NCBI GenBank assembly: GCA_041738755.1
Contig: JBGSPE010000005.1
Coordinates: 207,872 to 271,871 of the forward strand
Origin: Minisyncoccia bacterium
GTDB lineage: Bacteria; Patescibacteriota; Minisyncoccia; Phycocordibacterales; UBA918
Reading direction: 5' to 3'
DNA: 64,000 bases
In this document: positions 1 through 64,000 of the stretch, one piece after another
Layout: each line of letters begins with the position of its first letter
Position numbering within the stretch: the first letter of the stretch is position 1
Notes under the pieces: generated by a model
The model's input: the letters and a program-made list of their open reading frames with translations, nothing else
Told to the model about the DNA's origin: nothing
Database searches by the model: none
Translations under genes and position numbers: made by a program

Positions 1-936
1 CGACTATTACGACGAGCTGTTCGGTATGCTGATAAACTTGCCATTCCAGCAGGAAAATTTGCAGAGCTAGCCAAAAGTGTTATCGCAACCTACCAAGCCC
101 ACTATCCAAACCTCAAAGAAAAGGAAGCTGAGATTATCGCAGCTATTAGTCTTGAAGAAGAACAATTCCGTAAAACCCTTGAAAATGGACTCAAGGAATT
201 TAAAAAAGTCTCCCTACAAATCCATCTGCAATCATCGGTGGTTGATGGTAAAAAAGTAGTCGATAAGACGCAGACTCCCGTAACCAAAAAAGCCATCAGT
301 GCTCAAAATGCCTTTAATCTCTTTACAACGTTTGGTTTTCCAATTGAATTGACTGAGGAAATCGCTGCTGAGTCTGACCTGATTGTAGACCGAATTGGTT
401 TTGAAGCTTTAATGGAAGAACACAAGGAAAAATCCCGAGCTGGAGCTGAACAAAAATTTAAAGGCGGACTGGCGGATAATTCAGAAAAAGTTATTCAACT
501 ACACACCGCTACGCACCTCATGCTCGCCGGACTTCAAAAAGAACTCGGTAGCCATATTCACCAGGCCGGTTCAAACATTACCGGTGAACGACTACGCTAT
601 GACTTTACCCACGGTGAAAAAATCACTAAAGATATTCTTGATAAAGTTGAGGAGTATGTGAACAATACTATCCAAACCGGCGGACCAGTCAGTATCGAAA
701 CCATGCCAAAAGACGCAGCTCAAAAGGACCCCACCATTGAAGCCAGCTTCTGGGATCGATATCCCGACGAGGTGAAGGTTTATACGATGAAAACATACGA
801 CGGTACCGTCGTATCACGAGAACTCTGTGGTGGGCCACACGTTGAAAAACTGGAAGATGTGCAAGGCACCTTCAAAATCATAAAAGAAGAGTCATCTTCT
901 GCCGGTGTACGTCGAATCAAAGCGATTCTTGAGTAA
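1..936 (+). CDS. alaS: alanyl-tRNA synthetase, C-terminal part (5' end outside window)
   Basis: Frame 1 is open from base 1. The translation reads ...YADKLAIPAGKFAELAKSVIATYQAHYPNLKEKEAEII.., then editing-domain motifs HxxxH (HTATHLMLAG) and CGGPHV. The 77..259 ORF in the track is a frame shadow. Confidence 0.85.
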   Translation, partial: RLLRRAVRYADKLAIPAGKFAELAKSVIATYQAHYPNLKEKEAEIIAAISLEEEQFRKTLENGLKEFKKVSLQIHLQSSVVDGKKVVDKTQTPVTKKAISAQNAFNLFTTFGFPIELTEEIAAESDLIVDRIGFEALMEEHKEKSRAGAEQKFKGGLADNSEKVIQLHTATHLMLAGLQKELGSHIHQAGSNITGERLRYDFTHGEKITKDILDKVEEYVNNTIQTGGPVSIETMPKDAAQKDPTIEASFWDRYPDEVKVYTMKTYDGTVVSRELCGGPHVEKLEDVQGTFKIIKEESSSAGVRRIKAILE

Positions 937-997
937 CTATCCCCGTAATCAAACTAATGGCGGAAGTTTGAAAACAACATAGTTGTATAATACAGCT

Positions 998-2221
998 ATG
1001 TTTTTTTCTTCTCAGCGTGAGTCCGAACGGTATGGCGTTATTGTCGACATTGGTTCAGGGAGTGTGTTGGCTGCGATTATTCATTCTGACGAGAGTAAAG
1101 CAACTCCAACTATCGTCTGGTCACACCGTGAGCACGCTCCATTGAAAACCATCGCCAGCGTTGAAGAGAGTGCCAAAGCTGTCATGACCGCACTCATGCA
1201 AGTCCTTATGTTACTTGATAGCGAAGGTCGTCGCGCGCTTAAGGAGTACAAATCAAGCGCAAAAATAGGAGAAATTCAATATTGTATTAGCGCACCGTGG
1301 GCGTACACCATTACCAAAACTATTTCCTACACCGAAGACACTGAATTCGAGATTACAAGTGAACTTTTGGAAGAGCTAGAAATGGCTGCCGAACAAAAAA
1401 CGAACGTTGAACTATCGCAAAGTGATTCGGTGAGTCAACTAGGTCTTAGTATTGTGGCCCGTACGACGATGGATTTGTCAGTCAATGGCTACCAGATAAA
1501 AGACCCGTTACATAAGAAGGCCACCACGTTGGCTTTGGCTCATGCCAGCGTCATCACACAACAGTACCTCATCAACGAAATCGATGAACTACAGTCTAAA
1601 CTGTTTCCAGAAGCTTCCAGCAAAAAGCTGTCCTATATGTTGGCACTCTATTGTATTTCGCAAGACTTTATACCAAAAATTGAAGATGTTTGTTTAGTCG
1701 ATATTACGTACGAAGCAACTGAAATAGGTATTGTTCGAGACAAAACACTTCGCTACTCAACCCACACACCATATGGAAGCTTTTCACTTGCCCGAGAAAT
1801 TGCCCACGTTACGGGCGCTCCTGTTCATGAAGCATTTGGATATTTACATGAAGAAACTGCCTTTGCGTTCATGGAGACTCTCCCAGTCAAGCACAAAGAA
1901 GAAGTGGAGCAAATATTTGAAGCATATATTGAACGTGTTACTGCACTATTCCACGAAACGGGTGATGCGCTTTCGATACCAAAACGCCTACTGGTCCATA
2001 CTTATGCCCAGTCTGAATCACTGTTTTGTGAACTTATCGAAAAGGCTGCTAAAAGAGCGGTCAAATCGAATCCAATAATAACCCTCCTTACCAGTAAGTT
2101 ACTGGCTGAGATTACGATTGCTAACAAAGATGCTTCTTGTCACTTCAATGACACCGCTATGTTGTCGTCGGCTCAGTTTTTCCACAAACGCAATCACTGC
2201 CATAGCTTTGAGTACTTATAA
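998..2221 (+). CDS. actin-like (ASKHA superfamily, FtsA/PilM-like) ATPase, hypothetical
   Basis: It has two phosphate-binding motifs about 220 aa apart, VIVDIGSGSV and VCLVDITYEATEIGIV. I place the start at ATG 998 because TGTATAAT at 984-991 sits 7 nt upstream, giving a leaderless mRNA. The track's TTG at 983 is inside that -10 box. Confidence 0.5.
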   Translation: MFFSSQRESERYGVIVDIGSGSVLAAIIHSDESKATPTIVWSHREHAPLKTIASVEESAKAVMTALMQVLMLLDSEGRRALKEYKSSAKIGEIQYCISAPWAYTITKTISYTEDTEFEITSELLEELEMAAEQKTNVELSQSDSVSQLGLSIVARTTMDLSVNGYQIKDPLHKKATTLALAHASVITQQYLINEIDELQSKLFPEASSKKLSYMLALYCISQDFIPKIEDVCLVDITYEATEIGIVRDKTLRYSTHTPYGSFSLAREIAHVTGAPVHEAFGYLHEETAFAFMETLPVKHKEEVEQIFEAYIERVTALFHETGDALSIPKRLLVHTYAQSESLFCELIEKAAKRAVKSNPIITLLTSKLLAEITIANKDASCHFNDTAMLSSAQFFHKRNHCHSFEYL

Positions 2222-2239
2222 AAGGCTATACTATACAAT

Positions 2240-3571
2240 ATGAATCAAAAATGGAATCTCCAAGATATTCGTCCAGCTGAACCGAGACGTCAACGCACTG
2301 CGGTACCCCCGACCGAACGACCGAGCATGCAGCCGCGCAGTGAACAAGCGGTACCGGTAGAACGAGAAGAAATACCAACCATCATCATTCAAGATGGCAC
2401 CAAAAAAGAATCCAAGCGAGTTATTATCTCGATAGTATTATTTGTGGTGATTGTCGGAGGCGCACTTGGTTTGAGTGCTATGTTAGGAAAAACTGAACTA
2501 ACTATCTATCCAGAGTTCAGAGAGCCAAATATCAGCAGTGAATTCACTGCCTATCCAGACAAGCGAACAGATTCCCTCAGTTACGAAATCATGACCCTCG
2601 AAGCAACGAGCGAAAGTCAGATTGCTGCCAGCGGTGAAATCGAAGTCCAAGAAAAGGCGCAAGGAACCATTGAAATTCTCAAGACCACACCAGGAGCAGA
2701 ACGATTGATTGCCAATACCCGGTTTCGTTCACCGGATGGTCTTATTTTCCGAATCCCTGAAGCAATTGTCGTCCCTGGAGCTGTAACCGACGGTTCAGGT
2801 ACCTCCGTACCAGGCTCTATTCAAGCAACGGTGGTCGCTGATGCCGTGGGGGAACAATACAACCTAGCCGCCGGAACGCGTTTTGATGTACCAGGCTTTC
2901 AAGAAAGTGGACTGGATGATTTATACAGTGCTATTTATGCACAGAATGGAGCGGCCTTCACTGGCGGGTTTGATGGTCCACAATTTAAGATTGATGAGGC
3001 AAATTTAGCGACCGCGAGACAAGGTCTCCAAGTAGCCCTACGAGATCAGTTATTGGCTCGAATTGAAAGTGAAAAACCAACAGGCTTTGTTACCTTCGAC
3101 GGTGCAGTAACGATTACCTATAACCAACTTCCAGCAGTAGAGTACGGTAATGATTTGGTAACTATCCGCGAACAAGCAGTACTGCAAATTCCGCTCTTCA
3201 ATGCCAGTGAATTTGGTAGTTTCTTGGCTAAAGAGGCAGTCGCTACCTATAGCGGTGGTCCCGTTCGTGTTGATGACATCAAGGCTCTCACCTTCGCCTA
3301 CACCTCAGCCTCTACCAGCTTCAGCGTTATCGCCAATGAACCGTCCCTCACATTCCGATTAACTGGAAAGCCACTCCTGATTTGGGAATATGACGCAGAA
3401 AAACTCCGGGGTGACTTGGCTGGACTACCAAAAACTGCTATCAATAATGCTATTACGGGATACCCAGGAATTGAAGGGGCAAAAGTCAGTGTGACACCGT
3501 TTTGGAAGCGAAGTTTCCCAAGCAATCCTGAAGATATCCGTATTATCGAGGAATTGAAAGCAGTTGAATAA
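2240..3571 (+). CDS. hypothetical single-pass membrane protein with large extracytoplasmic domain
   Basis: 443 aa. A P/R/E-rich N-terminal tail is followed by a TM segment, IISIVLFVVIVGGALGL. I recognise no catalytic motif. Confidence 0.5.
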   Translation: MNQKWNLQDIRPAEPRRQRTAVPPTERPSMQPRSEQAVPVEREEIPTIIIQDGTKKESKRVIISIVLFVVIVGGALGLSAMLGKTELTIYPEFREPNISSEFTAYPDKRTDSLSYEIMTLEATSESQIAASGEIEVQEKAQGTIEILKTTPGAERLIANTRFRSPDGLIFRIPEAIVVPGAVTDGSGTSVPGSIQATVVADAVGEQYNLAAGTRFDVPGFQESGLDDLYSAIYAQNGAAFTGGFDGPQFKIDEANLATARQGLQVALRDQLLARIESEKPTGFVTFDGAVTITYNQLPAVEYGNDLVTIREQAVLQIPLFNASEFGSFLAKEAVATYSGGPVRVDDIKALTFAYTSASTSFSVIANEPSLTFRLTGKPLLIWEYDAEKLRGDLAGLPKTAINNAITGYPGIEGAKVSVTPFWKRSFPSNPEDIRIIEELKAVE

Positions 3572-3601
3572 CTATTATCAACAGTTTTACCGCCACTTTA
3601 G

Positions 3602-3630
3602 TTGACGGTGTCTTATATATTTGATAGACT
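3602..3630 (+). promoter_or_regulatory. sigma70-like promoter for the infA/ribosomal operon (TTGACG-17-TAGACT)
   Basis: -35 at 3602-3607, a 17-nt spacer, -10 at 3625-3630. It lies 12 nt upstream of the infA ATG, so the leader is short. Confidence 0.5.
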
Positions 3631-3642
3631 CAGCCTCGTTTA

Positions 3643-3870
3643 ATGGATCAAGAGATTACAGCAGTTAAGGACGACCTTGTATATGGGATTGTGGAGGAAG
3701 CTCTACCCAATGCGCTTTTTCGTGTCAAAGTTGAGGGAGCAGATTCACTTCTGCTTGCGTACCTCTCGGGCCGAATGCGTAAGTTTCGTATTAGAGTTCT
3801 CGTAGGCGACAAAGTTGGTATGGTCACTGATCCGTACGGAGGGAAAGCCAGAATCACAAAGCGTATATAA
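3643..3870 (+). CDS. infA: translation initiation factor IF-1
   Basis: 75 aa containing GIVEEALPNALFRVKVEGADSLLLAYLSGRMRKFRIRVLVGDKV, the canonical IF-1 S1-like fold sequence. Confidence 0.95.
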   Translation: MDQEITAVKDDLVYGIVEEALPNALFRVKVEGADSLLLAYLSGRMRKFRIRVLVGDKVGMVTDPYGGKARITKRI

Positions 3871-3879
3871 CCATTATTT

Positions 3880-3996
3880 ATGAAAGTTCGATCATCAGTC
3901 AAAAAAATGAGTCCCGATGACAAAATCGTCAAACGACGTGGAGTTGTTTTCGTTATTAACAAAAAGAAGCCTCGACATAAGCAACGACAAGGATAA
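3880..3996 (+). CDS. rpmJ: ribosomal protein L36 (zinc-free C-minus form)
   Basis: A 38-aa ORF absent from the track: [38 protein letters not shown]. It aligns to L36, with the zinc ligands C11, C14 and C27 replaced by S, D and N. Its position after infA is canonical. Confidence 0.85.
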
Positions 3997-3998
3997 GT

Positions 3999-4376
3999 AT
4001 GAGAATTTCAGGTATCAATATTCCAGATGGTAAGCAACTTGCCTACGCACTGACTGCAGTATACGGAGTAGGACTTTCACGGTCTAAGAGTATTCTTGAC
4101 GAACTCTCTATCGCTCACACTAAGAAGCCGACTGATCTTACCACCGAAGAAGAGAACGCAATCCGTGAAAAGGTTGAAGCATTCCGAATCGAAGGAGAAC
4201 TTAAGCGAGAAGTTGCTGCCAATGTAAAGCGACTCAAGGACATTAGCTCATACCGTGGCTCACGTCACGCGAAGCGCCTTCCAGCTCGTGGACAACGAAC
4301 CAAAACAAATTCACGTACCTTAAAGGGTGCTAAGAAGACTATGGGTAGTGGACGACGTAAGTTAGAAAAGACTTAA
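3999..4376 (+). CDS. rpsM: ribosomal protein S13
   Basis: MRISGINIPDGKQLAYALTAVYGVG...SYRGSRHAKRLPARGQRTKTN. Confidence 0.95.
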   Translation: MRISGINIPDGKQLAYALTAVYGVGLSRSKSILDELSIAHTKKPTDLTTEEENAIREKVEAFRIEGELKREVAANVKRLKDISSYRGSRHAKRLPARGQRTKTNSRTLKGAKKTMGSGRRKLEKT

Positions 4377-4408
4377 AATTATTACTAATCATTGTATCGT
4401 AACGACAT

Positions 4409-4840
4409 ATGGGTAAGAAACGTATCATGAAGAAAAGTGGAGGGTCTGATGTGGCTGGAACGTCACGGGCTCTTAACCGTATCCCTAAGCGAAAGCTAGC
4501 GAGCGGAAAGCTAAACATCTTAGCGACTTTTAATAACACTTTGGTCACCCTCTGTGATCCAAAAGGAAACACTGTAATGGCCGCATCAAGTGGAGCATTA
4601 GGGTTTAAAGGTTCACGAAAAAGTACACCATTTGCTGCGGCAAAAGTCGGTGAAATTATCGGTGAAAAGGCTCAACAAATGGGTATGAAGGAAGCTGAAG
4701 TTGTAGTCCGAGGAGTAGGTGCTGGACGAGAGTCTGCCCTCCGAGCCTTTTCTGGGAAGGGAATTGGTATTACCAAAATCACCGACATGACACCGGTACC
4801 ATTTAATGGTCCACGGGCACCTAAGCCACGTCGAGTATAG
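4409..4840 (+). CDS. rpsK: ribosomal protein S11
   Basis: ILATFNNTLVTLCDPKGNTVMAASSGALGFKGSRKSTPFAA...; the true start may be an internal Met. Confidence 0.93.
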   Translation: MGKKRIMKKSGGSDVAGTSRALNRIPKRKLASGKLNILATFNNTLVTLCDPKGNTVMAASSGALGFKGSRKSTPFAAAKVGEIIGEKAQQMGMKEAEVVVRGVGAGRESALRAFSGKGIGITKITDMTPVPFNGPRAPKPRRV

Positions 4841-4850
4841 TAATTAGCGT

Positions 4851-5465
4851 ATGATAATCGGTCCAAAATTTAAAATTGCCAAGCGTCTTGGCGCCCCAAT
4901 CTTCGAAAAGACCCAAACTGCAAAGTTTGAGCTCTCTGTTGCACGTTCAGCCAACAAGCGAACTAACCGTCGTCCTGGTCAAGCGAGTGACTACAAGCGT
5001 CAGCTCATCGAAAAGCAAAAGATGCGGTTTACGTACGGTATTACCGAAAAGCAACTCCGACGCTACGTTGATGAATCAATTGCCAAGAAAGGTCACCAAC
5101 CAATCGCCCTTTTGATGGATCGACTTGAAACTCGACTTGATAACGTTGTGTACCGAATGGGTATCGCTAAAACCCGTCGTCTCGCTCGACAAATTGTTTC
5201 TCATGGTCACATCATTGTGAATGGGAAGCGATTGAACGTCCCTTCACACAAAGTTCGCGTAGGAGACGTTATTTCTATCCGTGAGGGTAGCAAGTCAAGT
5301 GCTCTCTTTGTCGGACTTAAAGAAACACATGAAGCTGTTGCGCTTCCAAACTGGGTTACTTTTGACCCAAAGAAACTAGAAGGGAAGGTAGCAGGAGCCC
5401 CGATTTATAACCCGTCTGAGACGCTCTTTGATCCAGAGCAGGTAATGGAATACTACAGTCGATAG
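4851..5465 (+). CDS. rpsD: ribosomal protein S4
   Basis: 204 aa; ...RLDNVVYRMGIAKTRRLARQIVSHGHIIVNGKRLNVPSHKV... Confidence 0.93.
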   Translation: MIIGPKFKIAKRLGAPIFEKTQTAKFELSVARSANKRTNRRPGQASDYKRQLIEKQKMRFTYGITEKQLRRYVDESIAKKGHQPIALLMDRLETRLDNVVYRMGIAKTRRLARQIVSHGHIIVNGKRLNVPSHKVRVGDVISIREGSKSSALFVGLKETHEAVALPNWVTFDPKKLEGKVAGAPIYNPSETLFDPEQVMEYYSR

Positions 5466-5502
5466 GAAGAGATTTATTAATTAACTACGTTCAAAAATAA
5501 GT

Positions 5503-6468
5503 ATGTTAGAAACAAATGTAACTCTACCCTCAAAGCCTCGAGTAGTACATGAAGAAGAAAACCGAGGAACCTTTGAAATCGACGGTCTTTTTCCAGGCTA
5601 CGGGCACACCCTTGGTAACTCACTCCGACGAATCATCCTTTCATCTCTTCCAGGAGCTGCTATCACCCAAGTCAAAATTGATGGTGTAGAGCACGAATTC
5701 TCAGCCATGGACGGTGTTAAAGAAGACGTTATTGTCATTCTTTTAAACCTAAGACGAGTACGGCTTGCACTTCATAGCGACGAACCAGTGACTGTCTCAA
5801 TCAAGAAGAGTGGTATTGGTGTGATTACAGCTGCAGATATCACAGCGCCGAGTCAAGTTGAAATCCTCAACCCAGACCAAATCATTGCTGAAATCACAAA
5901 CAAGAACACAAAGTTCGACATGGAGATGACTATTGAGAAAGGTCTTGGATATGTCCCACGTGAAGTACACCAAAAAGACAAGATGAGTATCGGTGCGATT
6001 GCTATGGATGCAGTGTTCACTCCAATCCGACGTGCCAACTACGAAGTTGAGAACATGCGTGTTGGTGACCGAACTGACTACAACCGACTTCGCATCACCA
6101 TCGAAACTGATGGTACCTACTCAGCCCGTGAAGCGCTTGAGAAATCAATCGAAATCATGATTCACCAATTGAAGTCAATCATTGGCTTCCAGGATGAACA
6201 GCATCACAATGCAGCCGTTCCAGCAGCAGAGTCAGCTGAAGCGCCAAAGACCGAAGAACCTAACCAAGAAGTCCTTAAAACTCGTATCGAAACACTTGAT
6301 CTTACCAGCCGAACTCTCCAAGCTTTGGAGGCTGCATCTATCCGAACTATCGGAGGGCTTGTGCGAAAGAAAAAAGATGATATTCTAGCGCTCGACGGCA
6401 TTGGACCAAAAGGGCTTGAAGAAATCGTTGAGATGCTCGCCCGAATTAACCTCCGCCTTGAAGAATAA
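5503..6468 (+). CDS. rpoA: DNA-directed RNA polymerase alpha subunit
   Basis: 321 aa with an N-terminal dimerisation domain (GHTLGNSLRRILLSSLPGAA) and the C-terminal alpha-CTD HhH (LSVRSLNCLKK-like RTLQALEAASIRTIGGLV). Confidence 0.95.
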   Translation: MLETNVTLPSKPRVVHEEENRGTFEIDGLFPGYGHTLGNSLRRIILSSLPGAAITQVKIDGVEHEFSAMDGVKEDVIVILLNLRRVRLALHSDEPVTVSIKKSGIGVITAADITAPSQVEILNPDQIIAEITNKNTKFDMEMTIEKGLGYVPREVHQKDKMSIGAIAMDAVFTPIRRANYEVENMRVGDRTDYNRLRITIETDGTYSAREALEKSIEIMIHQLKSIIGFQDEQHHNAAVPAAESAEAPKTEEPNQEVLKTRIETLDLTSRTLQALEAASIRTIGGLVRKKKDDILALDGIGPKGLEEIVEMLARINLRLEE

Positions 6469-6473
6469 TCTGT

Positions 6474-6830
6474 ATGAGACACGCAAACAAAAACCGAACC
6501 CTCAGTCGACCCCGAAGTCAACGCACTGCTTTGATCCGCGGTTTGGCTGTGTCTCTCATCCGAGATGGACAAATCAAGACAACCTTTGCTAAGGCAAAAG
6601 AACTCCAACCACGAATCGAGCGTCTCGTTACTCACGCTAAGGCTGATACTGTAGCTGCACGACGGCTCGTAGCATCACGTCTTGGTGAACCAAAAGATAA
6701 CACGATCACTAAGCTTTTTACGGATATCGCACCACGATTCAAAGAACGAAATGGTGGCTACACCCGAGTCGTAAAGCTTGGTAACACCTCTCCTGGTCGA
6801 GAAGAGGCGATTATTGCTTTTGTTGAATAG
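6474..6830 (+). CDS. rplQ: ribosomal protein L17
   Basis: MRHANKNRTLSRPRSQRTALIRGL...; canonical position after rpoA. Confidence 0.93.
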   Translation: MRHANKNRTLSRPRSQRTALIRGLAVSLIRDGQIKTTFAKAKELQPRIERLVTHAKADTVAARRLVASRLGEPKDNTITKLFTDIAPRFKERNGGYTRVVKLGNTSPGREEAIIAFVE

Positions 6831-6832
6831 AT

Positions 6833-7204
6833 TTGTATATGAAAAAAGTAAACACCATCACCTCAACCTACACAATCGATGCCGCTGGCAAGCGTCTTGG
6901 TACTATTGCAACTGAAGCCGCATCAGTCTTGATTGGTAAGAACGACCCAAACTTTGCTCGTCACATCATGAGCGAAGTTCGAGTAGAAATTAAAAACGCC
7001 AGCAAGATGGACATCCCAGAAAAGAAGAAGTCTGAGATTTACCAAAGCTACTCAGGTTGGCCAGGAGGTCGGAAGACCGAAACGCTTATCCACCTCGCAG
7101 AACGAATTAGCTACGGGGAAGTAATGCAACGAACCATCGCTGGAATGCTTCCAAACAACAAGCACAAGAAGCGTCTCCTGCACAACTTATCAATCAGCGA
7201 ATAA
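6833..7204 (+). CDS. rplM: ribosomal protein L13
   Basis: TYTIDAAGKRLGTIATEAASVLIGKNDPNF... followed by rpsI, the conserved L13-S9 pair. Confidence 0.9.
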   Translation: MYMKKVNTITSTYTIDAAGKRLGTIATEAASVLIGKNDPNFARHIMSEVRVEIKNASKMDIPEKKKSEIYQSYSGWPGGRKTETLIHLAERISYGEVMQRTIAGMLPNNKHKKRLLHNLSISE

Positions 7205-7208
7205 TCGT

Positions 7209-7619
7209 ATGTCAGCTACTAAAAAATCAGTATACGTAGAAGGAATCGGTCGTCGTAAAACTGCGACAGCTCGAGTTCGTCTTACCCCAGCAAGCGAAAC
7301 AACGATTCTCGTCAACGACAAGAAGCTCACGGACTACTTTGGTAACCTTGGTCACCAAAAGGACGTGCAGTCAGTGCTTGATACCAAAGATGCAGGAATC
7401 GAAGACTACAGCATCACGGCTCATGTTTCAGGCGGTGGTATCTCATCACAAGCTGAAGCAATCCGACTTGGTATCGCTCGAGCCCTCGTGAAGGAAAAGG
7501 CAACTCGCCGAAGCCCACTGAAGGCCGGAGGATTCCTTATGCGAGATCCGCGTTCAGTAGAACGAAAGAAGTTTGGACTTAGGAAAGCTCGAAAGCGCCC
7601 AGCCTGGAGTAAGCGCTAA
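7209..7619 (+). CDS. rpsI: ribosomal protein S9
   Basis: C-terminus ...GGGISSQAEAIRLGIARAL...KAGGFLMRDPRSVERKKFGLRKARKRPAWSKR. Confidence 0.95.
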   Translation: MSATKKSVYVEGIGRRKTATARVRLTPASETTILVNDKKLTDYFGNLGHQKDVQSVLDTKDAGIEDYSITAHVSGGGISSQAEAIRLGIARALVKEKATRRSPLKAGGFLMRDPRSVERKKFGLRKARKRPAWSKR

Positions 7620-7650
7620 ATACAGGCACATTACTTCGTTGGCCTACGAA

Positions 7651-7697
7651 AAAAGACCCTTGCTGGACACCACGTCCCACTCGGGTCTTTTTTCTTG
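7651..7697 (+). terminator. rho-independent terminator after the ribosomal operon
   Basis: AAAAGACCC...GGGTCTTTTTTCTTG, a GC stem with a nested inner stem (GGAC/GTCC) and a U tract. Confidence 0.7.
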
Positions 7698-7753
7698 TCC
7701 GCCTCGTACTGCACTCTGTATTTAGCGCTTCCTAAACACTATTATTTTCAACG

Positions 7754-8053
7754 TTAGTTAGTATCTAAAAGCTTATATAATCTTTTCTTTAACTTTTCAG
7801 GCATAGATCCTGGAGCTTTATTTTGATTTTCATATCTTTTAAGTATTTGAATTTCATCATCTTTTTTACCTTCTTTGTTATATATAATTGCGAGCTGCTC
7901 ATAATACCAAGGAGCAACACCCCAGCCTTCCCGCTCATCTTCCATTTCAGTAGCTTCCACGCATTTTAATAAAATCTCAATCGCTTCAGTGTACTTACCA
8001 TCCTTTTTTAGTTTTTTGATTGTTTCTACGTATTTTACATAATCCATGTACAT
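7754..8053 (-). CDS. hypothetical small helical protein in a low-GC islet (possibly TPR-like)
   Basis: 99 aa, K/E-rich, with GWGVAPWYYEQLAIIYNKEG. The local GC is much lower than the flanks. TATAAT lies immediately upstream, so the likely start is the third Met and the mRNA leaderless. Confidence 0.45.
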   Translation of the reverse strand: MYMDYVKYVETIKKLKKDGKYTEAIEILLKCVEATEMEDEREGWGVAPWYYEQLAIIYNKEGKKDDEIQILKRYENQNKAPGSMPEKLKKRLYKLLDTN

Positions 8054-8290
8054 TAATTATACTCGATACTTTTAAAAGTTAATCATTGGTTACCTAAAGA
8101 AAATTAAAAACCTAAACGCCCGGCAGAGCCAAACATTTTTGGTAGTCCTTGTAGTGTACACAGGGTGAACCCTGATGCGATACGAAGAGGGTAATCCCAA
8201 CCATCGATGCAAGTGACTGAAATGCACAACTACAACGTAGAGGTTTTCATCGTGCCTATTTATTATATGCCTCTCCAATTTGTCGCAAAC

Positions 8291-8319
8291 TTTACAGTAC
8301 CTCTTTTTAGATTTATAAT
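8291..8319 (+). promoter_or_regulatory. sigma70-like promoter of grpE-dnaK (TTTACA-17-TATAAT)
   Basis: -35 at 8291-8296 and -10 at 8314-8319, which predicts a TSS at or near the grpE start codon (leaderless). I saw no CIRCE element. Confidence 0.6.
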
Positions 8320-8328
8320 ACTACTTGT

Positions 8329-8922
8329 ATGGTGAATGAAATAAATGATTTTGAAGATATTGACCTTGATGTCACCAACGAAGACAACCCTGAAGACCTT
8401 GAATTATTAGATGAAGAGCAAAGCGGAGCTGATAAAATTAAAGCCCTCCGCAAAAAACTAAGCGTCTGCGAATCAGAGAAAAAATCGATTCAAGATGACG
8501 CCCAACGAAGCAAAGCGGACTTCCTCAATGCCCGAAAAAGACTCGAGGAAGAACGTATTACTGACCGATTACGAGCCAAGAAGCAACACATCGAAGAGCT
8601 TTTACCCTTATGTGACAGTTTCGAGATGGCAATGAGTAATAAAGAAGCCTGGGAGAAGGCAGATGCAGCCTGGAGAAACGGCATAGAAGGCATTTTCAGC
8701 CAATTAAAGACCTTATTGGAAGGATATGGCGTTTCCATCCATTATCCACTTCACGAGGCCTTTAACCCTCACCAGCACGAAGCACTTGGTACTGAAGTAG
8801 TCACTGATAAGAAGAATCACGACAAAGTGATGAAGGTGATCCAAAGTGGCTATACGATTACCCAAGGAGGCAAGACCGAAACCATCAGACCAGCCCGCGT
8901 AATCATTGGAACGACTGAATAA
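8329..8922 (+). CDS. grpE: nucleotide exchange factor GrpE
   Basis: An acidic N-terminus and coiled coil, then a C-terminal GrpE domain (..LLPLCDSFEMA.., ..VMKVIQSGYTITQGGKTETIRPARVIIG). Confidence 0.9.
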   Translation: MVNEINDFEDIDLDVTNEDNPEDLELLDEEQSGADKIKALRKKLSVCESEKKSIQDDAQRSKADFLNARKRLEEERITDRLRAKKQHIEELLPLCDSFEMAMSNKEAWEKADAAWRNGIEGIFSQLKTLLEGYGVSIHYPLHEAFNPHQHEALGTEVVTDKKNHDKVMKVIQSGYTITQGGKTETIRPARVIIGTTE

Positions 8923-8945
8923 TTATTATTTAAACAACTACTAGT

Positions 8946-10844
8946 ATGGCAAAGATTTTAGGAATAGACCTTGGAACCACTAACTCTGCAATTGCAGTGA
9001 TTGAAGCTGGTGAACCGACTATTATTGAAAACCAAGAAGGAAATCGAACCACACCGTCAATTGTCGCCATCTCAAAGACAAATGAACGACTGGTCGGGCA
9101 AATTGCAAAGCGACAAGCAGTCACGAACCCAACCAATACCATCTATGGTATTAAACGATTCATGGGACACCTTTTCAGCGATGATGTGGTACACAAAGAC
9201 AAAGACATCGTCCCGTACGAAATTAAAGAGGGAAGTGACGGTGGGGTGATTGTTACGATGGATGGAAAGGATTATCGTCCAGAGGAAGTATCAGCGATGA
9301 TTCTTACTAAACTTAAGAATGATGCTGAAGCAAAACTTGGCGAGAAGATTACTGAAGCAGTTATTACTGTTCCGGCCTACTTCAACGACTCACAACGAAA
9401 GGCTACCCAAGATGCTGGAAAAATTGCTGGACTCGATGTAAAGCGAATCATTAACGAACCAACCGCAGCGGCGTTAGCCTACGGGTTCAATAAAAAGAAA
9501 GATGAGAAGATTGTCGTCTATGACTTCGGAGGCGGAACCTTCGACGTGTCTGTACTTGAGGTTGGAGATGATGTTATCGAAGTACAATCGACCGATGGAG
9601 ATGCACATATGGGTGGACGAGATATCGACCAGGGGATTGTCCGCTTCTTGATTGAAGAATTCAAGAAGAGTAATGGAGTAGATCTCTCAAAGGACAAGCT
9701 TGCTCTCCAGCGACTCGATGAAGCAGCTGAAAAAGCGAAGCATGAACTTTCTTCAACGACAGAAAGTAACATCAATATTCCATTTATCTCTCAAGGGAGT
9801 GACGGGCCGCTTCATATGGACCTCAAACTCACTCGAGCCAAACTCGAAGAGCTTTCACACGAGTTTGTTGATAAGTCGATTGAAATCACCAAGCGAGCAC
9901 TTGAAGCCTCAGGTCTTAAGAAAGAAGATATCGATGAAATTATTTTGGTTGGTGGACAGACTCGTATGCCAGCCGTACAAAACGCCGTAAAAGAACTCTT
10001 TGGTAAAGAACCAAATCGTTCTATCAACCCAGACGAAGTGGTAGCTCTTGGAGCCGCCATTCAAGCTGGTATCTTCCAGGGCGATGTCCAAGACATCACA
10101 CTCGTAGATGTGATTCCATTGTCTCTCGGTATCGAAACCATGGGAGGAGTAAACACAAAACTGATTGAAAAGAACACACATATCCCAACCAAGAAATCAC
10201 AAGTGTTCTCAACCGCTTCTGACAATCAAACCTCTACCATGATTCGCGTAGCGCAAGGTGAACGACCAATGTTCAACGACAACAAGGTACTCGGTGAATT
10301 CAACCTTGACGGTATTCCACCAGCACCGCGAGGAGTCCCGCAAGTTGAAGTAACGTTTGATGTCGATAGCAACGGCGTCTTGAAAGTTACCGCTAAAGAC
10401 AAAACGACTGGCAAGGAACAATCAATCCGGATTGAAGCCAGCTCAGGTCTCACCCCAGACGATATCGAACGAATGAAAAAAGAAGCTGAGGAACACGCAG
10501 CCGAAGATGAAAAAAAGAAAGAACTCATTGAGACACGCAACCAAGCTGAACAAATTACCTATACCGCCGAGAAAGCACTGAAGGATCACGAGAAAGAAGT
10601 TCCTGCTGACGTAAAGACTGAGATTGAAGATAAAATCAAAGCTGTCCGAGAAACTGCCGGGAAGGATGACAAGGGAGTAATTGAAACAGCGGTAGCTGAA
10701 CTCTCAACATCACTCCAAAAGATTGGTGAAATTATGCAAAAAGCTGCCGAAGATGCTTCCAAAGCACCCGGAGAAGGAACAAAAGAAGCTGAACCTACCG
10801 TTCATGAAGCAGACATGAATGACGATAAAGCAGATACGAAGTAA
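8946..10844 (+). CDS. dnaK: chaperone DnaK (Hsp70)
   Basis: 632 aa with [18 protein letters not shown] and [11 protein letters not shown], all canonical Hsp70 signatures. Confidence 0.98.
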
Positions 10845-10894
10845 AAAGTGTCCAAAGTGCAAAACCCTTCAGGTTTTGCACTTCCTGACACTTT
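10845..10894 (+). terminator. nested stem-loop after dnaK (terminator-like, weak U tract)
   Basis: An outer stem AAAGTGTC/GACACTTT encloses GTGCAAAACC-cttca-GGTTTTGCAC. Confidence 0.45.
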
Positions 10895-11079
10895 GTACTA
10901 CAATCCGACAAAGCAATTAGCCACTACAACTCCCATACTATGAACAAAGACTTAAATGAAGCAACGAGCAGTAAAACTGCGACTATGCTGAATTTATCCA
11001 GGCGCTTAGCATATTTCGACTTCCAGGGGAGAAATAGGCTGCAGCGAGCTGGGAGAGAACAATCAATTCAACTAACAAT

Positions 11080-12153
11080 ATGAACAAAGACTACTACCAA
11101 ATTCTAGGTCTCGAAAAGGGAGCCTCAAAAGACGAGGTAAAGAAGGCCTTCCGAAAGATGGCTGCCAAGTATCATCCAGACAAAGCTTCTGGAGATGAGG
11201 AAAAATACAAAGAAGTTACCGAAGCCTATGCGGTATTGGGTGATGATAAGAAAAAAGCCGAATACGATAGCTACGGCCATGCCTTTAATAATGGTGGCGG
11301 GGGAGCAGGGTTTGGTGGTTTCTCTTGGGGTGACTTCGCGCAACAAGCCGGTGGTTTCAGCGGGCAAGGCTTTGAATTCGATCTCAATGACATTTTTGAA
11401 AACTTTGGTTTCGGTGGTGGAGGAGTAAAAACCCGAAGGGGTAACGATGTCTCTATCGATATCAATCTCAATTTCACTGAATCAGTGTTTGGTGTTACCC
11501 GCAAAGTGCTTTTGACCAAGAACAATACCTGTACCTTCTGTACCGGGACGGGAGCCAAAGCTGGTACCGAAAAAGTCTCTTGCAACACCTGTGGTGGCAA
11601 CGGGAAGCTTCGCGAAACCAGACAAAGCATCATGGGTAGCTTCTCAACCGTACGTGAGTGTAGTGACTGTAATGGAACCGGGAAAGTACCAAAAGAAAAG
11701 TGTACTCACTGTAATGGAGCAGGTATCAGTCGCTCACAAAATGAAATCAGTATCAAAATCCCAGCCGGCATCCAAAACGGTGAAGTCATCCGCATGACTG
11801 GACAAGGCGAAGCTGTCTCAGGCGGTCAACCAGGCGACCTCTACATCAAGATACACGTTGAATCTCACGCCACTATCAGGCGAGAGGGGAGCACGCTTTC
11901 AAGCAATCTTCCTATCAAACTTACCGACGCACTCTTAGGTAATGTTTATCGGGTTGAAACCCTCGATGGTCCCGTTGAAATCAAGATTCCAGCTGGTATC
12001 TCTCATGGTGAACTTATCCGTATCAAGGAGAAAGGTGTCCCAACCGACCGTGGCCGCGGTGACTTCATGGTAAAGATATCTATTGAAGTCCCCAAGAAAC
12101 TCTCGCGTAAAGCACAGAAGCTTGTTGAAGAATTGAAGGAAGAGGGTATTTAA
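11080..12153 (+). CDS. dnaJ: chaperone DnaJ
   Basis: A J domain ([31 protein letters not shown]), a G/F region, and four CxxCxGxG zinc-finger repeats. Confidence 0.97.
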
Positions 12154-12362
12154 ACGTTAAAAAATCTGACAAGATTTTAGTTTAAATAAGGCGGAGCTAT
12201 ATGAGAAGTGGCTTTATCCCGCCACGACGAATTGCGAGCCCGGGGAGGAAGTTCTTATGAGCGTAGCGAATTAGAAACTTGACCCTATAAACATAAAGCT
12301 AAAATTGCCAGCAACTCTAAACACACATACTCATTGTGCAGTAAGGCAAAGCACGTGATAAT

Positions 12363-12393
12363 AAAAGGACGTACATGTGGTACGTCCTTTTTT
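12363..12393 (+). terminator. rho-independent terminator ending 1 nt before the next start codon
   Basis: AAAAGGACGTAC-atgtg-GTACGTCCTTTTTT, immediately followed by ATG 12394. Confidence 0.7.
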
Positions 12394-12879
12394 ATGGACA
12401 CCAGCTTCATCCTTAATTTTCTCTCCGAAATTGCTTATCTCTTAATTGTGTTTGGGATTCTCTTTACCTTCGCGATTGTGAAAGGGAGGCAAGGAGTTAT
12501 CAATATTATTATCGGTCTCTATCTAGCACTGCTTATATCTCTTCAGTTTCCGTATTACGACCAACTCCTTGGCTCACTCACAACGTCTGAATCTATCGCC
12601 GGAGCCAAGCTCGCTATCTTCACAATCTTCACTGCTATCGCCACCTTCTTGTGTTTCCGTATCATGCCTGATGAGTTTAAAGAAAAAAAGTTTGAGAGCT
12701 TTTGGAAAAAATTCCTTCTGGCTACGATGGCTACCATTCTTGTAATGATTTACAGCTTCCAAGTTCTGCCGGTCACAGAATTCCTCACCCCAGGCACACC
12801 ACTCCAAACCCTCTTTGCTTCACCTGACTATTTCTTCTGGTGGCTTCTGGCCCCACTCGTAATTTTGTTCATTCTATAA
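12394..12879 (+). CDS. small polytopic membrane protein (CvpA-like?)
   Basis: Four predicted TM helices. I place the start at ATG 12394 because a terminator lies inside the track's longer 12334 ORF. Confidence 0.5.
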   Translation: MDTSFILNFLSEIAYLLIVFGILFTFAIVKGRQGVINIIIGLYLALLISLQFPYYDQLLGSLTTSESIAGAKLAIFTIFTAIATFLCFRIMPDEFKEKKFESFWKKFLLATMATILVMIYSFQVLPVTEFLTPGTPLQTLFASPDYFFWWLLAPLVILFIL

Positions 12880-12885
12880 ATTACT

Positions 12886-13299
12886 ATGAAAAAAATCATT
12901 ATCAAAACCATTCCTGATAGTCATCAGCGATACAATACTGTTGGTGACTATTATTTTGATGAACAAGGCAATCGAGTATTTGCCGTTTCTGACATGAACA
13001 ATTGGAAGTACGAGATGTTGGTAGTTGTTCACGAAATGATTGAGGCGGCACTCTGTGAAGATAGGGGAGTCACTGACAAAATGATTGATGACTTTGATTT
13101 TACCTTTGAAACGAAACGCCTTACTGACCCAAATATAGGTGAACCGGGAGATCAACCCGAAGCACCGTATTTCAAGGAGCACCAATTCGCCACCAAAATT
13201 GAGAAGATGCTAGCCGAAGAGCTTGGAGTTGATTGGAATTCCTATGCCTCCGTCTGTGCCAAATTAGATAGAAATACCGAAACGCTGCCACAAGTATAA
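12886..13299 (+). CDS. hypothetical protein
   Basis: 137 aa with the start 6 nt after the previous stop; an HEMIE motif; no family recognised. Confidence 0.45.
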   Translation: MKKIIIKTIPDSHQRYNTVGDYYFDEQGNRVFAVSDMNNWKYEMLVVVHEMIEAALCEDRGVTDKMIDDFDFTFETKRLTDPNIGEPGDQPEAPYFKEHQFATKIEKMLAEELGVDWNSYASVCAKLDRNTETLPQV

Positions 13300-13431
13300 C
13301 CGGGACTATACATAGGACACCAGCTTCGCTGGTACAGACCCTTTACAAAACTATATTTTTGTGCTACTGTATTAAATAGCACGCTCTTTGAAATGAGAGC
13401 AATCAATTAATCGAAACTATAGGAGGTCCGA

Positions 13432-14388
13432 TTGGACATTCTCAATTTTTTCCTCGACTTCATCTCTTCGGGATGGTTCATTGCCATCGTCGTTGCTGGT
13501 GCCATGTTTGCAGCCGGTGTAATTATCGATGAAAAACTCGTAAAAGAGCAAGCTATCGGTACGCTGGTCATAATCTCATCCCTCTTCGGGTTCGCGGTAA
13601 TGGCAGTTTTTGCCGGTATAGCGCACTACACCAATACCAGCCTCTACCTCGACCAGACAAGCCTCAAGTGGGCACTTTTGATTGGGGTTGGTGAGATTGC
13701 ATGGGTGGTACCATACCTCTATGCTCTCAAACGCCGCGGCGCAGTGGTAGCTGGTCCGATGTTCCAGCTCATTCCGGTTGCTGGTGGCGTTCTCGAAGCT
13801 ATATTCTTTGGCGTCATTCCACCTGCGATTCATGTAATTGGATCCATTCTCATCATTGGTGGAGGCTTCGTACTTTCTATCGAAGAAGAAGAGCTGGAAA
13901 ATGGTAGCACTGCTTACGTGTCTGACTGGAAAACAGTTGGTCTCATGGCGGTTTCTGCCATCATCGCATCTGCCATCTATGTCTTCTTCAAGGACACAGC
14001 AGGTGGAGAAGGTGGTTATGTTGCGGTAGGATTCTGGACTGGTCTAGGTATGGTGCTTACCGGCATCGTAATCTGGTTGGTATGGAAGCCATATCGAACT
14101 AACTTCAACGCCTTCTGCAAGAAAGCAAACGGCAAGATGGTTGCTCTGCAACTCCTCAATGAGACAGTGGATGCTGGTGGTGCGTACCTCACGCACTTCG
14201 CCAACATTCTTGGGCCGTCGGTCTTGATTGTAACAGCCTTCAATGCTGTTCAGCCAGTCTTCATCTTAATCTTTGTCGCCATACTCTTATTCTTCGGAAT
14301 TAAGGTGTGGGATATGGAATACAAGTGGAAGATTATCGTCCCATCAATCCTCACGATTGCAGGGGGGACAGTTCTGATTGCTCTCTAA
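13432..14388 (+). CDS. DMT/EamA-like 10-TM transporter
   Basis: 318 aa with two repeated five-TM halves. TTG start with an SD (GGAGG) 5 nt upstream. Confidence 0.55.
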   Translation: MDILNFFLDFISSGWFIAIVVAGAMFAAGVIIDEKLVKEQAIGTLVIISSLFGFAVMAVFAGIAHYTNTSLYLDQTSLKWALLIGVGEIAWVVPYLYALKRRGAVVAGPMFQLIPVAGGVLEAIFFGVIPPAIHVIGSILIIGGGFVLSIEEEELENGSTAYVSDWKTVGLMAVSAIIASAIYVFFKDTAGGEGGYVAVGFWTGLGMVLTGIVIWLVWKPYRTNFNAFCKKANGKMVALQLLNETVDAGGAYLTHFANILGPSVLIVTAFNAVQPVFILIFVAILLFFGIKVWDMEYKWKIIVPSILTIAGGTVLIAL

Positions 14389-14398
14389 ACTCATAAGT

Positions 14399-14436
14399 CC
14401 TTCCTGGGATAACTCGTTATCCCAGGAAGGCATTTT
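14399..14436 (+). terminator. rho-independent terminator (15-bp perfect inverted repeat + U tract)
   Basis: CCTTCCTGGGATAAC..GTTATCCCAGGAAGG followed by CATTTTCAT. Confidence 0.75.
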
Positions 14437-14455
14437 CATATAGAATAAAAAATTA

Positions 14456-15271
14456 TTGCCTATGGCAAACAATCCACCTGACGAAAATTCTCATCAAAGA
14501 CTACAAAAATTCTTCACACCACTTGATTTAGCGGTTGAAGAAATTAAGCGTCGACAATTAGATACGGCTTTATTTAAAAAAGTTGAGGATTTTCTCGATG
14601 GTGATATACCAGAACATTTTGCTCAACCTGACCCAATATTTTATCTTTCTAGACACATTGCCACACCCAATTATGAAGCTCTACGCTTCGTTGAATTAGC
14701 AAAACCATATGGGTTACCAATGGTTATTGGTCAGGACAGCAAAGGTATTTTTGTTTCAAACAATGATCTGAAACGCCCCCTGGGAAAGCTACCTGTTACC
14801 AAAGGGGTATCTAGAAACCTTGACGAAATAGTTGAATATTTTACTATCGTTGACTTCACAGAACACCAAGGAAAACCATTTGCAGAAATTAAAACGAAGT
14901 TCGATAGAGACCTTGTTTCTTATCACAATGAGTTATTCCGGCAAATTTACCCTGTTGAGATGGAAATAGTTGATGAATCTGAATGGATTGATAGAAATCA
15001 CAGGGGAGATATTGTAGCTCAGTACAAAAAGATGCTGTCCTTACTCATTGTGCACGGCATCATGCTTGAATCCTATCCACCGCATGAACATGGCTTTGTA
15101 ACCAATGTACTGGAACCTGCTTATGACGAAGTATCAGAATATTTTGGAGTTAGACCATTAATTTCAGAACACATAGATAGTGACTTAGAAGAAACCCGGG
15201 ACTGGAATGGATACCCAAGTGTCTTGTACCAATTTCTCAAAAACGATACCGAGAAAAAGAAAGGTTCGTAG
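14456..15271 (+). CDS. hypothetical protein (first gene of the low-GC island)
   Basis: 271 aa; no recognisable motifs; GC drops sharply from here onward. Confidence 0.45.
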   Translation: MPMANNPPDENSHQRLQKFFTPLDLAVEEIKRRQLDTALFKKVEDFLDGDIPEHFAQPDPIFYLSRHIATPNYEALRFVELAKPYGLPMVIGQDSKGIFVSNNDLKRPLGKLPVTKGVSRNLDEIVEYFTIVDFTEHQGKPFAEIKTKFDRDLVSYHNELFRQIYPVEMEIVDESEWIDRNHRGDIVAQYKKMLSLLIVHGIMLESYPPHEHGFVTNVLEPAYDEVSEYFGVRPLISEHIDSDLEETRDWNGYPSVLYQFLKNDTEKKKGS

Positions 15272-15321
15272 TTTGTGTATAGAACCAAGATGGTACTTTA
15301 TTAAGTGATACAATTACCGTA

Positions 15322-15639
15322 ATGAAGTTGAAAAACATTCTACTAACCAGTGCAGTTGTGCTGTTTTTGGCAATCAGTATTGGAGCAACATATTATAAAA
15401 TGGTAGTTCTTCAAGATTTTGAGACAACTGGTATCTGGCTAGAATTTGTAGAGGAAGAATCAACCTATGTTTTCTTTGTCTATGAAAACGTCGAGTATGA
15501 ACTTGAGTTAGAAACGACTGATTATAATCTTATATTACTAAGTATTTCAGATGAAGTTGGCATACCAGTAGCTGATTTAGATCCAGACTTTCTTGAATAC
15601 CTTCAAGGTTCTTACGAAGAAGCCAGTTCATCAGAATAA
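15322..15639 (+). CDS. small secreted/anchored acidic protein
   Basis: An N-terminal hydrophobic signal or anchor (LLTSAVVLFLAISIGA) and an acidic C-terminal half. Confidence 0.45.
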   Translation: MKLKNILLTSAVVLFLAISIGATYYKMVVLQDFETTGIWLEFVEEESTYVFFVYENVEYELELETTDYNLILLSISDEVGIPVADLDPDFLEYLQGSYEEASSSE

Positions 15640-15643
15640 ACAT

Positions 15644-16243
15644 ATGAAAAAACCACAAATCTACTCATGGATGAATCCATCGCTAACAATTAAACGAACT
15701 GACCGGTATGGTAGTGCAGATTTGCCGACAATTAAAAACGGAAAAAAAACATATTCCAAGAAAAAAGGTTTAGGTTTTGCGGTATTTGCAAACAAAAAGA
15801 TTAAAAAAGATGAAGTTCTGTTTGTTATGGGTGGTTATGTTTTAACAATCGAAGATGAAAACGAACTATCAGGTATCGTCGCTGATAAACCTATCGAAAT
15901 TTCTGAAAAATTTTCAATAGGGCCACGTAAACCATCCGATATAGAAAAAATGCCTCAACATTATGTTAATCATAGCTGTAACCCTAACGCTGGATTCAAC
16001 GGACAAGTGTTTATGGTGGCTATGAAAAACATAAAAGCTCATGAAGAAATTGTTTATGACTATGCAATGATTATGCACACAAACAGTAAGAGTAATAGTT
16101 TTTTCACATTTGAGTGTTTATGTGAAAGTAAGGATTGTCGTAAAAAAATTGGAGAGAACGATTGGAAAATTAAAGACTTACAAAACAAGTATGACGGTTA
16201 TTTCCAGTACTATTTACAGGAAAAAATTAATAGACTTAAATAA
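15644..16243 (+). CDS. SET-domain protein (putative protein lysine methyltransferase)
   Basis: GLGFAVFANKKIKKDEVLF; the NHSCNPN motif; EEIVYDY; a post-SET CLCESKDCRKK. The likely start is ATG 15644, in frame with the track ORF. Confidence 0.7.
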   Translation: MKKPQIYSWMNPSLTIKRTDRYGSADLPTIKNGKKTYSKKKGLGFAVFANKKIKKDEVLFVMGGYVLTIEDENELSGIVADKPIEISEKFSIGPRKPSDIEKMPQHYVNHSCNPNAGFNGQVFMVAMKNIKAHEEIVYDYAMIMHTNSKSNSFFTFECLCESKDCRKKIGENDWKIKDLQNKYDGYFQYYLQEKINRLK

Positions 16244-16245
16244 TT

Positions 16246-17901
16246 ATGGAAACCTTAACTTGTTTAGATTCTGAAGCTACCTTGTTTGGAATTTTTGACC
16301 CAAGTATCGCACCACTACTTTTATATTATGCCTACGTTCCTATATCTATCATTTCAATATTTTTGGGTATCTTAGTACTTGTAAATAGAAAAAAATTCTC
16401 ATTACCAAACGTAAGTTTCTTCGCTCTTACAATTCTATACAGTTTGTACCTTATAAATGAAATTATTCAATGGATAGCTGTTCCCGCTGGATTAGTGAAT
16501 TTTGGTTGGGAAATGATTGCATTGTACTTTACATCAATATCAATGAGCCTCTTCTACTTTGTCTATACATTTATTGAAGAGAAGGATTTGTCTAGTAAGT
16601 TGAAACTAATCATCTTTGCATTATTTGCTCCGATAATTCTATTTTTACCAACTAGTTTAAATGTTAAGGGCTTTGACCTGGCAATCTGTCAAGCTGAAAT
16701 TGGCAATGGTTACCTATATGTTTATTTTATAATTATTCTCTCAATAGTCGGAATAATTGCCGTCTGTATTAAAAATTACTTGAAGGACAAAAAAGTATCT
16801 ACTATTTTATTGATGCTTGGATCTGTTTCGATGCTTCTTGTGTTGCTATTTGCTGACTTGGTGAGTGAGTACCTAGGAACTTTTGAATTCAACCTTATTG
16901 GTCCAGTTGGTATGCTTCTTTTTATGACAATCATTACGTATATGATTGTTACGTATAAGGCCTTTGATATCAAGGTGGCCGGAGCGCAAGCACTTGTATT
17001 TGCATTAATTATTTTGATTGCCTCACAACTACTCTTCGTGCGCTCAGCGACTAGTCAGATCCTAATTACAATTACGCTTATTATTTCTATCTTAGGCGGT
17101 TATTTCTTAGTAAAAAGTGTTAAGCGTGAAATACAACAACGAGAGCAAATTGAATCGCTAGCCAAAAACCTGGCCAAAGTAAATACGCGACTTAAAGAAC
17201 TCGACAAGCAGAAGTCTGAATTCGTTTCTATTGCCTCACACCAGCTCCGCAGTCCATTAACCGCAATCCGCGGTTACGCTTCGATGGTTATCGAAGGGAG
17301 CTATGGTCAAATTCCAGAGAAAGCCAAGGAATCACTTATGAGAATTGAAGAATCGGCCAAGCTGATGGCAATGTCTGTAGAGGACTACCTCAATGTGTCT
17401 CGAATTGAGTCTGGTAACATGAAGTATGTTTACAGTGACTTTAACCTTAACGAATCAGTCAGCAAAATATGTGACGACCTTCGTCCCGAAGCTATGAAGC
17501 GAAGTCTTATCCTCCTTAACCGTAGCGATATCAAGGGTCGCGGCATTGTTTATGCAGACGTAGGTAAGACACACCAAATCATCCACAACCTCATTAATAA
17601 CTCAATTAAATACACCCAGAAGGGGAGCATTTCAGTTTTTGTCCGTGATGACCTTATCAAGAAGCGTATTTATATCGATATCACTGACACCGGTATTGGC
17701 ATGAGTGAAAAGACCCAACACACTATCTTCCAAAAGTTTGAACGGGCTGAAAACGCTAACAGTGTAAATATTTCTGGTACTGGACTCGGACTCTACGTAG
17801 CTCACAAGATGGCTGAGCAAATGGGCGGTAATATCACCGCGTTCTCTGAAGGTGACGGTAAGGGCTCTCGCTTCACCATCGAATTACCACTAGCGATGTA
17901 A
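16246..17901 (+). CDS. sensor histidine kinase with multi-TM N-terminal domain
   Basis: About 7 TM helices, then HisKA (FVSIASHQLRSPLTAIRGY) and HATPase_c (GTGLGLYVAHKMAEQMGG). No response regulator is adjacent. Confidence 0.8.
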   Translation: METLTCLDSEATLFGIFDPSIAPLLLYYAYVPISIISIFLGILVLVNRKKFSLPNVSFFALTILYSLYLINEIIQWIAVPAGLVNFGWEMIALYFTSISMSLFYFVYTFIEEKDLSSKLKLIIFALFAPIILFLPTSLNVKGFDLAICQAEIGNGYLYVYFIIILSIVGIIAVCIKNYLKDKKVSTILLMLGSVSMLLVLLFADLVSEYLGTFEFNLIGPVGMLLFMTIITYMIVTYKAFDIKVAGAQALVFALIILIASQLLFVRSATSQILITITLIISILGGYFLVKSVKREIQQREQIESLAKNLAKVNTRLKELDKQKSEFVSIASHQLRSPLTAIRGYASMVIEGSYGQIPEKAKESLMRIEESAKLMAMSVEDYLNVSRIESGNMKYVYSDFNLNESVSKICDDLRPEAMKRSLILLNRSDIKGRGIVYADVGKTHQIIHNLINNSIKYTQKGSISVFVRDDLIKKRIYIDITDTGIGMSEKTQHTIFQKFERAENANSVNISGTGLGLYVAHKMAEQMGGNITAFSEGDGKGSRFTIELPLAM

Positions 17902-17926
17902 GTATAATTTCAAATAAATATTTTTA

Positions 17927-18502
17927 ATGTTCAATCTAAACGAAAAAATTGTTTTATTTGACACAGAATATACTGCTTGGGAGGGTAGTCGAGAACGTGG
18001 CTGGAGTAAGTCGAATGAGTATAAGGAAATTGTACAAATTGGTGGGATTATTCTAGAAACGCAGAACTTCACAGAAGTTTCTTGTTTTAATGTGTATGTT
18101 AAGCCGGTTCTTAATCCAATTCTGTCTGACTATTTTATAAATCTTACGGCCATTACTCAGGAGCTTGTTCAGAGTAGAGGGATTGATTTAATGTCAGCTT
18201 ATACTCGATTTGTTGATTGGAGTGCTGGAATAGACTCGTACTCCTTCGGACATGACGAAAAAGTAATTATCGAAAATTTTGGTTTACTCAATTTAAGTGC
18301 AAATTTTGAAACTCAGAGATTTTTCAACGCTAGAAATTTGTTTGAGGAAAATAATATCGATACCTCAAATTATAATAGTGGTAATATAATTGAGTACTTT
18401 GGAAAACAAGCTACGTTACGGGCACATGATGCTCTCAATGATAGCCGTATCATTGCAGATGCTCTAAGAGAAATGGTCTTAAATTCCAATAAGTTTAGGT
18501 AA
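17927..18502 (+). CDS. DEDDh 3'-5' exonuclease (DnaQ-like)
   Basis: Exo I LFDTEYT, with H and D in Exo III (HDALNDS). Confidence 0.65.
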   Translation: MFNLNEKIVLFDTEYTAWEGSRERGWSKSNEYKEIVQIGGIILETQNFTEVSCFNVYVKPVLNPILSDYFINLTAITQELVQSRGIDLMSAYTRFVDWSAGIDSYSFGHDEKVIIENFGLLNLSANFETQRFFNARNLFEENNIDTSNYNSGNIIEYFGKQATLRAHDALNDSRIIADALREMVLNSNKFR

Positions 18503-18545
18503 TTTGTGTTAAAATAGAAACCTAGATTTAAATCTATTAAATAAC

Positions 18546-19412
18546 ATGCAATTCGGGCTGATCGGCGGGGAGGATATAGAAAAGTACAGTATTGCCGACA
18601 GAATCTGGTCTATTATCTTATCTCAACATGATACCATTTCATATTTTTCATACTACCCAACTGTCAAAAAGAGTGACGTCTGTAGATTGCTTGAAAAAGT
18701 GCGCAGCTCTGAGATTGAGGGATTTAACGTTGCTCTTCCATGGAAGTCAGCAGTTGCAGAATATTGTGATTTCAAGTCCCCGGTAGTTGAAATGACTGGT
18801 TTTGCAAATGTTGTTTACTCGGAAAGTGGTAAATTGATTGCCGATAATACTGATGGGGTGGGATTTATTGCAGGACTAAAGAAAATTCCTAAAAGCGCTT
18901 TAATTTATGGAGCTGGCGGAGCAGGAGTTGTACTTGCCTATGAACTTTCAAATCTCGGCTCAAGTGTCACAATTGTTGACGTAGATAATGAAAAAATAAT
19001 CTACTTCAATGAAAAGTGTGCAAACTGGCAAAATGCTGATCTTGTTATCGCAAGAGACTCAGATTCAATTGAATTGACTTCGTTTGAAATGGTAGTTAAT
19101 GCAACCCCGTTAGGTAAGAAAAACCATGTATCTAGTGAAAGCTCGGTATCGTATAATAATCAGTCACCGATTCCTTCAGGTCATATAAGTGCTTTTAAGA
19201 AAGGGACTTTATTTGCCGAAATGAATTACTACCCTTTAAAAACTAAATTCATTGATGATGCAGAATCTCATGGAATGGAAATTCAGTTTGGAATAGTAAT
19301 GCTATTTCATCAAGCTGCTAAAACTTACGAGTTATATTCAGGTAAAAAGACTGCGGCTCCAATAAATTTTAATAAACTTTATTTAGACATTTTTAGTTTA
19401 AATAAAGACTAA
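18546..19412 (+). CDS. shikimate/quinate dehydrogenase (AroE) family protein
   Basis: GFNVALPWKSAV and NTDGVGF with a Rossmann GAGGAG match the AroE family pattern. Confidence 0.55.
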   Translation: MQFGLIGGEDIEKYSIADRIWSIILSQHDTISYFSYYPTVKKSDVCRLLEKVRSSEIEGFNVALPWKSAVAEYCDFKSPVVEMTGFANVVYSESGKLIADNTDGVGFIAGLKKIPKSALIYGAGGAGVVLAYELSNLGSSVTIVDVDNEKIIYFNEKCANWQNADLVIARDSDSIELTSFEMVVNATPLGKKNHVSSESSVSYNNQSPIPSGHISAFKKGTLFAEMNYYPLKTKFIDDAESHGMEIQFGIVMLFHQAAKTYELYSGKKTAAPINFNKLYLDIFSLNKD

Positions 19413-19572
19413 GTTTGGTATTGAAAGACAAATAAATCAATCAGAGAATCTACAAGATACAGAAAGGGAATACAGACTCAAATATAAAGGTTCTAAAGAT
19501 TGGTTCTTTTGTCCTGAGTCAATCATCAGTGAACAAACCAACGACCTAGAAGGACAGCTTAGTCATATTGAA

Positions 19573-20541
19573 ATGCCTGCATTTGGGGTTAATGTATTCA
19601 CTGACTCAGACAGGCTTTTTGAACAGATTAATCAGTTCAATGGTTTTTATCAGTCCGAACAATCAGTGGTGGATGGTAAAAAACTTTTTTACATCACAGA
19701 CAAATCAAATGTACCACCACTGCCAAACCCATTGGGTGGTGTTGGTTTAGTAGAGATGTCCTCAGAACCGGCAGACGTACTTTGTGACCCCTTATCAGGT
19801 TCTTATGTAATTAATTGTTGGGACAGGTTTACTTCGATGGAAAGCTTAGTGCTCGGTATACGGAGTTTTGATAATTTGCGTAAGGGTAAATTAGGTATGC
19901 ACGCTGCTCTTATAGAGAAAGATGGCCAGGGGTATATATTGATAGGGAAACCAAAGACAGGCAAAACAACGATCTCGATGTCCCTGGCTGCTCAAGGGTT
20001 TAAACTAATCAGTGACGATTGGGTAGAGGTTGAGAAGAGTGACAGAGAATTTATGGCCTCTGGAACTAATCCTTCTGTTTCCTTAGATCAGCAAACGTTA
20101 TCCATGCTTCAGTCTCAGTATGAGCAATATCACGATGTAGAGTCAATGGGTTTTTCATCGTACGGTAAGCAAATCATGCCAATAAGTAATATAAATAATG
20201 TTTGGAGCCCAAAACAACAAATACCTGTTCGGAAAGTCTTTATTTTAGATAATAACAGTACTGACTCAGAGCCGGTAAATAGTGAGTATTTTTCAGACTT
20301 ACTAAAAATCACTGATCCTCATACTCCGTTTATGAATACTCCAGAAGGTTCAGGTGTGCGGACAGTAAGTGGTATTTCAGATGAGATCAGGTATGGAATA
20401 CAACATATTACTGATTCACAAAACCAAAGACAATACTTGGCTGAAGAATTTGTAAAAAGTGGTTCACATAGTGTTCAAAAATTTAGAAATAAGGACTACA
20501 CGCTAGAAGAAGCTATAGCACATATAAGAAATCAAATATGA
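19573..20541 (+). CDS. HprK C-terminal-like P-loop kinase domain protein
   Basis: GMHAALIEKDGQGYILIGKPKTGKTTISMSLAAQGFKLISDDWVEV aligns with HPr kinase ([23 protein letters not shown]...LVADDRVEI). The in-frame upstream extension has no start codon. Confidence 0.55.
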   Translation: MPAFGVNVFTDSDRLFEQINQFNGFYQSEQSVVDGKKLFYITDKSNVPPLPNPLGGVGLVEMSSEPADVLCDPLSGSYVINCWDRFTSMESLVLGIRSFDNLRKGKLGMHAALIEKDGQGYILIGKPKTGKTTISMSLAAQGFKLISDDWVEVEKSDREFMASGTNPSVSLDQQTLSMLQSQYEQYHDVESMGFSSYGKQIMPISNINNVWSPKQQIPVRKVFILDNNSTDSEPVNSEYFSDLLKITDPHTPFMNTPEGSGVRTVSGISDEIRYGIQHITDSQNQRQYLAEEFVKSGSHSVQKFRNKDYTLEEAIAHIRNQI

Positions 20542-21461
20542 AAATATTAATTACTGGCTCATCTGGTTTAATTGGTGGATTTATTTATTCGCATTTAAAC
20601 TCCAACCATTCACTTCTCGGTATTGATATTATTAATTCGGAGACTACTGATAAATTAGTTGATATTACAGATAAAGATTGCCTAAAGAATATTCTAGATG
20701 AATTTGAGCCAGATATGGTGATTCATGTTGCTGCTCAGAAAGACTTAATTCAGTGTGAAGAAAACAAGGCTGAAACATGGTGCTCTAATGTTAATCCATT
20801 GAGCATAATAACTGACTATCTCTCACAAAAAACCGGTAAATTAATATATATATCATCAGATATGGTATTTGATGGTACTAAAGGTAATTATACGGAAGAA
20901 GACCCTACGTGCCCAATCAATTGGTATGGTGCAACTAAGGTAGCTGGTGAACTTATACCGGTTATACGAATGGCGGAGAACTCGATTTCAATACTACGAA
21001 CAGCGCAAGTCTTCGGTCCGGTTACTGAAGCTTTAATTCACTATGTAAACGTAAAAATTGACTGCGATACAATGACTAATCAAAGTGCTTTGCCCTTATT
21101 TATTAAAATGAGACTTTCGAGGGGTTTGCCGGTAGTATTGCCGAATAATGTCACTTCATCGCCTACACCTGTAACGTTGATTGCTGATGTTGTGAATAAA
21201 ATAATTGAAAATGGAGTAGGCACAGGTCTCCTGCATGTTGCTGGGACAGAGTCTTACAGTAGATTTGAGCTTGGTCGACAGATTGCTGAACTATTAGAAC
21301 TCCCGAAAGACCTTATTGTTCACGGTGTAGATGCCACTACACATCTCAGGCCACATGACTTGTCTATGAATGTTAATAAGTTGGAGAAATTATTTAATAT
21401 CAAAAAAACAGAGTACGATATTTTAAAATACATTAAACAACAAATTTATTATGCACAATAA
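20538..21461 (+). CDS. NAD(P)-dependent epimerase/dehydratase or reductase (SDR, RmlD-like)
   Basis: ILITGSSGLIGG and YGATK (YxxxK). Its start overlaps the upstream stop (ATGA). Confidence 0.7.
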   Translation: MKILITGSSGLIGGFIYSHLNSNHSLLGIDIINSETTDKLVDITDKDCLKNILDEFEPDMVIHVAAQKDLIQCEENKAETWCSNVNPLSIITDYLSQKTGKLIYISSDMVFDGTKGNYTEEDPTCPINWYGATKVAGELIPVIRMAENSISILRTAQVFGPVTEALIHYVNVKIDCDTMTNQSALPLFIKMRLSRGLPVVLPNNVTSSPTPVTLIADVVNKIIENGVGTGLLHVAGTESYSRFELGRQIAELLELPKDLIVHGVDATTHLRPHDLSMNVNKLEKLFNIKKTEYDILKYIKQQIYYAQ

Positions 21462-22158
21462 GTATTTTGAACAATTGAACGCACTCTTCTTGTATCTTGA
21501 TGAAGTTTTACCTAAAAAAATTACAGCCACTTTTATCCATGGATCATTTGCATCTCGTACTGAAACCTCAGCAATTTATCAAGAACAGATGTTCTACTTT
21601 GACAATGGAACTTTTTGGTTTTCAGTCTTGCATTTACAAGATATACCTCCTGACGTCGATATAATAACTGTAACAGACTACCCTGAAGAGGTTTTGGATG
21701 TGGTGCAAGAAAGTGCAAAGAAATATCTTGATGAGACATTTTTTCTAACCCTCAACATCATAACTTCAAGCGAATATGAAAGAATTGTATCTTCCAACGA
21801 TGCTTTAGCGCCAAAAAGGTTACTTGTAAAAAAGATGCTAAATGTTCTAAAGGGCGAAGATTACATAAATAAACTGAAATCTACAGCAATTAAAAACTAC
21901 AATGATTTAGACGATACTATTCAAACTGAGTTTGATAAGAAGAAACTACTCCTTAATGAACTGGCTTCAAAAAGTGTAAGTCATCATGTGCTTACTAGAG
22001 AGTACTACACTCAGCATTATCCAAATCTTTTAGATGAAATGGATGGCGTGCGAGTCGGTGGCTTTAACGTTGATCGTGTAAAGTTAGTCTATCCACAGTC
22101 AATGAATCTAAAGTGTAGGGTGGATATTAAAGATTATTCAGTAAAGTATCTAGAATAA
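21451..22158 (+). CDS. putative nucleotidyltransferase-fold protein
   Basis: IHGSFAS ... DVDII resembles the hG[GS]...DhD motif of pol-beta-like NTases, with atypical spacing. Low confidence. Overlaps the upstream gene by 11 nt. Confidence 0.35.
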   Translation: MHNKYFEQLNALFLYLDEVLPKKITATFIHGSFASRTETSAIYQEQMFYFDNGTFWFSVLHLQDIPPDVDIITVTDYPEEVLDVVQESAKKYLDETFFLTLNIITSSEYERIVSSNDALAPKRLLVKKMLNVLKGEDYINKLKSTAIKNYNDLDDTIQTEFDKKKLLLNELASKSVSHHVLTREYYTQHYPNLLDEMDGVRVGGFNVDRVKLVYPQSMNLKCRVDIKDYSVKYLE

Positions 22159-22161
22159 GTT

Positions 22162-23340
22162 ATGCGTATAGCTGTTATTTGTAGACCTGATGTTCCGGTT
22201 CCTCCATACGAAGGGTATGGAGGTCTTCAGCGTAATATATTCGACTTCATAGAAGAATTAGGTAAACGTAATATTGAAGTTGCATTGTTTGCTTCTCTAG
22301 ATTCTAATGTCTCAAAATTAAAAAACGTCACCCTTTACGGCTCACTAAAGTCGGCATTATGGTCAGATCTCGTAGTAAACAAAGATTTTAAGTCAAAAAC
22401 TAAAGAACAAATTGCAATTCAAGCTGAGGCTAATAAAAAGCTGGAGGCCGAGTTTGTCGACTATATTGTTAATGAACTTGCTAATATTAGAGCAGATATT
22501 ATTTTTGTTGCGTACGATAATTTAGATCTACTTTCGAGGTTACAAGGTGGTATGTACAAAAATAAAATTGTTTGGTCGCTGAGAGACAACTTAAACGTAG
22601 AAAAGATCAGCTTTATAAAATCACATCCAGAAATTTTCATGACAGGTATGGCTGATCATATAGAAATTGAACTTCACTCAATTGATAATGTACATACTAT
22701 AATTTGGGGTATTAACCCTAATCTTTATGAATTTTCTCCATACTGTCTGACTAAGACTGATGAAGTACCGAGTCTTCAAATACTTAAGAGTATGCAAGCT
22801 AGGGGTCAAGATTATCTAGTAATGGTTTCAGGTATTGGTCAACACAAGGGTCAATTAACTGCTATAAAAATCGCAAAAGAAAATAACCTGGCATTAATTT
22901 TGGCGGGCACCCCGCAGGATCATCTGACTCTCAAAAAAACGGATTATTTTAAAAACGAGATTGAACCTTTGCTGACAAATGATATTATTCATTTTGGGAA
23001 TGCGAATGAGGTTCAAAAGACTGAATTATTGCGCTATGCAAAAGCTACTTTGGTGCCGTCAGGTTTTGAGTTTAAAGAGTTCAAAGAGCCTTTTGGTAGA
23101 GTAGTGGCTGAGTCCTTTGCTTGTGGGACTCCTGTAATTGCATATAGACACGGCTCACTTCAATTCATTGTGGAGGATAAAAAAGTTGGTTTTTTATTTG
23201 ATACATTCGATGATGCTGTGTATGCAACTCAAAAGATAGATTCAATTAATCGTTGGGAAGTTAGAAAATACTTAGAAAATACACTATCTATTAAGCGGGT
23301 AGTAGATGAGTATATAGTTTTGTTTAATAATATAATTTAA
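22162..23340 (+). CDS. glycosyltransferase family 4 (GT-B)
   Basis: EPFGRVVAESFACGTPVIA, the GT4 E-x7-E region. Confidence 0.7.
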   Translation: MRIAVICRPDVPVPPYEGYGGLQRNIFDFIEELGKRNIEVALFASLDSNVSKLKNVTLYGSLKSALWSDLVVNKDFKSKTKEQIAIQAEANKKLEAEFVDYIVNELANIRADIIFVAYDNLDLLSRLQGGMYKNKIVWSLRDNLNVEKISFIKSHPEIFMTGMADHIEIELHSIDNVHTIIWGINPNLYEFSPYCLTKTDEVPSLQILKSMQARGQDYLVMVSGIGQHKGQLTAIKIAKENNLALILAGTPQDHLTLKKTDYFKNEIEPLLTNDIIHFGNANEVQKTELLRYAKATLVPSGFEFKEFKEPFGRVVAESFACGTPVIAYRHGSLQFIVEDKKVGFLFDTFDDAVYATQKIDSINRWEVRKYLENTLSIKRVVDEYIVLFNNII

Positions 23341-23345
23341 TAGTT

Positions 23346-23954
23346 ATGGATTTAGAAATATTTGAACAAGTTAGAGCTGATTTAAAAGAAATTTTTCCAC
23401 CTGAAACTGATGAGCCGAGATTTCGATACGTTAAACAGACTTGGATATTTCCAAATCATTTTGATATAACTGTCCGCTTCGCAAAACAATTAGCAGAAAA
23501 ATATAACGCTGATGTTCAAGTGTGCATGCTTGCAGCTTTGCTACATGATGCAGGTCTGGCATACAAACGAGATCGAGCAGATTCTATTGGCCATGAGGAA
23601 CGTAGTGTTGAGTATGTATATGAGTTCCTACCAAAATATGGTTATGATGCTGACACAGTAAAAGCTGTCGCTGATTCTGTTATTGCTACTGAACCGAAGG
23701 CCGAAGTCACTACTATTGAAGCAAAGGTCGTACGTACTGCTGATGCTCTGGCACACATACAATCGGTACATTACCTTGCAAAAGCTGTTTTTAGCCCAAC
23801 CTGGGACGACGCCATTGCATTTGTTGAACGTAAAGTACATGCTGATTACGATAAAATATGTTTTGAGGATGAACGACTAAAGATTGCGCCAATTTACAAT
23901 TATTTTGTCTCAATTATTGAACAATACAAAGGAAATAATATAATTAATTTATAA
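23346..23954 (+). CDS. HD-domain phosphohydrolase
   Basis: H...LLHDAG...D; last gene of the tight five-gene operon. Confidence 0.6.
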   Translation: MDLEIFEQVRADLKEIFPPETDEPRFRYVKQTWIFPNHFDITVRFAKQLAEKYNADVQVCMLAALLHDAGLAYKRDRADSIGHEERSVEYVYEFLPKYGYDADTVKAVADSVIATEPKAEVTTIEAKVVRTADALAHIQSVHYLAKAVFSPTWDDAIAFVERKVHADYDKICFEDERLKIAPIYNYFVSIIEQYKGNNIINL

Positions 23955-24000
23955 GAAAAATCCTATTCTGTTTTAACTGTAATTGTAATTTTTATACAGT

Positions 24001-25041
24001 TTGGGTATGAAAACTCTTTCAAAAATTAGAGTAGGAGATACGGTAGCAATGGTCTCACCGTCTTTTGCGGCACCTGGAGTGTGGCCACACATGTATGAAC
24101 TTGGACTGCAGCGACTGAGGATAGTCTTTGAACTTGAGCCAGTATCGTATCCTGCTACAGCAAAAGTTGGTGCGAGTGGAGAAGAGCGAGCGGCCGATTT
24201 AATTGCTGCATTTTCTGACCCTGAGGTAAAGGCTGTTATTGCTTCACTTGGTGGTGATGACCAGGTGACTTATATAAAGTACTTACCATCAGAGCCGTTT
24301 ATCAATAATCCCAAACCATTCTTTGGATTTAGTGATAATTCTCATTTTTGTAACTTTCTTTTTCTTAATAACATTCCGTCCTTTTACGGAGCGTCACTCT
24401 TTACCCAGTTTGCTATGCAAGGAGCGATGGATGACTATACGGTTGAATATATTAAGCACGCATTGTTTGAAACAGGAGAAAAAGAACTTATAGCCTCTTC
24501 GATATATAACGACCAAGGACTCCCCTGGGATAATCTTGAAACTATGAAGGACCAAAGAGAACATTGGGAGAACCCTGGATTTGTGTGGTCACAAGCAGCA
24601 AAAAATGCAGAAGGTAGACTCTGGGGAGGTTGTATCGAATCAGTAGATGAGATGTTAAGGCACGATATTACCATCCCAACTCTTGAGCAATTTGAAAACA
24701 TTGTTCTCATGCTTGAGAGCTCAGAGGAACTACCGGCCGCAGAGTATGTTTTTCGTGTATTGAGAGGATTGGGCGAGCGAGGAATACTTGAACGAATACA
24801 AGGTGTGTTGGTGGGAAGAGCGAAAGCGTGGGAGTTTGATAAACCAAACTCTTTTGAAGAAAAAGAAACTTATCGAGAAAACCAAATCAAGGCTTTCGAA
24901 AAGGCTCTCTCACTATACAACCCAAATATTCCACTTGTACAAAACCTCAACTTTGGTCACACTGACCCACAAATTCCTATGCCATACGGAAACAAAGTCA
25001 GGATTGATTGTGAACATAAACGAATTTTTGCTACTTTCTAA
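24001..25041 (+). CDS. LD-carboxypeptidase (peptidase S66, LdcA/MccF-like)
   Basis: VAMVSPSFA; catalytic GFSDNS; FGHTDP. GC returns to the core level here. Confidence 0.75.
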   Translation: MGMKTLSKIRVGDTVAMVSPSFAAPGVWPHMYELGLQRLRIVFELEPVSYPATAKVGASGEERAADLIAAFSDPEVKAVIASLGGDDQVTYIKYLPSEPFINNPKPFFGFSDNSHFCNFLFLNNIPSFYGASLFTQFAMQGAMDDYTVEYIKHALFETGEKELIASSIYNDQGLPWDNLETMKDQREHWENPGFVWSQAAKNAEGRLWGGCIESVDEMLRHDITIPTLEQFENIVLMLESSEELPAAEYVFRVLRGLGERGILERIQGVLVGRAKAWEFDKPNSFEEKETYRENQIKAFEKALSLYNPNIPLVQNLNFGHTDPQIPMPYGNKVRIDCEHKRIFATF

Positions 25042-25079
25042 AATATGAATTTAAGGTCTTTTTTGCTACTATAGAAGCT

Positions 25080-26027
25080 ATGTCAGATACTAAAAAACGT
25101 TTACTTACCGGACTACAGTCTTCGGGGACACTACACATTGGGAATTACTTTGGGGCTCTGAAGCCATTCCTCGATATCTACGAACAGTATGATAGCTACC
25201 TCATGGTAGCTGATTACCATGCCCTTACCTCAATCCGAGACCCGGAAGTGATGCGAGATAATATCATCAACGTGGTCAAAGACTATTTGGCTGTCGGGGT
25301 TGACCCTGAGAAAGCAATTATCTTCCGTCAGTCTGATAATCAGGACCATATGGAGCTTGGCTGGGTATTTAACTGTCTCGTGACAGTGCCATTTTTGATG
25401 CAGGCTCATTCGTATAAAGATAAGGTCGCCAAAGGACTTGAACCAAACGCCGGACTCTTTACCTACCCAATGCTGCAAGCAGCTGATATTGCTCTCTACA
25501 ACATCGATGTAGTGCCGGTCGGGGAAGATCAACGACAACATATTGAATACGCGAGAGAAGCGGTGGGTAAGTTTAATCGAGCGTTTGGAGAGACGCTGAA
25601 AGAGCCGGAAGAAATTATTCTCGATAGTGTCGGTGTCGTACCTGGAACCGACGGACAAAAGATGAGTAAGAGCTATGGTAATACCATTCCACTGTTTGGT
25701 ACCAAAGAAGAAATTGAGAAAGCTGTTATGAGTATCGTGACCGACTCGTCAGGCGAACGACCAGAACATGTGTACGCTATTCACCGTCTCTTGAAGCCGG
25801 CCGAAGAACTTGACCCAATCTACGAAACCCACAAAGGTCGCTACGGTGACTTGAAGAAACTACTCGCGGCTGATTTAGAAACCTTTATCGCTCCGATGCG
25901 AGAAAAGCGAGCCAGTCTTACCTTTGATGATGTAGCAGCCGTGCTCACCAATGGAAACATGAAAGCGAAAGAAGTCACAAGCCAAACCCTCGACCGAGTC
26001 CGTAAAGCTATTGGAATAAGTTTATAA
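25080..26027 (+). CDS. trpS: tryptophanyl-tRNA synthetase
   Basis: HIGH-type TGLQSSGTLHIGNY and KMSKS. Confidence 0.93.
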   Translation: MSDTKKRLLTGLQSSGTLHIGNYFGALKPFLDIYEQYDSYLMVADYHALTSIRDPEVMRDNIINVVKDYLAVGVDPEKAIIFRQSDNQDHMELGWVFNCLVTVPFLMQAHSYKDKVAKGLEPNAGLFTYPMLQAADIALYNIDVVPVGEDQRQHIEYAREAVGKFNRAFGETLKEPEEIILDSVGVVPGTDGQKMSKSYGNTIPLFGTKEEIEKAVMSIVTDSSGERPEHVYAIHRLLKPAEELDPIYETHKGRYGDLKKLLAADLETFIAPMREKRASLTFDDVAAVLTNGNMKAKEVTSQTLDRVRKAIGISL

Positions 26028-26028
26028 T

Positions 26029-26358
26029 ATGTCATTTGAAGGAACGTTTGTACCACAAGAAGGCAGGGAGCGTCGCATCAGCCGAGATGAAATTGTGCGC
26101 GATCTCGAAATCCTGCTCGAGGTAGATCAAAGCTTTAACCTAACTGGTCACTCAGTAGAGGTATTCAAACACCCAACAGTAGATACTTATGTGGTAGTTC
26201 AGCTTAAGAATAATGATGCGGAACCAGAAGAAGATAATTCTGTGTACAAAGGTTTGTTAACACGAATTGAATTAGGTAACGGAACTTTTGCCACAGAACG
26301 TATGGAAGTAAGCGAGTGGGAGGGACACCCGTGCCTGATTGTGATGTTACCAAACTAG
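26029..26358 (+). CDS. hypothetical protein (possible N-terminal half of a split gene)
   Basis: 109 aa, in the same reading frame as the next ORF and separated from it by a single TAG. Confidence 0.4.
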   Translation: MSFEGTFVPQEGRERRISRDEIVRDLEILLEVDQSFNLTGHSVEVFKHPTVDTYVVVQLKNNDAEPEEDNSVYKGLLTRIELGNGTFATERMEVSEWEGHPCLIVMLPN

Positions 26359-26370
26359 ATACGTAAACTT

Positions 26371-26856
26371 ATGGATACAACATTTTTGAAACAAGAGCTG
26401 ATTCGTGACTTAAGCAGTATTGATGCTGAAGACATACTTTCAGAGTGGGAATGGCTGTTGGAAGAAAAAATGGAGCTAGTTCTTGTATCCAGTATTGGAG
26501 ATATGTTCCTAAAAAATACTAAAGGGGAAATATTTTTACTAGACACACTTGGTGGTGAACTCAAGCGTGTTGCTGACTCCGAAAATGACTTCGCAGAACT
26601 ACTTACACACAAAGAAAAGCAAGAAGAGCTTCTATCAAGGACGTTTGTAGAAACACTAATTGAAAGCGGTAAGACATTGTCTCCAACAGAGATTTATAGT
26701 TTTATGGTCTTGCCAGTTCTAGGAGGCGACTTCACACCTGAAAATATCGAGCCCACTGACATATCAGTCCATTTTTCAATGACAGGCCAAATCCATAAGC
26801 AAGTACACGATCTTCCTGACGGAACTGAAATAGATGGCGTAGTTTTGGAATCTTAA
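26371..26856 (+). CDS. hypothetical protein (possible Tdi1/DUF1851-like immunity domain)
   Basis: IGDMFLKNTKGEIFLLDTLGGELKRVADSENDF resembles the GDxF..G..hhLD motif of DUF1851. This is a recollection, not verified. Confidence 0.35.
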   Translation: MDTTFLKQELIRDLSSIDAEDILSEWEWLLEEKMELVLVSSIGDMFLKNTKGEIFLLDTLGGELKRVADSENDFAELLTHKEKQEELLSRTFVETLIESGKTLSPTEIYSFMVLPVLGGDFTPENIEPTDISVHFSMTGQIHKQVHDLPDGTEIDGVVLES

Positions 26857-26869
26857 TCCTTGACGATAA

Positions 26870-27035
26870 ACATTTTTACCATTATCTTTACAGGAACCAT
26901 TGAAGCAGCTGACAACTGCTGAGGTAACATGAAACGAGGGCCACAAGGCCGAAGTAGGGTGGCACCGCGACTAATCAAACGATTGGAATCGCCCCTACAA
27001 AAGTATTACCAGTAATATTTTTGTAGGGGCGATTT
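26870..27035 (+). promoter_or_regulatory. T-box riboswitch leader (Asp specifier) upstream of aspS
   Basis: The T-box core AGGGTGGCACCGCG sits at 26956-26969. An antiterminator can form from GTAGGG/CCCTAC and GCGA/TCGC, with a UGGC bulge that pairs with a G73 discriminator. The competing 16-bp stem is AATCGCCCCTACAAAA/TTTTGTAGGGGCGATT (26985-27033). The specifier hairpin GCAG-CTGACAA-CTGC carries GAC followed by A. Confidence 0.75.
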
Positions 27036-27057
27036 ACGTTCCTGCACAACACACACT

Positions 27058-28410
27058 ATGGAACGAACACTTATTGCAGATTTAAAAGAACATGTTGGAA
27101 GCGAAGTCTTAATTAACGGGGTCGTCAATGTTGCTCGACATCAGGGTAAGATGGCATTTTTCGACTTTAGAGACCGAACAAGCCTTATTCAAGGGGTTGT
27201 TTTTGGTAAACCTGAGGTACTTGAAGTAGCAAAAGAAATAGGTACCGAATATGCCGTAGCGGTAACCGGTATGGTAAATAAGCGCCCAGAAAAAATGGTG
27301 AACGCTGTAGCACCAAACGGTGATATTGAACTTGAAATCACTGGTATAGAAATACTCAATCAGTCTGAAGCGATGCCGTTTGATATGGACGCTGACTTCT
27401 CACTTGATGTACTCCTCGATAATCGACCACTGACCCTGAGGCGCCCACGAGAGCGAGCTATTTTTAAAATTCAACACACCATCATTACTGCCTATCGACA
27501 GTTTCTGGTGTCTGAAGGGTTTACTGAATTTCATGCCCCGAAGCTCGTAGGGGGTGACGCTGAAGGTGGGGCTGAGGTATTTAAGGTTGAGTACTTTGAT
27601 GGAAAAAGTGCCTATCTTGCAACTAGTCCACAGCTCTACAAGCAAATGATGGTAGGGGTATTTGAGCGAGTTTTCACTGCTGGTTCAATGTTCCGAGCTG
27701 AGAAAAGCGCCACCACGAGACACATGAGCGAGATTGCCATGCTCGATCTTGAAATGGGCTTTATCAAAGATCACACTGACGTCATTGCCTTGGTGACAAA
27801 ACTCATGCAATTCATCACCACAGAGGTCAGTGAACGATGCGCGGCTGAACTGAGCTACCTTGAGATGCCAGGTGCGTTAGCACCAGAAGCATTCCCCGTG
27901 ATGACCCTGCGAGAAGCACAAGAATTGATTAAAAAAGAAACGGGAGTTGATAAAACAAAAGAACCAGATCTTGAACCGGAAGATGAGCGATTCCTTTGTG
28001 AGTATGCTAATACACACTGGCAATCAGACTTTGTGTTTGTAACTCATTTCCCAACCAGCAAGCGGCCCTTCTATACCCACATTGACCCTGATCAACCTGA
28101 ATTTACCCGAAGTTTTGACCTCTTGTTCCGTGGCCTTGAAATGTGTTCAGGCGGACAGCGCGTTCACAAGTACGACGACTTAGTTGCTCGTATCAAGAGC
28201 AAAGGACTTGATCCTGATAAGTTTGAATTTTACCTCCAAGCCTTCAAGTATGGTATTCCACCACATGGAGGAATTGGAATGGGTCTAGAACGACTAACTA
28301 TGAAATACTCCGGGGTCAAAAACGTGAAAGAAGCCAGCCTCTTCCCGAGAGATATGAACCGTATTGACCTCTTATTATCAGAAGGAGAGAGTAGTGAAGC
28401 GGCCTCGTAA
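27058..28410 (+). CDS. aspS: aspartyl-tRNA synthetase, short archaeal/eukaryal-type class IIb
   Basis: 450 aa with an N-terminal OB fold, class II motifs (FRAE, GGIGMGLERL) and SPQLYKQ. The T-box specifier GAC supports the Asp assignment. Confidence 0.85.
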   Translation: MERTLIADLKEHVGSEVLINGVVNVARHQGKMAFFDFRDRTSLIQGVVFGKPEVLEVAKEIGTEYAVAVTGMVNKRPEKMVNAVAPNGDIELEITGIEILNQSEAMPFDMDADFSLDVLLDNRPLTLRRPRERAIFKIQHTIITAYRQFLVSEGFTEFHAPKLVGGDAEGGAEVFKVEYFDGKSAYLATSPQLYKQMMVGVFERVFTAGSMFRAEKSATTRHMSEIAMLDLEMGFIKDHTDVIALVTKLMQFITTEVSERCAAELSYLEMPGALAPEAFPVMTLREAQELIKKETGVDKTKEPDLEPEDERFLCEYANTHWQSDFVFVTHFPTSKRPFYTHIDPDQPEFTRSFDLLFRGLEMCSGGQRVHKYDDLVARIKSKGLDPDKFEFYLQAFKYGIPPHGGIGMGLERLTMKYSGVKNVKEASLFPRDMNRIDLLLSEGESSEAAS

Positions 28411-28423
28411 GAGAGTTGACGGT

Positions 28424-28460
28424 AAACCGGCCAAAACCCATGGGTTTTGGCCGGTTTTCG
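28424..28460 (+). terminator. rho-independent terminator after aspS
   Basis: AAACCGGCCAAAACCCA/TGGGTTTTGGCCGGTTT followed by TCG. Confidence 0.75.
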
Positions 28461-28500
28461 TAATCTGCTATACTTACGGTATTACAATAATATTAGGCTT

Positions 28501-28809
28501 ATGGGAGTTGAAGACTTTAAACAATTTGAAAATACTGAAACACTAAGCAAAGATGAAATGCTCGGTCTGTTTGACTCGCTTAAAAGTACCGATGGACCGG
28601 TTTGGAAAGAACTCTACAGAGCGTCTAATAACTTTGGTGGCCCTGACTCTATTCGGAACTTACTAGAATTCGTCGACGAAGATATGTCTAAAACCCAACA
28701 AAATCGAGTTGGAGAACTTTTAACATTACTAAACAACCCAGCTTTGACCTCAAAGGAAGATATTGAAGAAAAAGTTTACGAATTTATCTCACACTTTGAG
28801 CTTGTATAG
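28501..28809 (+). CDS. hypothetical protein
   Basis: About 102 aa starting at MGVEDFKQ. The track's longer ORF begins inside the upstream terminator. Confidence 0.4.
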   Translation: MGVEDFKQFENTETLSKDEMLGLFDSLKSTDGPVWKELYRASNNFGGPDSIRNLLEFVDEDMSKTQQNRVGELLTLLNNPALTSKEDIEEKVYEFISHFELV

Positions 28810-28812
28810 TGT

Positions 28813-30243
28813 ATGAGTACTATCACCACCACACCAAAAGCTATTTCATCTGTACCAAAAAAATATTGCACGATTGTCTTGACTGAGGACAACGCTAACT
28901 GGCACCGCTTGGTTGAAACAACTGACGGACGACTTGAGTACCGACTTGGAGCAGGGAAGCAAAAAGAGTGGACTATGCGGACATTCCGCACCCTCGTGCG
29001 AACAGTCGTACAAGCAGCCAAAAATCATCAACTAGAAACAATTGCGCTAGAGATTAATCCAACAGTCTCACCAAAACTCAAAGAAGCTGGCGAAGCGTGG
29101 TTTTACCGTACCCTAGCCGAAAACCTTTCCCTCGCACAGTACGAGTTTCGTCGCTACAAAAGTAAAACAAAAACCACCAAAGACCTGAAAGAAATTCTCG
29201 TCTGCGGAATTGAGACTAAGGTCCAAAAAGACAGTTTTGCAACTGGCCTGATTGTTGCGGAAGCCGCCAACTATACCCGTGACGTCTGTAATACTTCAGC
29301 GGAGGAAATGACCCCTGAAAAACTCGCCAAAGCAGCTGTTGATGGACTCAAAGGGACAAAAGCCATTGTCAAAGTTCTCAAGCAAACGGAGATTGCTAAA
29401 GAAAAAATGGGACTCCTTGAAGCAGTAGGCAAGGGGGCAAAGGACGGCGCGCGATTTATCATCATTGAATATTGGGGGAGCGGGAAGTCAACTGGTAAAG
29501 GGACAACAAATCAACCAATCGTTTTGATTGGTAAGGGTATTACCTACGATACCGGGGGACTTAATGTAAAACCATCTGGTTCAATGCACGAAATGCACCT
29601 TGATATGTCTGGTGGTGGTTCAGTGATTGGCGCTATGCGCGCAATTGCGAAACTTGGTCTTAAAAAGAATGTCATTGGTCTGATTCCAGCGGCGGAGAAT
29701 TCTGTGTCTGCAAGTAGTATGCGAGCGGGTGATATCGCCACCTCAATGTCCGGTCAAACGGTAGAAATCTTACACACTGACGCTGAAGGACGCCTTGTCC
29801 TCGCTGACGCAATGACCTACGCGCAAAAATACTATAAGCCGAGCGTCATGATTGATATTGCTACCCTTACCGGGGCGGCTTTGGTAGCACTTGGACAACA
29901 AGCGTCTGTCATTATGACCAAAGACGAGACACTGCAAACTACCCTCACTAAGCTCGGGGAGGAAAGTGGTGATTGGGTGTGGCCACTACCACTGTGGGAT
30001 GAGTATAAAGCAACCCTCAAAAGCACCCGAGCTGACATCTCAAACATCGCCACCAACTTCGCTCGGTGGGGCGGTACGATTGAAGGTGGCACCTTCTTGT
30101 CATTTTTTGCCGACAAAGATGTGCCGTGGGTGCATATTGATATGGCGCCACGAATGGAAAGTATTGCGAGTGACAAGCTCGCCAAGGGTGCAACCGGAGA
30201 ACCGGTACGACTCCTCGTAAAATTCGTTGAAAATGGCGTATGA
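28813..30243 (+). CDS. pepA: leucyl aminopeptidase (M17)
   Basis: The NTDAEGRL signature; VILIGKGITYDTGG. Confidence 0.9.
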   Translation: MSTITTTPKAISSVPKKYCTIVLTEDNANWHRLVETTDGRLEYRLGAGKQKEWTMRTFRTLVRTVVQAAKNHQLETIALEINPTVSPKLKEAGEAWFYRTLAENLSLAQYEFRRYKSKTKTTKDLKEILVCGIETKVQKDSFATGLIVAEAANYTRDVCNTSAEEMTPEKLAKAAVDGLKGTKAIVKVLKQTEIAKEKMGLLEAVGKGAKDGARFIIIEYWGSGKSTGKGTTNQPIVLIGKGITYDTGGLNVKPSGSMHEMHLDMSGGGSVIGAMRAIAKLGLKKNVIGLIPAAENSVSASSMRAGDIATSMSGQTVEILHTDAEGRLVLADAMTYAQKYYKPSVMIDIATLTGAALVALGQQASVIMTKDETLQTTLTKLGEESGDWVWPLPLWDEYKATLKSTRADISNIATNFARWGGTIEGGTFLSFFADKDVPWVHIDMAPRMESIASDKLAKGATGEPVRLLVKFVENGV

Positions 30244-30869
30244 CAGTAGATGAGTATACTGAAGAGAAAATCCTTGAAGACTTGGACCGTCTGTCTTATC
30301 TGTATGGACTCAAGCGTGTCATGCGATACAATCAACAACGCGAAGAGCCACTCTATACAGAGTCGGTAGCTGAACACCTATATGGTATGAACTTACTAGC
30401 TCAGTACTTTTTACCTCTTGAAGATCCGGCAGGACTATTTAACCGGGCGCGCATATACGAAATGATTACCCTCCATGATATTGATGAAATTGAAACTGGT
30501 GATGTGCTTGGGTACACCAAAACAGACGCGATTCGAGAGCAGGAAGTAGTTGCTATGCGGATAGTAGCGGAAAAATCTCCTCAGCACATACAATCATTTA
30601 TAAAAGAGCGAGTTGAAGAGTATGAAGCAAAAGAAACCATAGAGGCGAAATTTGCCCGTGCTATCGATAAAATGGAGCCACTTGTGCACATCTATCACCC
30701 CATGGTTCGTGACATTTTACACATCAATCAAACAACCATTGAACAGTCACGGAGCATCAAGGACAAATATATCGCTGACTTTCCCTTTATTACAAAGTTC
30801 AATGAAACCGTTCACCAAAAACTCGACACGGACGGATTCTTTTGGACACCAGGTGTCACACTCCATTAA
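30240..30869 (+). CDS. HD-domain hydrolase (YfbR-like 5'-deoxynucleotidase family)
   Basis: ESVAEHL...HDIDEIETGD pattern. Confidence 0.65.
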   Translation: MTVDEYTEEKILEDLDRLSYLYGLKRVMRYNQQREEPLYTESVAEHLYGMNLLAQYFLPLEDPAGLFNRARIYEMITLHDIDEIETGDVLGYTKTDAIREQEVVAMRIVAEKSPQHIQSFIKERVEEYEAKETIEAKFARAIDKMEPLVHIYHPMVRDILHINQTTIEQSRSIKDKYIADFPFITKFNETVHQKLDTDGFFWTPGVTLH

Positions 30870-30889
30870 GCGCATGCTACACTTATGTC

Positions 30890-31633
30890 ATGAGTGATGC
30901 TGTCACTAGTATTTTTTCTATCAAAACGGACACCTTTGAAGGTCCGCTTGAATTGTTAATTGAGCTCGTCGAGAAGCGAAAACTTTTGATTAATAGCATC
31001 AGCCTCGCCAGCGTAACTGATGAATACATGGCTCGAGTAAGTGCCATGCAAGAACAATCACTGCCACATACCGCGCAGTTTATTACCCTGGCTGCCACAC
31101 TCCTCCTTATTAAGAGTAAATCATTACTTCCAATCCTTGATCTCACTGATGAAGAAGAGGCAAGTATTGAAGACCTTAATGAACGACTCAAGCAGTACCA
31201 ACTGTTTCGTTCGATTGCGGTCGTTATTCAGAGCACCTACGGTCAAGCAGTGATGCATGAACCTGAGTACACACCACCAAGAGAGCCACTTTTTATCCCT
31301 GACACATTTACCACTGTCACTTCGCTAAAAGAGGCGATGGAGCGGGTGATCACCAATCTTCCAAAAGCAGCACCGGAAAAACCGACCGCTCGTGTCAGGC
31401 CGACTATCTCACTTGAAGAAATGATGGATAATTTAAAACGAAGGATTGAACAACAGATGAAGATGAGCTTTTTTGATATCAAACGGAGAGAACCAGAGCG
31501 TAAAAATGTGATTGTTGGATTCCTGGCAATCTTGGAACTTTTTAAACAAGGTGATGTATTAGTGACACAACTCACACGCTTTGCTGATATTGAAATGGAA
31601 TTAGAACGGAGCGAGATTCCTCGGTATTACTAA
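30890..31633 (+). CDS. scpA: segregation and condensation protein A
   Basis: FEGPLELLIELVEKRKLLINSISLASVTDEY. The start is at MSDAV.., an internal Met of the track ORF. Confidence 0.85.
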   Translation: MSDAVTSIFSIKTDTFEGPLELLIELVEKRKLLINSISLASVTDEYMARVSAMQEQSLPHTAQFITLAATLLLIKSKSLLPILDLTDEEEASIEDLNERLKQYQLFRSIAVVIQSTYGQAVMHEPEYTPPREPLFIPDTFTTVTSLKEAMERVITNLPKAAPEKPTARVRPTISLEEMMDNLKRRIEQQMKMSFFDIKRREPERKNVIVGFLAILELFKQGDVLVTQLTRFADIEMELERSEIPRYY

Positions 31634-31646
31634 GATATAAAAAAGA

Positions 31647-31716
31647 CCGGTTGGTCTAGAGCTATCGTCATCCTACACACGTGCAGGGATAGCTTAAGAC
31701 CAACCGGCTATAAAGT
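31647..31716 (-). terminator. 70-nt imperfect hairpin with U tract on the minus strand (terminator-like)
   Basis: GACCGGTTGGTCTAGAGCTATC...GATAGCTTAAGACCAACCGG. The minus-strand sense ends in TCTTTTTTAT. Confidence 0.45.
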
Positions 31717-31812
31717 GAGGGTACCCTTCACCAAGGAATTTGGAGAAGGCCCTTTGGGTCGCTGGACGATACTACCAGAAGATTAGTATCTGGCAAGTAA
31801 ATTTTGCTTTAA

Positions 31813-31832
31813 ACAATATATTAATATATTGT
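31813..31832. repeat. 20-bp perfect palindrome ACAATATATTAATATATTGT
   Basis: Seen directly in the sequence; candidate operator or protein-binding site. Confidence 0.8.
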
Positions 31833-31838
31833 CAAATT

Positions 31839-31900
31839 AAAAGGCCGGAGTCCCTGGGGTACACATGTAACACGTGGGGGGACTCCGGCCTTGGCTTTTT
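31839..31900 (+). terminator. strong stem-loop followed by GGCTTTTT
   Basis: AAGGCCGGAGTCCC...GGGACTCCGGCCTT, a 14-bp GC-rich stem with an inner palindrome ACATGT. Confidence 0.55.
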
Positions 31901-31979
31901 ACGAGGCTTAGCTCGGCTCACCGGTGGGGAATTGTTCCGACGAACGTACCCAATGGGAGACTAATGCGTTGGGAGGTCA

Positions 31980-32090
31980 ATGAGCTATAACGAGTACTTT
32001 ATAGCCTGTCCTGCACTGTTCACCGCTGCATGTTCTGGACTTATAATAGCACTATTTATTCAATTGGTCAACAGAAGCCCTCTTTTATAG
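31980..32090 (+). CDS. 36-aa hydrophobic peptide (small membrane peptide, type I toxin-like)
   Basis: MSYNEYFIACPALFTAACSGLIIALFIQLVNRSPLL. An SD (GGGAGG) ends 3 nt before the ATG. One predicted TM helix. Not in the ORF track because it is under 60 aa. Confidence 0.4.
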   Translation: MSYNEYFIACPALFTAACSGLIIALFIQLVNRSPLL

Positions 32091-32142
32091 CAAAGAATAC
32101 TACTTGCACCTGGACTTAAGAGAAAATATGTATAGAGAAAGT

Positions 32143-32190
32143 AAAACCCCTGCCAACTCTTGAGAGAGTGGCAGGGGTATGAAGGTTTTT
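32143..32190. terminator. bidirectional terminator shared by the convergent small ORFs
   Basis: CCCCTGCCA..TGGCAGGGG, flanked by AAAA on the left and a T run on the right. Confidence 0.6.
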
Positions 32191-32253
32191 GATACCTACA
32201 AACAGTTATCGGCGTCTTTCGCCGGGTTCAGACTTTCGGCCGACCAGGATCGA

Positions 32254-32370
32254 TCAGATCGTGGCGGCGCCGGCGATCGCGGCAGGGATCGAGGTGTTGC
32301 TGTCGAGCGTTTCATCATAGGCCGGGGCAGCGGTCGTGCCGGGCGGCTGGAAGGTGCAGATGGTCTTCAT
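32254..32370 (-). CDS. 38-aa Ala/Thr/Pro/Gly-rich peptide ORF with strongly anomalous GC
   Basis: MKTICTFQPPGTTAAPAYDETLDSNTSIPAAIAGAATI. GC3 is about 86%, against roughly 35% in neighbouring genes. SD GGGAGA lies 7 nt upstream. The overlapping 32179..32394 plus-strand track ORF is an R/G-rich frame shadow. Confidence 0.45.
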   Translation of the reverse strand: MKTICTFQPPGTTAAPAYDETLDSNTSIPAAIAGAATI

Positions 32371-32419
32371 AGGATATTCTCCCAAAGAGTCTGAGAGCGA
32401 GAATGCTTCAGACCCCTAG

Positions 32420-32448
32420 ATATTAGCATATGACACACAATATGTCAA
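32420..32448 (-). promoter_or_regulatory. strong sigma70-like promoter (TTGACA-17-TAATAT) driving the minus-strand small ORF
   Basis: Minus-strand -35 is the complement of 32443-32448 and -10 the complement of 32420-32425. A GTCAA direct repeat and a TGACA/TGTCA inverted repeat overlap it. Confidence 0.6.
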
Positions 32449-32531
32449 GCGTCAAATGATGGTTTTTTGCAGGGGAGTAACTATGCACAAAAAACACACG
32501 AATTAAAGGTTTTTCGTGCTAAACTGCCGGT

Positions 32532-33053
32532 ATGCCATTGTCGGTCCTCATTGAAGCAGTGCTGTTTTATAAAGCCAGCCCACAAAAGAAATCTGTCTTG
32601 CAGAAGCTTTTTATGGCTGACGATGTAGTGTGGCATGAAGCCATTACCGAACTTAAAAGTCGACTAGAGTCAGGAGCTACCCGCCTGGTAGAAACTGATA
32701 CTGAATTATTGCTGGCCACTGCCCCAGAACTCTCAGAACTAATAGACTCACTCCGCAAGGAAGAACTTAAGGGTGATATCGGAAAAGCAGGGGCTGAAAC
32801 TCTGGCTATCGTTCTCTATAAAGAACCGGTATCGAGAGCAGAGATAGATCGTATCCGTGGTGTAAACTCTGCGTTTATCTTACGCAACCTCATGGTCAAG
32901 GGACTTATCAAGCGTGAAGCAGTGGGGAATAGTTTTCAATTTCATATCACTCCTGAGCTCTTGCAACACCTCGGTATTACAAATAAAATCAATCTCCCGC
33001 AGTACAGTGAATTCATGACTGCTCTTGAGACATTTAACCAAACTCCCGTATGA
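32532..33053 (+). CDS. scpB: segregation and condensation protein B
   Basis: ...AEIDRIRGVNSAFILRNLMVKGLIKRE..., a ScpB winged-helix pattern. Confidence 0.85.
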   Translation: MPLSVLIEAVLFYKASPQKKSVLQKLFMADDVVWHEAITELKSRLESGATRLVETDTELLLATAPELSELIDSLRKEELKGDIGKAGAETLAIVLYKEPVSRAEIDRIRGVNSAFILRNLMVKGLIKREAVGNSFQFHITPELLQHLGITNKINLPQYSEFMTALETFNQTPV

Positions 33054-34024
33054 TCAACTACGGAGATAAAACAGTTCATGAAAGGCGAGTTATTATTGTC
33101 TTTCAGCTTGGTGTGTTAGCGGTGATTCTGGGAGGGATTTTTAGTACGGTTATTTTTAACCCGACGGTAGCAAAAGAAGAGGAGTATGTGAACTTAAGTA
33201 GCGTACCAGCCAAACCAGCTGACAGCGCGGCGCTCTATGAAAGTCTCGCTGACATACAAGTGAGAGCGGAAGCGGCCTATGTATGGGATGTTAAAGGTAA
33301 ACAAGTACTGTATAGCAAAAATGCCGATACACCATTACCGCTAGCGTCTATTACCAAGCTCATGACAGCGCTCTTAAGCTTCGAACTTCTAGACGGAGAG
33401 ACAACCGGTATTGTGACTGAATCAGCCGTCAATCAAGAGGGGAGTTACCGTCTTGCTGCCGGAGATTCACTCACGCTTGACCAACTTAACAAACTCGCTC
33501 TGATTGCTTCTTCGAATGAAGCAGCTTACGCACTTGGAGCCAGTGTCGGAAGTGTATTGGGGGAGCAAGATGCCTACACACAGTTCGTGACCGCAATGAA
33601 TATTAGAGCGGAAGAACTCGGATTAGACACCCTCTCATTTAAAAACACTACCGGGCTTGATATTTCTCCTACTGAACCAGGAGCTGTCGGATCTGCGAAA
33701 GAAACATCATTACTGTTAGAATACATTCTTCGTGAACAGCCTGAAATCTTAGAACCAACCACACGCTCGGTAGCTCGAGTCTACAATCAAGACGGGAGTT
33801 TCTATGATGTCACAAATACTAATGACGCCCTCTATGCAATTCCTAATCTCCTGGCCTCTAAAACTGGGTACACTGACTTAGCAGGAGGCAACCTCACCAT
33901 TGCCTTTGATGCTGGTTTTGATAGACCAATTATCATTACGGTACTAGGCTCAACCCGAGATGGGCGATTTTCAGATGTCCTGCGACTCATGAATGCTATC
34001 AAAACTCATAGTGATGCCTTATGA
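33050..34024 (+). CDS. D-alanyl-D-alanine carboxypeptidase (S11, PBP5/6-like)
   Basis: SxxK (SITK), SxN (SSN) and KTG (KTGYTD) motifs, plus an N-terminal TM. Confidence 0.85.
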   Translation: MINYGDKTVHERRVIIVFQLGVLAVILGGIFSTVIFNPTVAKEEEYVNLSSVPAKPADSAALYESLADIQVRAEAAYVWDVKGKQVLYSKNADTPLPLASITKLMTALLSFELLDGETTGIVTESAVNQEGSYRLAAGDSLTLDQLNKLALIASSNEAAYALGASVGSVLGEQDAYTQFVTAMNIRAEELGLDTLSFKNTTGLDISPTEPGAVGSAKETSLLLEYILREQPEILEPTTRSVARVYNQDGSFYDVTNTNDALYAIPNLLASKTGYTDLAGGNLTIAFDAGFDRPIIITVLGSTRDGRFSDVLRLMNAIKTHSDAL

Positions 34025-35079
34025 ACATCACCCTTTTAGACATTTTCTTACCGGGTATCGCCGCTTTTATTATCGGTGTTTTAATTACACCACTTCTCAC
34101 ACACTTCTTGTACAAATATAAAGTCTGGAAGAAACAAGGTGGCAAGACCGCCCTTGGTGGAAAGGTGGCAGAGACTTTCAATCTCCTCAAAGGAGAGGGT
34201 GAGACAAAAACTCCACGCATGGGTGGCATTGTTATCTGGGCTAGTACACTTATCACCTTGGTAGGGGGTTGGTTCTTAGCTATGATGTTTCCGCTCTCAA
34301 CCCTTCAGAGCTTTGATTTTCTTACCCGCTCACAAACACTTATTCCAACAACCGCACTCTTTGTTGGGGCAGTGATTGGATTTTTAAATGATTTCTACGA
34401 CGTAGCTCACGGCGGGAAAGGACTCCGACTATCAGTCCGTTTGGTTTTAATTAGTATTCTCTCCGGCGGGATTGGCTGGTGGTTTTATAACAAGCTCGGA
34501 GTAACAACCGTTGGTATTCCGTTTGATGGAGTACTCGAACTTGGTGTACTTATCATTCCGTTCTTCATCTTGCTTACTATCGCTATTTACGCCAGCGGTG
34601 TTATCGACGGTATCGACGGACTCTCAGGTGGTGTCTTTGCTGCCGTATTTGGAGCGTATGCAGGTATTGCTATCGTACAGATGCAGTATGACTTGGCCGC
34701 GTTTTGTGTAACAGTGGTCGGCGCAATTTTGGCCTTCTTGTGGTTTAACATACCGCCAGCGCGCTTCTGGATGACCGAAACCGGTTCAATGGCGCTTACA
34801 TTATCGCTTGCAACCGTAGTGTTCATGACCGACTCACTAGGGGAGGGAAATGGTATCGCACTTCTTCCGATTGTGGGGTTACCACTTATGGCTACGGTGC
34901 TTTCTAATGTAATTCAAATTGGCTACCGAAAAACTACCGGTAAGAAGTTTTTTCGAATTGCACCGCTTCACCATCACTTTGAAGCCATTGGGTGGCCGTC
35001 TTACAAAGTGACAATGCGCTACTGGATTATCAGTATCATTTGTGCCGTTATTGGCGTAACGATAGCCGCTATTGCATGA
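34021..35079 (+). CDS. mraY: phospho-N-acetylmuramoyl-pentapeptide transferase
   Basis: 10-TM protein with DGIDGLSGG and ..PLHHHFE.. motifs. Confidence 0.93.
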   Translation: MNITLLDIFLPGIAAFIIGVLITPLLTHFLYKYKVWKKQGGKTALGGKVAETFNLLKGEGETKTPRMGGIVIWASTLITLVGGWFLAMMFPLSTLQSFDFLTRSQTLIPTTALFVGAVIGFLNDFYDVAHGGKGLRLSVRLVLISILSGGIGWWFYNKLGVTTVGIPFDGVLELGVLIIPFFILLTIAIYASGVIDGIDGLSGGVFAAVFGAYAGIAIVQMQYDLAAFCVTVVGAILAFLWFNIPPARFWMTETGSMALTLSLATVVFMTDSLGEGNGIALLPIVGLPLMATVLSNVIQIGYRKTTGKKFFRIAPLHHHFEAIGWPSYKVTMRYWIISIICAVIGVTIAAIA

Positions 35080-36194
35080 GTAAAGCAGCGCCAAAATCAG
35101 TTGATACCATTCTCTTATCGATTATCGGTATTTTGGTAGGTGCTGGTTTTTTAATTTTCTCGTCTGCCTCACTCGGGCTCTTAGCTCGAGAAGGAGCGAG
35201 TTATAGCTCGGTTGCACTGAGTCAATTTTTGTTTGGGATTGTTGGTGGGGGAATTGCACTCTTTGTTACAAGTAATATCTACTATCGGCACTGGCGACGC
35301 TTTGCGTTCTATATTTTTATCGCTTCGCTCCTCGCTACCTTGGCAGTATTTATTCCTGGTCTTGGACTTACACACGCCGGAGCGACCCGCTGGATTGATA
35401 TCGGGTTTACCACGTTCCAGCCATCTGAGTTTTTAAAGATTGGGTTCGTAATTTATCTTGCGACCTGGTTTTCTGGTATGTATGGAAAAATTGAAGACTG
35501 GAGATATGGACTTGTACCGTTTGGAGTAGTCTCTGGTATTGCTGGATTTGTGATGTTGTTACAACCCGATACTGACACCTTCCTTATCATGGCTTCAGCC
35601 GGAATGGCGATGTTTTTAGCCGCTGGTGCTAAATGGCGTGATATTGGTTTTATTCTCCTGTGTGGGGTAGTTTTGCTTGCTACGGTAGCGTTTATGCGAC
35701 CATACGTAATGGACCGCCTGACAACATTTCTCGACCCGAGTGCTGACCCACTTGGAAGCGGGTACCAAATCCAGCAGTCCTTAATTGCCATTGGGTCAGG
35801 CGGGGTCTTTGGGCGAGGGTTTGGCCAGAGTGTACAAAAGTTTGATTATCTACCAGAACCAATTGGTGACTCAATCTTTGCCGTATACGCTGAAGAGTTT
35901 GGATTTCTTGGCAGCGTCATCCTCATAATTGCGCTGGTATCTTTAGCTCTGCGTGGATTCAAAACAGCCTCTCAAGCCGAAGATATTTTTGGAACACTTT
36001 TAGTGACTGGATTTATCACAATCATCATTGCACAGGCCTTTTTAAATATTGGAGCAATGATAGGTGTTGCTCCGGTTTCTGGCTTACCACTACCATTGAT
36101 TAGCCACGGGGGAACGGCACTCTTTTCCACCTTGGCCACGCTGGGGATTGTTTTAAATGTGTCAAAGTACAAAACTACGAAGCGTACTGCGTGA
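35076..36194 (+). CDS. ftsW: SEDS-family peptidoglycan glycosyltransferase FtsW/RodA
   Basis: PSEFLKIGFVIYLA, polytopic. Its ATG at 35076 overlaps the mraY stop (ATGA). Confidence 0.85.
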   Translation: MSKAAPKSVDTILLSIIGILVGAGFLIFSSASLGLLAREGASYSSVALSQFLFGIVGGGIALFVTSNIYYRHWRRFAFYIFIASLLATLAVFIPGLGLTHAGATRWIDIGFTTFQPSEFLKIGFVIYLATWFSGMYGKIEDWRYGLVPFGVVSGIAGFVMLLQPDTDTFLIMASAGMAMFLAAGAKWRDIGFILLCGVVLLATVAFMRPYVMDRLTTFLDPSADPLGSGYQIQQSLIAIGSGGVFGRGFGQSVQKFDYLPEPIGDSIFAVYAEEFGFLGSVILIIALVSLALRGFKTASQAEDIFGTLLVTGFITIIIAQAFLNIGAMIGVAPVSGLPLPLISHGGTALFSTLATLGIVLNVSKYKTTKRTA

Positions 36195-36208
36195 TACACT
36201 AAAGCGGT

Positions 36209-37327
36209 ATGAAAATTGTACTAGTTGGCGGCGGCACAGGGGGGCACTTCTATCCATTAATGGCAGTGGCTGAAGTAATGCGTACCCAGCCAAACCCTCC
36301 AGAACTCTACTATCTTGGTCCTTCGCCATATGACAAAGCTGCACTTGCAACCCATGGCATTACGTATCTGTATTGTCCGGCCGGAAAAATCCGCGTCTAC
36401 TTCTCATTGCAAAACTTTCTCGACCAATTTAGAAATTTCTTTGGTTTTTTTGTTGCTGTCTATCGACTATTTATCATCTACCCAGACGTTGTCTTCAGCA
36501 AGGGCGGGTACACCAGTGTACCGGTGGTTTTTGCGGCCGCTTTCTTGCGCATTCCGATTGTTATTCATGAATCAGATGCTGTACCGGGCCGGGCAAACAA
36601 ATTAGCAAAATCTTTAGCTACCTACATCGCAATCTCATATGACGATGTTGCACCGTTTTTTAAGGCTGAGAAAACAGCCTTAACCGGAATCCCGTTGCGT
36701 CAAGAGATCATCACCATCAATCAAAATCCTAACGAGACGCTTGGCATTCCAACCGACAAACCACTCCTGTTTGTGACTGGCGGTTCATCAGGAGCGGAGC
36801 GACTCAATAATATAATTCTTCGTTCACTCGTTGAACTATTGCCTTACTACCGAGTTTTCCACCAAGCTGGTAGTAACAACGTCAATGAACTCCGACTCTC
36901 AGCCCAAACCCTCCTAGCTGAACATCCCGAGCTCGCCGTTGACTACTATCTTGAGGGGAGTGTGTCAGGACAGATGATTGGTCTCTTGCTTGACGCTGCG
37001 GCGGTAGTCATCACGAGAGCAGGGAGCACAACCCTCTTTGAGATTGCTGCGCACGGCAAACCAACCATCATCATCCCTATCCCGGAAGATATTAGTCGTG
37101 ACCAACGGAAGAATGCGTACGCCTTTGCCGAGAATGGTGCGGCCAGTGTAATCGAAGAAAAGAATCTCACTCCACACTTGCTGATTCAAGAAATCCACTC
37201 TATTATGAACGACCCTGGACGCTACGAAGGAATGTCAGCCGCTTCTAAAGCCCGAGCCCTTCCCGGAGCAGCCGAAAAAATCGCTACCTTACTACTCCAA
37301 ATTGGCCATGAACATGAATCAAGATAA
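36209..37327 (+). CDS. murG: undecaprenyldiphospho-muramoylpentapeptide beta-N-acetylglucosaminyltransferase
   Basis: MKIVLVGGGTGGHFYPLMAV... GT28. Confidence 0.93.
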   Translation: MKIVLVGGGTGGHFYPLMAVAEVMRTQPNPPELYYLGPSPYDKAALATHGITYLYCPAGKIRVYFSLQNFLDQFRNFFGFFVAVYRLFIIYPDVVFSKGGYTSVPVVFAAAFLRIPIVIHESDAVPGRANKLAKSLATYIAISYDDVAPFFKAEKTALTGIPLRQEIITINQNPNETLGIPTDKPLLFVTGGSSGAERLNNIILRSLVELLPYYRVFHQAGSNNVNELRLSAQTLLAEHPELAVDYYLEGSVSGQMIGLLLDAAAVVITRAGSTTLFEIAAHGKPTIIIPIPEDISRDQRKNAYAFAENGAASVIEEKNLTPHLLIQEIHSIMNDPGRYEGMSAASKARALPGAAEKIATLLLQIGHEHESR

Positions 37328-38669
37328 ATCCGTCATCACGAGAATCCCACCGAGCCCAACCGGTCATCTTCACATCGGTACCGCGAGAACGGCGCTTTTT
37401 AATTACCTGTACGCCAAAAAATATGGTGGTACGATGATTTTTCGAAGTGAAGATACTGACCTAGAACGCAGTAAACCTGAATTTGAAAAAGAAATTCTTG
37501 AAGGGCTAGCGTGGCTTGGACTCACCTGGAGTAATGAGACTATCTATCGTCAATCAGAACGAACGGCCATCTATCAATCATATCTACAAAAAATGATTGC
37601 AGCCGGAACAGCCTACCTCTCACCGGAGGAGAGTAAGCGAAACCCTGGTGAAATGGTAGAGGTAGTTCGCCTCAAGAATCCCAACAAGACCATCACCTTT
37701 ACCGACGAGATTCGGGGAGAAATTACCTTTGATACCACCGAACTTGGAGACATTGTTATCGCACGCACGATTGACGAACCTCTCTACCACCTCACCGTCG
37801 TCGTTGATGACCATGAAATGGGAGTGACGCACGTCTTACGGGGCGAAGACCATATCCCAAATACACCACGCCAAATCCTTATTCAAGAAGCTATCGGAGC
37901 AGAGAGGCCAGTCTATGCTCATCTTCCACTCATATTAGCAACTGACCGTTCTAAGATGTCTAAGCGACACGGTGCTGTCTCACTTCACGAATACCAAAAG
38001 GCTGGTTTCCAAAAAGAAGCAATTATTAACTATCTTGCGTTGCTAGGCTGGAACCCTGGAACCGACCAAGAACTCTTCACACTAGATGAATTAATCAACG
38101 CGTTTGACCTATTTGGAGTACAAAAGGGTGGGGCAGTGTTCGATATCAAAAAATTCTCGTGGTTTAACGCCCAGTACTTGCAAAAATTATCCTTGGAGGA
38201 ATTTTCAACCTACCTACAAGACACTATTCCACAGACGCTCACTACTCTGCCACAATATTCAGAAGAACGGTTCAAAAAATTACTCCCACAAATAAAAGAA
38301 CGAATCTCAACCAAATACGACTTTACCGAGCTTGTCGAAGCAGGGGAGTACAATTGGGCTTTTGCTACACCCGAATTTGAAACATCACTCTTACAATGGA
38401 AAAATGATGCTGACGTATCGGTCGCACTGCCACGATTGCAAAACGTATTAGAACTCCTTAAAACAGCAGATTTCTTTAGTCCAGATACAATCAAAGCGGC
38501 TATCTGGTCGTACGCTGAAGAAGTAGGGAAGGGCGAGGTTCTGTGGCCACTCCGAACAGCCATATCAGGAAAAAAACAATCCCCAGACCCTTTTACCATC
38601 GCTTTTATACTCGGAAAAGAGGAAACGTACCTGCGGATTCAAACTGCTTGTGGTAAAATAATAGGGTAA
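37302..38669 (+). CDS. gltX: glutamyl-tRNA synthetase
   Basis: HIGH (PSPTGHLHIGTART) and KMSKR. Overlaps the murG 3' end by about 26 nt. Confidence 0.92.
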   Translation: MAMNMNQDKSVITRIPPSPTGHLHIGTARTALFNYLYAKKYGGTMIFRSEDTDLERSKPEFEKEILEGLAWLGLTWSNETIYRQSERTAIYQSYLQKMIAAGTAYLSPEESKRNPGEMVEVVRLKNPNKTITFTDEIRGEITFDTTELGDIVIARTIDEPLYHLTVVVDDHEMGVTHVLRGEDHIPNTPRQILIQEAIGAERPVYAHLPLILATDRSKMSKRHGAVSLHEYQKAGFQKEAIINYLALLGWNPGTDQELFTLDELINAFDLFGVQKGGAVFDIKKFSWFNAQYLQKLSLEEFSTYLQDTIPQTLTTLPQYSEERFKKLLPQIKERISTKYDFTELVEAGEYNWAFATPEFETSLLQWKNDADVSVALPRLQNVLELLKTADFFSPDTIKAAIWSYAEEVGKGEVLWPLRTAISGKKQSPDPFTIAFILGKEETYLRIQTACGKIIG

Positions 38670-39973
38670 TGTATGTACGTTTGTTCGTAGCCTTTATATT
38701 GGGAATTTCTTTGCCACTGCTTTTACTTGTGGCTGAACCAGTACTCGCACAATCTGAAATCGAAAAACTACAATCAGAAATTCAAGCTAGAAATGCCCGG
38801 CTTGGTGCAATTGAAGCTGAAATTGCCAAGTTCGAAGCTGAACTACAGGTAGTTGGTTCTGAGAAAAAAACTCTTCAGTCAGCTATCAACCAGCTTGATC
38901 TTGAGCGGCGCAAAGTCACCGCTGAAATATCACGAACTGAAACCCTTATTTCATCAACTGACCTTGAGATAAACAAGATTATTTTAGAAATCGCTCGAGC
39001 GGAGCGCGATATTAATACCACAGAAGAAGCAGTCGCAGCAGTTATTCGAGCGCAGTACAAAGCCAACGACGCTACCTTGATTGAACTCATGCTCCGTAAT
39101 GAGCGGTTATCAGAATTTTGGGGAGCGTTTGAAGCCCACGAGAGTGTTCGTAACACCATGTCAGCCAAAGTCGCAGAACTAAGCTCGTACCAATCTATTC
39201 TTACCGAGAAGCGGGACATGAGTGAAGAGAAGCGTAATGAACTCTCTTCACTAAAGAGCCAGTATTCATCACAAAATGAAGTACTTGAAACTAACAAAGC
39301 CGAACAAGCTGAATTACTAGAGGTTACCAAGAATGAAGAACAAAGTTACCAACAACTACTCTCATCACAAAAAGAAGCTCGTGATCAACTTCTCCGTGAA
39401 CTCCGTGACTTTGAATCAAAACTTCAATTTATTTTAGACCCCAATACTGTTCCAATTCCTGGTACCGCTGTCTTTAATTGGCCATTACAAAATATTATCG
39501 TAACGCAATACTTTGGCGGTACCGAGTTTGCAGCTAGAAACGCAGCGGTCTACGGTGGACGAGCGTATCACCCTGGTGTCGACTTTGGCGCTCCACGCGG
39601 AACCGCTATCTATGCACCACTGTCAGGCACAGTTCGGGCGACCGCAAACACGGACCTTGTTCCTGGTTGTCTCTCATGGGGTAAATGGACATTGATTGAC
39701 CACGCCAACGGCTTGTCTACACTCTACGCGCACCAAGACGCTATAAACGTCGTACCTGGCCAACGAGTAAACACTGGTGATGTGATTGGTTATGTTGGAA
39801 ACACTGGCTTTTCAACCGGACCACACCTTCACTTCACCGTGTACGCCAAAGACGGTGTGACTGTCCGTAAGTTCAATGAAATTAAGACTTCGACGAGCTG
39901 TGGACCAGCATCTACTCCAGTAGCAGCGGTTGATGCATACGTCGACCCAATGCTCTATTTACCAGCTTACTAG
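38669..39973 (+). CDS. M23 peptidase with N-terminal coiled-coil (EnvC-like murein hydrolase activator/endopeptidase)
   Basis: Signal/TM, a long coiled coil, then HPGVDFGAPRGTAIYAPLSGTV...GPHLHF. Confidence 0.85.
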   Translation: MYVRLFVAFILGISLPLLLLVAEPVLAQSEIEKLQSEIQARNARLGAIEAEIAKFEAELQVVGSEKKTLQSAINQLDLERRKVTAEISRTETLISSTDLEINKIILEIARAERDINTTEEAVAAVIRAQYKANDATLIELMLRNERLSEFWGAFEAHESVRNTMSAKVAELSSYQSILTEKRDMSEEKRNELSSLKSQYSSQNEVLETNKAEQAELLEVTKNEEQSYQQLLSSQKEARDQLLRELRDFESKLQFILDPNTVPIPGTAVFNWPLQNIIVTQYFGGTEFAARNAAVYGGRAYHPGVDFGAPRGTAIYAPLSGTVRATANTDLVPGCLSWGKWTLIDHANGLSTLYAHQDAINVVPGQRVNTGDVIGYVGNTGFSTGPHLHFTVYAKDGVTVRKFNEIKTSTSCGPASTPVAAVDAYVDPMLYLPAY

Positions 39974-40079
39974 ACTAGGGGATTACCCTGTGGAAAAGTA
40001 CTAATTTTGTGGTGGATAAAACTGTGGAGAAGGTGCTATGCTTAGGGAGCGATAGAGATATCGTAGGAACTTACCCTCA

Positions 40080-40102
40080 CGGAAACCCGCGCAAGCGGGT
40101 TT
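40080..40102 (+). other. GNRA-capped hairpin GAAACCCGC-GCAA-GCGGGTTTC followed by palindrome TAGGGCCCTA
   Basis: Seen in the sequence; possible RNA stability or terminator element after the M23 gene; no U tract. Confidence 0.35.
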
Positions 40103-40124
40103 CTAGGGCCCTACGACTACACTT

Positions 40125-40754
40125 GTGATTTGGCACAAAAAATATATAGTACCAAAAGACACGATCTTGTGTCTCAACCGAAAGGACTGTCATATGACGA
40201 CGGCACTTACAGCTGTCTTAGACGGTAAAATGAATGATGACCAACTCGGCATGCTCCACAGACGAGTGGATGAAATAAAGCGCCGGATAAACGAAGACAC
40301 TATTTCTTACTACGAGACTGTTGCGGTACTTCAGATTATCATTGAAGGTAAGACCGAACGTCTTAAGCCCTGCGCAAGACGACACCGGTCAGAACCACTA
40401 CCATTTGTCCGCCCTCCGATAGGGAAGCGTAAAAAGTCGAAAGCTCCGATGCGATTGCGTCTACCAGAATTCCTCCAGCGTTTGTACTTTAATTATCGAA
40501 CGAAAATCTTTGCTTACGAACGATGGAATAAGATGCTGACACCAGAAGATATTATGGCCCAAATGTGGGAAGCAGAAAACATTCCAGAGCCATGGCATAA
40601 CCAAGGAAGAGTTCCAGTCCAAACCATCCTTGGCAATGACACGCCGCCAGACAGGGAAGTGATGATCTTGTCTTCGACGTTACAGTGGCTTGGCACCAAC
40701 CAAGGAAGAGACTTCCTTGTTCGATTCATCAGAGCGGCAGACATAACAATCTAG
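40125..40754 (+). CDS. hypothetical basic protein
   Basis: 209 aa (or from MTTALT.. at 40194); no family recognised. Confidence 0.45.
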   Translation: MIWHKKYIVPKDTILCLNRKDCHMTTALTAVLDGKMNDDQLGMLHRRVDEIKRRINEDTISYYETVAVLQIIIEGKTERLKPCARRHRSEPLPFVRPPIGKRKKSKAPMRLRLPEFLQRLYFNYRTKIFAYERWNKMLTPEDIMAQMWEAENIPEPWHNQGRVPVQTILGNDTPPDREVMILSSTLQWLGTNQGRDFLVRFIRAADITI

Positions 40755-40776
40755 TACGTGATGGAAAGAAATAATA

Positions 40777-40809
40777 AATCGCTCGCACCAATCAGGTGCG
40801 AGCGATTTT
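40777..40809 (+). terminator. rho-independent terminator
   Basis: AAATCGCTCGCACC-aatca-GGTGCGAGCGATTTT. Confidence 0.8.
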
Positions 40810-41488
40810 CTAAAGACAATTATGAATGTCGCACAATATTTTAATATCGAGAGAAGCAGGGGAGAGGCGAGGGCAATTTTTGGATTATCGACACATTACT
40901 GGCCTTTGAACCGACTGAAATCGTGGCTGCAAGACTAGGAAAATTTTACAGGTGCAAGCAACGAAATTTGCATTCAAATATAAATTTTATTATATGAATT
41001 ATTTTGAAATTTATTTTAAATAAAATTAAGATTATTTACATTATTTTTAAATCATCCTAGAGATGACTCAAATCATGACTGAATCTACCGAGGTAAAAAT
41101 TCACTGAACTCACGACCTATTTTGAGACGACCTTACCTACGTCTCAAAATACTTCACAAGCCTTAGAATCGATTCTAGAGGCTCATATAGAAGCCTCACA
41201 AGAGCCAGCGGAAGCTGCATACGTAGGCATAGATGTAATATGAGCCTAGAGCTGAACGATTATGTAAATCAAAGCAAAATGTAAAATCTGACAAAATGTA
41301 AATACCGAAAGCCCAAGCGATGAAATAAACGGTACAATGTACCTAAACAACAAATCAGCAGATCCTACAACGCCTTATACAGCCTCAGAACAGCAGTATA
41401 GTAAGGCTTATATATACAACAGTATACTAAACTGTATGTCGCAAAAGATATATTGTGCGACATACATGAATACTATGTATATAAAGGC

Positions 41489-42277
41489 TTACTCCTCAGC
41501 AATATATGCCCCACCAAGGAACTGGGCGGCTAGCGCATCATTGTGAGCATCAAGTTTTGTTAAATGAATTTGCCGCTTCCCTGTATCAGCTATGAGAGAA
41601 GCTATTTCAAGATGCCTATCTAAATATTCACCAAGTTTCTGGGGGATGATTTCATCTTGAGAGAAAATGTGTACCAAATCGCCATATCGTTCACGCAATC
41701 GATCTTTCAGAATTGCATAGTGCGTACAGCCTAAAACCACCACCTCCCCTTCCCTTCGATTTGTATCAATGTATTGCGCGGCGACTTCAACAGCCTCATC
41801 AAGCTGTCCGTCTTCTATTAATGGTACCAGTGCTGGCGTTGCCAATCCTCGTAAGGTGACGGTACCATTTGAACGGTGCTCTAATTCAATCTGATACTTA
41901 CCCGACTCAACCGTACGCTTCGTGCCAATCAATAACCCTGAAGTATGACCCTCTGTCAGGATTGTTTCGATGGTTGGGATAATCACTCCCAAAATTTTTC
42001 TATCTGGAAATTCGTTTGGTAGGAAGGTATTTTGAAGTTTTCGTAACGTTTCAGCCGAAGCGGTATTACACGCTACGACAACTAATGCGCAGTCATGTAG
42101 GAACAAGTGTCGCATAGCGGCTACCGAATACTCATAGATTAACTCTTCTGGTTTATCACCATACGGAACATGAGCGGTATCGCCGTAATAGTAATAGTCA
42201 TACTGTGGTAACTGTTTTGCTACTGCCTTGAGTATGGTGAGTCCACCTAATCCTGAATCAAAAAAGCCGATGTTCAT
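41489..42277 (-). CDS. murI: glutamate racemase
   Basis: MNIGFFDSGLGGLTILK...; the paired catalytic Cys region (VVACNTAS; GCTHY). Confidence 0.92.
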   Translation of the reverse strand: MNIGFFDSGLGGLTILKAVAKQLPQYDYYYYGDTAHVPYGDKPEELIYEYSVAAMRHLFLHDCALVVVACNTASAETLRKLQNTFLPNEFPDRKILGVIIPTIETILTEGHTSGLLIGTKRTVESGKYQIELEHRSNGTVTLRGLATPALVPLIEDGQLDEAVEVAAQYIDTNRREGEVVVLGCTHYAILKDRLRERYGDLVHIFSQDEIIPQKLGEYLDRHLEIASLIADTGKRQIHLTKLDAHNDALAAQFLGGAYIAEE

Positions 42278-42735
42278 ATTCTTCCTCGTTTACACAATAG
42301 GTCAAAATCTTTTTTTAGTAGTGGCATGATGGATAGTCGACTACCTTTTTGCACGAGTGGTAGATGACCAAACACGGTATCTGCTTTAATTTCTGATAAG
42401 GTGACCACTCGGGAGAATTTTTCCTTAAACATTACCTGGCGAGTAACCCACGTCGGATTATCTTTTTTAGACTTTGGGTCATAATACTCACTTGCAGCAT
42501 CAAACTGAAGCCCGTCGACGACCAACTCCCCCACCACCTCCATAATCCCGACGGCTCCAGTCTCTTTTCCTGCGTTTGAGTGGTAAAACAGTGCTTTGTC
42601 GCCAGGAGAAAAATCATCCCGCAGCATATTGCGTACCTGGTAGTTACGGACGCCATCCCAGGTGGTTGTACCGTCTTTCTGGAGCTGGTCGATAGAATAT
42701 GCCTCTGGCTCACTTTTCATCAACCAATACTTCAT
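42274..42735 (-). CDS. EVE (PUA-like) domain protein
   Basis: MKYWLMKSEPE...W.GVRNYQVRNMLR hallmark. Confidence 0.8.
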   Translation of the reverse strand: MKYWLMKSEPEAYSIDQLQKDGTTTWDGVRNYQVRNMLRDDFSPGDKALFYHSNAGKETGAVGIMEVVGELVVDGLQFDAASEYYDPKSKKDNPTWVTRQVMFKEKFSRVVTLSEIKADTVFGHLPLVQKGSRLSIMPLLKKDFDLLCKRGRI

Positions 42736-42804
42736 AATCTAGCTATTATACCCTACTGGCTGATATAATTAAGGGTGAATTATCAATTCAATCAATCATA
42801 ATAT

Positions 42805-43197
42805 ATGTTATCTGAATCTAATGTGAGCATTACTCGAGATCGATTATCAGTTCTTGGACGAGTACTCATGGGACTCCTTTTCTTTGCTTCTGGTCTTTCG
42901 ATGTTGTTAGTTCAAACACCTGCTGGAGTTGGGCAGTACTTTGCCTCTCTCGGACTCCCGTTTGCTGCCTTACTCGCCTATCCCGTAATTGCCTTCAAAA
43001 TTGTAGCTGGTGGAGCGGTCATGCTAGGCAAACGAGTGACACTTGCTGCTTCAGGACTTATTATCTTCACCCTGCTTACAACCGTAATTGCTCACCGTGA
43101 CTTCACCGATCCAGGACTATTGAAAAACCTTGCTATCGTTGGGGGACTTATCTACCTTCTTTCGTTTGGACCAGGAGGGATGAATATCAAGAAGTAA
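42805..43197 (+). CDS. DoxX-family membrane protein
   Basis: 130 aa with 4 TM helices in a DoxX-like arrangement. Confidence 0.6.
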   Translation: MLSESNVSITRDRLSVLGRVLMGLLFFASGLSMLLVQTPAGVGQYFASLGLPFAALLAYPVIAFKIVAGGAVMLGKRVTLAASGLIIFTLLTTVIAHRDFTDPGLLKNLAIVGGLIYLLSFGPGGMNIKK

Positions 43198-43214
43198 TCT
43201 TCGAAAAATAATAC

Positions 43215-43250
43215 AAAAGGCCGGCCCCGTAGGGGCCGGCCTTTTGTATT
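43215..43250. terminator. bidirectional terminator AAAAGGCCGGCCCC-gta-GGGGCCGGCCTTTT
   Basis: A perfect GC stem flanked by A and T runs, between convergent genes. Confidence 0.85.
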
Positions 43251-43750
43251 TAGAAGTTTGCAGCTAGATTTCTATTCCAACAATTCGCTGATGCGTTCCA
43301 TGGTTGTGTACCTTGCGTCTCATAGAGATGTCGGGCATAGGCCATGTTGTGGTAGATATCCTCTAGGTTCAAATCCATTGCGGCGGCAGCCGCCTGGTGG
43401 TAACGCTTGTTGATTTGCATCACACCAGTATCTGCCTGATCAACTTTGCCCCGGAGGACAGAGCCGTCTTGTAGAGTATGACGGAAGGTAGATTCACAAC
43501 GAGCGATTTCAATCAATACCGGGGTATCCTTGAAGTAGTTTCGCACAATTGCTTCGGTAGTAGGTGAGGCTTGCACCTCTTCTACCATCGCTACCTGCTC
43601 CGTCATCGCAATGTGTCCATAGGCTGTTTCTGGTACAGAGACCGCCGAGGCGGTCGCTCCAGCAAACAGTGCTAGAATCACAGTCGATAAAATAAGCAAG
43701 GGTCTTAACGGACAAACATCGGAGTGGAGTTCCGATGACCGCGAAATCAT
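43250..43750 (-). CDS. secreted lytic transglycosylase-like (SLT) domain protein
   Basis: Signal peptide, then IARCESTFRH...DTGVMQI (ES...GLMQ pattern of SLT domains). Confidence 0.6.
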   Translation of the reverse strand: MISRSSELHSDVCPLRPLLILSTVILALFAGATASAVSVPETAYGHIAMTEQVAMVEEVQASPTTEAIVRNYFKDTPVLIEIARCESTFRHTLQDGSVLRGKVDQADTGVMQINKRYHQAAAAAMDLNLEDIYHNMAYARHLYETQGTQPWNASANCWNRNLAANF

Positions 43751-43773
43751 AGCACAGATTGCGGGTTTTTCTT

Positions 43774-43802
43774 ACTATACAATATTTTTGACTTACTGTC
43801 AA
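43774..43802 (-). promoter_or_regulatory. sigma70-like promoter TTGACA-17-TATAGT with overlapping TTGAC..GTCAA inverted repeat
   Basis: Minus-strand -35 is the complement of 43797-43802 and -10 the complement of 43774-43779. Confidence 0.55.
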
Positions 43803-43982
43803 TATTTTACCTCAGTTTTGGCTTAAAATATGCATTTTTTAGCATTTTAAAGATCTCTACTAAGAAAAACCCCACTTACCACTTCTTTTGTTTAAGCGCA
43901 TGAGCAGCGGTTCAGTATAAACATTTATACCGCAAAAGATAGCTTACGGTTGATACCTGTACCACCCGAACTCTAGTACCAA

Positions 43983-44819
43983 CTACGCTCGTCGCGCAAG
44001 AATCGCCAAACCACCAAACAACCCGGCCTCATCCCCCAGTTTGGCAGTCGTAATAAGTGGACTAGGTTCAAAACCACCAATAGCTTCCACTGTATACTTC
44101 CGAATAGCATCAATCGGTATCCGAGGGTCACCAATAATCATTGAGCCACCAAGTACAATAGCATCCGGTGACCAATATAGAATAGTATTTAAAAGACCTT
44201 GAGCCAAATATTCAGCCAATTCATCCCACACTACGTCACTTTGAGGAATCTCATACGCCTTCACACCAAACCGTTGCTCCAGTGCGGTACCAGAGACTAG
44301 ATTTTCCAGTGTTGGGCTAATGTCATCTCCGAGGATTGTGCGATCGATATCAAGTACTTGGTGACCAGGTTCAAACCCAAAGTGAGCACTATCTATCTCA
44401 CCATTTTCAATTTTTACTCCGCCAACACCAGTACTGACCGTATGATAGGCAATAATCTCTAGTCCCTTCCCTGCTCCAAAAACAGCTTCTCCGACACCAG
44501 CAATTGCGGCATCGTTCTCTAGATACACAGGCACGTTGAAGTGCTTTTGCAGTTCAGCTACAACGGACTTCCCTGCCCATTTACTCAAGGTTGCGTCATT
44601 CACAATGCCCGTTTTATCTTCATTGAGAATACCCCGGATTCCACCGGCAATAGCTAGCGGTTTTTTGTCAGTGAGCTTTTGAATCTCTTGCGCTATCTTT
44701 TTAATCCCTTCAGCAAAACTACTTGGAGTATTAAACTTGACTGACTTTTCAATCACTACTAAGTCAGAGCTTATAGCAACTCTCGTCTTCGTACCGCCGA
44801 TATCAAACACTACATACAT
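43983..44819 (-). CDS. ROK-family sugar kinase (glucokinase-like)
   Basis: FDIGGTKTRVA; ENDAAIAGVGE; VSTGVGG. Confidence 0.8.
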   Translation of the reverse strand: MYVVFDIGGTKTRVAISSDLVVIEKSVKFNTPSSFAEGIKKIAQEIQKLTDKKPLAIAGGIRGILNEDKTGIVNDATLSKWAGKSVVAELQKHFNVPVYLENDAAIAGVGEAVFGAGKGLEIIAYHTVSTGVGGVKIENGEIDSAHFGFEPGHQVLDIDRTILGDDISPTLENLVSGTALEQRFGVKAYEIPQSDVVWDELAEYLAQGLLNTILYWSPDAIVLGGSMIIGDPRIPIDAIRKYTVEAIGGFEPSPLITTAKLGDEAGLFGGLAILARRA

Positions 44820-44869
44820 ACGTACAGTCTAGCATTATTACGACAGTTCATTTTGAACATATTCAACAA

Positions 44870-46153
44870 CTAGACCAATCCAAGAATTGCCTTGGTTTTT
44901 TGTTTATAGAGCTCTACGTTTGGTTGATCAAACGCATTCACTTCCATGAGGGCCGCAACATACATCACCTCACGCATCCGCATAGCCATAAAGAGTCCGA
45001 GAGAATAGGCCATTTCTTCAGTGAATATGGTTGTTCGATACGGTAAATTTTGATCTTGGTAGGCACCCATCACTCCGCCGTAGATGGCAGTCGCTACTTC
45101 AAGAGCAGTAAAGCGTGCAAAGTCCTTGCTGAGTCCTGACTTTGGAATCGGCATGTCACTCTCGTCATCATCAAACGTCACAAAGTCGGTGTAGACACCT
45201 TTAGAACCGCTCAGGTACAATTGTCCAATGGAATGAAGCTCAACGGCTGTACTAATAGTCGGAAGCATGCCTTTGGTCACTGGCTGCTTTTTTATATCAG
45301 TACGCTTTCCTAAGCTTTCTGCAAACAATTGTCGGTACCAGCCACCGAGGGTGGCGAGGCGAGTTTCAAAGGCAAAGAAATTATAATGCACATAGCCTTT
45401 TGCAATGTACTGATATAGTCGAGCGGCGTTGGCAGCGGTGATATCTTCAAGATCCGTTTCATTTGCATCTAAGAGACCACTCATAAAACTGTCTACGTCG
45501 TGTCCAAGGAGAGCTAAGGGCACAAGCGAAGCTTCAGTACCAATGGAGTATCGCCCACCGACAATCACTGGCATCGGTACAAACAAAGCCTTCCATCGCT
45601 TTGCAGTAGTCTGCAGAATAGTTTTTGGATTACCAATCAGGATTGTTTGCTGGTAAACAGCTTCCCCGTACTGTTTCGTAAGTTCTTGCATCAACATACC
45701 AGCATTTACGAGCACCTCACCTGTTCCACCAGACTTACTAACAATACACACAGCGATATCTTTGACTGATTTGACTGATTTCAAGGTAGAGAGCAGCTTC
45801 TTTAATTGATGCGGCGAGATAGTATCAACCACAGTCAGGGTTTTGGTGCTTGGAAGCACTGCATGAACTGCCTCAACCCCCAAGCTTGATCCGCCAATGC
45901 CAACCAGAATCACGTGTTTTACTTTTGCATATTGTTTTTGCAAATCACCCAACAACGCTTGTAGTTCGGGGTCTTTAGCGTGCACCAAAGAATATTCTGG
46001 TCGCTTCGTATTACCCGTCTCAACCACCTTCGTAACTTCACTTCGATACGTCGCAAGTGTTTTAACGTGCTTTTTAAGAGCGGTTTCGGTAATGATGTCA
46101 GTGTCTGAGTATGAAAATTGCATATTAGTATTGTTTTGTTTTACTGGTATCAA
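44870..46153 (-). CDS. pgi: glucose-6-phosphate isomerase (short bacterial/archaeal type)
   Basis: VILVGIGGSSLG and the SIS domains. The start may be the internal Met 10 codons in. Confidence 0.8.
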   Translation of the reverse strand: MIPVKQNNTNMQFSYSDTDIITETALKKHVKTLATYRSEVTKVVETGNTKRPEYSLVHAKDPELQALLGDLQKQYAKVKHVILVGIGGSSLGVEAVHAVLPSTKTLTVVDTISPHQLKKLLSTLKSVKSVKDIAVCIVSKSGGTGEVLVNAGMLMQELTKQYGEAVYQQTILIGNPKTILQTTAKRWKALFVPMPVIVGGRYSIGTEASLVPLALLGHDVDSFMSGLLDANETDLEDITAANAARLYQYIAKGYVHYNFFAFETRLATLGGWYRQLFAESLGKRTDIKKQPVTKGMLPTISTAVELHSIGQLYLSGSKGVYTDFVTFDDDESDMPIPKSGLSKDFARFTALEVATAIYGGVMGAYQDQNLPYRTTIFTEEMAYSLGLFMAMRMREVMYVAALMEVNAFDQPNVELYKQKTKAILGLV

Positions 46154-46874
46154 CGTGTTTGATGATGTACTTGTATGCTTCTTCGACTGAGTCTACGACC
46201 TGGAACAAGGCCAAATCTTCAGGACTAATCGTGCCATATTTCTTTAACATATCTTGCTCGAAGAAACGCAACAGTGGTTCCCAGAACTCACGTCCGTATA
46301 GGAGAATTGGCAACTGTTCGATTTTTCTAGTTTGAATGAGTGTCACAATCTCAAAAAATTCATCTAAGGTCCCGAATCCTCCCGGAAAGTAGACATACAC
46401 CTCAGATGCAAAGGTCAACATCACCTTGCGAGAGAAGAAGAAGTCGAAGTTTAACGATTGAGTGGTATAGGGATTGAGCTTTTGTTCGAATGGAAGTTCA
46501 ATATTAAGTCCGATTGATTTCCCTCCCACCTTGAAAGCACCGACATTAGACGCTTCCATAATACCTGGTCCCCCACCTGAGATAATGGCAAAGCCCTTTT
46601 TAGCTAATTTAGCTGCCAATTCTTCGGCTGCCTTATAGTATTTGTTGTCGGGAGTAAGTCTCGCACTACCCCAGAAGGTGGCAGCTAGGCCATGTTCACG
46701 TAAAAGCTCAAAGCCCTGTACGAACTCCGCCATGATCCGAAAGACCCGCCACGATTGAATAGCATCACCGTCGACTCCTTTGGGGTTTAAGAGTTCGGCA
46801 TCAAGGCGGCACACATATGGGGTGGAGTTAATAGTAAATTTCTTCTTAGTGTTTTTTTTCGGTAACATGCTCAT
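46125..46874 (-). CDS. LOG-family (TIGR00730) Rossmann-fold nucleotide-binding protein
   Basis: GGGPGIMEA motif. Confidence 0.75.
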   Translation of the reverse strand: MSMLPKKNTKKKFTINSTPYVCRLDAELLNPKGVDGDAIQSWRVFRIMAEFVQGFELLREHGLAATFWGSARLTPDNKYYKAAEELAAKLAKKGFAIISGGGPGIMEASNVGAFKVGGKSIGLNIELPFEQKLNPYTTQSLNFDFFFSRKVMLTFASEVYVYFPGGFGTLDEFFEIVTLIQTRKIEQLPILLYGREFWEPLLRFFEQDMLKKYGTISPEDLALFQVVDSVEEAYKYIIKHVDTSKTKQY

Positions 46875-46930
46875 ATTGTATCACCACCGCGCTAAGGTGA
46901 CGCAGCATTGTCCGCAGTCAAAACAGTCAT

Positions 46931-47521
46931 TTACCACGGGACTGGTAGGTGCTCAAACTCTGGAAGTAGCTGCTTTCCGTAAAGCAAACGGGAAATAACT
47001 TCAGCGTGACAGAGTGCGCCAGTCAAAGCGTTGTGTGGATCTGGTTCATCTGGAATTCCGCAATAGTTGAGTACTGCGTCGAGATTCAAGGCACTCCGCC
47101 TGTGTTCAATATCAAGTGGTGGTGTAAGTCCTCGCTTCACCATATGCATCCAACACAGGCTATGGCTATCAATAGTCCGGTAGGCTAAGTTCCAATTAAC
47201 CCCTGCTCGCTCAGCGGCGGCCCTTGTCATATCACGGTCAAAAGACACATTTTGTCCTGCTAGCGTTCGGTCAGATAAGCCTTCGCTCCACGCTAAAAAT
47301 TCGGCGATCAATTCCCCTTCCATTGGCTTTGTAGCGTCAGTTATCTGCTCCATGGTGTAGCCATTGACCCTGAGGGCCCCATCCATGACATGGGATCCAT
47401 CCCAGATCTGACATTCACCATAAAAGCGATTTTCAGGATTATTAAAATCTAACGCTCCAATAGATACAATTGAATGCTTTTCATAATTAGTCCCGGAGGC
47501 TTCAATATCAAGAATTAACAT
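46931..47521 (-). CDS. DEDDh 3'-5' exonuclease (second copy in window)
   Basis: ILDIEASG (Exo I); H..L.DA (HNALTGAL, Exo III). Confidence 0.65.
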   Translation of the reverse strand: MLILDIEASGTNYEKHSIVSIGALDFNNPENRFYGECQIWDGSHVMDGALRVNGYTMEQITDATKPMEGELIAEFLAWSEGLSDRTLAGQNVSFDRDMTRAAAERAGVNWNLAYRTIDSHSLCWMHMVKRGLTPPLDIEHRRSALNLDAVLNYCGIPDEPDPHNALTGALCHAEVISRLLYGKQLLPEFEHLPVPW

Positions 47522-47621
47522 ATATTTTATATATAGAGTATACCAAAATATCCCCCACCTTTACTAATACACACCACGTTGCTATATTTCAAAAAGCTTG
47601 AACCTTCGCAGGAGATAACCA

Positions 47622-48290
47622 ATGCCCAGAAACTCTATTACATCACGCGATAAGCTGGAAGAAAAAATTAGAGAAATCTTTGCCCAAAGACCTCTTTCCG
47701 AAGACCGCATCAGGTTTATTCTTGATTCATATTCAGAACCCTGGCGGTACTACCATAATTGCGACCATATTCTTCTAGCGCTTAAGCTTGTGGAGCAGGT
47801 TCAGCCGCCGGTAAGTGCCTTGTATAAACACGCTCTTCAAATCATGATTATTTATCATGATGTGGTGTATAAACTTGGTCGTGAGAAAGGGTGGGATGAA
47901 CGCGAAAGCGGGGTGATAGCTGGAAAGCACCTGAGTTCTGCCGGATATGACCCTGAGTTTGTCGGGCTCGTTGTAGTTGGTATTGAATGCACTATCGACC
48001 ATGCAGTACCGGAATTATTATCAAACTGGGCTCCGTACATTGAACCGCTCTTGGATGTCGATTTGCTGGCCGGTTTTGGCACAAGCTGGGAAGAATTCTC
48101 AGAACGGACTCGATTGATTGGTCTGGAATACTCCCCTCTTTATACAATGGAAGAATACCAGACAGGTCGTGTAAAGTTTGCTAAAACATTTTTGGAAAGA
48201 GCAAAAATCTTCCACGACCGACGCTTGCAAGAATATGAGATTCTAGCGAGAGAAAATCTGCAGCGAACAATTTCATCGTTCTCCCGATAA
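47622..48290 (+). CDS. HD-domain protein
   Basis: YHNCDH...YHDVVY. Confidence 0.5.
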   Translation: MPRNSITSRDKLEEKIREIFAQRPLSEDRIRFILDSYSEPWRYYHNCDHILLALKLVEQVQPPVSALYKHALQIMIIYHDVVYKLGREKGWDERESGVIAGKHLSSAGYDPEFVGLVVVGIECTIDHAVPELLSNWAPYIEPLLDVDLLAGFGTSWEEFSERTRLIGLEYSPLYTMEEYQTGRVKFAKTFLERAKIFHDRRLQEYEILARENLQRTISSFSR

Positions 48291-48355
48291 CTAACGACGA
48301 CGACTGCACGCGAAGCCAATGGCTTCGCGTGCTTTTCTTATCAAACTAGCCAAGA

Positions 48356-48763
48356 CTAGAATTTACAATTGGTGGCGGGGGTGTAGCCCGCCGCTTCTGC
48401 TTCAACGATTGATGTAAATGAGATGAGGTTATCTGGTTTGATCTGCTTGGCCCCTGGGCAGGTCGGCAAGTGGTACTTGGTGCCTGATTTTGAGGCGACC
48501 ACTGCCCCACCTCCGGGTACGACCGTGCCGTCCGCTTCAAGACCTTGTGATACTCCAGTAACGGCTTCAATTGGTGCTGCAGCCTGGTTATTGGGGATAA
48601 TAGCCGGGTATTCGGCAATAACCGCCCCTATCGGAGCAGCCACTTGCCCTACCCTACCCACCGACTGCCGACCAAGGCCAAATGAGGCCACCGCAACAAG
48701 GACTAATAAAAGGCTATAAAAAACGACATCGTTGGCTAAGAGGGACTTGAGTTTTTCGAACAT
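48356..48763 (-). CDS. hypothetical signal-anchored protein with C-terminal YHxPxC..GYxP..C motif
   Basis: Truncated from the track's 48356..49045, because the longer form overlaps rpmA. Starts at MFEKLK... Confidence 0.45.
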   Translation of the reverse strand: MFEKLKSLLANDVVFYSLLLVLVAVASFGLGRQSVGRVGQVAAPIGAVIAEYPAIIPNNQAAAPIEAVTGVSQGLEADGTVVPGGGAVVASKSGTKYHLPTCPGAKQIKPDNLISFTSIVEAEAAGYTPATNCKF

Positions 48764-48812
48764 ATAACGTATACTCGCAGGCGTTAATTTGTAACCATTA
48801 TACCTTAATCTT

Positions 48813-49100
48813 ATGGCAACTAAAAAAGCTGGCGGTACCGCTAAAAACCTGCGCGATTCGCAACCAAAGTACTTGGGTGTGAAGCGCGCGGACGGACAAA
48901 AAGTGAAGACTGGCGAGATCATCGTACGACAACGTGGTACGAAGATTGAAGCTGGAAAAGGCGTGAAGGTTGGAAAAGACCACACCCTGTTTGCCATGGT
49001 TGATGGTGTGGTTTCTTTCCGAGATATGCGAAAGATCCGTTTCAACGGTAAAAAAGTAAATAAGAAAGCTGTTGATGTAGTAGCTCCAGCTACTGCGTAA
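48813..49100 (+). CDS. rpmA: ribosomal protein L27
   Basis: [38 protein letters not shown].. Confidence 0.93.
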
Positions 49101-49114
49101 GCAAGCTCTTATGT

Positions 49115-49146
49115 AAAAAAGCCGCTCCCTCGGGAGCGGCTTTTTT
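49115..49146. terminator. bidirectional terminator AAAAAAGCCGCTCCC-tc-GGGAGCGGCTTTTTT
   Basis: A perfect stem with an A tract and a T tract. Confidence 0.85.
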
Positions 49147-49163
49147 GATTTATTACTTCGTGT

Positions 49164-49880
49164 TTACGGTCGGCGAATGGTAGCGGTTTCAATCACGATA
49201 TCCTCAAGTGGAAGATTGGCGGGATTAGTTTCTACCTGAGCAATCGCATCAACGATATCCATTCCCACTACCACCTGTCCAAATACTGGATGCTTTGATG
49301 AAAGCGGTTGTTTATCAAAGTCGAGATTTACGTTATCAACCAAGTTGATAAAGAATTGGCTACCACCACTGTTTGGACCACTATTCGCCATTGAGATAGT
49401 ACCTCGTACATTTGAGAGCTTTGCTCCAGCAATATGTTCATCCGGGATACTGTAGCCAGGACCGCCGGTTCCATAACTTAGTACGTTATCAGTCTTGGTG
49501 TTTGGATCTCCTCCCTGAATCATAAAGCCATCAATCACTCGATGGAACTTGATACCGTTATAAAATCCCTCATCTACCAACTTAGCAAAGTTACCAGCAG
49601 TAATTGGCATTACATCTTCATAAAGCTCAATTTCAATCGTTCCTCGGTTCGTCTCTAGTACAGCAATCGGATTCATATTATTTGTTATTTCTACGTCATA
49701 GGCGGCTAATTGTTCGGGCACCAGCGGAGCCGGAAGTACCTCTTCCTCATCTTCTGTACTGGTGAGCTCAACTTCTGGTGCGGGGTCCCCTACCCACAAT
49801 GAAATACCTGTAATCAACACTGCACAAATCCCAAAGATGATAAGAAGCGGCAGAGATTTTTTTAATAGTTCTTGTGACAT
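49164..49880 (-). CDS. cyclophilin-type peptidyl-prolyl isomerase, membrane-anchored
   Basis: N-terminal TM, then ...FHRVIDGFMIQGGDP...SMANSGPNSGGSQFFI. Confidence 0.9.
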   Translation of the reverse strand: MSQELLKKSLPLLIIFGICAVLITGISLWVGDPAPEVELTSTEDEEEVLPAPLVPEQLAAYDVEITNNMNPIAVLETNRGTIEIELYEDVMPITAGNFAKLVDEGFYNGIKFHRVIDGFMIQGGDPNTKTDNVLSYGTGGPGYSIPDEHIAGAKLSNVRGTISMANSGPNSGGSQFFINLVDNVNLDFDKQPLSSKHPVFGQVVVGMDIVDAIAQVETNPANLPLEDIVIETATIRRP

Positions 49881-49897
49881 ATCGCAATAAACAGTTA

Positions 49898-50338
49898 CTA
49901 CTTCTTAATAATTTCAATCGTTACCTTAGCTTCACTTTGGCCATGTTTTAACATGATTTCATGTTCTCCCAGTGATTTTATAGGAGTTTCAAAATGAACC
50001 AGTTTTGTATCAAGGGTTACTCCCTTAGATGCCGCAACAGCTACCAAGTCTTTCTCACTGACTGCCTTGAAAAGGTGTGACTGTTCATTGGCATCGGCTG
50101 CAATTTGTAATGGATTTGATCGCAATGTGGTTACAAGGTCATTAAACTTTTGCATCGCCGCCGCATCACTTGAGGCGTTATCTGCATGAAGCTTATTGAT
50201 TCGCTTAAGATTTTCTGGAGTGGCTGGTTGTGCCATTTTTTTTGGAATCAATTGATTTTGAGCGTACCCATCTGGTACCTCAACAATACTAAAACGACGT
50301 CCAATTTTAGCAACATCTTGAAGAAGGATAATTTTCAT
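49898..50338 (-). CDS. rplI: ribosomal protein L9
   Basis: MKIILLQDVAKIGRRFSIVEVPDGYAQNQLIP. Confidence 0.88.
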   Translation of the reverse strand: MKIILLQDVAKIGRRFSIVEVPDGYAQNQLIPKKMAQPATPENLKRINKLHADNASSDAAAMQKFNDLVTTLRSNPLQIAADANEQSHLFKAVSEKDLVAVAASKGVTLDTKLVHFETPIKSLGEHEIMLKHGQSEAKVTIEIIKK

Positions 50339-50418
50339 ACGTTCATTTACTTACTAATACCCCATCAAGGGCTTTTTGTGACGACATAATAGCAAATTTG
50401 ACTCAGGGTCACTACTTA

Positions 50419-51732
50419 CTACTGTCCTGGCTCTGTGGTAGTATCTTCGCTCGCAACTGTCTCACCTCTCAAAAACCGTAACGCTGCCTCTCTCTGTGGA
50501 TCTTCGTCAGCCATCCGCTGCGTTGGGGTCCGTTCAATCAGAATATCTGGCGCTAGTCCACCGTCTGAAATCGAAACACCATTAGGGGTAAACCACCGAG
50601 CTACTGTCACTTTAAGCGAAGAACCATCATCAAGCTCTACCAACTCTTGAACAGAACCTTTTCCGAAGGTAGCACTACCAATTATAGTAGCAACGCCATG
50701 GTCCTTGAGCGCACCAGCTAAAATCTCTGAAGCTGAGGCTGAACCATTATCTACCAAAACCACTAAGTTTTCTTTCGTAAATTCTCGGACTTGACGGTTG
50801 TTGGTGCGGAAGATTTTTTCTTCTTCAATACCTCCAGACTGTTCCCGCACAACCACTTTGCCACTAGGCAGGAAGTAACTCGCAATCGCAACCGCACTTT
50901 GTAAATATCCACCCGGGTTACCTCGTACATCAAGAACTAATTTTTCACTATTACTAGAAGAAAACTCTTGTAGTGCATCGCGAACTTTTGCTTCGGAAAG
51001 TGCGTTGAAGCTATAAAGTGAAATGATAAAGGTGTCACCAACTTGTTCAGTTTTGACGGTTGGGATATCGATATTATCTCTCGTGACAGTTATCGTCAGG
51101 AAATCAAGTTGTCCTTCTCGAAAAATAGTGAACGTAACCTGAGTCCCCTTTTCGCCACGAATTAATCGAACCGCTTCATCAATTCCCATGTTTTCGGTTG
51201 AGGTCTCATTGATTTTTGTAATCACGTCGCCGGCCAATAGTCCTGCTTTATCAGCTGGTGTGTCTGGGAGGGGTGCAATAATAGTTACAAGGCCCTCTCG
51301 TAAACCAACCTCCATTCCAACACCGCTGAAGTTACCAGAGATATCCTCCTCAAACTGAGCTGCATCTACTGGTGGCAGGAATACGGTATAGGGATCACCA
51401 TAAGAATTAACGAGACCAGAAATTGCTCCTTGAATCCGCTCCTCAACACTAACTTGCTCAGTGGAGCTCGCGGTACTGTACTTTTCTTCAAGGAGTCCCC
51501 ACACCTTCCAAAACTCAGTCAAATCAGGTTCGGTTGAATCATTTGCTGAAGCTGGTAGTAAAAAGCTAAGGATATTGGCCTTTTGATCCGCCAAGGTTCC
51601 ATAGTGACCAAGCTGAAGGCCTGAAAAGAACGCTCCAGCAGCAAAAAGAAAAGCTAGTGTATATCCGAGGAATTTTCGCTCACCTTTGGGTGATTTCATA
51701 ACTACAGGTTCTTGATGTAATAACATTCTCAT
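50419..51732 (-). CDS. carboxyl-terminal processing protease (S41, CtpA-like)
   Basis: PDZ (PADKAGLLAGDVITKIN) and the S41 core (GNPGGYLQSAV). Confidence 0.85.
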   Translation of the reverse strand: MRMLLHQEPVVMKSPKGERKFLGYTLAFLFAAGAFFSGLQLGHYGTLADQKANILSFLLPASANDSTEPDLTEFWKVWGLLEEKYSTASSTEQVSVEERIQGAISGLVNSYGDPYTVFLPPVDAAQFEEDISGNFSGVGMEVGLREGLVTIIAPLPDTPADKAGLLAGDVITKINETSTENMGIDEAVRLIRGEKGTQVTFTIFREGQLDFLTITVTRDNIDIPTVKTEQVGDTFIISLYSFNALSEAKVRDALQEFSSSNSEKLVLDVRGNPGGYLQSAVAIASYFLPSGKVVVREQSGGIEEEKIFRTNNRQVREFTKENLVVLVDNGSASASEILAGALKDHGVATIIGSATFGKGSVQELVELDDGSSLKVTVARWFTPNGVSISDGGLAPDILIERTPTQRMADEDPQREAALRFLRGETVASEDTTTEPGQ

Positions 51733-51803
51733 ATTATCGCATAAAGTCTCTGCAAGACCAAAATGGTTTCGTGGGAGGAAAGAATTTGCTACACTAGCAC
51801 ATA

Positions 51804-53258
51804 ATGTTGTCTTCCTTCTTTAAACAAAAAAGTCCGGTAATCCTCCGTGATGTGCTCATTTTTAATACTGAAAGTGGTACGTTAGAAGCGTTCAAACCAC
51901 TTGAAGGCAATCGTGTACTTTTATATAGCTGTGGCCCAACAGTCTATGACTTCGCGCACATTGGGAATCTTCGATCGTATATCTTTGCTGATATCTTAAA
52001 GCGCGCCCTCGTTCGCAATGGCTACCTGGTTAAACACACCATCAATCTCACTGACTTTGGTCACCTGACTGACGACGGAGATGCTGGTGAAGACAAAATG
52101 TTGAAAGGCTTAGCTCGGGAAGGTCTCCCTCATACGCTTGAAGCGATGCGTCAACTTTCTGATATCTACATCAAAGCATTTCTAGATGATACTGATGAGT
52201 TGCGAATTTTACCGCCGACCACCTGGGCGCGGGCAAGTGATTACATTGCCAAACAAATCAGCTTGGTAAAAACCCTTTCAGAAAAGGGGTATACCTACGA
52301 AACAAGTGACGGAGTTTATTTTGATATCACCAAATTCCCCCGCTACGGTGTGCTCGGCAAAATAGATGTAGCTGCCTTAAAGAGTGGAGCTCGAGTTGAA
52401 GTAAATCAAGAAAAACATCACCCAGCTGACTTTGCTGTCTGGAAGAAAGGCGCTCTCGGTTGGCCAAGTCGTTTTGGAACCGGGTTCCCTGGTTGGCACA
52501 TTGAATGTTCAGCGATGGCGATGGCAACGCTCGGCAAGCAGATAGATATTCACACCGGTGGAATCGATCACATCTCTGTTCATCACAATGCTGAAATTGC
52601 TCAAAGTGAAGCAGTGACCGGTAAACCGTTTGTAAAATATTGGATGCATAATGCATTTATCACGATTGATAATGCCAAGATTGCCAAATCTATTGGGAAC
52701 ACCATTACCTTACGACATCTTCGAGATCGAGGCTTTACCGGTGATGATTATCGTTACTGGCTCCTGACAGCACACTACCGATCACCAATAAACTTCTCCT
52801 GGGAAGCTCTCAAGGGGGCCAAACAAGCGCTTTTCAGACTAAAACGCTACGTGTACGAGGAGTTTAAACAACAGGCTTCCATCCCCCACCCTGGCTATAT
52901 GGAACGGTTCGATGAACTGGTTGCCAACGACTTAGACACTCCAGCCGCCATTGCACTCTTGTGGGATATGTTGAAAGACAGTGAGCTCGACAACAAAACA
53001 AAGTGCGCCACCGTGATGGCCATGGATGACGTGCTCGATATTGGGCTCTCTGACTCACTAGCTGACGGAGTGCGCGCGCTTGGGATTGTGGGTGCAAATG
53101 ACGTTACTGAAGAAATCCAAGTGCTCCTTGATCAACGTGAAGCAGCCCGTATTGCTCAAAACTGGACAGAGGCCGATCGCTTGCGGCAAGCAATTGCCTT
53201 AAAAGGTTTTTCTATAGAAGATACTCCCTTGGGACCAAAACTATCAAAGGTACAGTAA
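51804..53258 (+). CDS. cysS: cysteinyl-tRNA synthetase
   Basis: CGPTVYDFAHIGN (HIGH) and KIAKSIGN (KMSKS-like). Confidence 0.92.
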   Translation: MLSSFFKQKSPVILRDVLIFNTESGTLEAFKPLEGNRVLLYSCGPTVYDFAHIGNLRSYIFADILKRALVRNGYLVKHTINLTDFGHLTDDGDAGEDKMLKGLAREGLPHTLEAMRQLSDIYIKAFLDDTDELRILPPTTWARASDYIAKQISLVKTLSEKGYTYETSDGVYFDITKFPRYGVLGKIDVAALKSGARVEVNQEKHHPADFAVWKKGALGWPSRFGTGFPGWHIECSAMAMATLGKQIDIHTGGIDHISVHHNAEIAQSEAVTGKPFVKYWMHNAFITIDNAKIAKSIGNTITLRHLRDRGFTGDDYRYWLLTAHYRSPINFSWEALKGAKQALFRLKRYVYEEFKQQASIPHPGYMERFDELVANDLDTPAAIALLWDMLKDSELDNKTKCATVMAMDDVLDIGLSDSLADGVRALGIVGANDVTEEIQVLLDQREAARIAQNWTEADRLRQAIALKGFSIEDTPLGPKLSKVQ

Positions 53259-53324
53259 TCCACTCTGTCCCCAGGCTGGAGTCAACAGTGACGATTCCTA
53301 TTCCGTGATAAACTGTCACCACCT

Positions 53325-54713
53325 ATGGCTGCGACAGAATATAACAAAAAACTACGTACTCCACCGCAAAACGTTGACGCCGAAAAAGCCCTTCTTGGTG
53401 CAATTATTTTAAAATCAGACGTGATGCACGATGTATCGGTGACTGTCTTCCCGGATAGTTTTTTTGCCGATAAACACCGAAATATTTTTGATGCACTCCA
53501 GCAGATTTTCTCCAAAGGCGACCCAATTGACCTCGTATCGGTCATCACCAAACTTCGTGACATGAACGCGCTTGAGCGGGTTGGTGGTGCTGCCTATATC
53601 ACAGAACTCATCGAGACAGTGCCGGCCGCTGGAAATGCGATGTACTACGCTGAACAGGTACTCAACAAGTCGACCCTTCGTAACCTCATCCACGCCGCAG
53701 ATGATATCGCTGAGATTGGATATTCTGACCCTGAAAGTGTAGATGAAGCGCTCGACCAAGCAGAAAAGAAAATCTTCCAGGCAACCCAAGCTCCTTCAGC
53801 TCAAAAATTCCGACCAATTGGTACAGCCCTCAAAGAAGCCTGGGAACGCTTTGAACACTTAAGCGAAAACCAAGACGTGCGTCGCGGCGTCCCCTCTGGC
53901 TTTACCGCTCTTGATAACCTCCTCTCTGGTTTCCAAAAATCAGACTTGATTATTTTAGCTGCTCGTCCATCCATGGGTAAGACGACCTTCGCACTTGATA
54001 TCGCCCGTAATGCCGCTCTGAAATACAACGCTTCTGTTGGTATTTTTTCACTTGAAATGAGTGACCAACAGCTGGTTGATCGTATGCTGGCAGCTGAGTC
54101 TGGTGTAGACTCATGGAAACTTCGAACGGGAAGGCTTTCAAACGATAGTGAATATGAGGCTTTGCAAGGAGCCATGACTAAGCTGCATAAGGCTCCGATT
54201 CACATTATCGATGAAGCGGCGATGAATATCGTAAAGATGCGTTCGGCAGCGCGTCGTCTCAAAAATGAGTATGGACTTGATATGTTGATTGTCGACTACC
54301 TTCAGCTTATGTCCCCTACCCTCACCAAAAATAGTGACTCGATGGTACAACAAGTGACTGAGATTTCCCGGTCACTCAAGATTCTCGCGCGTGAGCTCGA
54401 AGTACCTGTTATTGCTCTCTCACAGCTCTCTCGAGCTGTTGAACAGCGAGGTGGCAAGCCCCGCCTCTCTGACCTTCGTGACTCAGGTTCTATTGAGCAG
54501 GATGCTGACGTTGTAATGTTCATCCACCGTGAAGACAAGATGAACAAAGACAAGGAGCCAGAGCGACCAAACATTGCTGAAATTCTGGTTGAGAAGCACC
54601 GAAATGGTGCTGTTGGTTCAGCTGAACTGTACTTCGATGGTCAACATGTTCGCTTCCTTAATCTTGATACGCAGCATAGTGCGGCTGGAGGTGGCGGTGG
54701 TGATGACTTCTAG
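53325..54713 (+). CDS. dnaB: replicative DNA helicase DnaB (no intein)
   Basis: N-terminal DnaB domain; Walker A ARPSMGKTTFAL; RecA-like core. Confidence 0.93.
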   Translation: MAATEYNKKLRTPPQNVDAEKALLGAIILKSDVMHDVSVTVFPDSFFADKHRNIFDALQQIFSKGDPIDLVSVITKLRDMNALERVGGAAYITELIETVPAAGNAMYYAEQVLNKSTLRNLIHAADDIAEIGYSDPESVDEALDQAEKKIFQATQAPSAQKFRPIGTALKEAWERFEHLSENQDVRRGVPSGFTALDNLLSGFQKSDLIILAARPSMGKTTFALDIARNAALKYNASVGIFSLEMSDQQLVDRMLAAESGVDSWKLRTGRLSNDSEYEALQGAMTKLHKAPIHIIDEAAMNIVKMRSAARRLKNEYGLDMLIVDYLQLMSPTLTKNSDSMVQQVTEISRSLKILARELEVPVIALSQLSRAVEQRGGKPRLSDLRDSGSIEQDADVVMFIHREDKMNKDKEPERPNIAEILVEKHRNGAVGSAELYFDGQHVRFLNLDTQHSAAGGGGGDDF

Positions 54714-54749
54714 AAACTGTTGAAAACTATTTGGACAGATAGACCGAGT

Positions 54750-54870
54750 CTGTTATTATATGTGAGTGAGACGTCCCCAGGGGGACATCTTCACACAGTT
54801 CTTTCCGAGCTGGTTTCCAAGAAACCAGCTCACCCGCCCACAAAATGCTTCGTATTACCTTGGGGTACGA
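54750..54870 (+). other. tandem stable hairpins in dnaB-recR intergenic region
   Basis: GACGTCCCC-AG-GGGGACATC, and a perfect 11-bp stem GAGCTGGTTTC-caag-GAAACCAGCTC. Confidence 0.4.
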
Positions 54871-54934
54871 GGCATTTTTTTATTATGTACCCCGCACAGC
54901 ACGCTTTTTACATCAGTGATACAATACCCTGCAC

Positions 54935-55555
54935 ATGAGTGACTTAGACAAACTTATCACCCTCTTTGAAACCTTCCCTGGAATTGGTGGACGCCAAGCC
55001 AAGCGTTTTGCCTTTCACGTTCTGACCATGAATGAAAAGGATACCGAGGATTTATCTCGACTTATCAGTCGGATTAAATCCACGGTAGTTGAGTGTCAGA
55101 GCTGCCATCGCTTCTTTTCAACAACCCAGTCTGAAACCCTTTGCTCTATCTGTACCGCTAGTAAGCGCAATCACGCCCGGCTATTTGTCGTCGAACGTGA
55201 CACCGATATCCAGGCTATAGAACGCGCCGGAACCTACGATGGACTCTATTTTGTCCTTGGTGGCACCGTTCCTCTCCTCAATTCAACCGATACTGCCAAG
55301 CTCCGCGGAAGCCTCCTTAAAGCCACTGTAGAAACCCGCCTTAAAGATACTGATCCGCTTGAAGAAGTTATCCTAGGTTTCTCTATCAACCCTGATGGAG
55401 AAAATACCGCTCGCTTTGTTGAATCAATTTTGAATCCAGTCCTAGCCAATACCACAACCAAAATTACCCACCTCGGCCGCGGCCTCTCAACTGGTAGTGA
55501 GCTTGAGTACGCAGACGCTGAAACAATTAAAAACGCTCTCAGAAACAGAGCTTGA
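54935..55555 (+). CDS. recR: recombination protein RecR
   Basis: HhH (FPGIGGRQAKRFAFH), C4 zinc finger and Toprim. Confidence 0.92.
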   Translation: MSDLDKLITLFETFPGIGGRQAKRFAFHVLTMNEKDTEDLSRLISRIKSTVVECQSCHRFFSTTQSETLCSICTASKRNHARLFVVERDTDIQAIERAGTYDGLYFVLGGTVPLLNSTDTAKLRGSLLKATVETRLKDTDPLEEVILGFSINPDGENTARFVESILNPVLANTTTKITHLGRGLSTGSELEYADAETIKNALRNRA

Positions 55556-55602
55556 CGATTACCAAAAAAGTTATATCGTAAGGATAGAGAGGAGGCAGTC
55601 CA

Positions 55603-55821
55603 ATGGCTGACAAAGAGTTATTTATCAAAATACGTCACATTTTCAGACTCGAAGAGAAGTTGTCTGAGGCAGAAGCTCATGTCTACTATTCAGATCGACG
55701 TCTGGCCATGGCACGCGACACCGACCCGGTAACGTTTGCTTCGTGGGAAGAGCAAGTGAAAAATGTCGATATTTTTCCCGCCAGGGAAGAAACGAAAAGG
55801 CCCGCTAACATTTGCATGTAA
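55603..55821 (+). CDS. hypothetical small protein
   Basis: 72 aa; strong SD (GAGAGGAGG) upstream. Confidence 0.45.
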   Translation: MADKELFIKIRHIFRLEEKLSEAEAHVYYSDRRLAMARDTDPVTFASWEEQVKNVDIFPAREETKRPANICM

Positions 55822-55840
55822 GCGGGCCTTTAAATTTTTA
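55795..55840. terminator. bidirectional hairpin terminator GGCCCGCT...AGCGGGCC
   Basis: Overlaps the stops of both convergent genes. Confidence 0.6.
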
Positions 55841-56167
55841 GATAGACTCAATCTTTAACGATGCGTAGTGCTGTCGGTGACCGATTCGTCGGTCTCGGTT
55901 ACTCTTGGCCTTGTAGCGAACAATCGTAAGCTTTGGACCCTTTGTTTCTCCGAGATAGGTAGCCACAACTTTTGTACCAGTATGTGGGGTTCCCACCTTA
56001 GCTGTTGTACCGTTGTCGGTCATGAGAACGGTGTCGAATTCGACGTTATCGCCTTCCTTATAGTCACCAAGGAGTTCTACTTGGAGGGTGTCGCCTACGT
56101 GTACTACGTATTGCTTACCGCCGGTTGCGATTACTGCAAATGGTTTGCTAGTTGTTTCTGTTGCCAT
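55838..56167 (-). CDS. rplU: ribosomal protein L21
   Basis: FAVIATGGKQYVVHVGDTLQVE... The start is at ATG 56167 rather than the track's TTG 56206, because the promoter sits in between. Confidence 0.85.
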   Translation of the reverse strand: MATETTSKPFAVIATGGKQYVVHVGDTLQVELLGDYKEGDNVEFDTVLMTDNGTTAKVGTPHTGTKVVATYLGETKGPKLTIVRYKAKSNRDRRIGHRQHYASLKIESI

Positions 56168-56177
56168 AGTGGTCGCT

Positions 56178-56206
56178 ATAGTACGATAAAGCTCATTATT
56201 TTGCAA
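56178..56206 (-). promoter_or_regulatory. sigma70-like promoter TTGCAA-17-TACTAT for rplU (near-leaderless)
   Basis: Minus-strand -10 is the complement of 56178-56183 and -35 the complement of 56201-56206. Confidence 0.55.
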
Positions 56207-56272
56207 GTAGGGTGCAACCCTAAGAATTGGTCCCCGTTTAATAAAATCCCGAGGGTAACCCTCGGGATTTCA

Positions 56273-57349
56273 CTACTCATCGAGTGATTTCGGCTTTTCA
56301 AGCGACAGTACCTCGATTTCAGCTGAGTCTCCGGTAATCCGCATGATGTCTTTATCAATCTTACCAAGCTCCTTCCCAGCCGCATTATAGTGATTCACGG
56401 TGGTAGAAAGGGTGTTTCCAAGCTTTAGGTAGTACTCTTCATACCGCTTGAGGTGCCCCGTGAGCTTCTCGACATTCTTAATGATATCCTGAGCCTTTTC
56501 TTCAATTTCCATCGCCTTAAGGCCTTGGAGGACGGTCTGGAGATACGCCAAGAATGAGGTTGGTGAGACGATAATCACCTTGTACTTCCCTGCCGCTCTT
56601 TGGATGAGATTGTCCTCTCCTGCTCCGACTTTATTGGAAAGCAGGTCATAGTAGATACCCTCGTGCGGAATAAACATAAAGGCAAAGTCGGTTGTCTTCT
56701 CACTTGGGCGAATATACTTAGCGGTTTCAGTGATACGGTTTTTGAGATCGTTCACAAAGGCCTTTTCGTACTGGACTTTCTCTGGACCATCGGTAGCTGT
56801 TGCAAAGCGGTTGTAGTTTTCGAGTGAAAACTTTGAATCAACAGGAATTACCTTCCCTTTCACAAAGACCGCCGCGTCGACTATCTCACCATCGGAAAAT
56901 GCGTACTGCATTTCAAAGTTAGCGGGACCAAGTACATTTTGCAATACCGTCTCAAGATAGTATTCGCCGAGGACACCTCGCTGTTTTGGATTCTTTAAAA
57001 TATCTTGCAACTCTTTGAGCTGATCTGCAACCGCAAATACCTGCTTTGAGCTCTCCCCCACCTCGGTGACCCCTTTCACCACATTTCGTAGCTGTTCATT
57101 CATCTCGCGATTGATGTCTTGCATCAACTCACGACTTTCCCGAAATTGAACCCGACTCCCCTCTTGCATCGCTTTGTTAGTCTCAGATAGCTTGGCGTCC
57201 ACCGTGCGTGACAAATCCTCTAAGCGTTGCATCAGAAGGATGCTGTCGCTGGTATCTTTTTGTTCCACCTTGGGATGGAGGAGCTTATAGACCACAAACG
57301 CATTAACGAGTAACAAAATAACCACCAGAATAACTAACATGATTTCCAT
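56273..57349 (-). CDS. rmuC: DNA recombination protein RmuC
   Basis: N-terminal TM, coiled coil, and RmuC C-terminal region. Confidence 0.75.
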   Translation of the reverse strand: MEIMLVILVVILLLVNAFVVYKLLHPKVEQKDTSDSILLMQRLEDLSRTVDAKLSETNKAMQEGSRVQFRESRELMQDINREMNEQLRNVVKGVTEVGESSKQVFAVADQLKELQDILKNPKQRGVLGEYYLETVLQNVLGPANFEMQYAFSDGEIVDAAVFVKGKVIPVDSKFSLENYNRFATATDGPEKVQYEKAFVNDLKNRITETAKYIRPSEKTTDFAFMFIPHEGIYYDLLSNKVGAGEDNLIQRAAGKYKVIIVSPTSFLAYLQTVLQGLKAMEIEEKAQDIIKNVEKLTGHLKRYEEYYLKLGNTLSTTVNHYNAAGKELGKIDKDIMRITGDSAEIEVLSLEKPKSLDE

Positions 57350-57405
57350 ATCGCACCATCATACCACGGGTTTAAAATCACCTCACAGGTGCTATACTAG
57401 GTCAT

Positions 57406-57858
57406 ATGTCATTACACCAAACTATTAAAGAATCATTAAAAGAGGCCATGAAAGCCAAGGAAGAGGTCCGGTTACGCACCATTCGCAGTATGCTGACCGC
57501 CTTTACCAATGAACTGGTGGCCACCAGCCGTACCCCTCAAGACTGGCTCACTGATGAGGAAGTGCTTGCTGTCATCAAGCGACTAGCCAAACAACGCAAA
57601 GAGTCAATTCTCCAATTTGAAGCCAATGCCCGTCCTGAGTTGGCTGAACCAGAACATGCTGAACTGGCCGTCCTTGAAAGTTACCTACCGCAACTTATGA
57701 GTCAAGACGAGATTCGACCGATTGCTGAAGCCAAAAAAGCTGAGCTTGGTATCGAAGATAAAAGTAAGATGGGTATGCTCATGGGAGCCATCATCAAGGA
57801 ACTAGGTGGGAAGGCGGATGGAGCCGATGTGAAGTTTGTCGTGGAGTCACTTTTTTAA
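57406..57858 (+). CDS. GatB/YqeY domain protein
   Basis: 150 aa matching the YqeY pattern. Confidence 0.75.
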   Translation: MSLHQTIKESLKEAMKAKEEVRLRTIRSMLTAFTNELVATSRTPQDWLTDEEVLAVIKRLAKQRKESILQFEANARPELAEPEHAELAVLESYLPQLMSQDEIRPIAEAKKAELGIEDKSKMGMLMGAIIKELGGKADGADVKFVVESLF

Positions 57859-57860
57859 AT

Positions 57861-58154
57861 ATGACTGAAAAGCTTCCTCCTTTAAACAGTAAAATTGAAA
57901 ACGCTAAACGACGAGGTGATACTGCATACCTCAGTAATGCTGGTAGAAATGGAGCCGAAAAGACAAATCGAATAAAGGATATTAAAAAAACAATAGCTGA
58001 GTTAGACGTCGAGGAGCGAAAGTTACAAGCCTTAGAGGACGAACTTGCCCGTCAGCGGGCAGCAAATGAGGATCTCATTTCACCCGACGGTGAAGATTTT
58101 GGGTTATCTGAAGAAGATAGGTTTGATAAGTACCACATAGACCCACGATTGTAA
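57861..58154 (+). CDS. hypothetical coiled-coil protein
   Basis: 97 aa. Confidence 0.4.
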   Translation: MTEKLPPLNSKIENAKRRGDTAYLSNAGRNGAEKTNRIKDIKKTIAELDVEERKLQALEDELARQRAANEDLISPDGEDFGLSEEDRFDKYHIDPRL

Positions 58155-58213
58155 TTAAACCTGCACTATGGTTTAGTTTCTCCGGATAGTTATTTTATTC
58201 GGAGGGTACTACC

Positions 58214-58594
58214 GTGAGCAATCGTGGACAGGAACATTATATTATCGACAAGATTCTTGATGAGGTTCATATCGAAACTGTCCGCAAATATGGACCAACC
58301 AACAAAGACACCGCCAAAAAAATTATTTTTAAAATTTATGATTTATTGGATGGTGGGACTACATTTCGAGCTGCAAAGAGTATTGCAATCAATCGGATAA
58401 AGATTGCTCCTGCCTTCCAGAGACAATTTCATAGCTTAGTAACGAAATACTTTAAACGAGTTGCAGCCAAGCGAATTACAGATAAGCTCATTGCAGATAA
58501 GCAACAAAGCCAAAAAAGGAGAGGTTTGTATCGCTCCTCAACCGCACTAGTAACCCCAATGATGTCGACCGAGTGGGGTAAAAAGATTGAATAA
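58214..58594 (+). CDS. hypothetical basic protein
   Basis: 126 aa. Confidence 0.4.
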   Translation: MSNRGQEHYIIDKILDEVHIETVRKYGPTNKDTAKKIIFKIYDLLDGGTTFRAAKSIAINRIKIAPAFQRQFHSLVTKYFKRVAAKRITDKLIADKQQSQKRRGLYRSSTALVTPMMSTEWGKKIE

Positions 58595-58625
58595 GGGCAC
58601 GCTACGCGTGCCCTTTACCTTTATA
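58593..58625. terminator. bidirectional terminator AAGGGCACGC-tac-GCGTGCCCTT
   Basis: A perfect stem between convergent genes. Confidence 0.75.
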
Positions 58626-59559
58626 TAAACGCAGCCAACTTCACCATAAAGAAAACATAGAACAGCAAGAGCATTACCCCTTCCCAACCCATTACCTTCT
58701 TAGCTAAGCCATTTACAAACAGAATTATCGACGCTGCAATCAATACACCAAGTCCAACCTCCATAACGACAGCATCCGATGGCAGTGTCGTAAAAAGACC
58801 TGGGAGCCCCGCAACAAACAACATATTGAAGGCATTTGAACCAAAGATATTTCCAATCGCCAAATCGCTCTCACCTGCCCGCATCGCCTTTATTGAAACA
58901 AAGAGCTCTGGTAGTGACGTTCCAACTGCAATAGCTAGAATTGATACCAGACCGATTGGTACTGCAAATCCGGTTGCCAGTGCTACCGCGTACTCTACCG
59001 TAAAGTGTGCACCAACAAGTACAGCCGCAGTACCTCCCAGCACAAACAGGACCGGCTTTAACAACGCAACTTTTGGGCGGTCAGCACCAAGCTCATTTCG
59101 ATGTGTCATTGAATCCGCAAACAAATACCACAGATACGCCAAAAAGGTCCCTACCAAAAGTGCCGCTTCTACCCTATCAAGCACTCCATCATAAATCGCA
59201 GCGACAAAGTGAATGGTGGCTATCAAAAAAATAGGTAGCTCTGATTGAAGCAAGTCTTTCTTGATAATAATCGTACCTCCAAGCGCAGCTGTTAGTCCAA
59301 TGATAAGGAGAATATTAGTAATGTTTGAACCTACGACGTTGGCAATAACAATTTCTGGACTTCCTGCCAAAACACCAGCAATAGATGATGCGAGTTCAGG
59401 GAGTGACGTTCCAAACCCTACAATCACCACCCCCACCACAAAAGAACTCATACCAAGTCCAAGCCCAATTTCTTTGGCCCCATCCACAAAGTAATCGGCC
59501 CCCTTCACCAAGACGGCAATAGCAGCAAATAAGTAAACGACAAGTAATATTGTTTCCAT
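58621..59559 (-). CDS. Ca2+/cation antiporter (CaCA family, YrbG-like)
   Basis: Two alpha-repeats, GTSLPELASS and GTSLPELFVS. Confidence 0.85.
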   Translation of the reverse strand: METILLVVYLFAAIAVLVKGADYFVDGAKEIGLGLGMSSFVVGVVIVGFGTSLPELASSIAGVLAGSPEIVIANVVGSNITNILLIIGLTAALGGTIIIKKDLLQSELPIFLIATIHFVAAIYDGVLDRVEAALLVGTFLAYLWYLFADSMTHRNELGADRPKVALLKPVLFVLGGTAAVLVGAHFTVEYAVALATGFAVPIGLVSILAIAVGTSLPELFVSIKAMRAGESDLAIGNIFGSNAFNMLFVAGLPGLFTTLPSDAVVMEVGLGVLIAASIILFVNGLAKKVMGWEGVMLLLFYVFFMVKLAAFI

Positions 59560-59569
59560 AATGAGGCGA

Positions 59570-60793
59570 TTATAGCACTAAAAGACTCGGATTGAAGATG
59601 AGGATACCACCCAAAAGGAGCATAAGGACGCCTCCAATCAAAAGCGACCACTGAGCGTACTTTCCTCCGTGTGACTGGAGCTTTGAATAGCCCCAAATCG
59701 CCAATCCAAACACAACCACGTCATCAAACATATACCCGAGTGTAAACACGAGAATGTACCACTGTCGTTCCATTAGGGTCAGCAGATTAAGTTCTAGGAT
59801 TTTGGTATACGCTTGCGGGATACCAATTGAACACGCAAATTCAATCACGTTCACTGAAAAGGCAATAATGAAAATAGCTATAATCGAAGCAATCGTGACT
59901 GGCTGTTGGACGATTTGTTGGAACTTATTGATAGTTTTTGACTGAGTATCAATATCGGAAATATCACACACGAGTGCAGCGCTTTTATTTTTCCGCCAGC
60001 GGGTCAAGAAGAAGATTCCTCCACTAAGAGCGAGGATACCAACTAGTGGCGTCACGTATTGATCCAACGCCACGAAGTCCCATGTCTTGTACCAGACATT
60101 GAGAATCAAGTTATACATAATCCCTTGAGCCAGGATGAAGATGCCTGCTAGGAAAATCATTTTCTTCTTGCTTCCAGCCTGGGAGAGTAACGTTAGGAAG
60201 GTTATCAGAACCCACATCGCACAGGGATTGAACCCATCGATTACCCCCAAAATAAGTGAGAGCGAAAATAGTGAGAATGTTTGTAAGTCGACCACCCCCA
60301 AAAATGGCAACTCAAAGACAAACTGCCCTCCCCCACCCTCGCAGGAAATCCCACTACAGCCTCCACCCAACACAACATCTTGTTTTGGAGCACGCTCTAT
60401 GTGGTCTTCAATACTTCGAATTGAAGATGATTCGGTTCTCGTAATCGCCGCTTTGATAGCCTCACCGGTGGTTTGGGGTCCATTAAATCCCGCGATGACA
60501 GTCTCTCCAATCACAGTAATCGGAGTTACTTTTGATACTCCATGCTTCTCTGTTACGGCATCATACCAGACCTTAGCCTGCTGATCAGTAATGATATTAA
60601 GGTATTCATACGTAATCCCTTGCTCTTTTAGGTACGCAAACTGTTCTTTACAGAAGCCGCAGTCATCTCGACCAAACATAATTACAACCGGTGGCGTTGG
60701 TTCAGACAAGCTCTCAGTCTGTGCACTACTGACACCAGGAACACCAGAAAGTAGCATCCCCAGCAAAACCATCACTCTCCAGATATTTTTCAT
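59570..60793 (-). CDS. thioredoxin/glutaredoxin-like domain fused to CcdA/DsbD-like transmembrane domain
   Basis: Signal peptide; CxxC (CGFC) thioredoxin fold; GVIDGFNPCAMWVL resembles the CcdA SPC motif; multiple TM helices. Confidence 0.6.
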   Translation of the reverse strand: MKNIWRVMVLLGMLLSGVPGVSSAQTESLSEPTPPVVIMFGRDDCGFCKEQFAYLKEQGITYEYLNIITDQQAKVWYDAVTEKHGVSKVTPITVIGETVIAGFNGPQTTGEAIKAAITRTESSSIRSIEDHIERAPKQDVVLGGGCSGISCEGGGGQFVFELPFLGVVDLQTFSLFSLSLILGVIDGFNPCAMWVLITFLTLLSQAGSKKKMIFLAGIFILAQGIMYNLILNVWYKTWDFVALDQYVTPLVGILALSGGIFFLTRWRKNKSAALVCDISDIDTQSKTINKFQQIVQQPVTIASIIAIFIIAFSVNVIEFACSIGIPQAYTKILELNLLTLMERQWYILVFTLGYMFDDVVVFGLAIWGYSKLQSHGGKYAQWSLLIGGVLMLLLGGILIFNPSLLVL

Positions 60794-60889
60794 ATGGCTT
60801 GAAGTGTAGCATTGAAACCACAGAGACGGAAAGCGAATCAAAAACAAAAAACCACCCTGAGCCAAAGGCTCAGGGTGGTTTTTTAATTC

Positions 60890-61642
60890 TTAAAGGTATT
60901 GAAGGTAATCACCGTATCCTGATGCTTCCATTTGTGCCCGAGGGACAAATCGAAGTGATACTCCGTTCATACAGTACCGTAAACCAGTACTATCTGTTGG
61001 TCCGTCAGTGAAAACGTGACCGAGGTGATTGTCAGCAATCGCTGAGCGAATTTCGGTACGCTTAGAGAAGATTGTATTATCTTCATGCTCTGTAACTGCA
61101 CTGGGTTTGATTGGCTTTGTAAATGACGGCCAACCAGTTCCTGAGTCAAACTTGTCCTTTGACGAAAATAACGGTTCACCAGACAAAACATCTACGTATA
61201 TCCCAGACTCCCAGTTTTTATCAAGCGGACTACTACCAGGTCGTTCGGTACCATCGTCTTGTGTCACTTTAAACGTAATTGGATCTAACGTTGCTCTCAA
61301 AACTGCCTCTGTCGGCTTTTGATAGTTTAACCACATATTTTTTTGTACTACAGCTGGTGCTTGTGCGACTGGAGCGGCACCGTTACTTGACTGGACCTGT
61401 GCTGATTCAGTTGTATTAGCATCATTAGTAATAACCTCAGATTCACTAGTAATTGTTGTACCTTCTGTACCTGTTTCTTCAACCCTCACTTCTTCTGTCA
61501 CTACAGCCTCATTCACTGGTGGTTCTACTTGCGGTGACCCCCAGCCAAAGAAGCTCGTAATGAGCATGATTATATTTGTGATAAATTCCATAATGTAAAG
61601 TATACCATACATTGGTCTACATTGCATCATACGCATCCCCAA
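60890..61642 (-). CDS. msrB: methionine-R-sulfoxide reductase MsrB, membrane-anchored, Zn-free variant
   Basis: GWPSF; HLGHVF.DGP; catalytic RYCMNG. Both CxxC zinc sites are replaced (DVLSGEP; SAIADNH). Confidence 0.8.
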   Translation of the reverse strand: MGMRMMQCRPMYGILYIMEFITNIIMLITSFFGWGSPQVEPPVNEAVVTEEVRVEETGTEGTTITSESEVITNDANTTESAQVQSSNGAAPVAQAPAVVQKNMWLNYQKPTEAVLRATLDPITFKVTQDDGTERPGSSPLDKNWESGIYVDVLSGEPLFSSKDKFDSGTGWPSFTKPIKPSAVTEHEDNTIFSKRTEIRSAIADNHLGHVFTDGPTDSTGLRYCMNGVSLRFVPRAQMEASGYGDYLQYL

Positions 61643-61703
61643 CCAATCTCTTTCACTACATGAAGCGGAATAGTGCTGTAAATCCCTTCAGTAAGGTTCT
61701 TGA

Positions 61704-62141
61704 TTATATTGATGTATTTGCCTCGCTCATTTTTTGTAGTTGGGTTGCTCGTAGCCCTTGCCGATCAAGGTTTCGTAGTTCTTGGAGGCACGTCGCATAG
61801 TCAGGAACCTGTTCCGCGACTAATTCCCAAAACGTTGGTCCATGATTCATTTCACGTAAATGACAGAGTTCGTGCACAATAATGTAATCACGCAAGTGCG
61901 GTGGTAAGAAGAGAATTTTATAGTTAAAGTTTAGGTTCTTTTGTGCCGAACAACTCCCCCAGCAGCGTCTTTGATTACGAACAGCGACCCGATTCCAGGA
62001 ATAGTTATAAAACTGATTAAAGTGCTCTAAACGATTTAAAATCAATGCTCGTGATTGCTCTTTGTATATTTGATAGTGTTTGGTCACGGTCGTAGTCCTG
62101 ACACGAACTCGACGTCGCCTAAAACGGATTCCCCACGGCAT
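61704..62141 (-). CDS. YgjP-like (DUF45) metal-dependent hydrolase
   Basis: HELCHLREMNH, an HExxH motif. Confidence 0.7.
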   Translation of the reverse strand: MPWGIRFRRRRVRVRTTTVTKHYQIYKEQSRALILNRLEHFNQFYNYSWNRVAVRNQRRCWGSCSAQKNLNFNYKILFLPPHLRDYIIVHELCHLREMNHGPTFWELVAEQVPDYATCLQELRNLDRQGLRATQLQKMSEANTSI

Positions 62142-62142
62142 A

Positions 62143-62541
62143 CTACCAATTAAGATACGTCACACTGAGTTGCAACACCGTAGCGAATGATACCCAGAGT
62201 AGGTATGGGATTTGCAAGTAAGTAATAAACTGAGCGTGTGGCCAGACAGCCCACATTGCCCACACCAGGGTAAGTAGCACGAGGAGAATAACGAAAGAAG
62301 CAAGCGGGAGATTATTAAGACCAAACTGTACCGGAGTGAACGCAAAATTTGCCATCAAGTTCAATACAAATGGCACTGCCACCAACGCGGGAATGTGACC
62401 TTGCCACACTTTTAGAAATACGTACCCAAAACTAAAGGCAATAATAAGATAGAGGACACTCCACACCGGGCCAAAAATCCAAGCTGGCGGAGAGAACCAC
62501 GGTTTGATATATGAGGCGTATTGAGTAGTAGTGTTTTCCAT
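62143..62541 (-). CDS. TspO/MBR-family membrane protein
   Basis: PPAWIFGPVWSVLYL hallmark. Confidence 0.7.
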   Translation of the reverse strand: MENTTTQYASYIKPWFSPPAWIFGPVWSVLYLIIAFSFGYVFLKVWQGHIPALVAVPFVLNLMANFAFTPVQFGLNNLPLASFVILLVLLTLVWAMWAVWPHAQFITYLQIPYLLWVSFATVLQLSVTYLNW

Positions 62542-62560
62542 CCTTGTATTCTAACATAAT

Positions 62561-62590
62561 AAAAACGGCCGCTTGTGCGGCCGTTTTTAG
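62561..62590. terminator. bidirectional terminator AAAAACGGCCGC-ttgt-GCGGCCGTTTTT
   Basis: A perfect stem with A and T tracts. Confidence 0.85.
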
Positions 62591-62598
62591 ATGTTTAC

Positions 62599-63210
62599 TT
62601 AGTTGTTGTCGTCATCTTCATCGTCTTCATCCTCGACTTCATCTTCATCTTCATCTTCATCTTCGTCTTCGTCTTCATAAAGACAGACTTCTGAAGGCGC
62701 TGGCTTGTCGTCACAATCACCATCCTCACGCCATTTTCTTCTTTCCATTATCTTTTTACTAATACCTGGCGCCTTGAGCAAGCCAACCGGAATACTGCCA
62801 TTCTTACGCTCCTTTAGATATTCGTTAAACAGAGCTCGCGTCGCCTCATCCACTTCTCCCGTCAGCGGCAAGCCGTGTCTTTCTTGAAAGCGTAAAATTG
62901 CTTCTTTGGTCAATGGACCATAGTAGCCACTGACGATGCCACGTGGATAGATTGTTGGATCAGTCGCTAGTAGTTCCTGGATCTTTTTGATATCTTCATC
63001 CTCCATCCCTTCACTTAGTCCTGACTTAAGCTCCTCATTAATCTCTCCTTTCAGCGCCGCTAGCTGACTCTGCAATTCCTCCACCTGCTTTAATAGACTC
63101 TGTAGAGTTGCTAGTAGGCTAGCCGTATCAGTGGTTTGAGCTTTTGCTATAACTGGTAGGCTAGTGGCACACAACAAAACGAGTGAACAAGCGATTATAG
63201 TTTGCTTCAT
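62599..63210 (-). CDS. secreted peptidoglycan-binding (PGBD-like) protein with poly-Asp/Glu C-terminal tail
   Basis: Signal peptide; LTKEAILRFQERHGLPLTGEVDEAT; the tail DEDEDEDE... is encoded by a GAA/GAT/GAC repeat. Confidence 0.65.
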   Translation of the reverse strand: MKQTIIACSLVLLCATSLPVIAKAQTTDTASLLATLQSLLKQVEELQSQLAALKGEINEELKSGLSEGMEDEDIKKIQELLATDPTIYPRGIVSGYYGPLTKEAILRFQERHGLPLTGEVDEATRALFNEYLKERKNGSIPVGLLKAPGISKKIMERRKWREDGDCDDKPAPSEVCLYEDEDEDEDEDEDEVEDEDDEDDDNN

Positions 63211-63297
63211 AGATATTTATAAATAATTATTAATTTAATACTAAAGCTGATTTGGTTCAGCTGTCACGAGATATTATACGCCACACCTAAAGCATAA

Positions 63298-64000
63298 TCA
63301 GCCTTTATGCTCAGAGACAAACAAGGCCCGAATCAGCCGAATCAGTTCGTACTCGTATTTTTCGCCCGTTGCTTCATGGAGCGGTTTTAGCTTCTCCACG
63401 CCATGCTTATTAATAGCTTTATAGACATCGGTTTTGGCTTTTTTGCTGGCTGGGAAGGCCGCAATAAACTCATTTAGCACCTTAAGCGGTATCTGCTGCT
63501 TCTCCGCCAGATACTCTAGGTGATTAATCACCGTTGAGGTGGTGAGACCGCGGACTCGAGCTAGTTCAGCCAAAGTCTGCCCTTCAGTGAGCGCCTTACG
63601 AGTAATCTCATAAGTACTTTCCGTTGGTGCTTTTGGCACCCGCACACCACTCTCTGCTGAGGCTAGGGCGGCGGCTGTTGGTAGAGTTCCCCCCGAGGCT
63701 TTCACGAAGCGCTCATGCATCTCTTTTAACTCCTCGGCATCAAGCGCCTTAAATGTCTCCTCTGCCTCGTCGGATTCAAGCTTAAAGCGCTTATCTTGCG
63801 CAATGATTTTTGGATCAACCATCAGAGCGTTGGGATTCATGCCGAGAACCTTGAGTCCAGCGAGAGTGCGCACGCGAGAGAGAGCAACATAACCCTGCCC
63901 GTAGACAAAAGACTTGGACAGATCAACCTCAGCGGCGTCAAGTGACATCCCCTGGCTTTTGTGGACGGTAATCGCCCACGCTAGACGCAGTGGCACCTGC
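63298..64000 (-). CDS. PIF1/RecD-like helicase, C-terminal part (5' end beyond window) with HTH-like tail
   Basis: [19 protein letters not shown]...YVALSRVR; the ORF runs off the window edge. Confidence 0.6.

Follow-up and report, generated by a model that had tools for sequence, protein, structure and literature searches.

A minimal T-box leader upstream of aspS in a CPR bacterium, as predicted by comparison among relatives

T-boxes are generally regarded as a feature of Firmicutes and Actinobacteria. The appearance of a candidate for this type of RNA in a 64-kb stretch of DNA from another part of the bacterial tree (the whole of which we call the window) raises the question of whether a T-box leader indeed precedes the aspS gene at this locus, and how an RNA with so few of the customary parts might regulate it. 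A sequence-only reading of the window had proposed a T-box with an Asp specifier upstream of an archaeal-type aspS gene in what was likely to be a CPR genome. Comparison among relatives confirms, as a matter of conserved sequence and structure, the prediction that nucleotides 26896-27045 are a T-box leader upstream of aspS in a CPR genome. The suspected lineage is borne out by the closest relatives of the encoded AspRS, which are found in Paceibacteria/Parcubacteria (CPR). Searchable literature yielded nothing relevant that links T-boxes to CPR, Patescibacteria or Parcubacteria.

The T-box sequence, first read as a near-consensus match, proved to be exact. The 14-nt sequence AGGGTGGCACCGCG at 26956-26969 agrees with the consensus AGGGUGGNACCGCG at 14 of 14 positions, and it is the single match in the 64 kb when up to one mismatch is permitted, against a chance expectation of 0.02. 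The same leader resides 5' of aspS at 39 loci identified by motif, and at 5 more identified by model search, among the approximately 155 Paceibacteria aspS loci that have upstream sequence. It is present at 15 of the 17 loci whose AspRS is at least 70% identical to that of the window. Compensatory base changes in 28 to 39 homologous leaders further support the T-box assignment. Each module was aligned separately for these comparisons (a full-length MAFFT alignment aligned the variable middle poorly), and shuffles (n = 500) served as the covariation control. Without guidance, RNAalifold recovers the K-turn C-stem, Stem I, Stem III, helix A1, the T-box bulge and helix A2. The features of the locus are as follows.

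26860-26888, forward strand: promoter-like site with TTGACG (-35), a 17-nt spacer and TATCTT (-10); putative function
26896-26903, forward strand: bulged strand of the K-turn, with C-stem ACC (26896-26898), bulge AUU, and G26902 A26903
26904-26920, forward strand: ultrashort Stem I, a 17-nt hairpin of 4-5 bp with the apical loop CUGACAA (26909-26915)
26921-26925, forward strand: non-bulged strand of the K-turn, G26921 A26922 and then GGU, which pairs with ACC 26896-26898
26926-26938, forward strand: A-rich, single-stranded 13-nt linker AACAUGAAACGAG, ending in an RAG motif (GAG 26936-26938) 5' of Stem III
26939-26950, forward strand: Stem III, GGCC/GGCC with loop ACAA, canonical pairs, followed by G-AA 26951-26953
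26954-26998, forward strand: antiterminator (discriminator core) with helices A1 and A2, T-box bulge and cap hairpin
26988-27033, forward strand: competing hairpin (terminator or sequestrator) of 21 bp, 26988-27008 with 27013-27033; it shares 26988-26998 with the antiterminator
27032-27042, forward strand: U-rich tail AUUUACGUUCC, 3' of the competing hairpin and terminator-like in a scan
27023-27045, forward strand: alternative 9-bp '3:4' hairpin, GUAGGGGCG (terminator 3' arm) with CGUUCCUGC (27037-27045), loop AUUUA
27058-28410, forward strand: aspS, coding for a non-discriminating (archaeal-type) AspRS of 450 aa, with no Shine-Dalgarno (SD) sequence upstream

Both ends of the riboswitch as originally drawn (26870-27035) had to be moved. 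Nucleotides 26870-26895 belong to the putative promoter rather than to the riboswitch, and the conserved element runs on to 27045. The promoter-like site has 9 of 12 matches in a consensus scan, and -10-like boxes are also found a few nucleotides upstream of the K-turn in relatives. The functional RNA probably starts near 26895-26896, just past this site.

The 5' module of the leader is a K-turn that carries Stem I. The K-turn motif, CC-AUU-GA ... GA-GG, has GA dinucleotides that are invariant in the family, and its three-dimensional kink is predicted. Across 33 leaders the C-stem (26896-98/26923-25) is 96% paired, with compensatory changes in 3 of 3 pairs. The Stem I helix GCAG/CTGC (26905-26908/26916-26919) is 96.9% paired and has compensatory changes in 4 of 4 pairs, values reached by none of 500 shuffles. 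When the two stems are combined, all 7 pairs are compensatory and 96.5% of cells are paired, again with 0 of 500 shuffles reaching these values. The 7-nt loop CTGACAA presents GAC (26911-26913) followed by A26914, precisely as had been read from the sequence.

The proposed Asp specifier likewise withstands comparison. Of the leaders, 29 carry GAC, 3 carry GAU and 2 carry AAC (L063 and L117, in the same loop register as GAC); the middle A never varies, nor does the A after the codon. The sole variants are the synonymous GAU and the Asn codon AAC. A non-discriminating AspRS charges tRNA-Asn as well as tRNA-Asp, so that all these specifiers are codons of its two tRNAs, and a switch from Asp to Asn fits this dual substrate range. 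That the enzyme is of the archaeal type was correctly recognized from the start: the protein scores 486.9 bits with NF003483, the aspartate--tRNA(Asn) ligase equivalog, whose cut-off is 353, and it also matches TIGR00458. Its Pfam domains are tRNA-synt_2 and the OB anticodon-binding domain.

The 3' module is the antiterminator, whose arms around a UGGC bulge had also been anticipated. Helix A1 (GTAGGG 26954-26959 with CCCTAC 26993-26998) and helix A2 (GCGA 26967-26970 with TCGC 26989-26992) are made of canonical pairs, and a cap hairpin (26972-76/26981-85) is enclosed. The T-box bulge is the 7-nt UGGCACC (26960-26966), in which UGGC is complementary to the 3'-GCCA of a G73 tRNA. Covariation supports the pairing, as 97.4% of cells are paired in 39 leaders and 4 of 10 pairs show compensatory changes (0 of 500 shuffles). 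The A2 pair next to the bulge is G26967-C26992 in the window, and among the 39 leaders it is G-C in 34, G.U in 3 and A-U in 1. The window thus lacks the G.U wobble at the base of A2 to which the chief part in sensing the aminoacyl group has been ascribed (PMC7583486). A search of the 64-kb window found no tRNA gene. A scan of 1.86 Mb comprising the window and related loci found one tRNA-Asp (L017) and one tRNA-Asn (L036), both with G73, so that the expected discriminator base is present in one Paceibacteria tRNA-Asp and one tRNA-Asn, both from related genomes other than the source genome.

Between these modules the RNA is strikingly reduced. Stem II and the IIA/B pseudoknot are absent from the window, where the 13-nt linker has no room for them, and the AGUAGA S-turn motif is missing from 20 of 34 leaders, including that of the window, whose linker contains no AGUAGA/GAA. 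A Stem II hidden in the linker was considered and rejected, given its 13 nucleotides and the finding that RNAalifold predicts no structure in 10 Stem-II-less leaders. Stem II and IIA/B elements are present in 14 relatives and absent from about 17, and relatives with a 91% identical AspRS retain Stem II. The elbow-binding distal platform of Stem I is absent as well; the 17-nt Stem I hairpin goes no further than the specifier loop. From the K-turn to the end of the antiterminator the window copy measures 103 nt, the shortest in the family, and it is a minimal architecture without Stem I distal platform, Stem II or IIA/B pseudoknot. The purines around Stem III persist. An RAG motif 5' of Stem III and flanking conserved purines have been described (PMC11297988, PMC7583486), and in this family the AA at 26952-26953, 3' of Stem III, is invariant or nearly so. 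The sequence of Stem III itself differs fully between relatives, and the hairpin is always formed.

A search with Rfam, which had been suggested as a check on the T-box assignment, went against it. At gathering thresholds no Rfam family matches the window, RF00230 (93 bits) included, and a local E-value search of the window gives 19.4 bits for a partial alignment that covers the antiterminator part only. The gathering-threshold search of 7 related loci, including Stem-II-containing leaders, likewise found no T-box. Because RF00230 expects a long Stem I, Rfam is unsuitable as a decisive test, and the T-box family described here is invisible to it.

Actinobacterial ileS T-boxes with an ultrashort Stem I were reportedly described by Sherwood, Grundy and Henkin in 2015. 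Such structures are known from Mycobacterium tuberculosis and Nocardia farcinica and are designated 'class II' in TBDB, whose class II model is said to have been searched in Actinobacteria only. These ileS T-boxes have a K-turn, a very short Stem I and an apical-loop specifier, and they lack the elbow platform (PMC7583486). The likeness to them that was noted at the outset holds in part. The ultrashort Stem I with its apical specifier, Stem III and the discriminator are common to the ileS leaders and the window, and Stem-II-containing relatives (such as L161 and L001) closely resemble the ileS leaders in the decoding module, down to a GAA/AGUA S-turn and a IIA/B-type pseudoknot. However, the ileS leaders depend for tRNA binding on Stem II and IIA/B, which dock on their Stem I, whereas the window and about 17 relatives lack both elements. 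The ileS leaders also use an SD/anti-SD sequestrator, while the window has a 21-bp hairpin with a U-rich tail and no SD/anti-SD pairing. Moreover, the present leaders belong to Patescibacteria (CPR), precede aspS, and have an Asp or Asn specifier.

A second point of comparison is the glyQS T-box of Bacillus and Geobacillus, which resembles the window in its succession of Stem I, flexible linker, Stem III and antiterminator without Stem II or IIA/B. In both, Stem I rises from a K-turn and a terminator competes with an antiterminator (for glyQS, see PMC7583486 and PMC11297988). In contrast to the 17-nt hairpin and apical specifier of the window, the Stem I of glyQS is long, with an internal-loop specifier and a distal double T-loop platform that stacks on the tRNA elbow. 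Its all-G/C specifier helix, GGC:GCC, is said to make Stem II dispensable, but the corresponding helix of the window would be GAC:GUC. Firmicutes leaders of the RF00230 type, including those of aspS and hisS-aspS with a GAC specifier, share with the window the 14-nt T-box, the logic of bulge-NCCA pairing, a purine after the specifier, the regulation of a gene for an aminoacyl-tRNA synthetase, and an intrinsic-terminator read-out. Unlike them, the window has neither a distal Stem I region nor an internal loop for the specifier, and neither Stem II nor the pseudoknot; it carries G-C instead of G.U at the base of A2, and a further conserved hairpin follows its terminator. The two leaders with an AAC specifier recall the NT-box of Clostridium acetobutylicum, which reportedly ties expression of the tRNA-dependent Asn pathway to tRNA-Asn charging (Saad et al. 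2012, 2013; cited in PMC4574755). That pathway uses a non-discriminating AspRS. The NT-box is a long, canonical two-codon Firmicute T-box, whereas the AAC variants here are single-codon and ultrashort, and the window itself reads Asp.

Which output such a leader controls depends on the structures that follow the antiterminator. A competing stem of 16 bp had been noticed in this region; the stem is there, but its length is 21 bp. By itself the hairpin has a predicted stability of -30.2 kcal/mol, it forms part of the minimum-free-energy fold, and the fold of the 214-nt leader has z = -7.4. Pairing in its lower stem reaches 93.9%, and 7 of the 14 pairs there show compensatory changes. The remark that the terminator lacks a proper U tract was accurate in that the tail TTTACGTTCC is interrupted, with 4 U in 8 nt (UUUACGUU), but the tail nevertheless passes a simple terminator scan. 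At least 5 U are found among the first 8 nt of the tail in 32 of 40 family members. Hairpin and U tract are also retained where another gene or an insert places aspS 72-719 nt downstream.

The further hairpin downstream, here called 3:4, is 91.8% paired in 28 leaders versus 48-62% in slid controls. It shows compensatory changes in 3 pairs (10 cells), a level reached by 1 of 500 shuffles, and its contribution to the ON fold is -12.7 kcal/mol. It may serve to hold the leader in the ON state and to release the start codon.

A 21-bp stem followed by a U-rich tail points to transcription attenuation as the mechanism common to the family. The translational mechanism by SD sequestration that had been entertained earlier does not agree with the retention of hairpin and U tract far from aspS, nor with the gene itself. 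Sequestration of an SD was rejected because aspS has none and the organism barely uses such sequences: of the 65 ORFs in the window no more than 5 are preceded by an SD-like motif, aspS not being among them, and CCUCC is absent from the 16S rRNA 3' end at a related Paceibacteria locus.

We consider it likely that nucleotides 26896-27045 act as a T-box that senses uncharged tRNA-Asp (GUC, G73) and controls the non-discriminating aspS gene. The fold rests on covariation, and the following steps are modeled on the known T-box mechanism. The transcript would open with the K-turn bearing Stem I, whose anticodon-loop-like CU-GAC-AA would display the Asp codon, and the 13-nt unstructured linker would join the K-turn directly to Stem III and the antiterminator. 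Uncharged tRNA would place its anticodon on GAC and its 3'-GCCA end on the UGGC bulge, thereby stabilizing the antiterminator (26954-26998) and blocking the 21-bp hairpin (26988-27033), so that RNA polymerase would pass through the U-rich tail into aspS. Charged tRNA would fail to stabilize the antiterminator, in which case the hairpin would form and transcription would end. Once read-through has occurred, the terminator's 3' arm would be free to pair with CGUUCCUGC (27037-27045), and this 3:4 pairing probably locks the ON fold and holds the U-rich segment off the start-codon region.

The same structures could be read as a mainly translational switch, in which the 21-bp hairpin would work as a sequestrator and not terminate transcription. 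In the absence of tRNA the hairpin would leave CGUUCC (27037-27042) free to pair with GGAACG (27060-27065) and block initiation; with uncharged tRNA the antiterminator would release GUAGGGGCG, which would capture CGUUCCUGC and expose the start codon. The conserved, covarying 3:4 hairpin accords with such an arrangement, and with it the ON and OFF folds differ by 7.9 instead of 20.6 kcal/mol, as might be expected for a reversible switch. A free 3' arm raises the modeled unpaired probability of the start region from 0.48 to 0.66, with the effect seen in 25 of 31 leaders; the U tract of the window is weak; and the ultrashort Stem I T-boxes known to date are translational (PMC7583486). The pairing on which this explanation turns is less persuasive. 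CGUUCC:GGAACG is 82.7% paired in register versus 36-48% in slid controls, but it shows no compensatory change, does no better than column shuffles, and is lost where codon 2 differs (L007, L011). A U-rich tail will pair with the purine-rich AUGGAAMGAA through composition alone. The hairpin and U tract are, moreover, kept when the aspS start is 72-719 nt away. We regard a mainly translational device as unlikely, although translational control could act alongside termination and is partly a complement to it rather than a rival.

For the reading as a tRNA sensor that attenuates transcription, a challenge comes from published work, in which a truncated Stem I without Stem II gives no detectable, or barely detectable, tRNA binding, and Stem II is missing only from glycine T-boxes (PMC7583486, PMC11297988). 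This literature was counted against the sensing model, as were the RF00230 score of 19.4 bits, the interrupted U tract of the window, the G-C pair at A2 and a G73 check that draws on related genomes. One way around the binding results would be a trans-acting factor, such as a K-turn-binding protein of the L7Ae family, that makes up for the contacts otherwise provided by Stem II and the elbow platform. Help for T-boxes from proteins that bind K-turns has been noted as a possibility (PMC7583486), and the K-turn is strictly conserved in this family, but no candidate gene was found, and the Stem-II-less loci have no conserved neighbor in common. Leaders with and without Stem II also occur in genomes more than 90% identical in AspRS, which argues against a lineage-specific cofactor. 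We regard this explanation as quite improbable. That the window carries a decaying relic, a constitutive leaky attenuator whose tRNA response vanished with Stem II, is scarcely credible despite its shortest-in-family length of 103 nt and weaker U tract: in about 17 leaders that lack Stem II, taken from different species, the linker and Stem III sequences have diverged fully, but the GA.GA of the K-turn, the specifier with the A after it, the RAG and AA purines, an exact T-box sequence and the two alternative helices have all been preserved, which is the pattern expected of purifying selection on a working sensor.

A bolder proposal can be offered tentatively, and we would sooner doubt than assert it: this may be a natural T-box of about 100 nt that reads tRNA through the K-turn specifier hairpin and the discriminator alone, and that relays the outcome through four segments (antiterminator, terminator, 3:4 hairpin and start region) to both termination and SD-independent initiation, in a bacterium lacking an SD/anti-SD system. 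If the RNA works alone, the view that non-glycine T-boxes cannot do without one or other of the Stem I platform and Stem II would need revision. The window copy lacks both modules thought to give tRNA affinity, and current models treat both as needed. Relatives that keep Stem II at more than 90% AspRS identity provide a natural matched pair for defining the minimal requirements of tRNA sensing, and a compact scaffold of about 100 nt may be useful for engineering. The extra conserved hairpin hints at how a riboswitch could be wired to expression without SD-led initiation. More broadly, the family would place an essential synthetase of Paceibacteria, which are CPR bacteria with reduced genomes, under T-box control.

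Neither the motif nor the discriminator covariance model detects a further T-box anywhere in the 64 kb, the region 5' of trpS (25080) included. At one related locus, the T-box drives a gene of the Peptidase_S51 (aspartyl-dipeptidase) family that lies ahead of aspS.

The intergenic region between the end of a small ORF at 26856 and the ORF at 27058-28410 contains all the features listed for it in the sequence-only reading, including the T-box sequence, the antiterminator arms, the bulge and a hairpin presenting GAC-A. The competing stem, which that reading gave as 16 bp, is actually 21 bp long. An exact match to the T-box consensus occurs only once in 64 kb, where chance predicts 0.02 sites, and a promoter-like site places the start of the RNA near 26896. 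The elements are as follows.

26860-26888: promoter-like site, TTGACG-17-TATCTT
26911-26914: GAC-A in the short Stem I hairpin GCAG-CTGACAA-CTGC
26956-26969: T-box sequence AGGGTGGCACCGCG, an exact match to the consensus AGGGUGGNACCGCG
26954-26959/26993-26998 (A1) and 26967-26970/26989-26992 (A2): antiterminator arms GTAGGG/CCCTAC and GCGA/TCGC, around the 7-nt bulge TGGCACC
26988-27033: competing hairpin, 21 bp, about -30 kcal/mol, overlapping the antiterminator 3' strand
27058-28410 (plus strand): aspS

Comparison with the upstream RNAs of aspS genes ('leaders') from related loci (L001-L164, fetched because they encode relatives of the window AspRS) reveals further shared structure. Stem I is flanked by CC-NNN-GA on its 5' side and GA-GG on its 3' side, a sequence pattern characteristic of K-turns. 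Both GA dinucleotides are the same in every leader, and compensatory changes occur in the C-stem that closes the motif. When the 3' partner is slid by one to three columns, only 26-56% of cells in the K-turn/Stem I helices remain paired.

Helix conservation among the leaders (leaders; cells paired; pairs with compensatory changes; shuffles reaching the observed value)
K-turn C-stem and Stem I: 33; 96.5%; 7 of 7; 0/500
Antiterminator A1 and A2: 39; 97.4%; 4 of 10; 0/500
Lower terminator stem: 28; 93.9%; 7 of 14; 0-1/500

RNAalifold, applied to 10 leaders without Stem II, independently recovers the K-turn stem, Stem I, Stem III, A1, the bulge and A2 together with a small cap hairpin on A2, and predicts no structure for the linkers across this set. 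Stem III is a hairpin in every case despite unrelated sequences between species, and is bordered by conserved purines (RAG 5', AA 3') that have been described previously (PMC7583486, PMC11297988). The T-box call is thus upheld by covariation of the K-turn/Stem I, antiterminator and terminator helices. Because the defining core is present (T-box sequence, bulged antiterminator, competing hairpin, specifier, K-turn and Stem III), we regard the leader as a genuine tRNA-Asp T-box whose membership in the family is nearly certain. Other usual features are missing, namely the Stem I platform, Stem II with its IIA/B pseudoknot and the G.U sensor pair, and the RNA also falls short of the Rfam threshold.

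Indeed, Rfam at gathering scores yields no match anywhere in the window. A local, E-value-based search with RF00230 reaches only 19.4 bits versus a gathering score of 93, and its alignment is convincing only for Stem III and the antiterminator. The proposed Rfam check thus formally fails, owing to the long Stem I that the RF00230 model needs. Seven related loci, Stem II-bearing leaders among them, likewise lack an Rfam T-box at gathering score. The sequence GGGTGG(C/T)ACC(G/A)CG, however, lies upstream of aspS in 39 of the 164 loci (GTDB species genomes and metagenomes contributed 80 each, exact protein look-up the other 4), and a discriminator covariance model adds five loci while finding exactly one T-box in the window. 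Its presence follows the relatedness of AspRS to the window enzyme: 15 of 17 loci carry a T-box at 70% identity or more, 9 of 20 at 64-70%, 9 of 33 at 58-64% and 6 of 77 at 50-58%. Carriers span the groups named Kaiserbacteria, Nomurabacteria, Adlerbacteria, Taylorbacteria and Paceibacter.

The regulated ORF reaches the NCBIfam equivalog NF003483, aspartate--tRNA(Asn) ligase (486.9 bits, cut-off 353), and so encodes a non-discriminating AspRS, of the archaeal type that had been proposed. Its nearest relatives (74-93% identity) come from metagenome-assembled genomes of Candidatus Paceibacterota/Parcubacteria; the host is a CPR/Patescibacteria bacterium, in line with the CPR genome that had been predicted. 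Asn tRNA is the second substrate of such an enzyme. Among 34 leaders, the specifier triplet is GAC in 29, GAU in three and AAC in two, with an invariant A both in the middle of the triplet and directly after it, such that tolerated changes are limited to the synonymous Asp codon and an Asn codon. This distribution bears out the proposed Asp specifier, and the window loop, C-U-GAC-A-A, can be read as laid out like an anticodon loop, with U 5' and a purine 3' of the triplet. In L063 (9009-9032) and L117 (1188-1211), AAC lies in register with GAC in the loop; here the same scaffold seems to have been adapted to tRNA-Asn, the other substrate of the enzyme. The bulge is UGGC in all leaders but two (UGGU in L004 and L025), predicting a G73 discriminator. 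No tRNA gene was found in the window, and few occur elsewhere: the window plus related loci, 1.86 Mb in all, contain 22. The sole Asp and Asn tRNAs among them, tRNA-Asp(GUC) in L017 and tRNA-Asn(GUU) in L036, both have G73, as anticipated for the former, because bacterial tRNA-Asp carries G73 as a conserved identity element. Overall, we consider Asp specificity of the window T-box highly probable.

The most unusual aspect of this RNA is its reduced architecture. The 17-nt Stem I hairpin holds the specifier in its apical loop and lacks a distal platform to contact the tRNA elbow, an ultrashort form already described for ileS leaders of actinobacteria (PMC7583486, citing Sherwood et al. 2015). 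The full ileS plan is seen in 14 relatives, which have a IIA/B-type pseudoknot and a Stem II bearing the S-turn signature GAA/AGUA, whereas the window leader and about 17 others have neither. The proposed likeness to ileS leaders therefore holds for Stem I but not for Stem II and IIA/B, whose absence instead resembles glyQS leaders, and the window leader combines both reductions. Only 13 nt (AACAUGAAACGAG, 26926-26938) separate its K-turn from Stem III, and the 103 nt from the K-turn to the antiterminator end are the joint shortest of the set. Among leaders whose AspRS is 90-92% identical to that of the window, L161 carries Stem II and the pseudoknot while L162, L163 and L164 lack both, indicating recent loss, and Stem II was probably lost repeatedly. 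Leaders without it keep all other functional elements, while their linkers diverge freely.

A truncated Stem I by itself gives barely detectable tRNA binding, and Stem II becomes essential once the elbow platform is missing; Stem II is absent only from glycine T-boxes, which has been attributed to an all-G/C codon-anticodon helix (PMC7583486, PMC11297988). We found no description in the searchable literature of a non-glycine T-box lacking both the elbow platform and Stem II. Moreover, the conserved G.U wobble at the base of A2 that senses the aminoacyl group (PMC7583486) is a G-C pair in 34 of 39 leaders, including that of the window.

How might such a leader control aspS? A translational mechanism by sequestration had been proposed, and sequestration of the Shine-Dalgarno (SD) sequence is the actinobacterial translational mechanism. 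This version is unlikely here: aspS lacks a preceding SD throughout the family, an SD-like motif precedes only 5 of 65 window ORFs (at least 120 aa), and the 16S rRNA 3' end of a related Paceibacteria locus (L036:1-342, ...GGUCGUGGAUUAAUUCAAUU) lacks the CCUCC anti-Shine-Dalgarno. The hairpin and its U-rich tail point to attenuation instead. At least five of the first eight nucleotides after the hairpin are U in 32 of 40 leaders (median 6); the window tail, UUACGUUC, has four, yet passes a simple terminator scan. Hairpin and tail are also kept in eight loci where a gene or conserved insert places the aspS start 72-719 nt further downstream. Given these tails and the retention of the hairpin at distant aspS genes, transcription attenuation is the best-supported common mechanism, and most likely that of the window T-box; a second, translational layer of control is possible.

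One of these intervening genes encodes a Peptidase_S51 protein (ORF from 5950 in L027), preceded by an Asp T-box (GAC, with Stem II; 5684-5926) and followed about 700 nt beyond by aspS. Peptidase_S51 is the aspartyl-dipeptidase/cyanophycinase family, for which control by an Asp T-box makes sense in terms of aspartate supply; the arrangement suggests a starvation-induced operon that would couple supply to charging. Inserts between terminator and aspS at L002:2390-2504 and L088:3605-4000 both begin AUGAG(C/U)(G/A)AAG..., and that in L088 is the start of an ORF of 128 aa for which Pfam gives no match. A -10-like TAnnnT box lies 6-10 nt before the ATG of many window ORFs, e.g. gtataatacagctATG and ggtataatagctagattATG (surveyed examples lie upstream of 998, 42735(-), 51804, 57406 and 59559(-)), and this survey suggests that leaderless or very short-leader mRNAs are widespread in the host.

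Downstream of the terminator, CGUUCCUGC (27037-27045) repeats the antiterminator/terminator strand CGCCCCUAC with U in place of C, and can pair with the terminator 3' arm GUAGGGGCG (27023-27031) to form a 9-bp '3:4' hairpin. This pairing is 91.8% conserved among 28 leaders, versus 48-62% in slid controls, with compensatory changes at three pairs (10 cells; reached by 1/500 shuffles), such as GAGGGGCG/CGUUCCUC in L009 and UCGGAGGGG/UUUCUCCGA in L117. The same segment could also base-pair, through CGUUCC, with the GGAACG of the start region (AUG-GAA-CGA), and in a partition-function model the opening of that region is 0.66 with the terminator 3' arm free versus 0.48 (25 of 31 leaders). Compensatory changes are absent from the start-region pairing, which does not outperform shuffles, and pairing between a U-rich tail and a purine-rich start region is expected in any case. 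On this basis, we regard the 3:4 hairpin as a genuine structure. Predicted energies in the window are -23.2 kcal/mol for the ON (antiterminator) fold without 3:4, -35.9 with it and -43.8 for the OFF (terminator) fold. The 3:4 hairpin would lock the ON fold and possibly relieve occlusion of the start codon.

The genomic surroundings provide several further observations. Immediately 5' of the leader, the ORF at 26371-26856 (+) matches T6SS_Tdi1_C, a domain of type VI immunity proteins (E = 9e-15), which is unexpected for a CPR genome; for the small ORFs at 26029-26358 and 28447-28809, no family scored above threshold. The trpS gene (25080-26027, +) is situated about 1 kb 5' of aspS, and the discriminator covariance model found no T-box there; a leucyl aminopeptidase (Peptidase_M17, 28813-30243, +) follows aspS on the same strand; the order trpS ... 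aspS - pepA is kept in L161-L164. In L162 (AspRS ~90% identical), the region a few kb 5' of aspS encodes two additional tRNA-synt_2 paralogues of class II (1589-2725 and 3653-4933; 378 and 426 aa), which could be AsnRS-like or AsnA-like proteins. Eleven loci that are more distant, none of which has a T-box at aspS, share a tRNA-Tyr(GUA) gene 1.8-9 kb upstream on the same strand (L013, L026, L053, L056, L059, L061, L064, L066, L071, L076 and L079), a case of conserved synteny. Finally, L011:6102-6152 (-) and L061:2853-2906 (+) contain further T-box-like leaders (GGGTGGTACCACG / GGGTGGTACCGCG), whose UGGU bulge predicts A73. In each, an upstream hairpin has the loop UGCGGUAGUG or UGCGUAAGUG, and a terminator-like hairpin precedes genes of the GCS2 (glutamate-cysteine ligase family 2) / amidoligase type; both fall below the Rfam threshold and are regarded as putative T-boxes.

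Follow-up and report, generated by a model that had tools for sequence, protein, structure and literature searches.

Do the 898 bp which separate scpA from scpB in this Minisyncoccia genome interrupt an operon, or is the spacer a regular feature of the lineage, with genes of its own? A preliminary description, made from the sequence alone, held that the two genes are normally adjacent or overlapping, and compared the spacer to a small module, perhaps mobile and strain-specific, which had landed within the scp operon. The whole stretch of DNA analysed, which measures 64 kb and belongs to a Paceibacterota-type bacterium of the candidate phyla radiation (CPR), is called here the window. The spacer is probably a lineage-conserved slot, in which three antisense units of sigma-70 type are located between two separately transcribed genes. 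The units are denoted U1, U2 and U3 in the order in which they follow each other on the minus strand; we infer from sequence their transcription, the ends and targets of the RNAs, and the role of the peptide.

The scpA and scpB genes and the gap between them

The scpA gene (30890–31633, plus strand) encodes 247 aa and matches Pfam SMC_ScpA with E 9.1e-18; the same gene call is found in locus L001. The scpB gene (32532–33053, plus strand; 173 aa; Pfam SMC_ScpB, E 5.5e-32) heads a tightly packed run of overlapping genes for an S11 peptidase, an MraY-like protein, FtsW and MurG. With both flanks set by Pfam matches, the spacer spans positions 31634–32531, exactly the 898 bp originally reported, and is the largest intergenic gap of the window. 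Extended -10 elements were read from the sequence upstream of both genes, TGCTACACT at 30875–30883 for scpA and TGCTAAACT at 32517–32525 for scpB, each on the plus strand and ending 6 nt upstream of the ATG. Neither gene has a Shine-Dalgarno (SD) sequence, and this arrangement implies leaderless scpA and scpB mRNAs. The leaderless type of start architecture was found by motif scan at 14 long ORFs of the window (scpA, scpB and 12 others), versus 1 in controls.

Related loci, numbered with the prefix L, were gathered by an alignment-based ScpB scan of genomes, and 78 of them were compared. Searches with a single ScpB query had given no confirmed locus among genome contigs, and only one locus from metagenomes. 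The gap measures 22–125 bp in 40 loci, 145–1936 bp in 38. Regardless of gap length, nearly all 78 loci feature an element of the TGnTAnnnT type 5–8 nt upstream of the scpB ATG, and gaps of about 50 bp still contain the promoter of scpB. The view that scpA and scpB are adjacent or overlapping does not apply to this clade, in which the genes are always separated, and scpB has a promoter even in the shortest gaps. A promoter-free gap and a coupled or SD-dependent translation of scpB, both expected of a co-transcribed scpAB operon, are not seen at the sequence level. The two genes look like separate leaderless transcription units, each of which would use an extended -10 promoter of its own. As this is the organization of the clade, a long gap is no evidence of disruption.

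A short hairpin, CACGAA/TTCGTG (32496–32519), lies between the divergent promoters of U1 and scpB, and overlaps the TG of the scpB -10 element. In relatives it corresponds to a covarying stem of 12–16 bp (GCACG/CGTGC, CCTCG/CGAGG, GGGGGCG/CGCCCCC, CCTGG/CCAGG), and probably functions as terminator or insulator.

Most gaps of at least 145 bp bear promoter-like sites on the minus strand; in 37 long-gap loci, 45 sites are on the minus and 7 on the plus strand. The scan of the window gap alone gave 5 promoter-like sites versus 2.3 +/- 1.3 expected, about 2 sd above shuffles, and the features of the gap are judged real because of their conservation in related loci, not because of the promoter count in a single sequence. 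The three predicted minus-strand promoters start at 32448, 32071 and 31796, and each is paired with a downstream minus-strand hairpin plus T-run. The serial promoter to hairpin layout is found also in L002, L003, L004, L010, L011 and L038; cassettes of this kind were not found in the other large gaps of the window. Spacers of 818–1203 bp in relatives can be aligned over U3, U2 and U1. The units recur at the same place in the closest relatives L002, L003 and L004 (ScpB 88–89% identical); U3 is present also in L010 and L011, U2 in L011 and L013. Comparison of orthologous scpA-scpB junctions had been suggested as a check of strain-specificity, and the spacer turned out to be conserved in relatives, which is the comparative half of the outcome named there as refuting an insert.

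The preliminary description noticed only the first of these promoters, overlooking those at 32071–32043 and 31796–31769. Given the additional promoters, the two long hairpins that it reported, which are indeed present at 31647–31707 (20-nt arms) and 31841–31892, are the predicted terminators of two small RNA genes. Its suggestion that the gap hosts small units able to be transcribed autonomously, each between a promoter and a terminator, is supported by these patterns. The search of the 898 bp against Rfam and mobile-element databases, also suggested there, gave no Rfam, phage or plasmid match. Scans at gathering thresholds, run over the complete window and over 35 long-gap loci of relatives, matched no Rfam family, and in E-value mode the region 31500–32700 gave chance-level matches only (E 1.1–5.5, far under gathering scores). 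Scans for tRNA and tmRNA were negative. Our literature searches revealed nothing on the scpA-scpB gap locus or its predicted RNAs.

Three predicted antisense units

U1 is a predicted mRNA of about 275 nt, running from about 32413 to 32139 on the minus strand, made by a 5' stem-loop, an SD sequence, a 38-codon ORF, a 3' UTR and a terminator. The promoter, TTGACA-17-TAATAT with an upstream TG (TATGCTAATAT), was located by promoter scan at 32448–32420 of the minus strand, as had been described. Promoters in 18 aligned loci share the pattern cTTGAC(A/T), a spacer of 16–18 nt and a TG-preceded -10 (mostly TATGCTAnnnT). Promoter, 5' UTR (about 45 nt), SD and ATG are aligned in all of them. The 5' stem-loop is predicted to fold at 32413–32389, and folding of the whole U1 gives a z of -3.6. 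The SD sequence GGGAGA (32378–32383, minus strand) is 7 nt upstream of the ATG, and is found there in 18/18 aligned loci. The 3' UTR measures about 75 nt, and includes the block AACUGUUUGUAGGUAUCAAAAACCUUCAU kept in L002 and L003. The terminator hairpin (32146–32178, minus strand) has a 10-bp outer stem, preserved in L004 by compensatory changes (CCCCAGTGG/CCACTGGGG), and is followed by UUUUAC on the minus strand. This hairpin had been regarded as a bidirectional terminator shared by two convergent ORFs. Its T-run (TTTTAC) is on the minus side only, and the truly bidirectional terminator is that at 31841–31892. U1 would be a short mRNA for a non-membrane small protein, the family of which is so far known only at this position, and the protein would probably be strongly expressed.

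The small-protein gene (32254–32370, minus strand) encodes MKTICTFQPPGTTAAPAYDETLDSNTSIPAAIAGAATI, 38 aa plus stop, with an N-terminal F-x-P-x-G motif and a C-terminus variable in relatives. Its GC3 is 0.85–0.87 in a window of 43.5% GC; genes average 0.41, and the highest 38-codon stretch in the genes of the window reaches 0.71. Mean GC1/GC2/GC3 of the family are 0.55/0.52/0.78, and GC3 is in excess in the ORF frame only. The plus-strand ORF that overlaps the peptide gene has GC1 higher than GC3, the pattern expected of an antisense shadow; in L003 it is shortened to 10 codons, and the minus-strand ORF is kept. The N-F-S-P-x-G motif is conserved among loci with synonymous third-position changes. 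A second motif, of the L-G-A-G type, is found near the C-terminus; sequences between and after the motifs are highly variable, and mean column identity in the family is 20%. The peptides, in which G, A, S, T and D abound, are neither hydrophobic nor basic. They have no signal peptide and no transmembrane-like segment, as maximal 17-residue hydropathy is at most 0.84 in the family. Peptide genes of the U1 type were found in about 19 loci, down to ScpB identities of about 53–55%, and all homologues found are antisense between scpA and scpB. The distant members in L010, L052 and L080 could be unrelated small ORFs residing in the same slot. The signature of a coding small ORF, made by a conserved start signal, frame-specific composition and conservation through synonymous changes, is found in this family, and the 38-codon ORF appears to be a real small-peptide gene. 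To this extent the earlier view of the spacer as a small-peptide locus is borne out for one of the units, by conservation and coding signature.

Ten family members had no match in Pfam and NCBIfam at E up to 10. No homologue candidates were obtained with a 43-aa peptide query, and the family profile search gave no members beyond those already collected. Matches found by phmmer among 1.84 billion representatives were long low-complexity proteins only, and were judged spurious. The N-terminus of ribosomal protein bL34 reads MKRTFQPS; its similarity to the N-terminus of the peptide (MK..TFQPP) is regarded as a coincidence, as there is no Pfam L34 match at E up to 10, and beyond the N-terminus the peptide shows an acidic or neutral rather than a basic character. 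The gene caller set a spurious 71-aa plus-strand ORF over the minus-strand peptide gene.

U2 is predicted to be a small RNA, about 200 nt long, which runs from about 32036 to 31834 on the minus strand. The promoter scan located its promoter, TTGACC-17-TATTAT with an upstream TG, at 32071–32043 of the minus strand; equivalent promoters are found in L002, L004, L005, L011 and L013. In the predicted fold CCUCC is unpaired, AGUCUCCC pairs with GGUGAG in a stem, and hairpins are formed by CGAG..CUCG and at the terminator. Alignment of 5 loci (the window, L002, L004, L011, L013) revealed conserved blocks and the stem, with double changes at few pairs. The fold z is -3.0; fold energies favour neither strand, and the strand is set by the orientation of promoter and terminator. 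U2 carries also a UCUCCC motif, complementary, like CCUCC, to SD sequences, and the exposed CCUCC would most likely act on ribosome-binding sites.

The bidirectional terminator hairpin at 31841–31892 has perfect 14-nt arms. Past its end comes UUUUAAUUU on the minus side, where it would close U2 as an intrinsic terminator, and GGCUUUUU on the plus side. The base of the hairpin, AAGGCCGG...CCGGCCTT, is conserved in L002, L004, L005, L008, L010, L011 and L013. The hairpin is likely the end of the scpA transcript. If the transcript stops there, as is probable, the scpA 3' UTR is fully complementary to U3.

Two convergent SD-preceded ORFs had been reported in the spacer. Both exist, at 32370–32254 on the minus and at 31980–32090 on the plus strand, but only the former has counterparts in relatives. 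The plus-strand ORF (36 aa, preceded by the SD GGGAGG) is overlapped from the opposite strand by the U2 promoter and the 5' portion of U2, and with a maximal 17-residue hydropathy of 2.19 is the only hydrophobic ORF of the gap. Counterparts were sought in L002, L004, L011 and L013, where the start is absent, an in-frame stop is present, or only short unrelated ORFs occur. No plus-strand promoter was found between 31892 and 31980, and this ORF is probably not a gene.

The 20-bp perfect palindrome signalled earlier, AT-rich ACAATATATTAATATATTGT, is present at 31813–31832, and overlaps a minus-strand TTGACA (31833–31828) just after the U2 terminator. Relatives retain the TTGACA and lose the palindrome, which is not palindromic in L002, L003 and L004. 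A role as dif-like or operator site was discarded, as the palindrome is not conserved and by eye does not resemble the XerCD dif consensus.

U3 is predicted to be a small RNA, about 125 nt long, which runs from about 31762 to 31637 on the minus strand, with a free 5' end (GCGACCCAA), one variable hairpin and a terminator hairpin. The promoter scan located its promoter, TTGCCA-16-TAGTAT with an upstream TG, at 31796–31769 of the minus strand. The loci L002, L003, L004, L010, L011 and L092 share the conserved promoter block TTGC..-16-CTGGTAnnnT-CGTCCAGCGACCC. The terminator hairpin (31647–31707, minus strand) has 20-nt arms, and is followed on the minus strand by UCUUUUUU (31646–31637), whereas its plus side lacks a T-run. 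Compensatory changes preserve this hairpin in L004, L010 and L011, and it would close the RNA as an intrinsic terminator. The fold z is -6.4, and the 5' end is unpaired. In the alignment of 6 loci the CGACCC motif is invariant, and the terminator stem exhibits compensatory changes and G-U pairs, with few double changes. The U3 covariance model matches only the window, L002, L003, L004, L010 and L011; as these are the six members used to build it, the model has no added covariation power. U3 would most likely be a riboregulator which base-pairs via the invariant unpaired 5' CGACCC, and may also be the cis-antisense partner of the scpA 3' UTR. The seed complement GGGTCGCTGG is no more frequent in the window than in shuffles. 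Duplexes of U2 and U3 with the U1 leader, computed by RNAduplex, have z values from -2.1 to +0.7 against shuffles, and no targets of the two RNAs were identified by these two approaches.

Alternative explanations of the spacer

The variation of the gap among relatives, in length as in content, is what a mobile or horizontally acquired insert, strain-specific and splitting the scpA-scpB operon, could leave behind. Gap lengths range from 22 to 1936 bp, cargo differs between genomes, the cassette order is shuffled in L011, and additional cargo ORFs are found in L002 (57 aa), L088 (128 aa) and L090 (91 aa); moreover, the codon usage of the peptide, with its GC3 of 0.85, is foreign-looking. Yet the units are same-placed in the closest relatives, and the peptide family extends to the most distant loci mentioned above. 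No direct or inverted repeats bracket 31634–32531, long inverted repeats being internal hairpins only, and the region is single-copy within the 64 kb. The gap had no blastn match to phage and plasmid sequences, and there is no transposase or integrase among the 66 window proteins scanned. Promoters and 5' UTR are conserved and host-like in composition, and, with a promoter of scpB present even where the gap measures 50 bp, no operon is split. We consider such an insert very unlikely, and the preliminary description is to be revised on this point. Since scpB is independent of upstream transcription, the slot may tolerate gain, loss and shuffling of promoter-terminator cassettes.

The other alternatives concern the nature of the units. 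A type I toxin-antitoxin module, as was also suggested in the preliminary description, might be formed by the 36-aa plus-strand ORF as toxin and U2 as antitoxin, or by the 38-aa peptide as toxin with U2 acting in trans. The transmembrane-like character and the strong SD of the plus-strand ORF fit the former pairing, as U2 is predicted to be antisense to its ribosome-binding site and first 19 codons or so, and the C-rich motifs of U2 are suited to pair with SD sequences. This ORF, however, lacks a promoter, and is absent or interrupted in four relatives despite the conservation of the underlying RNA sequence; the peptide family has no hydrophobic segment and no Pfam or NCBIfam match, and pairing of U2 and U3 with the peptide mRNA leader is no better than with shuffles. 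A toxin-antitoxin module is thus highly improbable. U1 could alternatively encode a precursor from which a secreted or modified peptide is derived, be it a RiPP, a bacteriocin or a pheromone, since the conserved N-terminal motif resembles a leader and the variable C-terminal part a core, and both the residue composition and the strong conserved promoter are compatible with this role; but no modifying enzyme, C39-peptidase exporter or immunity gene is found among the 66 proteins of the 64-kb window, the neighbours in every related locus are scpA, scpB and cell-wall genes, with no maturation or export gene, and the peptides have no signal peptide, no hydrophobic segment and no match to Pfam or NCBIfam precursor families. 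We hold a precursor of this type to be very improbable. Finally, U1 might be a GC-rich non-coding RNA in which the ORF is incidental. Stop codons are rare in sequences of 65% GC, and by our own estimate a frame open for about 38 codons is not improbable at such GC (the chance being about 0.46 for 30 codons); GC is likewise raised in the 100 nt past the ORF (family mean 0.59), and U1 has a low fold z. Against this, the position of SD and ATG is fixed in 18 loci, GC3 is well above GC1 and GC2 in this frame alone, the amino-acid motif is preserved via synonymous changes, the C-terminal half is unconserved as nucleotides, which argues against a conserved RNA structure there, and no Rfam family is matched. 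A non-coding U1 seems very improbable, and a small-protein mRNA remains the preferred reading.

Significance and comparison with known systems

The locus provides three compact candidates, with clear predicted ends, for regulatory RNAs and small proteins of CPR bacteria, and a small-protein family whose genomic position is conserved and which is open to searches in metatranscriptomes. Should the units not be expressed, the region would be merely a variable spacer, of little interest. The persistent GC3 excess of the peptide is a compositional anomaly in a vertically syntenic gene; this frame-specific excess could bear on recombination or synonymous-site selection in reduced genomes. A more speculative reading, which we deem unlikely, is that the peptide gene is what can be seen of a slot for diversifying cassettes in Paceibacterota, specifying strongly expressed proteins of 30–50 aa with an F-x-P-x-G head and a hypervariable G/A/S/T/D-rich tail, antisense between kleisin-complex genes, with synonymous sites of about 80–90% GC in genomes of about 40–45% GC. 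The high GC of these sites could derive from frequent recombination (GC-biased gene conversion), from repeated import from a high-GC partner, or from selection at the RNA level. The product could be an effector, diffusible or aimed at the host, or else a regulator linked to expression of SMC-ScpAB; in the latter case the link could run via U3, antisense as it is to the scpA 3' UTR.

Trans-acting small RNAs encoded in intergenic regions, such as RybB and OmrA/B in enterobacteria, are made by a 5' seed, hairpins and an intrinsic terminator. U3 resembles them in its sigma-70-type promoter, single-stranded conserved 5' end, variable middle hairpin, Rho-independent terminator and length of about 125 nt. 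The unpaired C/U-rich CCUCC of U2 recalls the small RNAs with C-rich motifs known in Firmicutes (RsaE/RoxS). In contrast to trans-acting small RNAs, U2 and U3 have no Rfam match, and their genes are arranged in tandem, antisense between two kleisin-complex genes. To our knowledge, no small RNA chaperone context is known in Patescibacteria.

Short mRNAs encoding proteins of up to 50 aa and dual-function small RNAs are exemplified by SgrS/SgrT, RNAIII/hld and SR1/SR1P. U1 is similar to these RNAs, being predicted as a monocistronic unit of about 275 nt that has a strong promoter of its own, is structured at the 5' end, contains an SD and a 38-codon ORF as well as a conserved block in the 3' UTR, and ends with a terminator; a role of U1 as regulatory RNA is a conjecture. 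The peptide differs from small proteins already described, as it has no homology to them, a GC3 about twice that of the genome and a hypervariable C-terminus. The spacer shares with type I toxin-antitoxin systems (hok/sok, tisB/istR, fst/RNAII) a small ORF with a strong promoter beside small RNA genes, and a hydrophobic ORF overlapped in antisense by U2. The spacer departs from those systems in that relatives do not keep the hydrophobic ORF, that the peptide which they do keep has no membrane-like character, and that RNA-RNA pairing is unsupported.

In Firmicutes, as in many bacteria, scpA and scpB are adjacent and co-transcribed. The same two genes, in the same order and orientation, are found in the clade analysed here. 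In contrast to their counterparts in Firmicutes, they are always separated, by 22 to 1936 bp, and each is preceded by its own extended -10 element of the leaderless type.

The scpA-scpB gap and its flanking genes

The 898 bp (31634-32531) between scpA and scpB are probably a conserved, modular slot of antisense orientation, occupied here by one gene for a small protein and two for small RNAs, and flanked by two independently transcribed leaderless genes. The gap is the longest non-coding stretch of the window, and separates scpA (30890-31633, +; Pfam ScpA, E 9e-18) from scpB (32532-33053, +; Pfam ScpB, E 5.5e-32). According to the names of the MAGs carrying the closest ScpB relatives, the source genome can be assigned to the Patescibacteria (CPR), Paceibacterota/Parcubacteria/Kaiserbacteria type. 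The window has 43.5% GC and a housekeeping gene content (ribosomal proteins, RpoA, DnaK/J, aminoacyl-tRNA synthetases, a MraY-FtsW-MurG block, DnaB). Unexpected in a reduced genome are a T6SS immunity Tdi1 C-terminal domain protein (26371-26856, +), a SET-domain protein adjoining a histidine kinase (15593-16243, +) and an EVE-domain protein (42274-42735, -). A 99-aa ORF with no Pfam match (7754-8053, -) lies alone inside a plus-strand block, between ORF 7209-7619 and grpE. An AT-rich gap of 735 bp (40754-41489) has no convincing ORF; genes are on the plus strand at its left and on the minus strand at its right, a convergent arrangement as at a replication terminus.

The junction was compared in contigs encoding the closest ScpB proteins, and in 80 loci from an alignment-based scan of species-representative genomes. 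The gap measures 1203, 818 and 970 bp in the related loci L002, L003 and L004, respectively (ScpB identity 88-89%), and 390 bp in L005/L006 (74%). In 40 of the 78 loci featuring both genes the gap is short (22-125 bp, mostly around 50-60 bp), in the other 38 it is long (145-1936 bp), a split which argues that the junction is a recurrent variable slot in the clade.

In nearly all 78 loci, regardless of gap length, an extended -10 element (TGnTAnnnT) is found 5-8 nt before the scpB ATG, and a Shine-Dalgarno sequence is missing. The window element is TGCTAAACT (32517-32525, +), and scpA features the same arrangement (TGCTACACT, 30875-30883, +). By motif scan, 14 long ORFs in the window start in this way, most at listed gene starts, versus one in controls of reversed or complemented sequence, which points to frequent use of leaderless mRNAs in the source genome. 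Besides scpA and scpB, the 12 further ORFs include those at 15322, 25080, 36209, 51804 and 57406 (+); examples on the minus strand are at 62541, 57349, 46868 and 44819. We infer that scpA and scpB each form a leaderless transcription unit of their own, so that the space upstream of scpB could be filled harmlessly.

The preliminary description had likened the gap to a small autonomous module, such as a type I toxin-antitoxin, a small-peptide locus or a mobile insert, placed within the scp operon. Several observations speak against a strain-specific or mobile insert. The spacers of L002-L004 can be aligned to the window along most of their length, repeats bracketing the gap and similarity of its content to phages or plasmids were not found, a second copy is missing from the 64-kb window, and no transposase or integrase was identified among 66 window proteins scanned. 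Nor does an operon appear to be split, as scpB carries its own start signals almost everywhere; the reading as a foreign module is not upheld.

A hairpin (32496-32519) is located between the divergent peptide (U1) and scpB promoters, and overlaps the scpB -10. Hairpins just upstream of scpB are found also in L010, L011, L012, L066, L078, L082, L083 and L085; stems covary (GCACG/CGTGC, CCTCG/CGAGG, GGGGGCG/CGCCCCC) around a GAAAAAC-N3-4-GTTTTTC core. The element could be a bidirectional terminator, an insulator, or a regulator site overlapping the scpB -10. In five cargo-free loci with gaps of 66-91 bp (L007, L018, L071, L082, L083) a minus-strand TTGACA is kept immediately before the scpB promoter region, points into the scpA 3' end, and could be an ancestral antisense promoter.

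Predicted minus-strand units in series

The window and the loci L002, L003, L004, L010, L011 and L038 were scanned for promoters and hairpin-plus-T-run terminators. All strong signals are on the minus strand, arranged in series. Across 37 long-gap loci, promoter-like sites number 45 on the minus versus 7 on the plus strand, terminator-like sites 81 versus 44. The window has two further large gaps, and neither shows this serial layout.

Three units are predicted, all on the minus strand. U1 has the promoter TTGACA-17-TAATAT (32448-32420), already noticed in the preliminary description, a start at about 32413, a 5' stem-loop, the SD GGGAGA, the ORF 32370-32254, and a terminator at 32178-32146 followed by UUUUAC. 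U2 and U3, putative small RNAs, would be read from promoters previously overlooked, both with an upstream TG: TTGACC-17-TATTAT (32071-32043; start about 32036) and TTGCCA-16-TAGTAT (31796-31769; start about 31762). The respective terminators, 31892-31841 followed by UUUUAAUUU and 31707-31647 followed by UCUUUUUU, are the two long hairpins reported earlier; the palindrome at 31813-31832 is likewise present. A T-run is found also at the plus side of hairpin 31841-31892, but not of 31647-31707. The scpA transcript likely ends at the former, and its 3' UTR would therefore be antisense to all of U3.

The preliminary description was largely correct, the exceptions being the split-operon premise and two details. 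The hairpin between the two convergent ORFs exists (32146-32178), but is not a terminator shared by them. Both ORFs exist as well, but the plus-strand one (36 aa, 31980-32090) is not upheld in relatives. This ORF is hydrophobic and overlapped in antisense by U2, as in type I toxin-antitoxin systems; the corresponding sequence of L002, L004, L011 and L013 lacks the start codon or contains a stop, and no promoter of its own was found, which speaks against the toxin-antitoxin reading.

The predicted U1 small protein

In 18 scanned loci the gap holds an SD-preceded ORF on the minus strand, about 26-51 codons long; a further one was found in L088. Aligned upstream regions of the 18 loci share a promoter (cTTGAC(A/T) and, after a spacer of 16-18 nt, a TG-preceded -10, mostly TATGCTAnnnT), and a 5' UTR, about 45 nt long, whose stem-loop covaries; SD and ATG follow. 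Peptides share the N-terminal motif M-K-x-x-F-x-P-x-G(H/T), as seen in MKTICTFQPPGT (window), MKINFSPQGH, MSSINFSPHGH, MFFDPGGH and MTTSSFHPPGS, and a looser L-G-(A/D)-G motif close to the C-terminus; all remaining sequence is variable. They are neutral to acidic, and lack transmembrane-like segments.

Gene callers had annotated plus-strand ORFs over the GC-rich region instead, of 71 aa in L001, the record of the window locus (3648-3863; window 32179-32394), and of 102 aa in L004 (954-1262). Codon-position GC marks these as antisense shadows of the peptide gene, GC1 (0.65) exceeding GC3 (0.53) in the 71-aa ORF, which is moreover shortened to 10 codons in L003. In the peptide frame GC peaks at the third position (GC1/GC2/GC3 0.55/0.52/0.78 as family mean, 0.50/0.63/0.87 in the window), and synonymous codons of the N-F-S-P-x-G motif differ from locus to locus. 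Together, these features argue for a genuine small protein as the U1 product; its family would be new. GC3 of the peptide ORF is 0.85, versus a mean of 0.41 for the genes of the window, inside which the highest value for any 38-codon stretch is 0.71. This persistent frame-specific GC3 excess is odd, as is the hypervariable C-terminus in a gene kept in position across deep divergence.

With E values of up to 10 allowed, nothing meaningful was matched in Pfam or NCBIfam (one chance-level match, E 0.098). Searches by phmmer against 1.84 billion representatives gave only low-complexity proteins, and a 19-member family profile only peptides of these same loci, all encoded in antisense within the scpA-scpB gap. 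Genes for RiPP maturation or export were found neither close to the peptide gene in any of the loci nor elsewhere in the 64-kb window. The window peptide (32254-32370, -) begins MK(I)T(R)TFQPP and contains PPG, an EF-P-dependent stalling motif. Its head is similar to that of ribosomal protein bL34 (MKRTFQPS); Pfam L34 is not matched, and the likeness is probably a coincidence.

Candidate small RNAs and other cargo

U3 was aligned in 6 loci (window, L002, L003, L004, L010, L011), U2 in 5 (window, L002, L004, L011, L013), numbers that make covariation support thin. CGACCC is invariant at the predicted U3 5' end, the middle hairpin differs in sequence among loci, and the terminator stem features compensatory changes and G-U pairs; read from the opposite strand, the latter would turn into A-C mismatches. 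The window U3 folds with z = -6.4, leaving GCGACCCAA unpaired. A covariance model, run on 556 kb from related loci, revealed no further U3 copies, and sequences complementary to the U3 seed show no enrichment within the window. U2 conserves an unpaired CCUCC and the blocks AGUCUCCC...GGUGAGCCGAG...CUCG; the terminator base AAGGCCGG/CCGGCCUU is widely shared. Fold energy (z = -3.0 in the window) leaves the U2 strand undecided, and orientation was taken from promoter and terminator. None of the predicted RNAs matches Rfam. U2 and U3 would most likely act by base-pairing regulation; pairing of either with the peptide mRNA leader was no better than that of shuffled RNAs.

Cassettes are modular, because a different RNA-like sequence occupies the U2 position in L003, between like promoter and terminator, and in L011 the U2-like unit sits on the opposite side of the U3-like unit. 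The L003 unit (gap 300-350, locus about 2612-2662) carries inside a hairpin (GUUGCGACCCAAAUAUGGGUCAGCAAC) GCGACCC, the same heptamer as the invariant U3 5' end. Other minus-strand cargo includes a 57-aa two-helix membrane peptide (L002, 1351-1524; hydropathy 2.64), a 128-aa protein that is hydrophobic at its N-terminus (L088, 1048-1434), a 91-aa poly-acidic (poly-Asp/Ser) protein (L090, 2022-2297), and membrane proteins of 61 and 124 aa in L048 and L053, respectively. Small RNA genes and small-protein genes are known kinds of elements; the families described here are new and, as far as could be seen, confined to this clade and address.

Follow-up and report, generated by a model that had tools for sequence, protein, structure and literature searches.

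The GC-rich patch at positions 32205-32370 of the window (the whole 64-kb stretch of DNA that was analysed) is best read as part of a small minus-strand gene with a transcript of its own, in which the patch covers the coding region and the proximal 3'UTR, as judged from its predicted signals. The gene itself is best interpreted as a member of an unannotated, lineage-specific and very fast-evolving family of small peptides, which appears to occupy one fixed chromosomal site in related bacteria.

The initial annotation had described the patch as approximately 63% GC, and a value of 63.9% was measured. The 165-nt segment 32210-32374 (64.8% GC) is the maximum of the window, in which GC content averaged 43.5% (sd 5.6%), placing the patch about 3.8 sd higher. 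The minus-strand ORF at 32370-32254 has GC1/GC2/GC3 values of 0.50/0.63/0.87, while GC3 among 68 long ORFs of the window averaged 0.41 (sd 0.07, maximum 0.58) and ranged from 0.35 to 0.42 in the ribosomal-protein genes of the window; the GC3 anomaly first reported (about 86%, against about 35% in flanking genes) was thus reproduced. When a codon-adaptation index was built from the window genes, the small ORF scored 0.593 compared to 0.751±0.029 for the genes (z = -5.4), a value below that of 99.86% of random 38-codon gene segments. The GC-rich zone begins exactly at the ATG, with a native-looking promoter and 5'UTR that are not GC-rich, and the remaining variable parts of the scpA-scpB gap are 33-48% GC.

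The predicted unit comprises, in order, a sigma-70 promoter, a 5' stem-loop, a Shine-Dalgarno (SD) sequence, the ORF with its UGA stop, a 3'UTR, an AU-rich block and a terminator, all on the minus strand; a promoter and SD for the small gene had been proposed previously, and both were recovered by sequence prediction together with the terminator. The promoter scan identified a -35 hexamer (TTGACA, 32443-32448), which is kept at all homologous loci, and an extended -10 element, TATGCTAATAT (TG plus TAATAT, 32420-32430). The predicted promoter, TTGACA-17-TAATAT with the upstream TG (32448-32420), has 10 of 12 matches, and transcription would be expected to start at approximately 32413-32416. The transcript is predicted to open with a 5'-terminal stem-loop, GGGGUCUGAAGC-AUUCUC-GCUCUCAGACUCU (32386-32416), on which the minimum free energy (MFE) and centroid folds agree (z = -3.5). 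The ATTCTC/GAGAAT complementarity that had been put forward as an SD-sequestering stem is present, but in both folds ATTCTC forms the loop of this 5' hairpin, and no conserved pairing of the two elements was seen in the homologues. The SD (GGGAGA, 32378-32383) lies 7 nt 5' of the ATG within a weak local hairpin (UGGGA/UCCUA), and is followed by the 38-codon ORF and its TGA stop (MKTICTFQPPGTTAAPAYDETLDSNTSIPAAIAGAATI, 32254-32370), the translation of which matched exactly the one given initially. A fold in which the UGA stop sits in the apical loop of a hairpin is suggested at 32237-32272, where the last four sense codons would pair with the first bases of the 3'UTR.

The proximal 3'UTR (32205-32253, 59% GC) contains small hairpins, for example CGGCG-AAAGA-CGCCG, and leads into the AU-rich block AACUGUUUGUAGGUAUCAAAAACCUUCAU (32179-32207), which the homologous locus L002 matches exactly and L003 matches but for a single A-to-U change. 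An intrinsic-terminator-like hairpin, ACCCCUGCCA...UGGCAGGGGU followed by UUUU (32143-32178, with arms at 32146-32155 and 32169-32178), is kept in both of these loci; it was missed by a consensus terminator scan because it has just four U residues. Beyond the terminator comes another small RNA unit, driven by a promoter of its own, before the convergent scpA, and the wider neighbourhood contains aspS, genes for a leucyl aminopeptidase, an HD-domain protein and a D-Ala-D-Ala carboxypeptidase, scpB, mraY, ftsW and murG.

Several other candidate features of the region were rejected. A 71-aa plus-strand ORF (32179-32394), called as a gene in a Logan assembly, is interrupted in L003, and was dismissed because the codon-aligned antisense of a GC3-rich ORF stays open automatically. 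A tblastn match of the peptide at 48501-48584 (E = 0.1) is coincidental, being antisense to a real gene. A C/D-box-like AUGAUGA...CUGA pair lacks conservation in the homologues, and the idea of a rut site (C-rich, G-poor) was abandoned on a C/G ratio of about 1 in many family members.

Relatives, all of them metagenome assemblies, were found by scanning genome contigs with a ScpB alignment, a query with a single ScpB having matched none. At least 20 related genomes, with ScpB proteins 52-89% identical to that of the window, carried the homologous unit in the corresponding position; it lies divergent from scpB, inside a widened scpA-scpB gap, and occurs in a subset of Paceibacteria (CPR) only. 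Among 80 Paceibacteria loci, those with a gap of 500-1900 bp (as against about 55 bp) had a GC peak of 0.63-0.71 there. Family ORFs span 29-52 codons, and the closest loci (L002-L004, ScpB identity 88-89%) have homologous ORFs, 37-39 codons long, whose promoter and stop position are the same. The order of promoter, hairpin, SD and ATG is common to 18 loci, and the pattern TTGAC-N13-TATGYTA was found at the same position in 14 homologous loci. The distance from the scpB ATG to the small-ORF ATG is 164-184 nt at 15 of the 18 loci, and 135-153 nt in L007 and L037. A strong SD (GGAG, GAGG, AGGA or GGGA) lies 4-10 nt 5' of the ATG in 17 of the 18, L045 having only a weak AAAGG, and the stop is UGA in all 18 as well as in both complete alleles of one further species, in a recurring context (CUGAYCG) that is often at a hairpin apex. 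A nucleotide profile search (nhmmer) with a four-sequence alignment gave weak extra matches only, because the family sequences diverge too quickly. No match to the promoter and 3'-block patterns was obtained in a metagenome contig collection, which evidently does not contain these organisms.

The GC excess is common to the whole family, is limited to the ORF and proximal 3'UTR, and peaks at third codon positions. It was observed at the same site in the 18 loci and in three alleles of a further species. Mean family GC1/GC2/GC3 values are 0.56/0.53/0.79, with GC3 the highest of the three at 15 of the 18 loci, while scpB at the same loci has a GC3 of 0.32-0.59; the family 3'UTR is approximately 62% GC and lacks codon periodicity.

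Comparison of the homologues indicates that the ORF is read as protein, with a conserved N-terminal motif, aromatic-x-P-(P/x)-G. Conserved positions are encoded by synonymous codons (F by TTC/TTT; S by TCA/TCG/TCC; P by CCG/CCT/CCC; G by GGC/GGG/GGT/GGA), and GC is 3-periodic in the SD-defined frame at 15 of 18 loci. Indels of 6, 15 and 15 nt, each divisible by three, separate three alleles of one species, and the UTRs of alleles A and B of that species are identical. The RNA folding z-score of the ORF segment, relative to dinucleotide shuffles, averaged 0.04 over 18 loci. The N-terminal motif is conserved with synonymous variation, and pN/pS over the whole ORF is 0.55-1.5. P-P-G occurs early in many members and is replaced in one clade by S-P-x-G or D-x-G-G.

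The family peptides show a high content of A, G, P, T, S and D without any hydrophobic stretch, and the AlphaFold2 model had a mean pLDDT of 57.6 and no secondary structure. Searches of Pfam and NCBIfam with seven family members returned no match at E <= 1, and an exact look-up of the 38-aa peptide found none. The start MK-x-TFQP presumably resembles the N-terminus of ribosomal protein bL34; the resemblance was set aside, as the peptides are not basic and the match covers about six residues.

Outside the N-terminal motif the peptide evolves very rapidly, and entire cassettes differ among strains whose flanking genes are identical. L002 and L003 are 100% identical in scpA, scpB and the promoter, while identity within the cassette is only 0-78%; identity stops at the extended -10 element. 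The same pattern of identical flanks and different cassettes was seen between L043 and L045. Between the window and L002, pS/pN values are 0.18/0.27 for the small ORF and 0.75/0.08 for scpB; between L002 and L003 they are 0.35/0.41 and 0/0, respectively. In L003 a -1 shift is offset by a +1 shift about 60 nt later, leaving the stop unchanged. Some alleles or blocks are closer across species than the flanking genes are. The N-gaps of scaffolds fall exactly at the cassette, and one allele is known solely from contigs shorter than 1 kb.

At the RNA level, the whole transcript folds at z = -3.6. All 16 homologous 5'UTRs examined fold into a 5'-proximal hairpin with negative z, the stem sequences being unrelated, and the 110 nt 3' of the stop gave a mean z of -2.5 across the family relative to shuffled sequences. 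A hairpin loop is predicted to hold the stop in 8 of 18 alleles, and about five more (L008, L011, L043, L082 and L083) have it at, or adjacent to, a predicted apex; the mean local z around the stop is only -0.5, and a stop-codon hairpin as a feature of the family is suggestive. The block 32179-32207 and the terminator are 95-100% identical to those of L002, compared to approximately 78% identity in scpA and scpB, a conservation limited to the closest relatives of the window and not family-wide. When the AU-rich block was compared with 67 translation-initiation regions in the window, predicted targets were no better than those for shuffled seeds. With Rfam 15, the window had no match at gathering thresholds, the region had none above noise at E <= 10, and eight homologous loci had none at E <= 1. 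Candidate assignments as tmRNA, a tRNA-like element, RNase P or SRP received no support from ARAGORN or Rfam.

The composition of the patch had initially been taken to suggest recent acquisition from a high-GC organism, with transfer from an actinobacterial host to an associated epibiont as a natural route. The GC and GC3 anomalies are real, codon adaptation to the window genes is low, and the locus is clearly recombination-prone and strain-variable, all of which favour recent transfer; even so, we consider it extremely unlikely. Homologous ORFs with the same GC3 excess are found at the equivalent syntenic site in 20 or more genomes over deep divergence, and their cassettes are all mutually homologous, sharing promoter, SD, N-terminal motif and stop; an anomaly at the same site across relatives is therefore old and maintained. 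Transferred DNA drifts towards the composition of the genome that receives it, and an excess that is family-wide is therefore an inherited, maintained property and not the mark of a recent transfer. The GC-rich zone also starts at the ATG, downstream of a native-looking promoter and 5'UTR. The ScpB relatives are named Paceibacterota, Kaiserbacteria or Parcubacteria, none of them Saccharibacteria, and the organism is a Paceibacteria/Parcubacteria bacterium and not an epibiont of the Saccharibacteria type. Protein databases held no homologue beyond the family itself: phmmer against 1.84 billion representative proteins returned just four low-complexity repeat proteins, and word and profile searches of 5.8 billion proteins recovered the family's own members only, a 43-aa form of the query having no match. 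Plasmid and phage searches gave a 46-bp chance match and nothing, respectively, with no donor-like sequence. There are no mobility genes nearby and no tRNA in the window, and the neighbours are housekeeping genes; the sole flanking repeat is one weak inverted pair (I5, 17 nt, 76% complementary), apparently due to chance. The locus thus resembles horizontally acquired islets in being a GC and codon-usage outlier at a strain-variable site, and differs from them in that the anomaly is common to the syntenic homologues of the clade and no donor was found in the databases searched. An assembly chimera was rejected because an independent assembly (Logan, SRR28170465) contains the 898-bp intergenic region base for base. 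As a sole source of the GC excess, GC-biased gene conversion at a recombination hotspot (PMC4450053) is disfavoured, since the gap's remaining variable parts lack GC-richness.

Three further readings concern what the transcript does. In AT-rich genomes, structured RNAs are over-represented among GC-rich intergenic patches (PMC8723152, PMC6429828), and the patch could represent such an RNA, with a GC-rich core that is open in one frame by chance; an open frame of 38 codons at 65% GC has a chance of about 0.4, as calculated from base composition, and both ends of the transcript are structured. We regard this as very unlikely, since the ORF segment has no excess structure, GC is 3-periodic in the SD/ATG-defined frame, synonymous codons encode the conserved residues, allele indels are all multiples of three, a strong SD and ATG are kept in 17 of 18 loci and Rfam offered nothing. 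An RNA that mimics an ORF, as raised in the initial annotation, is therefore not upheld for the ORF itself, although the flanking 5' and 3' UTRs are structured; the allele indels are in-frame and the L003 frameshift is compensated. Known RNAs from GC-rich intergenic regions (PMC8723152, PMC6429828) likewise show a long intergenic region, a sharp GC peak (here in a 43% GC genome) and structured 5' and 3' segments, whereas the core here is an ORF that shows codon periodicity and lacks extra folding energy. Rather less improbable, though still unlikely, is a regulatory ORF or dual-function RNA, in which translation from the SD to the conserved UGA matters and the peptide made does not. Translation, possibly throttled at the early P-P-G, would control 3' folding, stability or processing, and the AU-rich block and terminator would act as a base-pairing small RNA. 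The pN/pS values, the L003 frameshift that restores the same stop, the invariant UGA in its CUGAYCG context, the 3'UTR folding above shuffles, the identity of the 3' block and terminator to L002 relative to scpA and scpB, and synonymous sites better conserved than those of scpB (pS 0.18 against 0.75) are all consistent with it. However, there is no same-strand gene downstream to regulate, the AU-rich block is kept in the closest relatives only and no target exceeded shuffled seeds in the window; in one species the variation sits in the ORF between identical UTRs, which resembles peptide-level selection, and GC pressure alone may hold the stop at UGA, since a change of TGA to TAG has to go via TAA. 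The predicted transcript of approximately 270 nt, with its own promoter and terminator, a small ORF and a structured 3' region partly better conserved than the ORF, recalls dual-function sRNAs (SgrS/SgrT, RNAIII/hld, SR1/SR1P), but no target or Rfam family was found for it and its 3' block is limited to close relatives. Arrest peptides (stop-codon stalling of the TnaC type, or EF-P-dependent polyproline stalling) share with it a very short ORF, the early P-P-G of many members, the invariant UGA and RNA structure directly after the stop; unlike in those systems, there is no downstream gene on the same strand (no minus-strand ORF of at least 30 aa lies beyond the terminator, which argues against a leader or arrest-peptide attenuator), no alternative terminator/antiterminator pair was identified and P-P-G is replaced in one clade.

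The third reading, a RiPP, pheromone or bacteriocin-like precursor in which a short leader would be conserved and the core variable, is very unlikely indeed. It would account for the conserved N-terminal motif, the semi-conserved G-A-G or L-G-D and the hypervariable C-terminal tail, for a promoter that is predicted to be strong, and for distinct alleles in strains with identical flanks, as is the case at pherotype loci. The neighbourhood of scpA, scpB and dcw (cell-division and cell-wall) genes, however, contains no modifying enzyme, peptidase-containing transporter or receptor; Pfam and NCBIfam, including RiPP precursor models, gave no match; no signal peptide or double-glycine leader consensus is present; the putative core in the window is just three residues; and G-A-G arises easily from GC-rich codons (GGC GCC GGC). 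The earlier suggestion of a RiPP or linaridin precursor thus gained no positive support from domain models or neighbouring modification genes. The family peptide nonetheless combines a conserved N-terminus and a C-terminus that varies. ComC, ComX and AgrD-type loci also combine a short ORF of this design with distinct alleles in strains with identical flanking genes, but the cassette lacks adjacent processing, export or receptor genes and a recognisable leader or signal, its GC and GC3 excess has no counterpart there, and its host is an uncultivated CPR bacterium; membership in such polymorphic small-peptide loci is not established. A type I toxin-antitoxin system was discarded (no hydrophobic stretch, no helix in the AlphaFold2 model and no antisense promoter over the ORF), as was the target of a diversity-generating retroelement, there being no second copy of the patch in the 64-kb window and the alleles showing indels and all types of substitution.

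The explanation that we consider probable is a strongly expressed, stabilised small mRNA for a short disordered peptide that is under relaxed or diversifying selection, with selection for GC acting at the nucleotide level. The promoter, the 5' hairpin and an AU-poor body would together yield an abundant, long-lived mRNA; its product, short and disordered, would have a head that stays constant and a tail that varies, with recombination exchanging alleles, and may be likened by analogy to strain-specific peptide loci that serve signalling, competition or interaction with a host or phage. The GC-richness would be upheld by selection on the nucleotide sequence itself, possibly for resistance to AU-specific RNases, or possibly since a composition poor in stop codons keeps a fast-changing frame open. 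No signal peptide, transporter, receptor or modifying enzyme is found in the neighbourhood, and an extracellular or interaction role is therefore an analogy only. A pN/pS of about 1 and the compensated frameshift of L003 fit equally well a peptide whose sequence hardly matters, which would favour the regulatory ORF. The better conservation of the AU-rich 3' block than of the flanking genes (window, L002 and L003) points to a function at the RNA level as well.

A bolder extension of this explanation, which we hold to be doubtful, is that the locus is a dedicated strain-diversification cassette of CPR bacteria. A strongly transcribed GC-rich ORF would be replaced or reshaped, from about the transcription start onwards, between otherwise identical strains, with variable tails that may act as strain signals or as determinants of self/non-self, host or phage interaction, and with GC-richness selected to keep the frame open. 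If true, ultra-small bacteria would possess a type of polymorphic micro-gene that has not been described before.

A local GC anomaly is routinely attributed to horizontal transfer or to structured RNA, and neither appears to fit here; the locus cautions against inferring host-to-symbiont transfer from composition alone. A micro-gene that holds a GC3 of approximately 0.8-0.9 across a clade of 38-50% GC genomes, while its peptide and cassettes turn over, would if confirmed provide a testable case of nucleotide-level selection, or of another local force, on the composition of coding sequence. It would also extend what little is known of Paceibacteria biology by an unannotated family of small proteins, and would point out a strain-variable locus that breaks metagenome assemblies and may serve as a strain marker.

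The compositional extreme of the window was found at 32210-32374 (165 nt), where GC content is 64.8% (mean of the window 43.5%, sd 5.6%); the GC-anomalous patch described in the initial annotation, whose interval has 63.9% GC, is real. The minus-strand ORF in this patch (32370-32254) encodes MKTICTFQPPGTTAAPAYDETLDSNTSIPAAIAGAATI, followed by TGA, and has GC1/GC2/GC3 values of 0.50/0.63/0.87, while the 68 long ORFs of the window have a mean GC3 of 0.41 (sd 0.07, maximum 0.58). Its deviant codon usage was borne out by a codon-adaptation index (derived from window genes) of 0.593 versus 0.751±0.029 for genes, which is below 99.86% of random 38-codon gene segments. The expression signals were also as originally described, with a predicted consensus promoter (TTGACA-17-TAATAT with an upstream TG; 32448-32420, minus) and an SD sequence (GGGAGA) 7 nt 5' of the ATG on the same strand; a terminator-like hairpin followed by UUUU is predicted at 32178-32143 (minus).

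The small gene sits on the minus strand inside an 898-bp gap between scpA (30842-31633, plus) and scpB (32532-33053, plus). Upstream of scpA lie aspS, a leucyl aminopeptidase gene and an HD-domain gene, and downstream of scpB a D-Ala-D-Ala carboxypeptidase gene, mraY, ftsW and murG. The entire 898-bp region was the same in an independent Logan assembly and is therefore not an assembly chimera. The closest named ScpB relatives were from Paceibacterota, Kaiserbacteria and Parcubacteria MAGs, so that the organism is a CPR bacterium of the Paceibacteria and not a Saccharibacteria-type epibiont of actinobacteria.

Using a ScpB profile, 80 Paceibacteria loci were collected. The scpA-scpB spacing was about 55 bp in most of these, and loci with a gap of 500-1900 bp had a GC peak of 0.63-0.71 at a constant distance from scpB. 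In the related loci L002, L003 and L004 (ScpB 88-89% identical to that of the window) the same promoter precedes a 37-39-codon ORF on the minus strand, whose GC3 is 0.76-0.86 and whose TGA aligns with that of the window's small gene. Eighteen loci were dissected in detail on the minus strand; all carry a TTGAC(A)-N12-TATGCTAnnAT promoter, an ORF of 29-51 codons, a TGA stop (18/18) and GC-rich hairpins after the stop, with a recognisable terminator where this was traced. A 5' hairpin is absent or unclear in two (L007 and L066) and the SD is strong in 17 (L045 has only AAAGG). The distance from the ATG to that of scpB was 164-184 nt in 15/18 loci and 135-153 nt in L007 and L037. A further species adds three alleles, the two complete ones having 40 and 52 codons. 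On the ScpB tree, loci carrying the small gene fall mainly in two clades, with a few scattered carriers, and have close non-carrier relatives (e.g. L080 beside L083).

Recent acquisition from a high-GC organism, as first proposed, is not supported. The compositional anomaly is a trait of the whole family; in the frame set by SD and ATG, mean GC1/GC2/GC3 was 0.56/0.53/0.79 and GC3 was the highest codon-position value in 15 of the 18 loci, while scpB GC3 in the same loci was 0.32-0.59. Synonymous divergence of scpB between carrier genomes is saturated (pS 0.66-0.79) and imported GC-rich DNA would have drifted to genome composition by now, which argues that GC-richness is being maintained. The GC-rich zone starts at the ATG, and the promoter and 5'UTR are native-looking. 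No relative beyond the family was found among 5.8 billion clustered proteins, nor outside it among 1.84 billion representative proteins, where the four matches were long low-complexity repeat proteins; a plasmid search gave a single 46-bp chance match and a phage search gave nothing. There were no mobility genes and no tRNA, and the only flanking inverted-repeat pair (17 nt, 76% complementary) is weak and looks like chance.

Several lines of sequence evidence agree in indicating that the small ORF is coding, rather than a GC-rich RNA mimicking an ORF as alternatively proposed. A conserved N-terminal motif, aromatic-x-P-(P/x)-G (e.g. NFSPxG in L045, L052, L057 and L065), is encoded by codons which vary at third positions (TTC/TTT, TCA/TCG/TCC, CCG/CCT/CCC, GGC/GGG/GGT/GGA). 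GC is 3-periodic within the ORF, compared to an equally GC-rich 3'UTR without periodicity (phases 0.61/0.62/0.62). In one species with 100% identical ScpB on 10 contigs, three alleles differ by 6-, 15- and 15-nt indels and substitutions, and the UTRs of alleles A and B are identical. ORF segments had no folding energy above dinucleotide shuffles (mean z = 0.04, 18 loci), and an Rfam search gave no match. The untranslated parts are structured: the 110 nt after the stop had a mean folding z of -2.5, and a 5'UTR hairpin was predicted in 16/16 sequences tested (z -0.4 to -5.5), beginning within 0-5 nt of the predicted 5' end except in L076. Its stems are unrelated in sequence (GGUCUGA/UCAGACU, GUGUCU/AGACAC, UACCCG/CGGGUA and others), which amounts to informal covariation. 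The SD-sequestering ATTCTC/GAGAAT stem suggested for the window does not form in the predicted fold and lacks conservation among homologues; in several members another weak hairpin involves the SD (UGGGA/UCCUA, GGG/CCC, AGGA/UCCU). The Logan assembly lists a 71-aa plus-strand ORF (32179-32394) as a gene; this is most likely an artefact of gene calling. Running antisense to the GC3-rich small ORF in codon alignment, it stays open automatically. It is not conserved and is broken in L003, and a filtered ORF scan of most relatives found no comparable long plus-strand ORF.

Loci L002 and L003 are 100% identical in scpA, scpB and the small-gene promoter, and share 0-78% identity from about the predicted transcription start to about 100 nt beyond the scpA stop; the same cassette divergence between conserved flanks was observed for L043 and L045. 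Substitution rates of the small ORF are decoupled from the flanks, with pS/pN of 0.18/0.27 versus 0.75/0.08 for scpB (window and L002), 0.35/0.41 versus 0/0 (L002 and L003) and 0.50/0.39 versus 0.16/0 (L043 and L045), and an overall pN/pS of 0.55-1.5. Between the window and L002, cassette blocks exceed the housekeeping flanks in conservation (about 90% identity over N-terminal codons and 95-100% over 32151-32191). This uncoupling suggests that alleles are exchanged or maintained independently of genomic background. The cassette is precisely where public assemblies are broken or gap-filled: scaffolds L085, L086 and L087 have N-runs beginning in its 5'UTR, and one allele is known only from ten contigs (L095-L104) of 530-929 bp. 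As a hotspot of strain heterogeneity, the locus fragments metagenome assemblies.

As to the cause of the GC-richness, codon adaptation was rejected given the low index of the small ORF and the GC3 of 0.35-0.42 of the window's ribosomal-protein genes, which indicates that high expression does not entail high GC3 in this genome; local ORF structure was rejected on the near-zero folding z over 18 loci. Recombination-linked biased gene conversion (PMC4450053) is a candidate given that the locus is recombinogenic, but GC is just 33-48% in the rest of the strain-variable sequence of this gap, making this process unlikely as the sole cause. GC2 is also elevated (0.53 in the family versus about 0.38 in genes), so GC pressure seems to shape the A/G/P/T-rich peptide and not the reverse. 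Nucleotide-level selection acting on the ORF and the proximal 3'UTR presumably keeps GC high. One possible reason would be that an abundant, stable transcript is thereby protected from AU-specific endonucleases; the consensus promoter and predicted 5'-terminal hairpin point to such a transcript, and 5'-terminal hairpins are known to protect mRNAs such as ompA. Another would be that a stop-codon-poor composition leaves a rapidly changing frame open; L003 carries a -1/+1 compensated shift with about 20 codons in the other frame and meets no stop. The same pressure would account for the invariant UGA, since a change from TGA to TAG has to go via TAA.

A second promoter-driven unit, without an ORF, was observed between the small gene and scpA (31840-32071, minus), with a predicted promoter (TTGACC-17-TATTAT, 32071-32043) and a predicted terminator with a 14-bp perfect hairpin (31841-31892). 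It is also present in L002, L004, L008 and L088/L090, with related units in L005, L009, L010 and L016. In relatives it has invariant C-rich, anti-SD-like motifs (UUGACCUCC and AGUCUCCCAUUG), the latter complementary to the small gene's SD (UGGGAGA), and its closing helix has compensatory changes in 6/31 pairs. It had no Rfam match and is a candidate new small RNA. Antisense to its 5' part is a 36-aa hydrophobic ORF, MSYNEYFIACPALFTAACSGLIIALFIQLVNRSPLL (31980-32090, plus), and a type I toxin-like arrangement of the two was considered; the GGGAGG 5' of this ORF is merely the reverse complement of the CCUCCC motif of the second unit, and no plus-strand promoter was seen upstream.

A putative extended -10 of scpB itself lies at about 32495-32531 (plus; TGCTAAACT in the window, TGCTACACT or TGCTACAAT elsewhere), at the same position in nearly all loci. 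It ends about 8-12 nt 5' of the scpB ATG, suggesting a leaderless or very short-leader mRNA, and overlaps a conserved hairpin, GCACGAAAAACC...GGTTTTTCGTGC, which is terminator-like on the minus strand. Directly after the scpA stop (31647-31707) is an inverted repeat whose 20-nt arms are 90% complementary and 21 nt apart; L002 and L003 match 31647-31687 at about 95% identity, above scpA itself, and the strain-variable region starts beyond this stretch. The variable gap of L002 holds a 57-aa ORF (MNWNVLSGLTLYMGALFGG..., 1351-1524, minus) with a promoter upstream and two predicted hydrophobic helices, which is absent from L003 despite identical flanks. Elsewhere, the second-highest GC peak of the window (48371-48535, 60%) falls within the C-terminal region of an ordinary gene on the minus strand (48356-49045), which ends with a Cys/His motif (YHLPTCPG...GYTPATNC); tblastn matched the small peptide weakly to the antisense frame there (E = 0.1), which was judged coincidental.

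The best-supported reading is that the small gene produces a strongly expressed small mRNA for a short, probably disordered peptide with a constant head and variable tail; AlphaFold2 predicted no structure (pLDDT 57.6), and the gene evolves much as strain-specific peptide loci do. The strongest competing explanation is a regulatory or dual-function RNA: reaching the conserved UGA by translation would count more than the peptide, and the AU-rich 3' block and terminator would act as a small RNA. A search of the window gave no target for it. For each of the DGR, type I toxin and attenuator models a defining feature is missing, and the suggested likeness to RiPP or linaridin precursors was not upheld, as there was no neighbouring enzyme and no match of the small peptides in Pfam or NCBIfam. 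The small gene belongs to a new, unannotated small-gene family, which is unusual in combining a GC3 excess that is maintained, hypervariability between conserved flanks and a constant place in the genome.
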